A stretch of DNA of 56,986 nucleotides, filler included, from Sphacelaria rigidula (GCA_964200075.2; 6 parts of 6 records of this genome joined end to end with filler, not necessarily neighbours in it), one strand, 5' to 3'; shown: positions 1 to 56,986, counted from the first letter of the whole stretch. The notes: generated by a model from the letters alone, not told the origin. Numbers and translations: made by a program.

Positions 1-129
1 GCATACGGCTAGTCGCTCCATCCCTCTTTCTAGCGGTAATCCCACCACCGCCCACCGCTCCTCTCCCGTCAGTTTTCACATACTCCATCAGTACCCCCCC
101 CCCCCACCCAACCCCGCCGCCCCTGGAAG

Positions 130-1819
130 GACGTTCTCGACGTGGTGCCAAGATTCATGGTCTCCCCGGGGCTGGTCCTCCACGAAGGAGTCACATCGGA
201 CATCGACGCCCGGCATGCCCCCGACGCCTTGATTCTCACAGCCGCTGAAAAAAACATTGATTACTGCACGAGAGCCCTCTTCATCATGACGGACACTGTT
301 GGGGGAAAACGGCGTAGCGACGGCAGCGGCGGTGTTGATGGCGATAGTGGGGACAGTGGTGTTAGTGGTGGCGTTGGAGGCAGTAGTGGCAGGGGAGGAG
401 GGGGGAGGGCACGCGAGGATGCCGAGCACTGGGTTAGACATCGGCGAGATTGGGAAGAAGTCGATGCTTCGGGATTCAGAAGGTGTGTCCAGCCGAGTTA
501 TCGTTTTGTGCTCTTCTTGCATTTATCGCGACGGTTGTGTATTATTTAGGGGATGGTTGTCAAGTGCCGTGTGTAATTTCTTTAAGGTTTCAGCGGTTCA
601 TGCTCTCTGTTCGCATCGATACTATTTTGAATGGTGGCACTTGGGGAGTAGATACCAGATTTCAGTACCGTCTTGTGCTGGCACTACGCATCTACACAAC
701 GTCCTGTACGTACCGGTGTTCTTATACCTAATTAAAAGTGTTATGTGTGTTGAGGAAGTGCAGGGCCACTCTGTGCTATTTCATGCATACAATTTGTTCA
801 TATATTACAAAAGTGTGCCGGCAAAAAGCTAACGCCTGGCTCGTATGGTATTGCAAGTTAATGTTCCGAGTATCGTCATCATCCTATCGACCGCGTTTTC
901 ACGTGTTGAATTCTCACCCACGGCTTGATTTATCACCTGCATATTTTCTTTCCGTCAGCGCCCTGTGCTGAAGAGTTCCGCCCGCATAGCATTCATGTAA
1001 ATTATGTCGTTTTGATATTGCCATGGAGTAAACTATGGTGTGACCTACAATATGCTATCGGTTAGTTGTGGTTACATGCATGGATGGTGTGCGATTTCTA
1101 TACAATGCATAAATTGTGCTAGTATAGCAAAAACGCTCTAGATTAATGCCGAGATAGCCCCCCTCCCAAAAGTGCACCGGAGACCGTCCAACAAACTGGC
1201 TGCGATCCCACTATTGGGCTCGTTTGCAGCACTTTCGCCCACGTGAGAGGTGTGTGGCAGTCAAGAATCAGCTATAATGCCCAAATGAGTCGCGTCGTGC
1301 AGCACGAAACCAGCTCTGACGGCGTTTATGATCATCGCCTCTGTTCACTTTTTTCGCCGGTTCTGGGGGGGGGCTATCTCGGCAGCAGCCTCGACTCATT
1401 GATAGTACTGCCAGTACTGTATGCTTTTCTTCTCTACTGAAACAAATGACAGCATACCATCGTTGGCAACAGCAGGGTTTGATTCCAGGTACATACTCGG
1501 GGTTGCAGACATCTATGCCCCAGCAAGGAAAGGGGATCTTTTGTCAGTCAAAGTGAACAAAAAAATAGACTCCTCATGGACGATATTGACCCGTATTCAT
1601 ATGAGGCTGTGTAAGCGAGGACATTTGAAATTTTGGCCGACCAGTCATGAGCCGTCCTTGTTCCCCGCCGCCCATACACGCGTTAAGGGTAGTATCGTCC
1701 GGTTGTGCTTGTTTCCTATTGCCGTACGTACGATACCTCACTCTGACCTCTCGAGCAAAAGTTTTTTACTGGGTTGGCTCGTCCCCAGGAACGGAAAGGG
1801 TTCAAAGTGCAACATTTAA

Positions 1820-1856
<37 letters not shown>

Positions 1857-4800
1857 CAGACATGCTGCACAGTGTATTCTAATCGTACAAACACTATTAA
1901 TAGCATTTTTCTTTCCTACTCTTTTCAGCACCCCAACAGCGCTTGTACCTTCGACGAATCCTCGTACCTTTCCACGCATGATGCAAACGACCGAGCAGCC
2001 AACGAAAGTGAACATGGGATTGTGAAAACGATAAATGCCTTTTGTTCTCGTATGGGAACGAAAATATTTCGATGGCATTCGGGATTGTGGAAAGTGGTAC
2101 CCCACGACGGCACCTTTGTGGGGCACCATTCTGTTGAACTTGTCGATGGTGTTCGGATTGGTGGGGGATAATACCCCTTGAAGACACCATTGCGGGCACC
2201 GGAGGTTAAAAAACACTTCCTGTGGGGGCTCCAGTTCCCCCAAAGGTATCTCCGAGGAGTACTATTCGAACACCATCGAAATATTCCAAGGATCGGACGA
2301 ATTATTGATTCGTCCGAACACTACTTGATTTTAGTGTAATTGATTCGTACCGTATGGATCAATCCTCAGGGTTTGCTTTCAGCGTTGCAATCCAGGCTCG
2401 CGCAGCTCAGGCCCGTGGAATGGTACAAATATTGCGTGGAGACTTCTTTGATCAGCGGTCAACTTTGTTTTTTCTTTAGAGCAATCAGGTCTGAAAATCG
2501 TGAACTTGATTATTCGAACTGACGATGATTCGTCCGAACCGCGAAAAATCCAACACCAACAGTTCCCTCTAACGTGCCTTGGAGGGGTGTCATCCCCAAC
2601 AAATCCGTACACCATTGAAAACGTTTCGTTCCCGTGAAAAAGAGTTGGTGCCCATTTTTTCAGAATCTCCTGTTAACGTGTGCTTGCGCTGTGGGAGGGT
2701 ATTGTTTACATGATCAACTCGCCGTCAAAGCTAAGACCGTTTTCAACGTGTCGGAATTGATTGGCGAACAAAATGACTTGCAGCATGAGTATCATTTGAT
2801 GGACAAAAAAATGTTGAACCTAAACCGATGACTGGCGAACACACGTCGGTTGCACTGATAGTCCTGCGGAGCGTGTGAAGCACCGAAAAGGGGATCCTGA
2901 AAAACTTGGAAAAACGTTTTTTTTATGGGAACGAATTGAGTCCGGGGTTGAAAATATCACTGCCACTGGTACCCGTCTAACGTAACTTTGAGCTGTTCAA
3001 GGGTAAGGTTGACGGGCATCAGATATGACACTGTCTACAATTCTGACCTCAGTTCGTCCCCGTAGAAAAATCTCCTTCCTAGTTTCCAAGATCCCCTGTT
3101 GTCGCACAGTCTTCGACACATCGTCTACATGTGACAAGAACCCAGGGAGTGCATAACAGAGTGTGATCGGGGCACCTGACACATCGAAGAGTAGGGTGCT
3201 TACTGTGCCAATCCTCTCGTACACCGCACATAGTGAGGGTGCACTTATGATCGTGCATACCGGAATCAGATGACTTTTGGCCTTGCATCCCTACAAAGCA
3301 GGGTCGGAGCACGCCGGGTTTTCGCCGGACTAGTCTCGCTATCACCGATCGCGAAGCGCCGTGATGTGTTGGGCGAGTCGCGTAAAGGGTGGCCGCATCC
3401 TGCTCAGTTTGTTCGGCCCGAAGCGTACTCATTATTATGCATATAAATGACAGCCTCGAATGAGATACTTCATTTTTCTGGTATCACCACTTCCAGACAC
3501 AACTAAGGGTTAGCACCGCCTCATGGGTGTCTCATCATATAAACACTAAGTTATATGAGCTGGGCCGGCCATCAGTGATTTTTGAACGAAGAGTGGAGAT
3601 GCTTTTGGCATTCCGAAGAGTTAGCCGCTGAAATTTTGACAAGACATTTTGATTATCATTCTGCACAACCCTTGGAGGGGTGCAGAGGGAAAAAAAAAAG
3701 AAACGGAAGTTAGAGCGAGTTGAAGTTTCAGCAAAAGCAGGAAAAATGCCAAAACTTCCTCAAAAATTGATCAAAACGATGGCAATTCTGCGGCACATAC
3801 GGGCACTCGCGTCAACCACATCCTTGTAAAATTTTCAGCCAAAAATACGTAAAATTGGGCTTCGAGTGGCATTTTTTGTGTGACCTCGGTGGTCGAACTG
3901 TTACAGCAGCCTCAAATGACACAGGTCACGAATTTGAATCCCGACACGACAAAAATGTTTTTGTGTGCACACTAATCGTACATTCTCTCTCGTACCTCTG
4001 GTTTGCAAAGGGCCTCGATGTTTTGGTGATGGTCTTCCTTTTGGGGGGGGTATAGCGCAGCTTCAAGTAGTACTTCTCCCTCGTGCGGTAATATACGACA
4101 GTTGGCTCGCAAATTCTCTGCCATTTTCGATCTTATGACGCGCTTGGTGTCATCATGCAGCACGACCAATGTGCTCTTGCCTGGGCATGTCAGGTGTGCG
4201 TGTGCCCATGCGGCGCAACGGTCTATCGTAATTCCACCGCATTTTGTGAAACGAAACGTCTCCAGACACGTTATCGCACAAAGAATTGGGACGTACCAGG
4301 TACTCAATGCAGTACAATAACATCGCCGCAAAGAGTGCACCAATCGAGCAGCGGCGGTGCCTTCTATTACCAGATTAGTCTGCAGTTCAGAGCGATATGC
4401 TCAGGTCGTGCTGATTTTAGGAAACTTGAAGAGTTGTGGTGACGACAGAGAATGCTGGGTTTTACTCCCGGCCCAGCTCGTATTATCATCCCCTTTATTT
4501 TCTACCCCCGCACAATATGATCTAACTCGACCACCATCATGACTCCCGTGTAAAAGCGCAACCGAAAAGAAAACCGGTAACCTGGTTGCCTGGATGACGC
4601 AATAAGTGGCGTGGTTTACAGCGTCGTTGCCTAACGACGCCACCCCTCAGGGAGTGGCAAGGGGGGGGGGGGGTGATTCTGTGTGAAGTGACCGTCCTCA
4701 GAGGCATATTGCGACGCGAAAAATTGCATCAAGGACTTTAAACTATCAATACGGGAAATGTTCACAATTCGGTTGTTGGACTGATAACTCCCAGTTTTAC

Positions 4801-5461
4801 ACTAGCGTCATCATCGGATGACCAGCTTGACTTCTGGCCAGCTGTTCCACGTGTATGCGTAAGCTGTGTCTGGGTCTGCACCAATCGCCAGTGCTCTTTC
4901 GGTCTTTTCCGCCACCCGTACATAAAATGAGGCGCCTGGTCGAGCTATGCGAAGAGATAGTGGTTAGTTCCGAAAGGTTTGACTTCAATTATGTAGTTTG
5001 GAGTTGTCCCACACAACCCTTTATAAGCAACGCATGCGTCTAAGGTATAGATTTGTACACGTGTGTCATGAGGATATAAAGTTTCATGTGAAAGCGGAGA
5101 AGAAATTACATTGAACGCATCATGAAAGGCGGTGCTTCTACTTGTGCTGACAATATGTTTCGTGTTTCTTGGTTTCTGGCCGTGCTCGGGTTTTTTGTCC
5201 GTCTTCTACTCGAGTGTTTTGCGGTGGCAAGTGTTTCGGCGTTGATTGATTGATTGATTGATTGATTGATTAATTATCTCACATTAGCTGATTGCAACAA
5301 TCCAGCCCGTGGTCAGGAGCAGCAAAAATATAACAGAATAATAATGAAAATACAATCAAAAAAGAAAGGAACAGAAAAACAACAGAAGCAATGGCCTCAG
5401 AAAGGAAAGAAAGGGGGCAGCGATAACAACAAAAAACAACACCACCACCACCACCACCACC

Positions 5462-5493
<32 letters not shown>

Positions 5494-7177
5494 CAACAAC
5501 AACAACGGCAACAACAAACAAAAACAGGAACAAACAACAGCAGTTACAACAAAATAACGACAAAGACAAACACAAACACAAGCACGAACAAAATAAAAAA
5601 GGATGATCGTGCATTACGTAGCTGATTGCAACACTCCAGCTCGTAATCAGAAACAGAAAGGAGAAACATGAAGAAAAATGAAAGAAAATAAAAAAATAAA
5701 ATGAAAATAGAACGTAAAAAGAAGGGAATACAATAGACAAGAAGATAGAGCCAGGCTCGTTCCGGCAGCGGGGAGGGGAGGGGGGAGGGAAGCACAGGCG
5801 TTCATTTGCTTCCGTCACGTCGATCCTGAGATCACGATCGGATTCGTAGCAGATTAGGTGATGTAAGACAAGCAGTCAATCAATCAGCCATTTCATTTAT
5901 ACGGAGTATTTTATATCAAATTCATACGAAAGGATATCACAAAAACTCAACGCCTATCTTGCACAGTGTTGAATATTTCACGAGAACCTTTGTGATACTC
6001 ATGATATTTCTCGCAACATATATATATATATATATATGGATAATGACCAGATAATTTCCCTCCCACCGCCGCAATTGTGATCGTGAACACGCACAAACAA
6101 GGCTAGCCGTGTACCGCTTGCTGGAGCCTGATGAATACATGAACACGCTAGCGTTCGGGGTGACCAAGCGGGCTGCACTACCCAACACGGCAGCGGTGTG
6201 TGGACGGAGCACGTTTCATTCCGAACAGCGGTGCACGGAGCAGCTTTGCCGAAGGGTGAGCTTTCATTTTAATTATTTTTTCATATTACATTATTCCATC
6301 TCTTGGACGTGTCCCATCGATTGCCACGCACATCCATTATCAGACAGATAATGCAGCAAAATACAATTTAACTTATTGATTTTTTATGTGCCTTCTGACA
6401 AAGTACGACTCAGAACAGGTCTTTAGGAATGGCAATGGTGTTGACTTTCATGAGCTGCTACTTCAAACAACGGGAAACAACTGACGTAGTACGCGGAACA
6501 CTCGACTAAGTCCTAAAAACACCTCTCGAGACGAAAGCATCGTCATATCGTGTTCTCGATATACTAACAGTAATCATCAGAAGGTGTATACTTTGCACAT
6601 TTGTCCTCAACGTTATGTACGATTCATCCTGACGTAGCGCATTTTTGTGTACGCTGTGTCATGCCAAAAATAGTTTTCGCCACTACATATCCGCGAGTGG
6701 TCGTCTGCTGGCAACACATTACTACACGTTACACAACATGATTATTATTTTTCCAGGTAGATTCGCCATGAAGAAACCTCGCCCACTATACTGTAGCCTC
6801 AAGCGATCAAAATCGACGAGGTTTATGTTTTTCAGTGGCCGCTGGTCCCGGGAAAACGGAGGTAAGGTGGATTATGACAGATCATACTATACGACGTGAC
6901 GTTTCAACGTCATGGCTGCGTGTTGCTGTCCGTTGCTTTCGTTTTCTGTCTTTTTTTTTTTTTTTGGGGGGGGGGGTTAAAGAGGACGGCGCGCGACTAC
7001 TCCTACGTAAGCGCTAACGACCAGAATCGAGGACCCAACGACCCCGGCAACTACTCGGTATCATGCAAATACGACCGGATGAAAATGCTCCAGCGAACGG
7101 GACTCGAGCGGTACAATGCCGACATGGCGAGGATAGCGGCGGAGCGCGAAAAACGGGCGAAAGACGCAGCGCTGCAG
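130..7177 (+). CDS. Partial spliced hypothetical protein (three internal exons)
   Basis: Exon ~130-482 (start could be 73): DVLDVVPRFMVSPGLVLHEG...WEEVDASGFR, donor AG|GTGTGT, phase 2. Exon 6102-6255: AAG| g-LAVYRLLEPDEYMNTLAFG...EQLCRR |GTGAG, phase 0. Exon 6983-7177: RTARDYSYVSANDQNRG...EKRAKDAALQ |GTGCAC. Phases are mutually compatible. No domain recognised. Confidence 0.55.
1143..1390 (-). mobile_element. MITE-like element with GCCGAGATAGCC/GGCTATCTCGGC inverted ends (copy 1)
   Basis: Inverted repeats at ~1148 and ~1372. The whole ~245 bp is the reverse complement of ~19620-19870 on another contig. Confidence 0.8.
1819..1842. repeat. (TA)n microsatellite
   Basis: Direct reading. Confidence 0.95.
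2290..2560 (+). repeat. Dispersed repeat (probably a non-autonomous DNA element)
   Basis: Reverse-complement homologues at ~28260-28445 and ~30720-31000. The homology also shows as near-identical spurious ORFs (MIRTVWINPQ... vs MIRTLRINPS...; ...PGLQR twice). Confidence 0.8.
5241..5760 (-). mobile_element. 3' end and low-complexity 3'UTR of an RTE-like LINE with an (ATCA)n tail
   Basis: The minus strand ends GACCACGGGCTGGATTG...TCAGCTAATGTGAGATAATT(AATC)n. This matches the end of the RTE copy at ~16985-17032 (GACCACGGCTGGAT...GACAATCAA). It contains (CAC)n(CAA)n tracts and an internal duplication of the end motif near 5612-5650. Confidence 0.65.
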
Positions 7178-7313
7178 GTGCACATCGAAAACAAAATATT
7201 TGAACAAAAAAAAGCACAGTTATGGGTGCGTCTGACCCTCCAAAATGAGCAAAGAAACTGTAATCGACCAAAGCACGAACAGATCGGAGATCTCGTTCAT
7301 CCCCTGATTATGC

Positions 7314-7388
7314 GGTGCTCCGTCTCGAAAGGGATGCGTGGTCAATGGTCAAATGACTAAGGCAAGCAACAAATGAGTACGCCCCCCC
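7314..7388 (+). mobile_element. 5'-truncated poly(C)-tailed LINE insertion with a 13-bp TSD
   Basis: GGTGCTCCGTCTCGAAAGGGATGCGTGGTCAATGGTCAAATGACTAAGGCAAGCAACAAATGAGTACG-C7, flanked by CCCCTGATTATGC at 7301-7313 and 7385-7397. Confidence 0.9.
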
Positions 7389-7944
7389 TGATTATGCACG
7401 CCGTAAAATCCCCCAAAGTACTTGAGATTAGTGGGGTTTCCACTTGATGGTTTCCCACTTTCGCCGTCCCGGACTACGAACCACGGCGTGCCTCGGCTAC
7501 CCACCGGCGTGTATTTGCCCAAGCTACAATCTGACCGGGTAATTTTACCGAAGAAGTCATATGAGTCCTGATGAAATGAAGAAAATCATTGGGTTAAGTT
7601 GTAGCTGTCGTCTTGGCGCAGATGACGCAAAAAATCGCATCCTAATCGATAGTCTTGGCGATGAGTAATCGGGGCAACAGTTTGGGCTATGAGCGCAAAG
7701 AAGCGCCTCCAACCCTCGCCGGTTTCCACAACACGCGAAAACCTTACCCCTGTCCAACACCCCCGGAATAGATGACACCCATGAATGAGCCGTGATAGTG
7801 CAGATGGTTGATACATCGGATATTTGGAATGTCTAACAGGCGTAGAATTTGAACTTTCGACCGAACCCCCAGAAGCAAGAATCATCTTCGCGACGTCGCA
7901 GCAGCGAAGAGAACAAATAATAACACTAACCCTAACCCTAACAA

Positions 7945-9030
7945 CGACGAAGGCATACCGAGAACCCTCGGGCAAGGGGAGTGCAACGTGTTCCCTAGGC
8001 GGAGGGTGCGTTGCCGGGCCTCAAATCGGCGCCCCAGGCGCCGATTTAGACAAAAATGCGTTCTGGGCACGCTAGGAGCATGCTAGGAGCACAGCCCCCA
8101 TGAACGATCCGGATTTCGGTTTCCACACTAAGATCAAGATAGACCAACTTACCCTCCCGAATGGTGAAGTATACTGCGTCAAGACGACCCCAAAGACAGC
8201 ATAAAGTCGTCGGCCTACTTTCGCTGAAGCCTCATGGCACCGAAGCGCCATTCGTGTCTTTCAGTAGACCCACCCGTCCGAGACACGCGTCTGTTGTACC
8301 GGCACTGGCGGGTGACGGACGGCAGTTTGTTTTCATTCCCTCTTGGAACACAATATCTTTGGAGTCCGGATAACCCCTAGAATATGAGGGCAGTCCATCT
8401 GGATCTTGCATACTTTTTTGAAGTGAAAACTGATGCCGATTAAGCAGGCGACCAACCCTCGCGGTCGAAGGGTTAATATCATATTCATGAAATGAAAAGC
8501 CATGCCCATGGAACAACAAATAAGGCGAGCCATTCATCCGCCAGAAAATGTGGAACGATGGCATCCGATAAATCAAGCTCCTCAAAACATGACGAGGTGG
8601 TCGACCAACACCCGCCAAGCCCACATCATACACCCGGTGACTATTTGTACTTCACTCGTCTGTGTAAAGGCCGTCCTCGTTGAAGTTCAGCAGTACATAT
8701 GGCTCCGTCGCATGTTGAGCACATGATGGTAAAATTTCGATCCGCATCCCCCCCCAAAATGGTTCAGCGTCCTGGTTTCAGTTACCGGTGTTGGGCTACA
8801 AATGTGCATGGTTGATTTTACTTGATTTGAGTGTATACAACGAGAATCGGAATATTAGTAGGGCTGACAGTCCCGTGTGCTCCTCGGGTGCGCAGAGCCC
8901 GTTTTCGTTGAAGTCGGCGCCACAGGCGCCGATTTGCAGGTGCCGATTTGGGGTCTACCAAGGCCTCACTTTGTCCAGGAAATGTGTGTACCGCCCTTGC
9001 CCGAGGGTTCTCGGTGTGCGTTGGGTTGCG
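7945..9030. mobile_element. Element bounded by ~200-bp diverged inverted repeats
   Basis: CCGAGAACCCTCGGGCAAGGG (~7958) has an exact reverse complement CCCTTGCCCGAGGGTTCTCGG (~8994). Similarity continues inward (AATCGGCGCC..GGCGCCGATT blocks) to ~8150/8810. CCCTAA repeats lie just outside the left arm (7921-7942). Confidence 0.6.
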
Positions 9031-9416
9031 TCAACCCAACTTCAACCTAACTAGCCTCCTTGCATTTCAGTACATCGCAAGCGCGGACGAAAAGCGACGC
9101 AGTGGCATGTAATATATGACGAAAAAAAACGGAAATGACGGTAGGGTTCTGATTTTAAAATGCAGTCCACTTTTTCTCGATATGAATTTTGGATCCATGC
9201 CGTTCTCTTCCAATGACGCAAGGCATATTTTATCACACGAGCCTGGACAAGCCCCAGAAATCGGTCTGTTCGTGTATGTTTGTGATTTTGGTCGGTGACA
9301 CTTTTTTCGCCCATTTCGGGGGGCCAGGCGCACCCATAACAGACACTTTCTACGATAGCCCCCCCCAAAACCAGCTAATAGTGTCACGAAAAAAATGGCC
9401 ATACAGCGCCTGAAGT

Positions 9417-9516
9417 NNNNNNNNNNNNNNNNNNNNNNNNNNNNNNNNNNNNNNNNNNNNTTAATTAATTAANNNNNNNNNNNNNNNNNNNNNNNNNNNN
9501 NNNNNNNNNNNNNNNN
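9417..9516. other. Artificial contig-joining spacer (N44-TTAATTAATTAA-N44)
   Basis: Exactly 100 nt with a central palindromic 12-mer giving stops in all six frames. An identical spacer recurs about every 9514 nt. Confidence 0.98.
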
Positions 9517-11241
9517 AAACCTTTTACATATCTTATCCCCGTCCTGTTTCGCCGTCTGTGGCCACCATCTTTCTCCTAGTATAATCATCGTTTTTTTGTT
9601 ACTGTCTGATGCATCAAACGACTTCGTGCCACCTTCGTTATTGTCCCGCATTTCCCCCCCTAGTACGTCCCGTTCCTCCTTTTATGGTTCATATCCTGCC
9701 ACTATATGACTTCTGCTCTCTATTGCCTCGCGACAGGGGCAATTCTGTGCATACACTTCCTCCTCCTTTTGACGACTGGTGAATCTCTCCCTTCTTTGTG
9801 GCAGGCTCAGGTCCCCCACCGGAAATCGCAGTTTCAATTATTTCGCCGCGTCCATTGGGACATGCAAATATATTTTCATCGCTATCCCCTCCCTCAACCC
9901 CTCGTATATCTTCAGGTGTTCTTATTCGTCAACTTTGCGTCTGAGCGCTCCTTTTCCCCTTATTTCGATCATGGCTCTTACTTTGGTCTTGTATCCCGCG
10001 CCTTCACCTATGGACAGTATTTCATCTTGGTTTCCTCCCATCTCCTTCCATACTTTCTCGACTTCGTTATCCCACCTCATTCCAGCCTTCCCTTTCGTAC
10101 TTTTCTTCCATACAGCCTCATCAACTATAGCTGACAATCTCTCTCTCTGCGTGCTCTTCATGTTATGTTGCCTTCGCAATTCCCTCATGTCTGTTAGTCT
10201 TAAGTGAGTACATTCCCAACTCTGCTCTCAATGCTGTATTACTCGTCGTTTTCGAGCATCCAAGTATTTTCTTAGCTGCTGCCATCTGTACTGTTTCCAA
10301 CGTCTTCACCACCTTCACGTTCCCCTCCCATATTCTCCTGCATATTCCAGCGTTGGTACAATCACGTTCCTCAGGATACATCTCTTGATCCTAGTGTCTA
10401 GGAGCGAGTCTCTGAGGATCACGTCCATCCTGCCTGTGCCTCGCCCTTTTCTATTACTTTATTTATGTGTACATCCTAAGAACAGTTATCCAAGATATCT
10501 ACGCCAAGGTATGTATACTGGTCTACGATCGGCAGATCCTCTTCTCCCCACCTCCATTGAACTCGATCGCATTTTCTTATCTTCGTCACAGGCGAGTACC
10601 GCGCATTTGTTAACGCTCGCTGTCACTCTCCATTTCCTAGTGTATTCTAGCGCCTTGTTTATCTGTTTCTGTAATCCTTCTGCTGTTCTTGAAATCCCCA
10701 CAAAATCATCCATGAACATCAATCCTGGTACCATATCTTCACCCACCTTGACTCCTTGCTTTGCTGCTTCTATTACTATTATCAGGTCATGAATAAATAC
10801 CTTGAAAAGAGTGGGTGATAACGTAAATCCTTGTGCAACTCCTGGTAAAATATTTCGATATTTCGATATTTCCCCGTCTAGTATCATGGCACTTGCGGCA
10901 CATTATGTCGTCTTCTTCACCACTCTCCATATATTTCCTCTGATCCTAGTTTCGTACAACTTTTTCCACAACCCATTCCTCCGTACTGGGTCATAAGCCT
11001 TATGCACGTCCAGAAAAAAACAGTATGTTGTCAGCCCGGTGTCTTTCCTACCCTGGAAAATCTTACCTAGTGTGTACATATGGTCTACGCAACTACGGTT
11101 TGGTCTGAATCCTGCTTGCCCCTCGCTGATTTTCTCTTCCTTTTCTAGCATCGTCCCTAGTCTATCATTCAGAATTCTACAGTGTTTTCCCCACCTTGTT
11201 CAGTAGCGTTATCCCCCTATAATTTCCTGGGTCAGCCTTGT
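9517..11241 (-). mobile_element. Degenerate non-LTR retrotransposon ORF2 (reverse transcriptase) of the poly(C)-tailed family
   Basis: RT motifs across frameshifts: KADPGNYRG, GQAGFRPNRSCVDH, FFLDVHKAYDPV, GVAQGFTLSPTLF, LMFMDDFVG. The C-terminal MRDNNEGGTKSFDA...AKQDGDKICKRF is near-identical to 26336-26520. Cut by the contig end. Confidence 0.92.
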
Positions 11242-11769
11242 GGTGGGAGGCAATCTGTGCATATGAGTACTGCTGTTGCTGACCGTGTCGGGCGTGGAAC
11301 TAGACTTGCATAACGTGTCACATTGTTCGAGAGTAAAATACTCCGCAAGACCGCAGCAAAGCGGAGGTTGGCCAATCACCAAAATATTCACGTCAAATCC
11401 GAAACGGCCGTACTATAAGTTGCCACCAGGAGAAAATACCACAACAACCATCCCCGTGGCTGCCAGACGGTCCACACGCCCGTTCCGGAAGTTCTGGTGC
11501 TGTCTATACGGAGACGTTGCCCCCTTGCCAGGTACGCTGGCAAGGATCTGTGGCAGAACCCATTCTCTCGCGAGAAGAGCTTGACCTAGAGCTGTCGAGC
11601 GAGTTGGAGCGGAACGTTGAGCCCACAGCCCTCAGATATATAACGGAACCAAGAGCTGCTTCCTAGCTGTGTTTCATCGAGCGCTCATCCATAACCCGGC
11701 GAAGATTCATGACACGGCTGGCGGGATTGATCGCTGCCTTCGTGCCCGATTATTATCGTATCCCTAATA

Positions 11770-11832
11770 TAATTATAATAATGATAGTAGTAATAATAAT
11801 CATAATCATAATCATAATCATAATCATATTCA
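11770..11832. repeat. (ATA)/(ATAATC)n microsatellite
   Basis: Direct reading. Confidence 0.9.
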
Positions 11833-12572
11833 TAAATGATGGTAATCAGACAGCAGATGTTGAATAGACAGACAAGCGCAATGCTGGTATCCACCGTTTC
11901 AACGTACACCGCGCCGGCAGCGCCTTGCGGCATTGAGCATGTGAGTTTGACACGTAACTGTGGTACTAACCAACTACTCTCTTAGTTTCGCCATCATCAT
12001 TATCACACACGAGGTGCGCCTTGTCTCGACGTCCAACCTTCGAAAATACTACGTCCATATCATGAAAAAGGAATGGCACTGATGAGCCGAAGCTCTCGCT
12101 CAGCGTTTTTGTAAGACGCCTACTACTTTCGATTTTCCCGCTCCCCTTCCTTAAGTATCGTTTTTCTTCTATACGCTTGATCTCGAAGAGAGGGGAACAA
12201 AAAGAGGACCCTTCTGTTGGGTCAGTCACAGCTCATATCTTGGGCTTGAAATATAAATTTTCATTATAACCTATATTCTCCTTATTTTTGTTGGTCATAC
12301 TTTACATCCCTCCTCGGGACGAGTGCCTATTCATGGTAGTCATGAAAGTGTCCCCCCACCGTAGTTCTTTGCAAGTCACCATCGACAGCGCGATCGGCAC
12401 GCTGGCAGTGCCTCAACTTTCTTCATATACTCCGTCCAAAAATCGTAAGCTGTGCCCTTTCCTGTCCTCTGGCACACTCATAGTCCTTCCGGTTGGTGCA
12501 CCGCTCTGCTTGCGTTTCGTTTCCGCTTTATTCGTTCTAAATTTCGTACGTGCGGCTTGTTGCCCTTCAGCC

Positions 12573-15500
12573 ATGGTGACGTGGCTGCTGCTATCCAGCA
12601 TGACCGTAAGGGCGTTCATAGGTTCCGGGTTCGTGCCTCACCATGGCAGCTCGCTTCGGCGCGTCTCTCCGCACGGTCAGCTCGTTGGGTAAGCATGTCC
12701 CCCGCTGGAAGTCGATTTGTGTTGCACTGACATGTACGAGAGTCGGCGTGTTGGGCCAGCCGCGTACTTGGAGTTTCGTATTGAAATACCTGGAGTGGTA
12801 TTCCACTAGAAATATCCTGTACGTGACCGGGTAGTACAGTAAATTTGCTTTTTTGTCGTCACCTCCTACTTCCGCAGGATGATTCCATAGTCTCGCGATT
12901 TTTTTGCTGTCGAGGGTCGGGCCAGCGCTTCGGCAGCCCGTCGTCTTTCGTGGGATATCTTGCTTTTGCCGAGTAACTTCCTCACCCTTCCGTTCGAACG
13001 ACGGAATTCACGGGGAAAAAAAACGTCAGGATTCAAACGCGCGAAATGCTCTCGAAATAGTACGTTGGCGTACCAATTTCGACCACGTCGGTGTGGATCT
13101 CCAGTCCTCCGTACAAATCGCACAGCATGTATTTCGTTCTCGTGCTGTGCTTTGTTGTTTCCGCGGCAACGGCAGCAGTCGACAGAGCCCATGGCGCGAC
13201 ACAGTTCGGCTAAAAGAGCGAACGCCCCGCAGGACTTCTATCAACGAAACTACTCGATTAAGGGCCGAGGATAAGGCCTCCGACGGGGTTGAGAGCGAAT
13301 CCGGTGAAGGGAAAGTGAGTCGGTTGGAATATGATACGAACGTAATACACACACTGTCGTGAAGACTGCCGCTGATTATATATACACGATTAGCGTACCT
13401 CACCATTGTGTTGCTCAGACACTGTTGCTGGTTGCTGTGGGAATTACATTTCTAATAACGCCGCACAGTAGCAAAGAGCAGACAAAGTTGGTCTTATGTT
13501 ACATGCTGGCTCGAAAGGGATCAAGAGTGCACATACCTTAGTGTGCTGGCGGGGTAAATAAATGACTAGACCCCATACCGCGGGAAGAACCTGTTGTGCC
13601 ACTACTCTTGGCGTTTCCCTCGGTCATCGATGAGGAGATGTGCGATCGTCGAGTCTCGACCCTTCTACTGTTTGCCATGTGTTGCACACGTTTTTCTTTG
13701 TGTGGCTTCTGATGACTTATACACTTATTTTCTCAATTTCATGGGATCGCTGTTCGCTGGGTGTCCAACGTAAATGGCATGTATCAGAATCGCAAGGTCG
13801 CGCGCGAAGTGGTCGAATGCTGGTATTTGTGCTCTAGTATCATTCCCATTGGTCGCCCCCCTTCCCACTACCATACGGCGTCACTTGATTGCTTCTTTGC
13901 TGGGGAAAGGAAGCCCCCCTCCCCACGCCCAGTGCGATTGTCACCGCAAATAAGCGCGCAGAATCGTCGACATATATCGTTGTTGGCGATGCTTTGCTGA
14001 CCCATGGGTCTTGTTTTCCGTCACTGTACCCTCTCCATGTTGTTCGTTGTGGCCGACATGTCTTGTGCGTGGTGTGGTTCCCCCGTGCTTCTTGCTTGTC
14101 GCAGGGCCAGTCCACAGCCATGGTATTGGTGGAGACGCCAGACAACGGGAAGGGCATCAAGCGGTGAGCTCTCATGGTGAACCCGTCTTCCATGCAGCTC
14201 TATGTCATATCTATGGGTCCCCTTCATCATCTCTATTTTGCACGAATACCGTTTTGTTAGAACCTTGCAAGTTGTGAAAGTCTTACATAAATTACAGAAC
14301 TGTCGGGTACCGGTTTGATTATTTGACATAAATTACAGAACCTGTCGGGTACGGTATGGAAGGCTTACAGAAAACCGCACCGGCAATCGGGTATTTCTCG
14401 AAGGGCATACCCACGCTCCGGGTACAGGCATACATTACGTACAGAACTCACATAATTGTCAGGTAAGGGTATGGGAGGCCTAAAATACTCACAGAAACTG
14501 TCGGGCATGGTACGGAGGCTGCTCAGAAAACCGTACCCGCAGCCGGGTATATCATCAAGAGCATACCCGTGCTCCCGGTAACGGTACGGGAGGCTTACAT
14601 AACTCACAGAACTATCGGGTAAGGGTATGAAAGTCTTACAGAGTTTACAAAACTGTCGGGTACCAGTATGAAAATTTAGGGTACGGTGAATACCCGGGAA
14701 AATATCCCGGGTATACAGAAAACCGTATCCTACAGAGCACAACCTCGCAACCTTGCGTCGTTCTTGTCCCAATGCTGACTTTCTTGAAGGAGTACTGGCT
14801 CTGTGTCGCCACCTTATGGGTCCACTGCAGTTCTCTGTGTTGTGACTCAATCATCTTGACGCCAGCGTTCGGAGAGCGTGCACCCGATGATGGGACGTCC
14901 CCATGCCATTAACGCGTCAATACTGCGAAGTGTCACCATAGCTACCTGACTTCTTATCCTCTCGTTGTGCACTGACTACATTCTACAGCGTTTTGAAAGC
15001 TGTGGCTCGTTTTTTTGGCGCCGGAAAAGAAAAACCGAACCTGAAACAGCTGGGACTGTACGCGGTGCTGAGTTACGGGTTCGTCAGCAACGCCTCTTAT
15101 GCAATATGCACGTGCATCGCCTGGTTCATCTCCTCGAAAAAGTCCGGTATGTTTATCCTCCAAAACGTTCAATACATATTCCCTAGAGAATCCTGTATTC
15201 GCCCTGTTTTGCGTAGCGTCTTGGATTATGTACTTCCGAATGATGAAGCGGCGATGGGAGTGAGGAATGCACGACTACGATCGCCGCATGGTGCGTGGTT
15301 GATGCTCGGCCTTTATCAATAGCACAGAAGAAGGCTATATTGCAGTGTCGGAGGCGATTAGCTGCCTCTGCGCATGGTATAACAGTGCAGTCGAACCATG
15401 CCATGCGCCACTTTCGTCTGTATGGGGTATCCGATTGGCAACGTATTAGTGGCATACGAGTTATTTATCTCATGTAGTGATGTTCGCGGCGGACCCAGTC

Positions 15501-18500
15501 ATCGTCTCAGAATTGGTATTTCTAGATAATGCGCCAAAAGGTGACGGTGGTGACCCCTGGAAAAGACACCGGCATAGTCTCGAGGACTCAGACGGTCTTG
15601 CTCGAATGATGGCCGTGATAGTGGTGACCTGCCAGGAATTCGGCCTGACGGCCTCCGAGAGCGAGACAGAGTCCCTGCGCCTTTGGTCAGTACCCAGTCC
15701 CACGGAGGCCGCCCTGCACATTAGAGCTGCCGGTCAACGGTATAAGCAGACGGGGAAGTTCGTCTACCTTGGTGGTGCTATCAGCGCTGATGCGAAAATG
15801 TCCATCGAAATCAACGGCCACATCAGCGCAGCGTGGGCGCGTATCCGAAAATGTAGCTCCCAACTCCACGATCGATCCAACACCCGGCTATCGTTGAAAT
15901 CCCGGCTGCTTAAAGCGGAGGTGGTAAAAGCTCTGTTGTACGGATGCGCCACGTGGACGTTATGTTCTGAGGACTTCGACAGTCTGCGCCCTGCCCATCA
16001 CAAGCTCTTGCTGCGAGTGGTTGGATTCCTTCGGAAAGATCGAAATGTCTACAAGACTCTTTTCGAACAGAGCGGTGCTAGAGATGACCAACTGCGAACG
16101 TATCGAGACGACTATCCGCGGGAACCCTTATCCGGCAGAAGGAAACACGCCTTCCCAAACGCATCATGAACGGACGGTCAACCCCACGAGGGCCCAAGGA
16201 TGCTGGCCGCCATCCCAAGCAATGGGAGGAAAACGTCAATGAGAACCTACCTGCACTAGGGGCTATTCCGCACAAACAAGCACGACGGAAATGGTTCGTC
16301 CACGGTGTAGAGGTTAACGATGCGTATCATTGGGTCGCTGCGGCGAAAAACATGGTAAAATGGCATAAAAGAGTCGAAAAAGGACCGGAAGAGTTTGAAG
16401 ACACGTGGCGACGCGAAGACAAACGAGAATCGGACCGCCGTCACAAATGAGAGGCTGTTGCGTCGAGAGCCGCCAATAGAAGAATCCTGTCTGCTCTTAT
16501 CGATTGTTGATTGTGTCCTTCGTCGGTGGCTCTGCAGTGCTCCCTGGTGTGTCTCTGTATCTACTTTGCTGCCTTGAATCCTTTAGGCTTCACCACACCT
16601 GCAGTCTCCTTCTCTGTTCCCCCGTTCCCCCATACTTCTCTCTGTATGTGTGTCCTTTCCTGCCGGTGTATGGTAGAGCAGTGGGGTACCTCGCTCCATT
16701 GTGTTTGTTCGTGGGTAAGAGGGTCCATACCCTAAATATAGCGGTCGTAGATGAGCCGCAATATTCTCCTTTTCACGGCCTTCTGTTTTCTACGACTGGG
16801 TATGAGTGTGGTTCTGCCCAAGACCTTGTACACCGAAGCCATGTGGTAGAGATCGGCCATTTTTTTTTTTTTCTATTTTTTTGAGCCTGAGTCTACTATG
16901 TTGTTATGTTTTACCTTTTCTGATTCTTCTTTTTTCTCCAGTGAGTTTTTCAGTTTAGTTTTATCTCGGGTACGTCTACCATGCGACCACGGCTGGATCC
17001 TTGGGGGGGGCAAGTTAAAGTGCGACAATCAAGTGAGGGGGCAGCAAGCACCCAAGCATCTGAGACAAGCCTTAGCCTTTTTTTGCCAGATGACGAGTTG
17101 GCTGTGTCGCGGGTTGATGGTATCGCAATAGCTGATCCGCCACGGATTCGAGTGTTTCCCGTACCCGATGGTGAATGTATGACAAGGAAACACTCGCTCA
17201 ATAAAACTCGGATTGGAGACAGGAAATACAAGGGAAGGATAAAATAACAGTCTAGTCGGTGTACCTCATTCTGTCCCAAAAATCTCATAGCCTGTGCTCT
17301 CTGCCGCTAACCTATTGCTGAGGCTGCGATACCCGACACAGCGCGTTCATCGTTATACGAAACTTCGACGATAGTGTGTGAAAAAGGATATTTTTTGTAC
17401 ATATCCGCCACGACCGATCACGCGAGTGGTGTCGGTGTCGTTGGGTTGGTGTTGGCGGCAATCTCAGGCGCAATGTTGAATGCATGCATACTCTATTGGT
17501 CCGGCCCCGATTACCCCCATTGACCGTGGTCCCTTGTTCGTATGCTCCCCCTTCCTCATGCTTACTTTTTCGAAAAACACCTTCGACGGCAACTTTGCAG
17601 GGCTATCGCCTCTAGCCGCAGGTCAGTGGCAGCTGTTCTTGACTTGCTATGCGGGACTTTTTGCTGTGAACAATGTCCTCAGGTGAAACATGTGTTGATG
17701 GCATTTGCTCTTTTGGCCATGAGTAAGGACTAAGGATACCGCCAAGCCCCGATGGTCAAGGTGGTACATCAAGGGCTAGTTTAGACTAATTTCATTTGTT
17801 GAATCCCGGCAGCGATCTTTTTTTCTGGTCTCCATCGTGAAAAGCGGGGGGACGTGAGATAACATTGGGTCGAAGAAAGCCAACGGGCTACGGTACAGAA
17901 GTGGTGATCTAGTAGACGATACTAGTCAGACATCAGTAATACCGAGGGAGAGAGAAAGAGAGAACCTTTGAGACGATGGGCTCGTGTCGAGGCACAGAGG
18001 AAGAGTCAGATACATGACGAGAGAAAACACGGCATAGATTACGCCACCACCGGCTTCCGAAGCCTGTGACATGATCAGAATTTGTCAGCTGATGCTGCAA
18101 GCACTGTCGATCCGATGGTACAGAGTGCGCCATTCGCTTCTGTTGTTCGCTTGCGCCGTGCTATCACCCACAGCGTCTCACTGTGCCGCCTTATCCTGAG
18201 TCCATTGCTGCGATCCACTCCGCTCTGCGAGTGTCCATGACCCAATGGTGAACCCAGGGATGGTGTACGTTGGCATGGGATACCGTCCACATGACTTGGG
18301 AGCGGCGGGATGCCGTTGATATGGCGTAGAACCTAGTCCCACAGAAAACCATTTTTTTGTAAGTGCCACTGTGCTGGTGATGCACCCTCAACTCCTGTCC
18401 GGCACCTGCATATCGACTCACGCAAAAAACATCCCATAATTTTTCGCACCCTAAGTGTGTTCGCTCTCGATTGTGTTTTGAATTTTCGAATGAACGCTGT

Positions 18501-18711
18501 TTTCAGAGTGCCCCGGTTTGGGCTTGCTGTGGCCTTGGCGCCAACGTTCGACCGTTTCATCGCGTATTTGATGAAGAAGTCGGGCAGGGGAAAGGCATTC
18601 GCAACAGGCATGTGCGTTTTCCTCGTCAACGTCATCGGCACTCTGACCCTCATTGTATCTGGCATCCTCCTGGCTTCCATCGCCTCAGGTCTGAATCGCT
18701 ACGAAATGTAA
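12573..18711 (+). CDS. Plastid-targeted multi-pass membrane protein, FAM210/DUF1279-like (6 exons, 252 aa)
   Basis: Exons 12573-12688, 13176-13314, 14105-14163, 14989-15146, 17601-17682 and 18507-18711. All are GT-AG, junction phases 2,0,2,1,2 are consistent, and the total is 759 nt. The leader MVTWLLLSSMTVRA|F followed by an R/S-rich stretch resembles a bipartite signal plus transit peptide. Core: LGLYAVLSYGFVSNASY...GLSPLAAGQWQLFLTCYAGLFAVNNVLRVPRFGLAVALAPTFDRFI. The family assignment is from memory and the start codon is uncertain. Confidence 0.85.
14269..14748. mobile_element. MITE-like element built of degenerate ACAGAACTGTCGGGTA(A/C)GGTATG units
   Basis: Several degenerate ~25-nt units. 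Short inverted ends AAGTTGTG / CACAACCT. AACCTTGC at 14261-14268 and 14749-14756 is a candidate 8-bp TSD. Lies in intron 3. Confidence 0.6.
15477..17032 (+). mobile_element. 5'-truncated, degenerate RTE-clade LINE in intron 4
   Basis: GLARMMAVIVVTCQEFGLT..., FVYLGGAIS, SLKSRLLKAEVVKALLYGCATW and HHKLLLRVVGF are typical of the RTE RT C-terminal half. The YADD region appears deleted and there is a frameshift at ~16060. A T-rich 3'UTR ends GACCACGGCTGGAT...CAATCAA. Confidence 0.9.
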
Positions 18712-18931
18712 CGTAACGATCAAGTGATGATTTCGTTATTCTAGCCCATGTATAAAACCGGTGGTCATTTTCTCGGCATACGATGTGTCGGACGCAACGC
18801 ATCGCCATCACGAACAGACGAAACGGAATGGGCTGCGAGCGGTATCGAGCACATGTACGGCGAGTGTAGCAACAAAACGCTGCCCGTAGGTAAAAACTGG
18901 AAATAACAGCCGATTTTCGAAAATGGGGTTG

Positions 18932-19031
18932 NNNNNNNNNNNNNNNNNNNNNNNNNNNNNNNNNNNNNNNNNNNNTTAATTAATTAANNNNNNNNNNNNN
19001 NNNNNNNNNNNNNNNNNNNNNNNNNNNNNNN
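18932..19031. other. Artificial contig-joining spacer
   Basis: Same N44-TTAATTAATTAA-N44 structure. Confidence 0.98.
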
Positions 19032-19111
19032 TCATCATTAGACTGAAGAAGGTGTAGCCATGATCCAATTGCTCTATAGTCTACTATACAGGGTCATTAT
19101 CCACCCTGTAA

Positions 19112-19590
19112 CATGTGCCGGGGGGCAATGGGCTGCCCCGACCGCTCTTGCAGCTTTTTCAGCGAAACGCCTGGCAACGTCCTGGCCGTGCTTCTCAGCC
19201 ACCTCTTCCAGCTGAACGTGAATTGCATGTGGGTCGCTCTTCAGCGCTTCAGCATGTGGCGACGGGGTTTCCACGTGCTCCGCCATATCGTTGTCGCCTG
19301 CCGTAAAGTGTGACTTCCTACGCTCGCCAAGTGTTAATGATTCAGCCCACCAAAACGGTGCCCTACTCTAATTTCAAGTATAATAGTACGCCACTCTAAG
19401 TTTAACTATACTAATGTGACATATTCGTGCACCGAACTCGAATTGAGGTATTTCACAGATTCTACCGACATAAATCACAGTTAGAGGAGTTTGTACTGTT
19501 TTGCGAGAGTTTCCTCGATGCACACAATTGGACACACTTCGCCCGCGTGATTTCATTGAAAAAACCCAACCTGACCGCTCCAGGGTTTCA
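19112..19590 (-). repeat. Dispersed repeat, inverted copy of ~27115-27550
   Basis: Shared pseudo-ORF text ...EALKSD...RRFAE.AARAVGAAHCPPAH on opposite strands. Confidence 0.85.
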
Positions 19591-19619
19591 TTTTCGATAC
19601 ATCCATGACGTGTGCGTGA

Positions 19620-19870
19620 CTGCTGCCGAGATAGCCCCCCCCCGAACCGGCTAAAAACGTGCACGGAAGTGATGATCATAAATGCCGTTAAAGCTGGTTT
19701 CGAGCTGCACGAAGCGACTCATTTGGGCGTTATAGCTGATTTCGGATTGCTACACGCTTCTCATGTGGGCGAAATTGTTGCAAACGAGCCCAATAGTGGG
19801 ATCGCAGCCGGTTTCTCGGGCGGTCTCCGGTGCACTTTTTGTGTGGATGGCTATCTCGGCATTACTAGCG
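19620..19870 (+). mobile_element. MITE-like element with GCCGAGATAGCC ends (copy 2)
   Basis: Reverse complement of 1143-1390. Confidence 0.8.
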
Positions 19871-20809
19871 TCTGGAGTCTTCTTTTGTTTTCAACAGAAA
19901 AAGTGCTTGCCGTCGATCTTTTCTGTTTTCATGTTTTGTTCTTCTTTGTCAGGGCTTCTCATAATGAGGAGTCTGGCCCGGGGAAGGGAGTGGAGGGTTC
20001 CGAAACGCTCAACACTGTCGTAAGCTTGCAGCTACATGTCGACATCCCACTCAAGGATGTTGAACGCGTCAGTGGGAAGCTACAACAGAAAGCTTACCGG
20101 GCCTCGTATAAGGCTTGGAGGAGCATTTCGGAACTCAAACTACTTTATGTTTTGACTGTCTGCTTCTCACTCTCAATTGTCTCCATCACTCTTCATTTCA
20201 CGAAAACATTGATAAATCGAGATTCCCCTACGCGTTTTTTAATCTTCCACTTTTGACTCTCACATTTTCCTCGGGAGTGTGTCCTCTTCGCACTGGACAC
20301 AAGAGGTGGCGGGGCATACCCTGAAGTTGCAGATACCTTTCCTTTTCCTTCCCAGTGTGAGGAGATTTTATATTTTGTGTGCCTAAAGTTGAAAAGGTTA
20401 CAAAGTCCACCAGTCGACATGTCAAACTGATGTATGCACTGTGCGCTTGTCCTCTCTCTCCGCTCAGACAGTATCGTGCGCCTTCATCTTCCGTTTTCTG
20501 TCACGGTTTTCAAACTGATTTAGCGACCTCGATGGAGTTCAAGCGAGGTTACAAAACAAAAAGGTCATCGCCATTATTCATTCGAAAAAACCAAAACGGC
20601 TCGCAGTGGTGTGGATTTCACCAGTAAGTGGGAGAACTCGGGTCTGCTTGCACACATTTCGCGATCTGCTATCTTTCAATTGTTTTCTAGTACTATTTTG
20701 GAGATGGATCCCACACATAACTCCAAGAGCCACCCAACCTTTATGTCCATCGCCATTTTTTGCGCTGCGGTTCGTCGGATTGCACTGGAGGTCCAGGAGG
20801 ATGTCGCTG

Positions 20810-21221
20810 CACTGGATTTTCGAAAAGGGGTTGAAAAAAACATGAGGTTCAACTCAACAGCCGTGCTTTCCCTGATTTAAACTAATGACAAATGACTTTC
20901 ATATGGACGACCCCATCCCTCCCGACCTCCCTAAACCTATTTCGAGGGATTTCCAGCCTTCCGTTCCCCCAAACGGTATGTGCGAAAGCACGGTTTTGGG
21001 GAAAAAACATATTTTTTCATCCCGAAATCAAGGCAAAAGGGTGCTTTCGCACATATCCTTGAGGGAACAGAAGACTAGAAATCCCCGGAAATAGTTTTAG
21101 GGGGGTCGGGAGGAATGGGGTCGTTCGTATGAAAGTCATTTGTCACGAATTTGGGTCAGGGAAAGCACGGCTCTTGAGTTGAACCTCGTTTTTTTTCAAC
21201 CTCGTTTTCGAGCATCCACTA
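20810..21221. mobile_element. Fold-back MITE (~410 bp, ~180-bp arms), copy 1
   Basis: The arms are reverse complements (e.g. ATGTGCGAAAGCAC / GTGCTTTCGCACAT; GACAAATGACTTTCATA / TATGAAAGTCATTTGTC). A second copy is at 27591-28017 and a terminal fragment at 18906-18931. Confidence 0.88.
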
Positions 21222-21299
21222 TTGATTGTGGTTTCATGTATCATGGAGTCTGCTGACACCACCTTGTTCACCTCTGGTAGGGCTGATAGAGGATAACCT

Positions 21300-22300
21300 T
21301 ACGCTAGTTGAGGCGCCATGCCACATCTTGGTGGAAGGGGTCCTACTGACTGCAGGCCAGGCGCCACTCCTGGTTTCTGGAAAAGCCCATTATGGGCGAG
21401 ACATGGGGAGATGGGACATCCCCCGTCTCGAGGGGGGGTACCCCCAGATACAGTAATATGTTACGGTGAGTACGGTACGAAGTTGCTGCTTGGATATTCA
21501 AATGCTGGACCAGGACCAATTGCACATGGGGTGGCACGATATGCTTTATAAGCCCACCTCCCCTACCCCCAAATCGACAGAATTCCAACATTCGAGGTCA
21601 TGATGATTCTATCTCGATTTACGAGATCTTGCTGAAGGTGTTGTTCACGATCATCTGTTGTTCGTGTTGAAGGAGCAGTGGACGTGCGCATGCCAGGGAA
21701 TCGCCAGACACGCAGTTAGTTGTTGACTGTTCGAGGGTGTGTATTTGACGCGCGTCGCAGAAAAGACGTCCCATATATTTCAGCTTTGAACCGATTCCAC
21801 TCAAACTAATAACATCGTGCTTGGTTGGCAGCAGCTAGCTACGTCTCGAGAGCAATGCCACGGTAGGGGGGCACTTTTTGCGCGGAATCTTGTCTGGTTC
21901 AGGGGCTCCAAACGGTTCTAGATGTACAAAAATATGGGTCAGGACATCCCCGTTTGCAAATCCATTTGGAATACCCCCAGCACATTGGAATAGCAATCCG
22001 GGCGTACTCTCACATATTTTCATAGGTCGTGTTTTTCATTAGATAAAGGGCTCCTAATAATTCTAACCTCGGGAAATATTTGTGCACCCCTACCGTAGCA
22101 CCACTCTCGAGCTGTATAATAAGATATTTTCTCATCTCATCTTGGGTAATGGGATCGAACCTCCCTGTGAGGTCGTCGTGCTGTTGGTCGGCATCACATC
22201 TCTGTCTGTAGTATCGCCTCGTGGTTGGTACGTGATGTTCCCGTCTAGGCAACATATCTTGGCGAACTGATTAGGCTCTTCTCGGAAAAGGGAAGACGAT
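21300..22300 (-). pseudogene. Highly degenerate non-LTR reverse transcriptase remnant
   Basis: Ordered motif remnants FDPITQDEMRKYL (pre-RT), GLL..GG, YMGRLFCDA (FADD-like) ...MIVNNTFSKI, and LYLGVP across frameshifts. Confidence 0.5.
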
Positions 22301-22755
22301 TTCTCGCAGGAAGCTGGCAGTGAGCAGAAGATTTGTTGCGAACTTTTTTTCCGGGAGGAGTGGTAGGATCGCCGCTATCAACCCCTAGGCTTCTTTCGGA
22401 AGCATTTTTCACACGACCCTTTGGCCGCCAGGGTGGATCATGTGTACTTCGATGTCACTTTCACCTAAAATCTAGATAGCCCACCCCGGCGGTCAACGGT
22501 TTCTTTTCCGTGCCGTTGAGACACGGCTTTTACCTGGACTAGGCTACCGAATGCAGCGAGAAAAACAATATGGTGTTGCACATTTACTTCAGGTACATCT
22601 ATCTCAAGAACAGGCTGGATCCCTCAGGATCAAATAGTGTGCGACAATCGATCACTAGAACCAAGCACGCAACTGCTGCGTGTATCTGGCATTTCCTCTG
22701 CAGCACAGTGCTGACGCGTTACCCTCGTTCACTTTTTCACGCTTTAAATTTTCAG

Positions 22756-24977
22756 GTGTGGGGAAGTGCGTCGGGGGGGCAGGTAGATGAGCTACGATTG
22801 GAGAGCACAGACGCCACGTACATCAACTTGCGGGCATACGGCGGGAACCTGGACTTCGAACACACGAAGGTATCGTGTGCACGAAGGTGTTGTTCTCACC
22901 CTCGGCAGCGACCCCCCCCCCTCTCCCCGCCTCTTCCGCCCCGCCCGCCCGCCCGCCCCCCAGATCGCCCATGGTGAATTTGACTTCGAAACGCTTGATT
23001 TTCGGGTGACACAGCACGCTCATTTTCATGGAAACACGTGATATATATGCTGAAGCGATTGTGTAGAAACTATTGCAGAACTTCTGGTGGCCTTCCAGCT
23101 CAGCCATTTGAAGTACGGTTTCGCTGAGCTCTTCGTGGGGCGTGTGTTATAAGGCTTGCCATACTCTATGGTGGTGTAAACCGCAACCAATGGCATACCT
23201 TGAGCATGTCTTGATCTTTCTCCGTATATGCCACATTGTGTTAACCGCGCTTGATAGTATGGCTGGTGTACCGTACGGGCCAGAGTACACCACAGACGGC
23301 AGTTTGTCATTTACAGTAGTATCTCCTCAATGCCCACAGCCTACTCTGTTTTCATATCGTCCTGGCGTCTGACGCACTAACGATAAAAGCGTTCTAGCTC
23401 TCTTGTCAACACACAAAAGGACTGATGAGTCGCGAAGGCTGTTGGAAAGTCTCCTACGTTTGTGTGCTTTCTTTGACAATTTAATGGCTTAGGAGTGGTG
23501 GTCGTGCTTTCGTTTTTGGACAAACACGACAGGTGTTTGGGTGGGACACCACCAGGAACAGGGCCCACAATCCTTCAAACGAAAACACACCGCGATCTTA
23601 CATCAGCGCTGTCTCAGAAATTATCACCAACCCAGGCGAGACATGCGAGGGGAGAGCCAAGAACACCATGGGCGAGGCGCGCATGGACATCGTCAGCTCC
23701 GAAATGGCCTACCTCGGGTACCAGGGAGCAGAAGCCTACGGACTCACATGGAAGGTGATCCATGACACCTTGGCGAGGCAGCGTCGTGAGGTTTACTTAC
23801 TTGCTGGCGCTTTTTGGTCGTTACTTATCTATTTGTTTACCATTTCGTCACACTCTGATTCGTTCCCCTTCCTCGGGTTGAGTCCGAGATCACAAGGGAT
23901 CAATCCACCTCTCCCCGGTACACGCCTTTCATTTTGGTCTTGCGGATCGGATCATGACCATCAGCACTTCCGTACCATGTTCACTCTCGTCAACCAAACC
24001 CAGTCGGCACCTCTTTGTTTATTCATTCACGCACATAGTCACGCTTGCGAGGCTGGAAATCGGGTAATTCGAAGACAGAACACAACGCATGGCAATCGAT
24101 AGCTCATGCTCCCCACCCTAGCGGTAACAGTCGGACCACTAGACCACCGAGCGCGATGGCATGCATGTGTACACTAAGTTATATTCTGTGTGTACGACTC
24201 AACCCTGCGTCTCACAAACTTGATGGGTAGCGAACACGGTAGAATACGCCCTTTCGAAACCCGTCGCCTAATGCTTCGTCCTCACAACGTGACTGAATCC
24301 CGGTTCCCTTGTCTTTCTCTGGCTGTCCGGTGACAGGTGCGTGGGTTCTGCACGGACAAGAGTAACCCCGAGCTCTTCGACGAGGTGAATGTGTACGGGA
24401 ATATTTACGACAGTGACATCCACCACAACCGGTTCGCGGTCTACACATACGGGTGAGTATTACAACCTCGTGTGAAGGTGGAGTCCATACGCCCTGTGGT
24501 TTTATACGAGATACCGTGCCCAACGTCGCTGATACCGTGTATTCGCGGCTCTGTCTCACCCTGGATACCATCATTGCGTCCCCTCCCGTACTGCGCCTAT
24601 CACGCGCATGTGTAGATTGTGTTACAAGGAAGAGCAATTGACCATTGTTTGACTGCAAGGTCCGCGAAACCGCACTTGCTTCGTGGTGGTCGCCGTGTCT
24701 GTTCGTTTCACGAGTGCTGCGATTTACATGGCGTCGATCCCGAAATATGTATCATCAACGAACCGACGCTATAATTATGTCCCTGCATGGACTATTTCTC
24801 TTCCTCTCTCCCTGTCGTTCTGCCTACACTGTATCTTGGTTGTAAATTACAGACATCAGCAGGGCGACTGGAGGCGGAACACGGTGCACTCGAATTCCGC
24901 GTACGGATTCGACCCCCACGACGACTCGGACTACCTGACCATCCACGACAACATCGTGTACGATAACACTTGGCACG
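22756..24977 (+). CDS. MC5E: Mannuronan C-5 epimerase (alginate epimerase, AlgG-like beta-helix), four internal exons
   Basis: Exon 22756-22869: VWGSASGGQVDELRLESTDATYINLRAYGGNLDFEHTK. Exon 23533-23754: VFGWDT...PRSYISAVSEII...CEGRAKNTMGEARMDIVSSEMAYLGYQGAEAYGLTWK. Exon 24337-24452: VRGFCTDKSNPELFDEVNVYGNIYDSDIHHNRFAVYTYG. Exon 24853-24977: HQQGDWRRNTVHSNSAYGFDPHDDSDYLTIHDNIVYDNTWH. All GT-AG with consistent phases and an intact catalytic YGFDPHDD motif. The 5' and 3' exons were not found in the contig. Confidence 0.95.
23865..24065 (-). mobile_element. SINE-like family B fragment in an MC5E intron
   Basis: CCCCTTCCTCGGG.TGAGTC...AAGGGATCAA.CCA.CTCTCCC is shared with ~34700-34880(+), 39270-39575, 43480-43740 and 50810-51000. 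Confidence 0.7.
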
Positions 24978-25518
24978 GTACGTCATCCGCCATGCATTTT
25001 ATCCCAGTCATCACGTACGTTCTTCTCGTTAAACAAGGCACACGGAAACTCCTAGACGCGGGGGGCTGGTATGATTTCTATGCCACCACATACATGGGTA
25101 AACGAAATTCCACAAGTGTCTCTCGCGGAGTCATCACATTTCCACATTACTACACATGCTGTAATTGCCAGCTGAATCAGGGGATGTTTGTAATAGTTGT
25201 GTAGAGCTTCAGTCGGCGATGGTCGATGATTTTTTCGCGTGCGATCGCTCATCCCAGTGAACGTCTGATCCCGATGTTCGGGTATCGATAGATACTGAGC
25301 ATCCGCTCCACATCCCGAATCAAAAACCATCTTTGCGCTCAATATTGAACGATGTGCAGGCTGGATGGACAGGGGGGTGTCATCAGGCGTCCGTTGTTCA
25401 AACACGTTTCTTTTTGGCTCTAGCACAGTGGGCGGGTGAAAATAAAATAAAAACGTGTTGTAAAACTATTCACGAAAGCGACCGGGATTGATTCACCGCC
25501 CACCCCCTCCCCTGTGCT

Positions 25519-26195
25519 ATGTGGGTTGGGGACCTGTGTAATGCGTGAGAGGACCGCGTGCTTAGGGGACCGCATCGTAGTTCGAAACACCTCAGGATCC
25601 TCATTTTTTCAAACCAATCGGGTCAGTCCCTGCAGTGACCACGTCCCGGAACCTAACCCGAACACTAACCCGGGCCCTAACCCTAACCGTAGGGATGTTC
25701 AAATTCCGATGCGGTCCTCTAAGCACGCGATCCTCTCACGCATTACACCTGGACCTGCCAACAAGGAGGCGGAAATATTATTCCAGTAGTCGAGAGGAGG
25801 AAGTAGATGCACTGAATTGGTCCTGTGGCAAAGCAATAGAGAGCAGAACTCATGTAGTGACAGAACGTGAATATATAAGGAGGAACGGGACGTGCACGGT
25901 GGGAAAATGCGGGGAGTGAACGAGGATGGCATGCAATCGTTTGACGCACTAGACGGTAGGGAGAAAACGATGGCTGCACTAGGAGATAAATGAAAACTAC
26001 AGACAGCGAAATAGGGCGAGGATAAGGTATGTAAAGTGTTTTTGGATAATGTATGGAAGAAACGGAATGAGCGCCGAAATGTTGAAGGTATCTCTACTAT
26101 AAGTGAGAACGGTATGATCCATTTCGAAAGGGACGCATGGTCAACGGTTAAACCAGTAAGGCAAGCAACAAATAAGTACGCCCCCTCCCCCCCCC
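25519..26195 (+). mobile_element. 5'-truncated poly(C)-tailed LINE (tandem copy 1)
   Basis: Degenerate ORF2 C-terminus (SCGKAIESRTHVVTE, a CCHC-like remnant; CKVFLDNVWKKRNERRNVEG). Ends GCAAGCAACAAATAAGTACG plus a C-tract, followed by TGTG. Confidence 0.88.
25537..25747. mobile_element. 211-bp MITE, TGTA...TACA termini, 41-bp TIR, 4-bp TSD (Ginger-like)
   Basis: TIR TGTAATGCGTGAGAGGACCGCGTGCTTAGGGGACCGCATCG with 2 mismatches to the right arm. CCTG is duplicated at 25533-25536 and 25748-25751. Internal CCCTAA-like repeats. Inserted in the LINE. Confidence 0.85.
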
Positions 26196-26199
26196 TGTG

Positions 26200-26672
26200 A
26201 CTTCGGGTGAGGGACCTGTACCTGCCAGAGAGGGGAAAGAGATATATACCAGTAGTCGAAAGGAGGAGGAAGTAGATGGACAGAACTGCCTCTGTGGCGA
26301 AGGAATAGAGAGCAGAAATCATATATATATATATAGTGGCAGAATGTGAACTATACAAGGAGGAACGGAACGTGCTAGAGGAGGAAATGCGGGACGTGAA
26401 CGAAGGTGGCACGAAATCGTTTGATGCATTAGACAGTAAGGAGAAGACGATGGCTATACTAGGAGATAGACGGTGGTCAGAGACGGCGAAACAGGACGGG
26501 GATAATATATGTAAAAGGTTTTGTGTAGTGTATGGAAGAAACGTGATGAGCGCCGGAATGTTGAAGGTGTTCCTATTAGGAGTAGGAATGGTGCTCCGTC
26601 TCGATAGGGATGCGTGATCAACGGTAAAATGACTGAGGCAAGCAACGAATGAGTACGCCTCCCCCCCCCCCC
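26200..26672 (+). mobile_element. 5'-truncated poly(C)-tailed LINE (tandem copy 2)
   Basis: AECELYKEERNVLEEEMRDVNEGGTKSFDALDS...; ends GCAAGCAACGAATGAGTACGCCT-C12, then TGTGCT. CCCCTGTGCT also occurs at 25509-25518. Confidence 0.9.
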
Positions 26673-27114
26673 TGTGCTTTCACAGATCTCGGTTGGGCAA
26701 CTTTCGTAGTTGGGTATTTTTCTGAATTTTCTCGTATATCATTCTTTCTTGGCACTCGGGGGTCCTAGCAATGAAGCAGGTGGCGCTCAGAACACAGCCC
26801 TCAAATCGATGCTGTCGCGATGATAGGGAGTAAGGATCTCGTTTATCAGGAGGTGTTAGCAACGATTATCGGGCCAACAAATACAACTTTTTGGCTCTAC
26901 CGCAAATTAATAGGTGAAGAAAAAAAAGTTATTTACACTTGCTCTTGAGAATGATCGCCATTGGTTTGACCCTCATGGAAGCCTCCCCTCCCATCCCCGG
27001 GCCTAACACCTCATTATTTCAGATTCTGACAAGGAAGAAAAGACGGAGATAGAAAAGACTGAGGTCAACCATTTTACTATGGAAGATCAAAGCAAACTCC
27101 AGAAGCATAAGTCG

Positions 27115-27550
27115 TGGATGAACCGAAAATGAACCCCCCGAGCGGTCGTGTTGGGTTTGCCCAATAATGCCACACGACGGGCGAAGTGTGTCCCATTCTA
27201 TGCATCGACAGAACTCTCGCAAAACAGTACCAACTCCCATGTGTGATATTCGTCAGAGTTCGGTGCACGAAAATGCCACATCAGAATACTTTAGATTAGA
27301 CTGGTGCACCGTTTTGCCGGGCTGCATCATCAAGAGTTGGCGAGCGTAGGAAGCCACACTATACGGCGACAATGACATGACCGAGCAAGTGCAAATCCCG
27401 TCACCACATGTGGAAGCGCTGAAGAGCGACACACAGACTAGGCAACTAAGATTCAGCTGGAAGAGGTGGCTGAGAAGCACGACCAGGACTAGACGTTTCG
27501 CAGAAGAAGCTGCAAGAGCGGTTGGGGCAGCCCATTGCCCCCCGGCGCAC
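27115..27550 (+). repeat. Dispersed repeat, inverted copy of 19112-19590
   Basis: See 19112-19590. Confidence 0.85.
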
Positions 27551-27590
27551 CCCCTCCCCCCCATTTTGTGCCTGAAAAAACGTCCATTAA

Positions 27591-28017
27591 CAGTGGATTT
27601 ATTGAAAATGGGGTTGAACACAAAAATGAGCTTCAACTCAAAAGCCATGCTTCCCCTGACCTAAATTCGTGACGAATGACTTTCATACGGAGGGCCCCAT
27701 CCTTCCCGACCCCCCTAAAACCATTTGGGGGGTGATTTATAGCCTTCCGTCTCCGCAAAAGGATATGTGCGAAAGCACACTTCCGTCTCGATTTCGGGGT
27801 GACACAAAGACGTTTTTTGGCCCAAAAATCGTGCTTTCGCACATACCCTCTGGGGGAACGGAAGGCTAAAAATCCCCTGAAATAGTTTTAGGCACGTCGG
27901 GAGGGATGGGGTCGTCCAAATGAAAGCCATTTGTCATGAATTCAGATCAAGGAAAGTACGGCTTTTGAGTCGAACCTCATGTTTTTTTCTTTCAACCCCA
28001 TTTTCGAGCACCCACTG
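27591..28017. mobile_element. Fold-back MITE, copy 2 (CAGTGG...CCACTG)
   Basis: Long self-complementary arms, homologous to 20810-21221. Confidence 0.88.
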
Positions 28018-28259
28018 TTCATCGTAAATCGTCGATTTTTCATCAACGGTTCCAAATGGGTCAAAACCATGCAAAATATCCGAGGGTCAGAACCTGCGGC
28101 TGAGTAGTCGCAGGACCCCCTGGGACCGGTCAAACCGTGAGTGGTTCAATATCCAGCGAGGATATGATTTTGTTTTGGAATGAATGTGGAGCTAATGCTT
28201 GGTATCTCCCGATCGTCAAACTTTGGAATCCCCTGATTCAGCTGGAAACTACCACGGTT

Positions 28260-28445
28260 AGGACAAACCATCACGACTCAAAATCACCAAATTCACGATT
28301 TCTTCGGCCTGATTGCCCAAAAGGGAGAAAAAAGTTGATAGCTGCTCCAAGGAGTATTCACGCAACGTTTGCGTCATTCCACGTGTCTAGGATGCGTGTA
28401 CCTGGTTTGCAACGCTGAAGTAAAGCCCAGAGATTGATTCGTCAC
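28260..28445 (-). repeat. Copy of dispersed repeat 2290-2560 (cut by contig end)
   Basis: Reverse-complement similarity (TTGCAACGCTGAA; CCTGATTGC). Confidence 0.75.
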
Positions 28446-28545
28446 NNNNNNNNNNNNNNNNNNNNNNNNNNNNNNNNNNNNNNNNNNNNTTAATTAATTA
28501 ANNNNNNNNNNNNNNNNNNNNNNNNNNNNNNNNNNNNNNNNNNNN
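28446..28545. other. Artificial contig-joining spacer
   Basis: Same N44-TTAATTAATTAA-N44 structure. Confidence 0.98.
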
Positions 28546-28959
28546 ATCGGGGAAAAGAGTGCGGTCCATTACTTCTGATCCGGGTTCGGCGCGTGTATTG
28601 GCTGCCCCCCCCCCCCCCACCCCCCGACGGATTTTTGGAGGGTCTGGGTATATGCCGTCGTTTGATTGCTGGAAAAAACGAGTCATAATCCAAAATAACC
28701 ACCCGAGTTGGGAACCTCTGCAAGATCCAGCCAAATAAACCAGGGCGGAAAATTAAAACTGGCAGCGGCTGGGTGGCACGCCGTCACCCACGCGTATTCA
28801 CGATCTGGTTGTCCTCCGCTATCTGGGCCATTTTTCATCAACGACCAGCCCCTCGAACAAGGATTTTCATTGTTTTTTTTGTCAGCTCCGGTTCCGACCT
28901 ACGGTATTGATAGTCAAAAATGTTTTTTTCTTTTCTTAATTTACTGTTCGAATGTTCAG

Positions 28960-31900
28960 GTGTGGGCTAACGGCGACGTCACGATCAACACGGGCACCAA
29001 GGGGCGAACGCTCGAGGCCAAGATTATTCTCAATCTCGCTCTAGGCGTCTTCAAAGTCGAGGTAGGGCGGTTTGTTATTTCAAGCGTACGGGGAAGACGG
29101 GGCAGCGAAGGGGGTGGGATTGGGTATGTTTCCATGGCCTATGAACACACCTGCTGGAAATCGAGCGCTCCGGTTTTCTGTGCTATGTATGTACTGTGTC
29201 GCTTGCTTATGTTAGTGCCGAAGACAAAAAAAGTGCACGCCGAATCAACGTTGATCTCGTTCACTTAAATGACAACAATCTGAGGGAGACAGGGGGGAAG
29301 GGGGGTGGTTTGTAGGCATGCACTTGCTGGGTGAGCAGCAACGATTGGCAATGCGTGTCGCTGTTGAGTGCGTCTCCCTTCGGAGGTATCGAACAGGCCT
29401 TGGGATCCTGTCGGAATTCCTAGGTGTAGCTTGAAGAACGTTGCGTAGTCGCAGAGGGTCAACTTTATTGACGATTGGTTTCGTAGATCTACGGTCTGTG
29501 CGGAGAGGTCCCTCCCTCGAGTCTGGCATAACGTGTTTTATTCGCACTTGAAGCCGTTGCTTGGTGGCTCGATCGATTGCTTCCCAACAGGTCCGCAAGT
29601 ACTACCGTAGATGGCATAAGATACCATACCCTCCCTTCGAAAAAATACACAGTACCACACACACGTCTTCTATTTTTTTTTATTCCGAAAAAAACGCCAA
29701 TTTATCACACGGTCACGTAAGATATCACATCCCCCGGGTCGAGTCGCACATCATCCACGGAGCCCCCCGGCTCATCACACGGGTATGATATAACGCGTGA
29801 CAACGCACACAAGCGCACGCAGTCTGCGTGCCGCAGCTGTGGAGACCGACAACATCATGGGAAAGGATGCAGAACACAACGCTGCTGAAAGCTCCACGGT
29901 CCATAAGAGTCGTTTTTTCAACTCGCTGCGGGGGAAAGTCTGTCGATCACACTCCGTGTGGGGATATCCTCGTAGCGCCCTTTATTTCACACGGGCGACA
30001 TCATCACACCGCTGCATGTGGGGTCCTGTGGGTGCGTATTTCATCACACCTGGTGACGAAGATACCACACCCCATACACAATGTTTTTTTTTCGCCCGAA
30101 ATGTCATCACACGGGCGTGATATCTTATGCAACCTACGGTAATCAAGCCCGTGGCTAGTAGACGGTAGGCGTAGGTTCCACCCTCAGGGTGGACACCCGG
30201 CGGTGGTCCGTCTCGGCTTTGTTGGTATGCGAGGTCAATCATCTCATGGCTACGGCATGCAAGATCATGAGTACACCCTCAGGGTGAACATTCGCAAGCA
30301 CTTATCACGGAAGGAAGAATCCAGTAAAATAATGAAAATCAAAGATAAGAAGAAAGAGTAACAAATGGCATCATGTAACGGGAGCCGCCACACTGACAAC
30401 GGCCCCGAGAAAAGTCTCCGATAAACTCCCGATTTGTGATTGGTTCGTACGAGTTGACGACCGTCCGCGTAGCGCGGGGCGGGTGCGCGGTTGAGACCTG
30501 TCTTTTGCTCAGAGATTTCCCGCCGTCGGCTTGAAAACGCTTGGTGCACTTGTTTGTTACACGTGGCGTGCGCAGATCGCGGCAGATGACGGAGCGGCTG
30601 ACGGAGAAGAAGCCGTATGGCGGATTGTCCACAAGAGTGGTTACAAACAACCTTTCTCGGAGAACATGTGAGCTAGATCCGTCAGTGAATGTCTCAAATT
30701 CCGAAGTAGCGACGGCAGTTTTTCAGGGATTTGTGCACGGTTCGGACGAATCATCGCCAGTTCGAATAACCAAATCCACGAATTCTTGGGCCTGATTGCT
30801 CGGAAGAGAAAAAAAAGTCGACCGCTGGTCAAGAAGGTCTCCACGCAAATTTTGCGCCGTTCCGCATGCCTGGACTGCGCGTACCTGGGTTGCAACGCTG
30901 AAAACAACGCCGAAGGGTTGATTCGTAGGGTACGAATCAACTACACTGAAATCAAGTAATTTCCAGACGAGTCATTCATTCGTCCGGCCCTTGGATTTGT
31001 GTACTGCGATATCCGACTGTAGAGGTTAGTATGAGAAATTACATCAAACGTGTGCTGTGTGTCCTGGCAGAGTTGTCCCATTGGGCGAAAATTCTGACGT
31101 TTTAGCGTTGTTTTCGGGGACTTTTGTGCTGATGTCCGATCGGCGGTCACTGAACGGACAATATCTGTAGTTTCATCACGTCGTCCTCGCTAACGTCACA
31201 GTGGGCATCGTGGTTACCCTATCCGACTCCCCCACCCCGCGCAATAGCACAACGATGAACCCATTGTTCTGCATGAAATGTTGAACACGCGGCAGGAATA
31301 TGTCTCTCTTCGCAAACCGAGAGTGGCACTTCGTCAAAACCAAGCTTAAGCGCCTTCCGACCACGATTTTTCTCCCCAAGGCGCGGTTGCGTTCTCCAGC
31401 CGGCGCCGGCGAAACACTCCGAAGCGGTAGGCAACGAGACGGAGAGCGGTACCGGCAGCGTACTGTCTCGGCGGTGCCGAAGGGACCGGAAGAGGAAGGT
31501 GTCGGTGTTCGAGGTGGACTTCGCGGCGGTGTAGAATACAGCGTCGATGCGATTGCCGGCGTCGCCGACCTCGACGACAAGATATTCCGTCACTTCGATC
31601 ACCGCGAATACGCCGACGAACAGACTGTCGGCCGCGGTAGCGAATACCAACAGCGGTCGGCGGCCGCCGCTCTGGCTGCAATAGCCGCTGCGTTTGCTCA
31701 CCCCAACCCCCAAACTCGAGCTCAAGCAGCTTCAGTTCGTGTCCACGGCAATTCAGCCGAAGGCGTTGCTAACAGCCCGCTCGGGCTGGTCATGGAAAAT
31801 CCGACGGCGGCTCTCGCCGCCGCGGCTATCAAGGAAGGAGTACCTCCCCACATTGTCCACAATCTCATGATGTCGAGCGGAGCGGCGTCTGTGGCGGCTA

Positions 31901-34170
31901 CTGCCGCGGCGTCCGCTCCCTACAAACCAAGAAACAATTCAGCTGGTGGTGGCGGTGCAGGCGGGAATAGAACAGAAGCACACCGAGAAGAACGAAGCGG
32001 CGGATATCGGGGCGGCGGCGACCGTGACTTGGTTTCCGCCGTTGGCGATCATGGGAGGGGCAGGTCTGATGACGGGGGAAAGTGGGAATTGGACCATGGT
32101 TGGAACGGCACATCAGCTTCTTCGGGGTCTTCGGTCAGGGAAACCTCGCGTGTACCTTTCGGTCTCGCATCCAGCTCGGCCACCCCCCACCGCTTGCCCA
32201 GCGATTTTGACGACCCTCACCTGCATAAGGACGGAAATGTCGTCGGGCGTTCCCGTCATGGTGGCTCACCGAGCTACAGACCTCACAGCAACTCAGGCAG
32301 CATTGGTCACCCGTATGCTGGTGCCGCCGTTGACACCGAAGAGAGACGGCCGACACCCAGCCCGGAGGTGTGGCGACCTTGGCGATCAGGGGACAGCAGT
32401 GCGAGCGCTTCTCCGCCGGCGTCGTCGGCGTCGGGACGGGCCCACGATAGTCATGGTAACCGTTATCGTGGCGGCGGCGACCGCCGTGGTGCTCGAGCCC
32501 ACAGCCGCGAGCTATCCGACGAGACTGGCGATGGTGGCCGAGAGGGTGGATGGTGGGGCGGCGGCGGAAAGTGGGAGGAGCGGCAAGGGGAAAATGAGGA
32601 AGGAGGAGGCGGTCGAAAGCGGCGCGCGCCTGGGCGCGACGGTGAAGGATTTAGCACCAATGGTCGAGGTAATAGCAGAGACCGAAACAGGAGCGAGGAG
32701 CGAGCGAGATGGTCGAACCGGCGGAGGCGCAGCGATCATGGAGGGAGCGACGGTTTTCGAAGTCGTCTCGATGGTTCGAGAGGGCGGGATGACTCTCGAG
32801 GACGACGTGGTTGGTCGTCACAAGAAAGACCTTCGTCCTCTCCCAGAGAGCAGTTGTCACCCTTCAGCAGAGCGTTGGCCATAGGCTCGAGCAGCGGGCG
32901 TGCCCCCGATGCATTCGGCCGCGGCAGCAGCGACACTCGCGGCGGGCGGCAATCTGGCGGAGAGTACTCCGGAAAGGGGAGTGGCGCTGATGCCCAAGAC
33001 CACCCCGAAGAAAATGACACGAGTAGTGGCCTGAGGGACGAGTGGCGTCACCACGATGATGCCAGCACCGGCCGACCAGGTTCAAGGGCTGCGGAAGATG
33101 GCGAAGGGGCTGAGTATCACAGCAGCCGCAGCGGTGGCGATCGCGGAAGCAACGGCGAAGGAGAGGTCAGCGGCGGTCTCGAGCCGCGCCGAGAGTCCTA
33201 TAATCCCGATCAATACGACCCCAATGCATACGATCCGGGGGAGGTGATGGTGAAGCGGGAGACCAGCAATTTGAGCCAGTCTCGAGGGATAGAAAGGAGC
33301 GCCAGCACTGAGAGCCTCACAGAAGAGGGCACCTCGAACAAAAACAAGCCCCACGGTTCTCCGAGTGCTAGCCAAAGTCCGTCACGGGGTCGTAGAAACG
33401 ACCGTTTTGAACGAGAAGGCAGCGAGATCGGCACCGACCGTTTCGGCACATTTGGTTCTACGAGCGACGGCCAACAAGCGGTGACGAGTTCCGCCGCTCC
33501 GGGATTTGCGCTCTCCAACACCATCGCCTCCAGCGGAGTAGAACCGCCGCTTGGGGTGCAGTTTTCTCCGCAAGGGCGTCAACAACATGCCGGCGGCGTT
33601 CACCCGCCAGGTGCATCTGTCGTCAGTAGCCAGGAGCGGCTGGCAATCAGGGAAGCAGGGCAAGGCGGATACCCGGCTTGGGAATTACGGGCAGGATGTG
33701 GTGTTGATGAAGTTGGAGGTGTTGGGACCGGAATGGGGGCGGAACTTGTCGAGCACGGGCAGCCTATCTGGCAACAACAACAGCCACAGCAGCAGCAGCA
33801 AATTGAGGGTCAAACTCAACCACAGTCCGTGCCCATTCCCCAGCCTAAGCAGGATCACCCCCAGCAATGGCATAGCCAGCAGATGCAGCATACGGAGCAG
33901 CTGCAGCAGCAGCAGATCCCGCAGCAGCACCAACAGCAACAGATCCCGCAGCAGCAGCACCAACAGCAACAGATTCCGCAGCAGCAGCACCAACAGCAAC
34001 AGATTCCGCAGCAGCAGCAGCAGCAGCAGGATACGGTGTATTTGAACGGCGACAAACCAGAGGATGAGTTTGCTGTGAAACTCGCGCCTGACGCTTCTCC
34101 ACCCCCTCCCCCACCGCGGTCCAGCGTGTGGATTTCGGGAGGGAGTAGTAAGAGACGTGGACGACGATGA
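28960..34170 (+). CDS. 3' part of a hypothetical protein with a long disordered RG/S-rich and Q-rich C-terminus
   Basis: Exon 28960-29061: CAG|VWANGDVTINTGTKGRTLEAKIILNLALGVFKVE|GTAG, phase 0. Terminal exon ~31381-34170: acceptor TTTTTCTCCCCAAG, phase 0, 929 stop-free GC-rich codons. It ends with basic SSKRRGRR*. Confidence 0.8.
29711..30134. mobile_element. MITE-like element
   Basis: TAAGATATCAC / GTGATATCTTA inverted ends and repeated ATCACAC(GGG) motifs inside. Confidence 0.5.
30720..31000 (-). repeat. Copy of dispersed repeat 2290-2560
   Basis: Reverse-complement similarity over ~280 bp. Confidence 0.8.
33901..34029 (+). repeat. Coding minisatellite, ~30-nt unit encoding QQQQIPQQQH
   Basis: Four units of CAACAGCAACAGAT(C/T)CCGCAGCAGCAGCAC-type sequence. 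Confidence 0.92.
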
Positions 34171-34299
34171 TGACGATGTGATACAAGAGTAAAGGAAGAG
34201 AGATATATGTACTCCCCCTTGCGTGCCTTGAACGCAGTTGCCCCTTTTACGTGGGGGCTCTCGATCGCGGTGGAGGTGCAGACGTGTACAACCTTGAAA

Positions 34300-35380
34300 T
34301 GGGGGTAGAGGAGAGGGTATTCTTGCTGGAGTCAGATTTGCTCCTGCTGTTTCCATGAAAACTTGAAGTATTGCCGGCATCGATGTTTTGTCTGTGAATC
34401 TGCCTCGATACGGAAACGGGAACTGGAACAGTTCTGGGACACTGTTTGTCTCTTTCTTGAACTTTGACGGGGTGACGCCTCTGGCGTCGATATCTATGTA
34501 AAATTGAAGGTTCTTTAAACTTGCCTCGACACGAACGACGTCATCGACAACATTAGCATCGGCGAGAATTCTGTAAGTAGGTATTCCGAGCATTACCCCG
34601 CTCAAGTAGTGAATCGTATCCCCACACAGCCGACAGAACCGAAGAAATTCGTTGAGTGATGGCTCTGCTTGGTCATTTGTCTATTTCCGTTGCGTTTTCT
34701 AGGTGCAAATGCAAAAGGTTACAAAGATTTACGAGTTGACGCGGTGCGGGAGTGCTGATTCCTCTGAGATCAAAATGCAAGGCGTGCGCCGGGGAGAGAT
34801 GAGTTGATCCCTCGAAACCACGGACTCTTCCCGAGGAAGGGGAGGGGTGAAAAATGTGACAAAAAATAAGAACAAAAAAGCAAAAAATGTGCGAAAGGTG
34901 TGGTAGAGCAGCGGTACAGCGCACTCGACGTGGATATTGATCGGTGGAATCTCGGTCTAGCACATGTGAGACATATCAGTAACACCTACCGTGTGATGAG
35001 TAACCGCAAGAGGGATGTACTCTTCACCACTCCACATATTTTCTTGCTTTCCATAATTCCAGATTTGGAAAGTGGGTACCAACAGACGGCGTAGCATATT
35101 GCCTGAGGAGCGAGAGCCCGAAAACCTCCAAATCGGCTGAGCGAGGGGAAAGGCGGAAGAACGGATGCTACGCATGTCTCTGTTATTTTCCGTACTTGGG
35201 TTGGAATTGTTTTCTTTTTCGGAACCTGCATTGCCCTCTCAAAACTAGTACATGATGGTCTGGGCGCTACCCCGGCTGTAGCAATTCCCCATTTGGCCCG
35301 CGGGACAATTTCGAGAAATTCGTATAAGGCTTGGGGAAAGCTGTAAGTATCCGCATTATACCCCAAGAATTCGGCCGGAG
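34300..35380 (-). pseudogene. Degenerate non-LTR RT remnant interrupted by a SINE-like copy
   Basis: WGIATAGVAP..SCTSFERAM (GVxQG-like), then SGVMLG...LADANVVDD...SLKNLQ...TPSKFK...FPYRG, in RT order. A family-B copy lies at ~34700-34880. Confidence 0.4.
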
Positions 35381-35390
35381 GGGGCACCCT

Positions 35391-35416
35391 CGGGGGGCGG
35401 GGGGGCGTACTCATTT
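35391..35416 (-). mobile_element. Minimal 3' tip of the poly(C)-tailed LINE
   Basis: Minus strand AAATGAGTACG-C8-G-C6, embedded in C-rich sequence. Confidence 0.65.
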
Positions 35417-35775
35417 AGGGTGGGGGGAGGGGAAAGGAGGGGGCTACGGCTCCCGGGGAAAATGCTACAACGTTGCTTGCTGGCTTGCTGTTACGTACTT
35501 GTTGCGTACGGCGTGCAATCAAGTGCACATGCAGCTCTGAAAATACACACGCCAAGGGGCACATCCGCGGTCGCCCATGCAAACGTGTCGCGGACCTAAT
35601 TATTGCAGACGTGGAGAACAACATGTGTGACGACTGTTTTTTCAATGAGGATGCCGGATCCAAGATGCATTTTTGTTCATCAACTTTCCTTCATTAACCC
35701 CTTGACCGCGAGGGTAGGTCATCTGGTGGTCATGCAGTGATTTTTCAAGTGGAATTATAGTTTTCTCACGAGCCG

Positions 35776-36110
35776 GTCGCCCCGGTGGCTAAGTTGGTAA
35801 CCTCGAAACCTCCTGACGGTTGGGTCGTGAGATCGATTCTCGGAGAGATCTGGCATTTTTTCTCACACAACTCCCAACAGTGGGGAGCGAATATGTCGTG
35901 GGTATACAAAATTTGACTGACGGGTCGACGAGGGAAACGGGCTGCTGAACACCCTTCTCGCGATAGAAAAAAATAGAGGCAAGCACCGCAGAAGGAAGGT
36001 GGAGTATTGAAAACAAGAACGAAAAACTCCTGTGTGACCCCGGCTGGTGCGTTCACATACACCGAAAGGTGTAGACCGGCGTCCAGAATAGATAGGACGA
36101 CAACACAACA
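35776..36110 (+). mobile_element. tRNA-derived SINE family A, copy 1
   Basis: GTCGCCCCGGTGGCTAAGTTGG (A box) and a degenerate B box GATCGATTC. The body is homologous to 47679-48180. Confidence 0.8.
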
Positions 36111-36545
36111 CAATTTACGCTGATTCGATAGATGACCTCTGCTCGCGGTTAAGGGACTGACTAAAAAATGACTATATTTACGCCCGACTGATGATCGATC
36201 CCGCATATATAATGAAAAAAAGACGAGCCGACAACCGAATCTACATAAAATAGTATGTGCTCATCCCACTAATTGCCCCGTAACAGTGTCTCAGGCGAAC
36301 CCTTCCGAGAGAGTTGAGAGTTAGGGCGAGGAATTTCGGGGAGAGGTGCACATCGACAATTTCAAGGCCGCCGCCACAAGCTGTCGTCTCAATTTCATCT
36401 CTTACTGAAGTGAAGTCTCTTTGAGTTCCCGGAAAAAAATATTCGAAATATTCGATCTTCCCAGAATAATACAATAATTCAATCAATCAATACGAGAGGG
36501 GGCAGAAACTGCACGTACATACTGGCTTCGCGCTGTCGGTGCGCA

Positions 36546-37010
36546 GCTCTCCTCAAAATTTTAGGTCCGAGATCGTTTCCTACGGTTGGTGTTATTTTTG
36601 GGCCTATTCTCCACTTGTGGGGCAGTTGACACGGATTTTGGCCACCAAACACGGAATGTCGCCATCGCACATCTTGGACACTTTGCATCGCCCCACCGAG
36701 AGGAGTCCAGCCCAGGTTTCCGATTCGCTTGGCTTCGAGTTTCGAGATTGGTCTCTGAGCGAAAATACGGCTGGGCAACAGAACCCTCTGTCTTCAGTTT
36801 TTCAAATGAAGATGCCCGCAGAAACCCCATTGTTTTTAGATTCCTCTCAGTGGGGAAATGCAAAGTGTCCAAGACGTGTGATCCCAACATTCCCTCCGTG
36901 TGAAGGCCAACATCCGTGTCACATGTCCCAAAAATGGAAAATACGCCTCCAACAGCATACCAACAATAACCGTAAAAAAACGGTCTCACCTCTCCAACCT
37001 TCGGTGAGGA
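36546..37010. mobile_element. Fold-back MITE with ~170-bp diverged arms
   Basis: TCTTGGACACTTTGCAT / ATGCAAAGTGTCCAAGA and TGACACGGAT / ATCCGTGTCA inverted pairs. Confidence 0.75.
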
Positions 37011-37156
37011 ATCCAAGATGATATTACAAACGCCGCCGAGGGATTGCAAATCATACAAATTATGGACGTTTACCCAAACATTCGTTTCTAGTACAACAGT
37101 AACCTTTGAACTCGTCGAGTTGGACGATGGCGAAGAGTTATGCTACGATAGAGGGC

Positions 37157-37275
37157 GGGGGGGCGGGGGGGCGGGGGGGGGCGTACTCATTTGTTGCTTG
37201 CCTTCGCCGTTTGACCACTGACCACGCATCCTTTTCGAGATGAAGCACCTGTCCTACTCCTGATAAAGACACCTT
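37157..37275 (-). mobile_element. 5'-truncated poly(C)-tailed LINE
   Basis: The minus strand encodes GVFIRSRTGASSRKGCVVSGQTAKASNK*, then GTACG plus an interrupted C-tract. Confidence 0.88.
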
Positions 37276-37884
37276 GAAATAAGCAGGATGGCCAAGAGGG
37301 TGCCATTTTGTAGCCATCGCGCATTTTACGACTATAGCTCCAGACACACTGATCATGGCTTCACCAGCAGAGAAGAGCAGAACAATGAGTGACGTCATGC
37401 GACGCACAATCAACCATGCGAACACTACTGTGGAACATGTCCCAGAGAGAGTCTTGGGGGTCGATCTCGCAGCATCTTGGGTTTGGCAATCCGATATATT
37501 TTCGCGCACGTGAAGCAATGGTGTGGGTTGCACGTCTTGTTTCTCGGTCCCCTTCTTGTAGGAGCCCAAGTATGCGGGGCTTACTGTGCAACCCAAATCT
37601 CCGGGGATCTCACTCCCTGAAACATGGTGTTTGCACGCAGGGGCCCTTTTGTGAATCGGCATCATTTTCAGTCTTGTTTAAGTAAAAGTGATGCCGATTC
37701 TCAAAATGACCCGTCCAACGCACCGAGCAACCCCGAAAAAACGTTTTCGCAAAAAAAAGTGCAACCCCTGCCGTAGCATTACTCCGTGCCATGTTCAGAG
37801 TTACGGCAGGCAACAACAGCGACAAAATCCAGTGAGCCCCGCAGAAAAATTGAGACTGGATTCGTTCCTCCCCGCCGCACTCCA

Positions 37885-37959
37885 GTGCTCCGTCTCGAAA
37901 GGGATGCGTGGTCAATGGTCACACGACTAAGGCAAGCAACAAATGAGTACGCCCCCCCC
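37885..37959 (+). mobile_element. 5'-truncated poly(C)-tailed LINE (contig breaks in the C tail)
   Basis: GTGCTCCGTCTCGAAAGGGATGCGTGGTCAATGG...GCAAGCAACAAATGAGTACG-C8. Confidence 0.9.
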
Positions 37960-38059
37960 NNNNNNNNNNNNNNNNNNNNNNNNNNNNNNNNNNNNNNNNN
38001 NNNTTAATTAATTAANNNNNNNNNNNNNNNNNNNNNNNNNNNNNNNNNNNNNNNNNNNN
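37960..38059. other. Artificial contig-joining spacer
   Basis: Same N44-TTAATTAATTAA-N44 structure. Confidence 0.98.
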
Positions 38060-39094
38060 CTTAGAGCCTCAGGGTGGAACATGCATCCATGACCCATGAG
38101 ATAATTCCAGTCTGAGGTTCGGGCGGAGGTCACAATGTTCTCGATGGAACATTACTCTGGTGGCTCTCAGGCCGGTATTGGCCCCAAAAGTGCAGACCCT
38201 ATCGCAGCATCACTCAATTTGTTTTCGACTCGAAAACGACTCGAAAACGTACGGTGGAATCGAATTTGCTCGTACCTGATACGTCCACGGCATCCATCTT
38301 GTCAACCAGATGAGAAAATGAACAGCGTGGACGAATCAGAAACGAGCGAATTCGATTCGACCGCACGTTCTCGACACGAAAATAATTCGATAAGACACGG
38401 CCTCAGACTCAGAAGAATGCAAGGTTCTCTACGACTTACTTGGATGCGACTTGTGCTCGTAGGGAACATTTGTTGTTTTTAGGGTTTGCAGTTTCAAGTG
38501 TTCCACCATTTTCTGTGAGAGCATTGTTTTTCGTGTATTCGAGTTCCCAATGTCCAAAATCGGGAGGGTATTGATCATGTGGTAATTTGACTCATGGGAA
38601 ACAGCGTGAGATGCAAGAGCGTAAGTTCCAGTATACTGTTCCGAGATTGTTAGTAGAAAAGTACGGCGGATTACCCGACGATACGGACTGGCACTAGGAA
38701 TGATGTTGGTCTCGTTTTACTTCTCAAAGTGACAAGGAACAAACGTAGAGTTGTCTTGAGGTGTGCTGTGCGTTCTCAATTGGAAGAAATAAGGGACATT
38801 TGTCATAGCTTACGGAGGAGCAGATGAAGGTGCACGTCCGCACCTCTCACCCCTCTGTGACCAGTGTGTGTATTTTCCTCTCTTCTGACAAACCTTCGTT
38901 TGATCGACTACCATTTCGACTACTGGAGTTGTGCAAGCTGCCTTCTATTTTCTGATTAAGCAGTCGGTGCTGCTTGAACCGTTGGGTGCTCGAAGTATAT
39001 CGACAAAGCGCTTGACAAAAACAAAAACTGAGAAATGAAGCATTGTTGGGAAAGGATGGCACAGCCATTTGCTATTTCGTAGCTTTTCCCTCTC

Positions 39095-39098
<4 letters not shown>

Positions 39099-39163
<65 letters not shown>
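39099..39163. repeat. (CT)n microsatellite
   Basis: Direct reading. Confidence 0.97.
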
Positions 39164-39164
<1 letters not shown>

Positions 39165-39269
39165 AAGCACCCTAATATTTTCATTCAGGACTATTTTCTA
39201 CCGTGGAACGCAAGCGCAACTGTCGTCTCACTCCATGGGTGTTCCTGTGATTGTCACGCTTTCAGCCCC

Positions 39270-39575
39270 GCCGCTTCTTTCAGACGAGTCTGTGGTCGCT
39301 AAGGAATCGATCCATCTCTCCCGCGGCACACGCCTTACATTTTGGTTCCAGGGATTGGATCATGACTATCGGCACTCCCGCACCGCGTTCACTCTCGTCC
39401 AACAGACTCAAGATATTCAAATTACTTTTTTGCTACTCAGGTGCTCGCGATTTTTACGAGGGAAATCAGACGCTTCGAAGAGAAATCCAAACTACACACA
39501 TTTACCGGGCATCGAGCCCAGGAGTTTTCGGGCATAATGACTTTAACCGTACAGTTATACCACCGCGGTGCGGTG
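39270..39575 (-). mobile_element. SINE-like family B copy
   Basis: Homologous to 23865-24065. The minus-strand 5' part has A/B-box-like GGTGGTATAACTG ... GGGCTCGATGCCC. Confidence 0.65.
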
Positions 39576-41206
39576 AGGTCTTGCATGTATCCACGAAAAC
39601 ACGGCTCTCAAGCGGGGTTGACTGCCTTACGAAATACATGGTATTGATCCATTGGGAAATATGCACAAATCTACAACATGCTGAACCGACCAATTGATGC
39701 CATTTCCCTACCCACGGACAAGAAGAACCTGTCTTGTTCAGACCGAGTTCGTTCTCATGGAAGCATGGGCAACGTGGACAAGGTGCCCCCTACAGTCACA
39801 AACTCATGCGCGAAGCAACAATACCACAACCCGCCAGACATGCATCTTCGCATCCATCCTTGATGAATAGATTGTGACCCGAACGGCAACGTGTGAAATC
39901 CCACCTATTCCACACACTAGCCCTTCTCCTTCCCACGCTGCATCTCACAATATCCTATTAAAGTAAGAAGTCTTCGCCATCGCCTGCAAACGGTTGCACT
40001 GCTGTCAGCGTCGGTCGTAGTGTAGCATCAGACTGAAGGCGACGTGCACACAAACGCACTTGTTCACATACATTGAATACTTGATTCATCGACACCCAAC
40101 ATGTGCCCACAATCAGTGCCGCCTCATCCAATTCCAGAGAAAACACGACTCCTTCTATTTCCCTACTGTTTATATTAGTCATGGGAGTGTGAGCACAAAC
40201 TACTCTTACCCCCATTCCCTGTGCATCGTCTTGTGATTTGCTGCAAAAACGTGCAGCGAATCACTCAACACACTCAAATACGTTTTACGGGCGCACCCAA
40301 TGAAATCACAAACCAAAGGTCTACAAGGGATGGGCAGAAAAAAGCTCGTACATGCACGTAGTGCCAACTCTGCCACACTCGTTTTGTTCACCATGCGTTC
40401 GAGCACGATGTGTTCGTACACTCCGACCGCCCACAGCGAGTCGCGTGCAGCACCTTTGACCGTGGCCATGTATCTGCGAAATATACAATGATAGGTCCGG
40501 GGTGGGCACAGAGATGTGAAGTGCACAGCAGTTCAATGTACGGCAGACAGTCGACGAGATCATGCAAAGGTAGAGCGTTGATATCAAACCAGGAGATTTC
40601 ACGACCAAAGTGTGTCGTAATTGCTCCTCGAAGTTGAGAGGGGGCTGGGTGGGGAAGTAAAAGAGTAAAGTAACGACCAACCATATCCGTTTATGTAACC
40701 GGCCCCTATTTCAGCGCAAATATGACCTCGGCATTGCAACTCACTGTTCCGACTGTGTGGGAGCACCAAAACGGTTCCTGATACGAAACACTGCCCGTGT
40801 ACTGTAGTGTATGGCTTGTAGTAGTCGAATGGATTGCTACCACTATCCAGGGGAAACCCCAACAGAGAAAGGGTTACGGGAAATTTATCGTGATCACTGT
40901 TTGCATGCACGAGAGAAACGAGGGAGCACGAAAAATCAGCCCGCCGTACAAGGATCGTAACAGCCCGCCGTACAAGCATCGTAATCGAAGATCAGCAAAA
41001 TTATGTAACACACAAGACGAGTGCTTCATACACAGTTACCTACGGCAAGGTCCTATTTGATTGATCCAATTTAGAAATGGGGTATATGGGTATATCTGAT
41101 TACATCCCTTAAATGTACGCTTTGAACCTACACAATATTCGCGAAAACCAGTTCAATGTATATCAAAACTAGTTCTTGGCGTGACGCTCACAAGTCATTT
41201 ATCACC

Positions 41207-44104
41207 TTAGATGCAGCACAGTTCGTCGGTGCAGCCCGAAAGAGGGCAATCGTCCCCGGTGCACGTAGAGTCGGGGCACTTGTCGCCATTAGTCTCGGGG
41301 TTGGGGATTTTGCCGGGAGGGCACGCATGGCCCCAGCAAAAGGCAGCGCAGCACTCCTCCAGGGTGCAACCGGTCGTGGGGCACTCGTCGTTCACCGTTT
41401 CAGGGTCGGGGATGTACGGTCCGGGGCAAGCGTAGCCCCAGCAGAAGAAGTCGCAGCATTGCTCGGTGGTGCACACTCCGTCTGTGCACGGAACGTTCGA
41501 TGCATCCGGAATCGGGATCGATCCGGGAGGGCACGGGTAGGCGCTGCACACGGGGGTCGCTGTTGATGGTGGTAGTGGTTATTGATAGCGCAGGTGTTTT
41601 TGTCGCCGTCGTTTGTTCCGGAAATCACGTAAACATGATAAAGGCAGAGGGGCGGCGAGCACACGGCAAAAGTGACGGTCAGTCGAGTAGAGTATGAGCG
41701 ATTGCGAGTGTCTTGAATTAATCGCAACCCAGTTCATTATTATTATTATCCTTGTTATTATTATTATTTCCGTTCAACTGGTTGTAATCCGAGCATGCGT
41801 GGAGTCGTGACGTAAACGACTGTCAAGTCAGGGAGATGGGTGCTGGTTAGGTACGAACACATGCCAGAGACTCATATGAGTAGACTTCGCCGTTGAGAGA
41901 GATATCGCGGGCGTGCAGGCACCTCGAGGAAAGGAAACGGCGGATAAACAAGTGTTTTCCGTAGGCTAGGTGCTGGTTACCCTCTTGTCATCTTACGGAC
42001 GCGCCTCATCGCCCCCATGCACCCTTCAGGACACACAAGCGGCATCGGTACCCGAAAAATGCTTTGGTGCATGCTCTCGTTACTAGCATTGGGTTACAGG
42101 ACGGTGCTGTGAGAAAACAGACATCGTTGCGCCGAGAACACTGCCGAGAAGTAGTATAATGAGAGATAATAACACGAAAACGTGGAAGTGGCGGTATCGC
42201 GTTGACAACGACCTCTCGGGCACAAAATACACCAGCGCTGTGGTGCCAAGGGACACATACGTATGATAAAACACAACACAAAAGTAACCGGATAAAGCCG
42301 CACACAAAACATATACGGGTACTTTGTATCGAGATTCACTTACGGACGGTGCAGCACAGATCGGGCGTGCAACCATCCTCGGGTGGGCACTTCTCGTTGA
42401 CGGTCTCCGAACTGAGATAGCCGATGGTGCATTGGAAGCCCCAGCAGTAGAAGTCGCAGCACTGTTTGATGGTGCAGATCCCGTAGTCGCATTCGGTCGA
42501 ACCCGCGTCCGCAATAGGGATACCGCCGGGGCAGTCAACGCTACTGCAGTAAACCTGATATCAGCGTGAGGGAGGGGTACGGGGTACGAGCGGCCGTAGA
42601 TAGGTGACTTTTTACATGCATTCTTTGCAATTTTTGCTACTACTCCGTGTCATTGAGCAAAGTAGCTATTTCTCCCGAAATGTACTTGGATCGCCTGCAG
42701 TGGCAGCTAAGAACGGAAGCTCGTCGCTGCACTTCTACTTTCCACTCTTAAATACTGCATGTTTTGCAAGTGTTGATGTTGATAAAATATTTTTTTCATA
42801 CCCCCAGCTTCTTCGGGACTAGCCCATTATCTGAAGGGATCAAGCCATCTCTCCCTCGGTAGATGCCTGGCACGTTGGCATCACGGATTCGATCGCCACT
42901 CCTGCACCGCGCTGACGTCAGTCAAATTTGCTTCGATACTCACAGCGTCACGTTTCCAACGACGGAAATCAGATACTTCTCAGAGAAGTACCGGATCTAC
43001 CGGGTTTTGAACCCTCGACTCTGCCGTAAGTAGTTATGAAGGGCGTTCCAATTTGGCGGCGGGGGTGCGAAGATGGTGAAAATTAAAAATCGGGTTTGCA
43101 AACTTCGGGGACAGTTGAGAACAAAGCTTCACAGGACTAGACGGATAAGATGGGACGCTAGGCCAGGCTGCAACGTGTTTTACTGCGGGATTGACTCTAC
43201 TTGGCGAACTTGTGGCTTAGGTTTGTGGATCAACTCACACCTGTCTTTAAATCAGCGACAAACAATGTAATGTCTGCGGTACTTCTTTACCCACTTCCCT
43301 CTAGGCCTCTCCTTCAATCAAGCTACTTGCCAATCTTCTATGGACAGACTAATCTAGAGAGAAGGGCACAGCAATCGACGCTTCGAAATCTTAACATAGA
43401 CCGGTGGAGGCTTTCGCAGTGTTACTAGATAGACATTTGTGGGTATATACAGCAGATGCATGTCCGGCAAACTTTCAACCCCTCCGCTTCCGTGGTGTGC
43501 GAAGGGATCAACTCATCTTTTCCCTGGTGCATGACTCGAATATTTTTATCGCACTTTGGGTCAGCACTCCCGCACCGTGTCGACCCTCGTCGAGTAAACT
43601 ACCTCCTGTGCTGCTCACGTTCTCACGTCTTACTCTACGGAAAACAAGCACTGCTCAGAAAAAAACAAACGAATTGGCCGGGGGTCGACCCATCGTCCAC
43701 CCTGACTGGTTTCACTCGTACCACTTCAACTGAGACCACCAGTACGCAGCTACGAATACATGTATATAAATTTGGTTCCAAGTAGCCCCTGCATGTGTTA
43801 TGGTAACTTGAAGGAATGACGATGAACTATGAGTGCTTGACGCTGGTCCAAAGTACACACATACAACACAAGGGCGTGAAACCATCGTGATTTTGCCTCC
43901 CCTACCTCTCCGTCTCGAAAGGGATGTGTGGTCAATGGTCGAACGACCAAGTCAAGCAACAAATGAGTACGCCCCCTTCCCTCTCCCTCTCTGCAGATAA
44001 ATTGGCTTTTTGATGACTGCGAGTAGAGCGATCACGACTCCTCACCGGTGCTTCGACAATCGTCCCGGAGTCCACCTGAGCGCGCCTTCTAACGTGATCG
44101 CCTC
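41207..44104 (-). CDS. Cysteine-rich repeat protein (six-Cys, ~32-aa repeats), 3' three exons
   Basis: Exon 44104-44046: GDHVRRRAQVDSGTIVEAP. Exon 42554-42344: VYCSSVDCPGGIPIADAGSTECDYGICTIKQCCDFYCWGFQCTIG...CPPEDGCTPDLCCTV. Exon 41559-41207: TPVCSAYPCPPG...CTDELCCI*. All GT-AG with matching phases. The first exon was not found. Confidence 0.88.
43480..43740 (-). mobile_element. SINE-like family B copy (diverged)
   Basis: AAGGGATCAACTCATC and GCACTCCCGCACCG shared with other copies. Minus-strand GGTGGTCTCAGTTG (A-box-like) and GGGTCGACCCC (B-box-like). Confidence 0.6.
43907..43980 (+). mobile_element. 5'-truncated poly(C)-tailed LINE
   Basis: CTCCGTCTCGAAAGGGATGTGTGGTCAATGGTCGAACGACCAAGTCAAGCAACAAATGAGTACG-C5, with C/T-rich flanks on both sides. 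Confidence 0.88.
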
Positions 44105-45927
44105 CTGCATGGTCAAATAAAAACAACGGTGCGGCGCGGACTAGGGTATGAGAATACAAACAGTAGTAGCAGTTGGAGACTGAAAGTGCCGCTGAAATGT
44201 ATCAGGCTCCTTGATACGTTTATAATACGGTGTAAACAAACGACACGTTGCCACGAACAAGTGGCAAGACATGTATCAGGCTCGTGCAGGCACTGGACTG
44301 CATCATCTGATCCTCCACCTGCTGAATTGCTGAACTGCTGGGGAGTGAAGAAAATGAATGCGAAACACCGTACTTTTTCGACCGGGAAATAAATTATCAA
44401 GCCACCGCCTCAGACCTCGTCAAATGTCAGGTCTCGTAAATGGCAGTGCTCATCAAGTATCACATCTTGTCAAGTATCAGATCTCGAAAACTGCCGTATA
44501 GAGTCAAATCTGATTCAAATTTTCCCATTTTTGATATATACACCCCAGAAGAGCCCGAGGGATGCAATGGTGGATCAGATATCGTATGCCTGTTATCAGC
44601 GGTGGACGCCCTGTCACACGCGCTACCGTGGCCGCTACCTATCTCCCACCCATGCAAGTGCCGTGGCGTAGGCCTTGAAACTTGTCTTGAGAGAACACAT
44701 CAGCAATCACGCTGCTGAAAGTCATAGTTTTCCTCTTGGCCGAGCCTGTTTCCACTTTCTGTACAGAGAGTATACCACTGTGCGTGAACAAACCGAGCGT
44801 GCTGTGGACTCGGCGCCTTTTTTACGCTTATATGGCCGTAGTCCTTCATGCGCCGAGCGCAACACACGCGGCCATTCGGCTACCCCCCAAAATACTCTGT
44901 TTCGGTCAACTTTTCGAGCCTCCAAAGGAATTAAACGCCTCCAGAGGGTGCGCGGCCCTCCAGAGGGGTGGGATCAAACGCCCTCATGGGCTTGTTTTGC
45001 CTGTGGAGGGCCACGCATCCCTCCGAGGGAATTTCGCGGCCCTCCAGAGCACCATCTTTGTTGTTACTCTCGAGGGATTCAGACCTCAGAAGTCAGTGGA
45101 GCATCAGATATCCTCCAGTGGATTCGTTCATGACCGCACCTGGAGATCAAACACCCTCCAGAGAGTATTTTACCCTCGACAGGATGAAAGCCGCGATAGA
45201 GGGTTTTTTATGGCGGCAGCGGAATGACCGCGTGTGAATGCGCCAGCAGACGCCAGCCACCAGCGCGAGAGCACCGGGGGCGTCAGTACTCATTATATGC
45301 AAGCACTATATCTGCACCTTCAACGCCACAAAGACAACATGGTGTTGAACGGGTGCGGTCAATGCTTCCGCTGGAAGGTCATGATGTCCCGAACCTAAAA
45401 GGGTCCGCTCGATTCCGCGGCATGTTCGATCGAGCTGTTCATACAGAGCAAACACACACCTCGAAAATGACAAGGATGCCTTTAGACCGCGAGGTGGTCG
45501 GTGTAGCCCTTTGGGAAGATGAAAGAGTACGGCCCACGCAACTACACTGGAGCTGGTGGTTTGAGAGCATTTTAGGCTCGGGGTCCTGTATACAAAGATA
45601 TCTTTCTCATGAACGGACCTAGGGCATCTGAGACAATCATAAGCGTGGCTGCCAGAATATTTCATGCGTGAATGGTCTCATTTGGCCCTGAGGGCCACTT
45701 CCACCGGGTATTTTCTTCTGCAGATTTTGTCATATGTGCAATCTCACCAAATGTCATAAACAACGTCTCCACTTTTTTGCACCAACAAGCGCCCAAAGGT
45801 GTCAAATATTTGCATTTGGTCTACTGAAATTTGCAGCCTTCGGACGTTTGTCAGGTGAAAAAGCGGGGGAGTCTATCGGCGAGATACGATATTTGGAGAG
45901 ATTCACACACGCAAAAGTGCCTGCTAG

Positions 45928-46060
<133 letters not shown>

Positions 46061-46349
46061 ATGCCCATATGAGACCCAGATATATATTGTACCCATGTGG
46101 AACCCCCATCTGAGATGACCACATCCCAGATAGATCTAATTCCAAATGAGCATCACCTGGATGTGATATCCCATCCCAGACGCAGGTTGCATAATTATAG
46201 AGGATCCTAATGTGCGCTGTTCTCTAGCAGCAAATTGGAAATAGCTGTACAACCGTGCTGTACGGTAATTGCAGCCCCAACGAGCATTTTGCTAAAAATA
46301 TGGATATGGTGCTATTTCAACTTCCGAATCGAACATCGCTTGGACCACT

Positions 46350-46770
46350 CACGGCACTTTATTTTACAAATTGCAGGTGGATTCGTTCAGGACGATGGGC
46401 TTTGGGAAATCTTCATGCGCATCGGAGGTTTTCAATAAAAAATGGAAATTCACTCTCTGGCCGTGATGTGTGACCTTTTTGTTAGTCCTGGAGAGAAAAA
46501 TCCATCAGCAGTTTGGAACATCCCGTGTTTATTCCGAATAATTCCCTTTTCCGTTCATTCCCGTACAAGAAAGTCGTTCCCAGTTTTCAGAAACCGTTGT
46601 AGATATGGAATCCTGGGAATTGCGGATTGTTTTTTTTTCAGGACGAGCGAGGCCACATATCACGGCCGGAGAGTACATTTGCATTTTTCCGAAAATATTT
46701 CGATGCTCATGAAGGTTCCCAGGGCCTCTCAAAATAAAGTCCACCAGCAATTTGATAATCCCGTTTCAGA
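46350..46770. mobile_element. Fold-back MITE-like palindrome
   Basis: Inverted pairs CAAATTGCAGGTGGA / TCCACCAGCAATTTG, TTCATGCGCATCG / CGATGCTCATGAA and CTCTCTGGCCGTGATGTGTG / CACATATCACGGCCGGAGAG. Confidence 0.72.
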
Positions 46771-47473
46771 CAATATAGTATACGTAAAACAGCACAACGT
46801 TCAGTCTAGCTCAGTGCACTTTAGATTTGTGGACAAGTACAGGCAGTCAGTGAAGCACAGGCATTACAACACAGGCAAGTTTTGTGAATAGTTCAAGAAA
46901 GCGTGCGGCGGATTTGCCACCCCTTCGTGTGCAGTTTTGGTCGCGAACCTGGGGAATGAAGTGAGGATCGTTCCCAGCTTTCCTCATATTATCCCTGCAC
47001 TAGTTGCGTTTTACTCTGGAAATAACATTTTCGATAACAAAACACGTGCCGTAGACGTTGTGGAAAGCGAGGACGATTTTATTCTTCCTTCACTTCTACC
47101 TGGCATTATTATTTCTGGCTTCCTTCTCAAGTTCATACCTTACGCTTCTGACTTCCCCCTCTCCGGCGCTTGCGGAAGGTTTTCGTGCGACGAGCATATA
47201 TATTATACTAATTAATTTCCCACGTGATCTGAAAGGATATTCACCCATTCACTCGCGGCGCTTGATTCAAGCTGAACTTCAAGTGGTATCTACGTTCATT
47301 CACAGCGTCATCCTATTCCCCCCCACCTACTGTAAACGATCTCATCACGGTAAACCGTGAAAAAAGGTCAGTCAGCGAACTCCGCCGACAACAACAAATT
47401 GTGCGAATTAATTGAGGTTTAACTCCGAGATGAGGTTCAAGCCTAAAACCGTGCTTTCCCCACACTTTCAGCG

Positions 47474-47573
47474 NNNNNNNNNNNNNNNNNNNNNNNNNNN
47501 NNNNNNNNNNNNNNNNNTTAATTAATTAANNNNNNNNNNNNNNNNNNNNNNNNNNNNNNNNNNNNNNNNNNNN
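47474..47573. other. Artificial contig-joining spacer
   Basis: Same N44-TTAATTAATTAA-N44 structure. Confidence 0.98.
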
Positions 47574-47678
47574 CCCCTCCCCACAAATCCCGGCTGCTCC
47601 TACGGAAGCTTCTGGTCCTGTCATTTGGGGAAGAGACGGCGACCTAAGTCGGCGTTTGCGTTTTGACCATATAAGTCA

Positions 47679-48180
47679 GTCGCCCCGGTGGCTCAGTAGG
47701 TAACCTCGAAACCTTCTGAAGGTTGGGATGTGGGTTCGAATCTCGGTAAAGTCACACCATCTGGGAATTTTTCGCACATCACGCCGAACAGTGAAGAGTA
47801 ACGATGTCGTGGGTATACAAAGGTCGACTTTACGGTTGACGAGGGACAGGGATCGCTGAACCCCTCTCACGGTAAGAAGTACGGCGAGCGCCGCAGAAGG
47901 AAGGTGGAGTGCAAAAAAACAAAATCCTGCGTTGACCTTCGTCCTCCGTGAACTCGGCGGATGCACATATACCGAATGGGGTAGACCGGCGTTCAGAATG
48001 AATGAGACGACGAAAACCCAACATACATAGGAAAGGAGTACTAAAAACAAAGTTGATGAAGAAAAAAACTTCTGGGTTGACCTTCCTCCCCTGTGAACTA
48101 GGCTGATGCACATATACCGACAGTTGTAGACCGACGTTCAGAATAAATAGGACAACAAAAAGAAAAAAGGAGAAAAAACT
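47679..48180 (+). mobile_element. tRNA-derived SINE family A, copy 2, with duplicated 3' body
   Basis: A box TGGCTCAGTAGG and B box GGTTCGAATC (47733-47742). The segment GTTGACCTTC..GTGAACT.GGC.GATGCACATATACCGA..GTAGACC.. occurs twice. Confidence 0.82.
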
Positions 48181-48536
48181 CGACAGTACCGCCTGCTCAA
48201 CCATGATTGGCTTTTGCGATCGTGTCAGTCAATGCAGAGAACTCGAAAGAAGCTTGTTCTAACACCGACCAGTCTTATTAGCGGCCATTCATGCCTACGC
48301 TAGGGTTATTCTACAACAACCAACACGACCATCAAAAATCGGATTCTCATAACACAAGGCAACGGGCGCCAACAAGGTAAGGACGCAATTCGAACAATGG
48401 TGCGAAAATACACTGGAGCTGAGAACGGGCAAGCAATAACGCGGGGAAAGAATAATCAAACAAGTCATACAGCAGCAAAAACCTCAACAACATCTTCTCG
48501 CTATACTATCATCGCTCTCCGAGCCCTCCGGCGTAC

Positions 48537-51500
48537 CTCTAAGCGCTCGTTATCATCCACAGTGGCCGCCTCCGTCGCCGCCATCGCATCAGCGTCCACC
48601 ACCAACTCTTTTTGTTCGCTTCCACCATCAACAGCAGACTTCCCCGTCCCAGCTGCACTCCCCTTGCCCTCGACGTCTTCAGAGCTTGCACTGTCGCCGC
48701 CATCCTTACCCCCTGCGCTCGTGACAGAGTTGTTGCTTACTTGGTCGCCGCCGCCGCTGCCACCGGCACTGCTGATGCCATTCTTGGTGATGGCGTCAGC
48801 TTCATCATCCCTCTCGTTGCCGTCACCACTGTGATCACTGCCGCTGATCACGTCGGTACAGACGGTGGCGGTAGTAGTCGTCGTCGTCGTCTGGCCTGCG
48901 GTTTTCCTCATGTTTTCCATATTCGGCGGGAGGGGCGGCATCTTGCCTTTGTCGCACCACACTGCCCATTTCTTGGTTGTTGCGGTGGTGGTGGCGGCTA
49001 TCGCGACAGCGTTACCTTCGGCTGAGACGTCCCCCTCCAGCCCGCCCCTCACCGTTTCGGACGGAGCTGAACCATCCGACGACCCACGTGATCGTGCTGG
49101 ACCAGGCCTATGTGTGGTTGAAACAAATAATTTGATTGACGAGCAGCAAGAAGCGAACGAGTGAGAGGACGAAGGTTAGAATGCGTAGGATGAATGAGAG
49201 GCCAAAACGCTCTTTCGACGTGATGATAAAAGTGTGATGGCATGTTGTGGGATTGAGAGGAACTGGAACGTCGGTGCAAGTTCTGCTGTTACGCCAGCGG
49301 AATCACGTTGGGCGTACGGTTGGTTGTCCTGTCCTTCCAGCCCAACCGCATACGGGTGGCTCGTGCAGCATTGTTTCCCTCGATGGTGCAGGTTGTTGAT
49401 CGCTTGAATGGGAAATAGCTTTGCGAGGAGGGGGCGGGGGGAGGGGGCGGCAACGTGGGGGCACGCTAGCGCAGGCGAATCAAAGAGCGCACCGGCAGAC
49501 GAACGATACCACGAAGGTAGCATCACAAAGTGTCGAGGCCGCGTGTTTCTTTCAGACTTCGGCCCTTTTACTAGGTAACAACCGGCTAACAGCCATAATG
49601 TACCAAGCAAGACAACACGCACACGCAACGGCAACCGACAGTAGCACCATGACACCAATGTAGCAAACGAGTAAGCAGGCACCCTGATAAACAACCCCCA
49701 CCACCCGCACGACGGTCCATCGTCAAATGATTCAGGCAAGCAACAAATGAGTACGCCGCCCCCGCACCCCCATGACATACAACAAATAAACGCAGACATT
49801 ACGCGAATCGAAAAAACACAGGACCAAACTCACCGCCTCGCCATGTACGGATTGATTCCGCTGCGCCGACGCGCCCCCACCTCGATACCACAAAGCCCGC
49901 CCACGGCGCCGCCGCCGCCGCCCCCGACTTCACCCCCACCGCTCCCCCCACCACCTCCCACACCTACCGCACGCCCGCCTCCCGCCACCACAGGCCACGA
50001 CGGCATCATCGCTACGGTACTAGCTTCGCCGCCGCCGCCGCCTCCTGCCGGCCGGCGCTGTTGCGGTTGCTGCTCCCACGAGACGCTCGATACGCGCTGG
50101 GGAAGCTTGCCGACTCCGGTGGGAGTGCAAGGTGCAGAGAGGGATTGTGACGCGCCTGCATCATTGCCGCCATCGCCGACGGCGCCTCCCGCCGCCCCTG
50201 TGGCTTGCTCGCGGGCGTGCATCGACATCACCGCGGCACCGCCGTCGGTGCTGAGTCTGGCCTGGGAATGAGTAACCGGCCCACCGACTATCCCGATATC
50301 GTTCAAGAGCTGGAGGATAACGGTACGCTCGCGGCTGGGGTATCTAGTAGTGGAGCCGCTAGTGCTGCGGGTTGGTTCCCCCCCGGCGGTGGTGGTGGGG
50401 GAATTCGTTCCTGCCAGTGCGTCGAACTGGCTGAACATGTCCAACACTGCTGCAGTGCCGTTGCCTGTGTGCGTGTTTGCCCTCGATCTGGCTGCAGTGT
50501 GTCTACTTGGGGAACAAGCACATGCCCGTGAGGGGGCGGCGAGGGGTGGGGGGGCAGAGAGCGCTTATCAGTGTGTGTACAAGAACAGCTGTTGAAACGT
50601 GGCTTGGGGTCCAAAACGAAGAACGACATACGTGCGAGTCCATGTGTGTACATCACGAAACGCGTGCCATTGCCGACATTATTCTCGGGAGACTCATAGA
50701 TACGAGAATCTCCATTGTAGCCGGCGAGTTCTACGCGACAGAAACCTCTGGCAGAACCTATGATGTGCAGGCCGGTCCCACTTTCTCTTTTTTTCCCACA
50801 CTTTGAACCCCTCCCCTTCCTCGGGATGAGTCTGTGGTCTTAAGGGATCAACCCATCTCTCCCGCACCGCGTTAACTCACGTCACACCAACTCAGTCGAC
50901 TACTTTTGTTCACTCACCTTCTCACGCTTTCCACAGTGGAAACCATACATCACGAAGAAAACCCAAGGCATCGGGAATCGAACACACTGCTTGACGCAAA
51001 CCGGTGTTTCCGGCGCAAATGGGACGAACAGCAACACACGAGAATCGCTTCCCTGCAACCGTATACCCAGCCTGGTGTGTGCCGCGCGCTCTAATATGTC
51101 ATTCAGGACCTTTGAATCATTTCACACGGACTGTCCTGGAACATCAAATACGGTCTGGTAGCAGGTCTGTAGTAGTTTTCAGCTGAAAGAGGGCATTATC
51201 GTAATGTTTTCGTAGTCTGCGATTTTGACTAATTTTTCGCGTGTGCCATCGCTCAGCCCAGTGAACGTTTGATTCCGAAGTTTGGGGATCGGGAGATACT
51301 AGGCATTCGCTCCACATTTTCATACAACAAGCATCCTGCGCTCAATTTTGAACGACTTACGGGCTGAATTGGCAGGGGGTGTTAATGACCGTCCTTGGTT
51401 CAAGACACATTTCTTTTCGGCTCTAGCGCATTGAATAGGGAAACATGAAAAAAAAACAAGTCTGTAAAATTGTTGTCTTGTTGAGAGTCATCAGGATGGA

Positions 51501-54500
51501 TTCATCCCCCCACCCCATCTCACCCCCACCCCCACCCCCATATACTACGCAGAGCTCGGTTGGGTAATTTTGTAATTTTCGTAGTTGGGTACATTTCTGA
51601 ATTTTTTCGTACAGTTCTTCCTTAGCACTCGAAAGTCCTAGCGTCTATAGATATTGGGGGAAAGGAGCAGGTCGTGCTCAAGACACAACCCTCAATTGTT
51701 GTTGTCGGGATGATATGGAGTAAATATTCCGTTCATCGGGGGGATGTTATCGACCGTCACTGGTCCAAAAAGACAGTTTTTCGGCTCTTGGGCAACGAGG
51801 AGGTAAAAATTGGAAAAAAACATTGCTTTACATTTGTTCACGAGAACGATCGGGATTGCTTTAGTCGAGAAAAAATACCCAAGGGTTAAAACCTGGGACT
51901 GGGTAGTCACAGGACCCCCGAAAACCGGTCAGTTCGCAAGCCGTTCGAAACTGAGTGCAGAGATAATGTTCGTTCGGAATATGGAGCGGGTACCTAGTAC
52001 CTCCCGATCTCCAAACTTTGGGATCAAACCTTCGTTGGGAAAAGCGGTGGCACGCGAAGACACTACGCCGACTACGAAAAAATTACAAAAATCCCCCATT
52101 TCAGCTGTAAACCACCGTAGTACAAGAGATCAACATGCTTCAAATCTTGCTCGATTATTCTAGAAGATGGCAGGAGCGCAACTGACGTCAAAGCGACAAC
52201 AGCGATAGCTCTTTCAGCTACCAACTCGCCACGGTTCGAAAGTCACGGCTAGAACACATGAAGGATGAAATGTCTACAATAATGCACGGGTTTTCCAACC
52301 GTTGAAAACCTATCTACATACCCTGGGTTCCTCACGCGAGGTTTGAGATTCGAGGACCTACAGGCTGGGCCAGCCTACAAGCGGAATTGTACTTTGCAGG
52401 CGAATTCGCAATTTCTTTTTGTAGTTGGAAAGTGAAATTTGGTTTGGACAATCAAGAGGGCATGAAGAAAAGCTGTCTGCGAGGTCCCAACGATGTTTTT
52501 TTTTCGTGAGTTGAGGGTATTTCACTAAAACCTGCTTCATGCTCTGTTGATTGTCCATACCAAATTTCACTCTCCATCTCCAAAAAATGCGAATTTACCT
52601 TTGAAAAACCGAGGCGGCGGAAATTCGGAGCAGTTTTTTGAAGGCCGTTTATCGGCCCACGTTTGGTGTTTGTGGGTTGAAACTTTGTGCGGGACCTGCC
52701 TAGGTCGTGATGATGGACCAAGAAAAATGGGGGAGGTTTGGTTTTATTATTTTCTTCACTGATTGAGGGCGTTTTAGTATGGTAAAGATCATTTTCTTAC
52801 GTGAACGTCCGAACCTCTCATGAAAAAAAAAAGAAGCCCTTTTTTTTTTACTCAGCATACCTCTGTCGTTCTCCATGACAAGTTTCAAATCATAATTCTA
52901 AAAAGTGAGCTGAAAAAATGAGATAGGGCCCAAGAGCAATGTTCATTTCTCCTCAAAACCCGCCCAAAAACACGAAAAAACATGAGAAAAAAACGAAAAA
53001 AAAAACGAAAAAGCTGTGTTTTTTATTTCATTATGCACTAGCAGTCCTCCCTACCAAATTTCATGGCACAACTCTCAAAAACTGAGACGCGATATCCAGA
53101 TTTAGGTCATCTAGTGCCTCTGCTCGTAATATATTGATTTTAGTATGGAAACATATGTGCGCGATTTCTCGAGATAGATGACGAATTAGGTGAAAGTGAG
53201 GGTATCTATCGTCTCCCCGTGCTCCAGGGAAGGTCCACACCAAAAATCGTCATCATCCGCTTGATCGATCGTTTTGAGCAAATGGGCGCTATCTCCGCTA
53301 GGTATAGGAATTACTATACATGGGGTTTACTTGACGAGCAGATGGGCACCTAACTTTTGAGCAAATGGGCACCTTCCCCTTGATTAGACGATTAATACGA
53401 TATGCGGATCACGGCCCAACTCGTCTGTGTCGTTGAGATATCGCTTTGAGAGCTTAAATCCGTTTTTAGGCTGGCCCAGCTCGTACAGTTTGAGAAGAGG
53501 TACGCATCGACAAATTCATGGCCATCATTACCGAGTTTCTTCTTCAAAATATTACGGAGAATAGGGCAAGTCTGATTTTCGGACATCCATTCGGATTGAT
53601 CCAACTCTGAAAACACGGAAAAATGATGGGCTCCAACTTGTTGATGTCCCTCTCCTCGAAACTTTAGGATTCTCCTCGAAAAACTCGCGTGAAAAATTGC
53701 CCGTGAGACTTCCTTGGGGTCGACTAGCGGCACCAGCCTATAAGCGATGCTCAGCGAAAAAAATAAAGGAATAAAAGCACATAACACCACCTCCCTCCCC
53801 CCCCTTATTCCGCCCTCTCGTCTGTTTCCCACCATCTCCCGCCTAAACATCTGAGACAAAGAGGCAAGACACACCTCGCGCGAGAGCGGCACAGAGCATG
53901 CCCACCGCCCAGAAACTCCCCGTTACCCACGGCCACCGCTCCCTCCTCTTCATCTCTCTGAGTGCCGCACATCTTCCTCCAACTCCCACCGTTTTCGCTT
54001 CCCCCGCCTATAGACGGCGTCCTCCCCAGCGACGCGGACAAGAAAGCGCTGACATTACCCATCGGCCGCTGCCGTACGGGAGATCCGACCTCATACACAC
54101 TCCCGGAACGTGCGCCGAGGACCATCATCCCCCTGCTTCCGGGTGATAAAGTGTTGCTGCTAATGCTGGTCTGCCTCGACGTCGCCGCGGACGTTCCTCC
54201 GCCGCCACCGTTGATCGGAGATCTTGCTCCACTGCCGCCACTGCCGCCACCGCTTCCTAGTCCCCGTTTTTTTCTTACACCGCCGACGGTCCACCTTGAC
54301 CCTCGCCCGCTGCTGGGGTTGTTGTCGGAAGCCGCGGCGGCGGCCATTGCTGCCCTCGGAGTCACGCTGCTGTCGCGAGGCGAACGGGTGGCATCAAAGC
54401 GGTGCAGCAGACCGCGGAGGGAAGAACCCGGTCCGGTCGTCAATCGGCGATTGCTCTTGCCGGCGGTAGCGGTGGCAGCGGCGGCGGCTCCGGAGCCTAG

Positions 54501-54635
54501 TCCTAGGCTAACACCGAGGCTTACCCGTCCGGGTGGATGGTAGTTGTTGCCCTGGGCGCTGCGGACGCTGCTGATAGAATCATTTGGCGAGCTGCCCATC
54601 ACGGCCGCCGCTACCGCTGCATCAAAGGTTGACCT
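48537..54635 (-). CDS. Partial low-complexity (G/S/A-rich) hypothetical protein, internal exons
   Basis: Exon 54635-53875: CAG|RSTFDAAVAAAV...CRSRA|GTGTGT. Exon ~50491-49834: ...VLDMFSQFDALAG...INPYMAR|GTGAGT. Exon 49107-48537: TAG|PGPARSRG...KKWAVWCDKGKMPPLPPNME...DDNERLE|GTACG. The last two join in phase. The first junction needs an extra exon or a different acceptor. Confidence 0.68.
49714..49770 (+). mobile_element. 3' tip of the poly(C)-tailed LINE
   Basis: GGTCCATCGTCAAATGATTCAGGCAAGCAACAAATGAGTACGCCGCCCCC, with CCCGCAC on both sides. Confidence 0.8.
50810..51000 (-). mobile_element. SINE-like family B copy with internal deletion
   Basis: CCCCTTCCTCGGGATGAGTCTGTGGTCTTAAGGGATCAACCCATCTCTCCC joined directly to GCACCGCGTT. 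Confidence 0.7.
51220..52070 (+). repeat. Dispersed repeat; uninterrupted paralogue of 25221-26965 and 28080-28260
   Basis: Colinear similarity. The C-rich tract at 51506-51540 corresponds to the LINE insertion site in contig 3. Confidence 0.85.
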
Positions 54636-54699
54636 CTGCGGCAGCGGGGCAGCAGGGGGTTTGATCAGTACGAGGGTAAAACACTGTCGCCATAATACC

Positions 54700-55118
54700 T
54701 GTAAGGAGTCATCTAGAGCATACTTTGTGAAAACGGGGTAAATCGCATAGCACTCTAACTTTCCCACCGCTGGAGAACACGTCGGTCGGTCATTTTTTTC
54801 TTCACAAAGACACTTATCTACAAAACCTGAGATTAATTCGCCATTTTGCGCCGTACGCTGAAAAACGAACATCTCCTTACGCTTATCTCGGAATGTCGAC
54901 AATACGCAACGGGAAGAACCAATTGCGAGCTAGTGTGATAAGTCAGACACGGTCGTGAAGACTCGATGTAGCAAAATGAAAAAATGATGCAAGTCGAAGG
55001 GCTGCAGGCGTCCCGTCCCGACGCTCAATTACAAAATGTCAGGGACGCACCACGGGGGGGGGGGGGGATTTGACAAGAAAACAAGGGAAGAAGATCCCGC
55101 ACACAAAATAAAAAACAG

Positions 55119-55151
<33 letters not shown>

Positions 55152-56405
55152 TTTGACAAGAAAACAAGGGAAGTAGATCCCTCAGCTCTCTCTCCCTCTC
55201 TCGCCTCCCCCCACCCCGCCCTACAGCATGAGGATAAGAAGATGAGAGTTGCGAAACGAACCAATATTCAATTAACAGTCTAGTCCAGTTAAGCACGGGT
55301 TGGTGAAGTCACGGTCAGTATTGCGTGTGCGGGAAAATAGCTCCTGTATATAAATCGCGATGCGTTGTGTACTGAAGTGTTTTCAACTGCCTCCCCACCC
55401 CCCACCCCCTGACCGTTCCATTCTGAATAGCCTCAAGGAAAAAAATGTACACCATGGCCTCTGTGAGCAGCTGCGTCAGCTTCAGGACTAGTACAACGTA
55501 CATCCACAACTGATAACCAGCAAACGCATCGGGCGCATTTTGCTGAAGAACGTCAATAAAAGCGGTGTGAAGGTCTCCACGAGCAGCTGCACGAACTACA
55601 TACAGAATTGATACAATGCACTCGGGCACTACCCTCGGTGAGCTGTCTCCAGGCAATCCCAAAACTCAGCCGCTTCACCGGTGTTATTTTTTAATAGATC
55701 CCCACATTAGTTCGATCTTTTCTACCCAACTCGCGGTCAACTCGTGCCAGCCAATCTCTTGCAAACAGTAAACATCTGTGCTCCGAGCCTTGTGACACAG
55801 TCTCAAACACCTTAACCAACTTCTGATTCAGAGGTCGGACTACACCTGGCAGCGTAGTCACTGGAATTTAGAGCACCCCCCACCGTCCCGCCAAAATTTG
55901 GGCTGAACTGAATGTTCTCAAATATGGTGCAATCTTATATTTCCATGCCACTCCTTGGAAGAATCACACAAAACTATTTAAAAAATTACAATACCTTGAG
56001 GACACATCTAGGGTCATTTCTGGCAGCGGTCACGCCCAGTATATCTTCTATTCGGCCGTCGGGCATGTTCTGCTTGAGATGTCTCAGCGCGTTCTCTCGG
56101 AAAGGGAAAGACAACTCCAGCTCTTCGAGCAAGGCCTGTGTTTCCTCTCACACGCAGATCAGCCAGGGAAAAACAACACGCAAAGCGACGCGCATCGAAC
56201 AAAACAAAACAACACGGGACATTTCGGGAAGGTTAACGACAAAGGATACGCGCGCTTGGTTGGTATACAAGAAAAGCAAAGACAAAAAAAGCGACATCAT
56301 CAGTGGTTGCTCACGACTCCCGCTATAAATAAAGACCACTACAGGTACGCAGAAGACTGTCTGATCCATACTCATCGACACAGCCGAGGTCCATTCATTG
56401 ACCAT
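54700..56405 (-). pseudogene. Coding-like segments of unknown family (exons or a decayed gene)
   Basis: Protein-like stretches separated by stops and frameshifts: ALLEELELSFPFRENALRHLKQNMPDGRIEDILG (56135-55995), GVVRPLNQKLVKVF...LFARDWLARVDRELG, GDLHTAFIDVLQQNAPDAFAGYQLWMYVVLVLKLTQLL (55586-55414) and FVFQRTAQNGELISGFVDKC. Confidence 0.4.
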
Positions 56406-56986
56406 CCTCCCTGCAATCCCTCCTCATTCTCGTCACATTTATCGACCATCCTCATCCCTCATTCGCTTGCAAGATTCCTTCATTTCTCCACTCATTACCT
56501 ACACGCGAACAAGAATCGACATTTCTCCTCCCAACTTCCCTTTGATTACTCATCATCGTTCGCCGGTATGTCCTAGCACAGCGCCAAGAAATTGAGATAA
56601 CACTCGTGAATTCCCATCGTCAGGCTTCAATGTTCTCAACTGTGTCCCTCGTTTTCACATTTTTGCTCATCTAGTAGCATCAACATTGCGCATGTGTAAT
56701 TTTGTTTTTTAGTTTAACGTTTACTCCATGACAGCTTGTGCTCGAAACAACCTTATTGAACAGCGTGTCGATTTGTTTCCAAAAATACACATGAGAGGTA
56801 CACCACATTACACCTCGATAGGATCAACCTCGGCACGTGTGTGAGCCCTCCCCCGGCCGATGTTCATGCACTCTATGTCATGGGAACAAGAAAGTCCCCC
56901 CTCCCCCCCTCCCCCTCAGCCTGGTCCGGCGAAAACCCGGCGTGCTCCGTCCCGGCTTTGTACGGGCGGACGCCCGATAGGGTTGG

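Follow-up and report, generated by a model that had tools for sequence, protein, structure and literature searches.

A LINE family of the brown alga Sphacelaria rigidula with C-runs in place of poly(A) tails

Introduction

The tail of a LINE is the handle by which its reverse transcriptase (RT) finds template and primer. To our knowledge, LINE tails are either poly(A) or short tandem repeats. At 7301–7397 of the Sphacelaria rigidula DNA studied here, a short insert ends in AAATGAGTACG and runs straight on into C. Where does such a C-run come from: the target site, the enzyme, or the RNA of the element itself? We approach this question through the other copies of the family in the window, that is, the whole stretch of 56,986 nucleotides that was analysed (GCA_964200075.2; six segments of ~9.4 kb each, with N spacers between them), and through relatives in other assemblies.

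Copies in the window and their 3' ends

The motif AATRAGTACG has nine exact matches in the window. When up to one mismatch is allowed there are 15 matches compared to 4.7 expected, a number reached in 0 of 100 shuffles. Eight of the nine exact matches are 3' ends of one family (7372+, 26171+, 26648+, 35406-, 37182-, 37942+, 43962+ and 49746+). They are spread over five segments, and a C-rich run follows directly after each. The ninth match (3424-) is followed by CTTCGG, has no C-run and no further homology, and is probably a chance match. A tblastn search with the 132 proteins collected turned up no further LINE family in the window.

Copy boundaries were set by BLAST against L004, a full-length relative found on a metagenome contig. 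The eight copies with a 3' end keep 11, 42, 64, 67, 68, 93, 439 and 463 nt of the element. At the locus that raised our question, the 71-nt insert (7314–7384) consists of 68 nt of element and CCC. The element part (7314–7381, plus strand, 97% identical to L004) is 5'-truncated and holds the last 20 codons (GAPSRKGCVVNGQMTKASNK), the TGA stop and GTACG. The CCC (7382–7384) lies between the element's end and the duplication and is a part of the tail that is not derivable from the target. The insert is flanked by perfect 13-bp target-site duplications, CCCCTGATTATGC, on the left (7301–7313) and on the right (7385–7397), and the first C bases of the duplication merge with the tail, just as a sequence-only reading of the window had described it.

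A tandem pair of copies occupies 25742–26676 on the plus strand. The older copy, 5'-truncated and about 79% identical to L004, extends from ~25742 to 26180 (439 nt), ends in AAATAAGTACG and carries the tail CCCCCTCCCCCCCCC (26181–26195). The second copy (26195–26657, 463 nt, 83% identical to L004) sits within this C tail, with CCCCCCCCCTGTG (C9TGTG) on both sides of it as a perfect 13-bp duplication. The left duplication (26187–26199) overlaps the initial CTGTG of the copy, a microhomology, and the right one (26664–26676) lies in the copy's own tail, CCTCCCCCCCCCCCC, which is then followed by TGTG (26658–26676). The sequence-only reading had listed this pair as 71-nt pieces at ~26120 and ~26590; the 3' ends were there, the short lengths were not.

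The remaining copies are short. On the minus strand there is an 11-nt remnant, AAATGAGTACG (35406–35416), with C-rich DNA on each side and the tail C7GC6 (35392–35405). A copy had been noted here at 35391-, and its family end and C-rich tail are real, with only 11 nt of the element behind them. Also on the minus strand, a 93-nt copy (37182–37274, 88% identical to L004) has the 29-nt tail C9 G C7 G C7 G C3 (37153–37181) and a possible 6-bp duplication, CCCTCT. The plus strand carries a 67-nt copy (37885–37951, 97%), whose tail of at least C8 (37952–37959) is ended by the segment boundary; a 64-nt copy (43908–43971, 91%), after which come C5 and a C/T-rich stretch with no clear tail end or duplication (43972–43992); and a 42-nt copy (49714–49755, 88%) with the tail CCGCCCCCGCACCCCC (49756–49771).

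One longer copy is degraded (9518–11241, minus strand, more than 1.7 kb). It extends from the RT towards the C-terminus, with RT motifs and an FMDD box as well as frameshifts and stops, and the segment boundary removes its 3' end. RVT_1 is found in it at 10486–11199(-) with E values of 1.7e-10 and 8.9e-9. That this RT copy belongs to the family, as had been proposed from its C-terminus, is borne out by 83% identity to L004 over 1735 nt. The truncation points of the copies vary and two of them have perfect 13-bp duplications, in agreement with the earlier attribution to target-primed reverse transcription (TPRT). The evidence supports a LINE family with 5'-truncated copies that were inserted with target-site duplications.

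Relatives of the family come from other assemblies. Scanning metagenome contigs with a 19-nt end pattern gave six loci (L001–L006). Three of them are family members, with the tails C8GCACCTCC (L001), C10 (L004) and CCTC7TCCTCCC (L006). The other three (L002, L003 and L005) have no family homology and no C-run and are chance matches. A protein-profile scan of genome contigs yielded a further full-length copy, L007, with the tail C13. The L007 contig lies in a bacterial bin; it and L008 are eukaryotic LINE contigs under bacterial labels and are likely mis-binned algal DNA. In viral contigs the 3'-end pattern had 0 matches.

All 12 family ends (eight in the window plus L001, L004, L006 and L007) consist of AAATGAGTACG and an immediate C-rich run of 5–31 nt, and poly(A) was found at 0 of the 12. 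The original observation of eight C-run ends on five contigs is thus complete for the window (8/8) and extends to the other assemblies (4/4). By one simple rule, the tails in the window measure 5, 7, at least 8 (segment end), 10, 14, 15, 15 and 31 nt. They are (C)n with scattered G or T, and one can be read as (C7G)3.

The element and its protein

Two homologous proteins, P0003 (1360 aa) and P0004 (1328 aa), end in ...NGAPSRKGCVVNGQMTKASNK, with TKASNK last. The translation of 7314–7373 is identical (100%) to residues 1341–1360 of P0003. Since these are the last 20 residues of the protein, the TGA in AAATGAGTACG is the stop codon. Hence, the conserved 71-nt end is made of the last 20 codons and the stop, and the 3' UTR is GTACG (5 nt) plus the tail. 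The coding end of the element reads ...AAC AAA TGA GTACG. The same arrangement is found in L004, where an intact ORF of 1412 aa (119..4357, minus strand) is followed by GTACG (114–118) and C10 (104–113).

The full-length relatives encode a single protein of 1360–1412 aa, with an RRM-like N-terminus, an AP endonuclease, an RT and a CCHC motif. Pfam finds RVT_1 in P0003 and P0004 (E 1e-30 to 2e-32) and Exo_endo_phos in P0003, P0004 and P0015. The endonuclease is seen in full-length relatives only because all copies in the window are truncated before it. The CCHC motif, which we read off the protein sequences, has the form C-x-C-x8-H-x4-C and lies about 100 residues from the C-terminus. At E <= 10 neither the first 230 aa nor the last 360 aa gave a Pfam hit.

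The first ~95 residues are conserved among the relatives (residues 52–150 of the L004 ORF, L004 3908–4204, minus strand; L007 1068–1364). A model of this N-terminal region has the order beta-alpha-beta-beta-alpha-beta with a mean pLDDT of 78. Foldseek gave no match to it at E <= 0.001, and in a wide structural search (VIA) 35 of the 50 best rows carried titles of RRM or RNA-binding domains. We call the modelled domain RRM-like rather than a proven RRM, because the best hit of that search is middling (Z 6.6, rmsd 2.6 A, 71 residues).

Of the solved structures, human L1 ORF2p comes closest to the RT core (E 6.6e-21), with R2 nearly equal (8.8e-20). For the RT fragment, the closest named proteins come from Ectocarpus sp. 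CCAP 1310/34 (unnamed products, 54–68% identity). Source names, the ESM Atlas and a PDB sequence search gave no clade for the element.

The element is at least 5.15 kb long, since homology between L004 and L007 begins near the start of the L004 contig; neither contig reaches the 5' end of the element. A duplication of 8 bp, CCTTATCA, was considered for the full-length L004 copy and rejected, because host contigs span the point and L007 is homologous across it. Upstream of the ORF, L007 has about two tandem units of ~60–75 nt (1–200; ...GACATAGACAT.AAA.TACT.AACTAACCAGTTTTTTTT...), and the contig starts inside them. By analogy, these units are reminiscent of repeated 5' promoter monomers.

For the last 67 nt, an RNA fold is predicted that consists of a closing stem, GUGCUC/GAGUAC, and two hairpins. 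The stems are kept among copies, and the loops, and with them the encoded residues, vary. Folding energies are no better than those of shuffled sequences (z -0.29, -0.45, -1.07, +0.09, +0.62 and -0.71). Covariation among eight distinct, 91%-identical sequences amounts to one double change, and 422–428 of 500 shuffles scored as high. Paired cells make up 91% compared to 31–45% when the structure is slid along, a comparison in which the structure was derived from the same sequences. We treat the predicted structure as a lead, not as a finding.

Origin of the C-run

The simplest explanation for the C-runs would be that they are all target. The element could be a tail-less, site-specific LINE that ends in ...GTACG and inserts only into existing (C)n/(G)n tracts. 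C-rich DNA does lie on both sides of most copies: the 20-nt 5' flanks of the eight copies contain 83 C in 160 positions (52%, against a background of 25%), a count that none of 20,000 random sets attained, which also upholds the earlier remark about C-rich sequence at the truncation points. C/G runs are common in the window (57 kb), with 64 of at least 6 nt and 8 of at least 10 nt. In addition, C-runs precede the ~66-nt units described below in at least 396, 365 and 324 contigs of three sequencing runs of the host (X1, X3 and X4).

Three observations speak against a target-only origin. First, the copy at 7301–7397 lies in unique DNA where the site offered only C4, preceded by T in the upstream copy of the duplication, whereas the 3' junction has C7, a gain of 3 C. 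Second, the 15-nt runs around the 26195 copy, CCCCCTCCCCCCCCC and CCTCCCCCCCCCCCC, have T at different places and are therefore not one tract that was duplicated whole. Third, C10 in L004 and C13 in L007 are each followed by unrelated, non-C sequence. These observations show that at least part of the C-run arrives with the element and does not come from the target alone, and they make the target-only explanation very unlikely in our judgement.

One could also argue that the enzyme makes the tail. The RNA would then end in ...GUACG, and the RT or another terminal transferase would add G to the nicked DNA before jumping to the RNA. Untemplated addition is known for LINE reverse transcriptases, and adding G at the nick would result in similar DNA. 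The wide range of tail lengths (5–31 nt), the scattered non-C bases and the fact that in no case was the downstream flank of a source copy seen to be carried along all fit such a process. Against it, interruptions recur at the same offset in different loci. The tails at 49756 and in L001 share ...CCCCGCAC, with GCAC at the same offset (C8GCAC), and the tails at 26658 and in L006 both start with CCTCCCC. Templated copying fits these two pairs better. Furthermore, untemplated addition needs neither duplications that start with C nor C-rich targets. We consider it unlikely, if somewhat less so than an origin from the target alone.

The shared interruptions are a thin hint, drawn from the tail sequences, that tails may be inherited or copied from RNA. 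Slippage on a short terminal template would produce a pattern such as C9 G C7 G C7 G C3.

The duplications agree with an element-borne tail that meets C at the target. Two of the eight window copies have a clean duplication, CCCCTGATTATGC (which starts with CCCC) and CCCCCCCCCTGTG; both begin with C, as had been expected for the 5' ends of target-site duplications in this family, and both merge with the tail. One more copy has the possible 6-bp duplication, and in the others none can be called in the low-complexity, C/T-rich DNA around them.

Several C-runs and repeats of the window lie apart from recognisable family ends. The runs of at least 10 nt start at 94, 4661, 6966, 22912, 26661, 28605, 55054 and 55120, and seven of these eight are not beside such an end. 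Such runs could be insertions of nothing but a tail, or they could belong to other families as tails. AGTAC precedes the run at 94, and at 6966–6991 (minus strand) A15 follows directly after C11. At 55054–55200 (minus strand) two copies of a 33-nt sequence, GGGATCT.CTTCCCTTGTTTTCTTGTCAAAT, unrelated to the LINE, stand 21 nt apart and are followed by C31 and C14. Possibly a second retroposon family with poly(C) tails ends in this repeat, in which case the tail would be common to several families.

Other repeats in the window include one of ~245 bp at 1144–1388 and 19620–19864 (87% identical), also present at 9359, which has inward-facing GCCGAGATAG plus C6–9 at both ends and, with no relation to the LINE, resembles a small element of the hairpin type. 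Likewise unrelated are palindromic repeats of ~420 bp (20813–21234 and 27578–28025), which are 73–82% identical to one another and to their own reverse complements.

Abundance, truncation hotspot and arrays

Of eleven sequencing runs, all present as contigs and three of them (X6, X7 and X11) RNA only by guess, four were mapped on L004 at a likeness of at least 80%: X1, X3 and X4, which are DNA runs of the host, and X6. From 4,559,685, 5,464,531, 4,333,584 and 398,575 records read, 111,791 (X1), 130,775 (X3), 81,380 (X4) and 7,405 (X6) contigs mapped. About 2% of all contigs of the three host runs thus belong to the family. Contig depth over L004 is greatest in the last ~340 nt.

Many of these contigs come loose from L004 just past its C10: at least 1636 in X1, 1571 in X3, 816 in X4 and 128 in X6, with 36, 33 and 59 more loose ends of X6 at neighbouring places. 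The consensus of the loose ends continues beyond C10 with 13–18 more G on the opposite strand (agreement 0.37–0.43), a figure that overstates the typical tail length because the consensus is a plurality (agreement 0.37–0.48). Among the loose-end consensus rows listed, none has a T-run (poly(A)) next to the G-run.

A second place where matches stop is position 179 of L004, 66 nt from the element's end, which is reached in at least 396 (X1), 365 (X3) and 324 (X4) contigs. Upstream of these truncations the consensus is 25 or more C (G on the opposite strand). In the window, too, the 5' starts of three copies fall within 5 nt of each other (4929, 4931 and 4934 on the reverse complement of L004). 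There is a truncation hotspot ~66–71 nt from the end of the element.

Among the joints listed, those that go back by 72–79 nt (from 179 to 104–108) occur in 84 (X1), 80 (X3), 38 (X4) and 4 (X6) contigs. Together with the ends at position 179, such joints mean that a unit of ~66 nt plus C-run is arranged head to tail. One X3 contig has a joint from 291 to 104 with telomere-like CCCTAA-type repeats between the truncated copy and the tail of the next. The head-to-tail arrays are explained by repeated insertion into older tails; template switching or DNA-level amplification could also produce them. The coding nature of the conserved end, the hotspot and the arrays are features that the sequence-only reading had missed.

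Could the whole pattern be a satellite? The ~66-nt unit and its C-run might be a minisatellite derived from the LINE end and amplified by unequal exchange or slippage. In its favour, joints with a period of 72–79 nt recur in dozens of contigs in each run, some of them with high word depth, and the units have 5' ends that fall within about 5 nt of one another. The short units of the window are nevertheless dispersed singletons in different segments, one of them with a perfect 13-bp duplication in unique DNA, and copies from 11 nt to more than 1.7 kb have the same 3' end and tail. Amplification of this kind could explain the arrays only, and as an account of the family it is extremely improbable.

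The abundance of the family has practical consequences. Tools that seek poly(A) miss the family's ends, and remnants of 11–70 nt stay unmasked. The copies also place very many G-runs in the genome, which may give rise to G-quadruplexes, polymerase slippage and broken assemblies.

A model of insertion

We think it likely that the copies belong to a very abundant brown-algal LINE of the AP-endonuclease type that has a C tail, starts TPRT from G and targets its own tails again. Insertion would begin with a nick of the bottom strand where G is present. The G-ending 3' OH would pair with the RNA's C tail, priming cDNA synthesis, which would mostly abort early, with the hotspot about 66–71 nt from the end. 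A break of the second strand 13 bp away would then leave a duplication with C as its first base that runs into the tail. Under this model every C-run would make a good target, so older tails would be hit again, giving head-to-tail pairs and arrays.

Pairing of G with C as the priming step, a tail copied from RNA and the preference of the endonuclease are the inferred parts of this model. It had been proposed from the start that a poly(C) tail of the RNA anneals to a nicked G-rich strand. The C-run as part of the insert, the duplications that start with C and the C-rich targets agree with this proposal, in which the RNA-encoded tail is putative.

More tentatively, and at less than even chances, the model can be taken further. 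The start of TPRT would have switched from A:T to C:G pairing, with an RNA whose C tail does not come from polyadenylation and with nicks ending in G as primers. The element's own tails would be its favourite targets, and the arrays would consist of a structured ~67-nt module that is both the last 20 codons and the RNA handle of the RT. Many thousands of G-runs would have been seeded in the genome in this way.

A C tail in combination with G-ending nicks would test the rule of microhomology between tail and primer outside L1. A further puzzle is by what route a transcript of RNA polymerase II would acquire a 3'-terminal C-run, or retain one.

Comparison with known systems

A search of published papers found no report of poly(C)-tailed LINEs. 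For Ectocarpus, CRE, RTE, RTE-X (7 families, 16,418 copies) and 'unknown' LINEs have been described; the main text of that study gives nothing on LINE tails, and the 'terminal motifs' of its Fig. 1C and its Supplementary Material 3 may bear on novelty (PMC12477816). The parts consulted of the E. subulatus preprint (10.1101/307165) and of the Saccharina paper (PMC4421812) hold nothing on tails either. There is a fair chance that the family is already in a brown-algal repeat library, perhaps with its tail noted.

Microsatellite-specific LINEs of the R1 clade (Waldo, Mino, Kibi, Koshi and Dong) have their copies inside simple repeats. Copies of the present element likewise lie in simple repeat, with the repeat on both sides. 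In contrast to the microsatellite-specific LINEs, it inserts where there is only C4, adds extra C and keeps no fixed register.

UnaL2 of the eel is an example of a stringent-type LINE. Such elements combine a 3' stem-loop with a tail repeat (PMC3747384), and our family similarly has a conserved ~67-nt 3' module beside a simple tail. Here, however, the module is inside the coding sequence, and its predicted structure is without significant support.

Zepp nests into its own tails. It is an (A)n-tailed L1 of Chlorella (PMC3747384). New copies in old tails and head-to-tail clusters are common to Zepp and the present family, with poly(A) in Zepp and poly(C) here.

The element resembles RTE and RTE-X of Ectocarpus in that one ORF encodes both AP endonuclease and RT, the 3' UTR is very short and the simple tail is not poly(A). 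It also has a brown-algal host in common with them, and its nearest named homologs are from Ectocarpus (54–68% in the RT). RTE proteins are generally shorter than that of this element, which differs as well by its C-terminal CCHC motif. Tails tabulated for green-algal RTEX elements are (CA)n, (CAA)n, (CCAT)n, (ACAATG)n and (CTTGTAA)n, and (TTG)n for plant RTE (PMC3747384, Table 3). Hence the RTE and RTEX tails in that table have units of 2–7 nt and include no (C)n, whereas the tail here is a repeat of one base (PMC3747384).

With L1 the family shares an AP endonuclease and an RT, heavy 5' truncation, a homopolymer tail of variable length and a duplication that starts with the tail base and merges with the tail. 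It differs from L1 in that the tail is C instead of A (poly(A) at 0 of 12 ends), in having one ORF with an RRM-like N-terminus and no separate ORF1, and in its 3' UTR of 5 nt. A polyadenylated transcript, as in L1, could not supply the C tail. The family has the machinery of a LINE and follows L1 in the logic of microhomology but uses another base, an unusual twist on a known copying mechanism.
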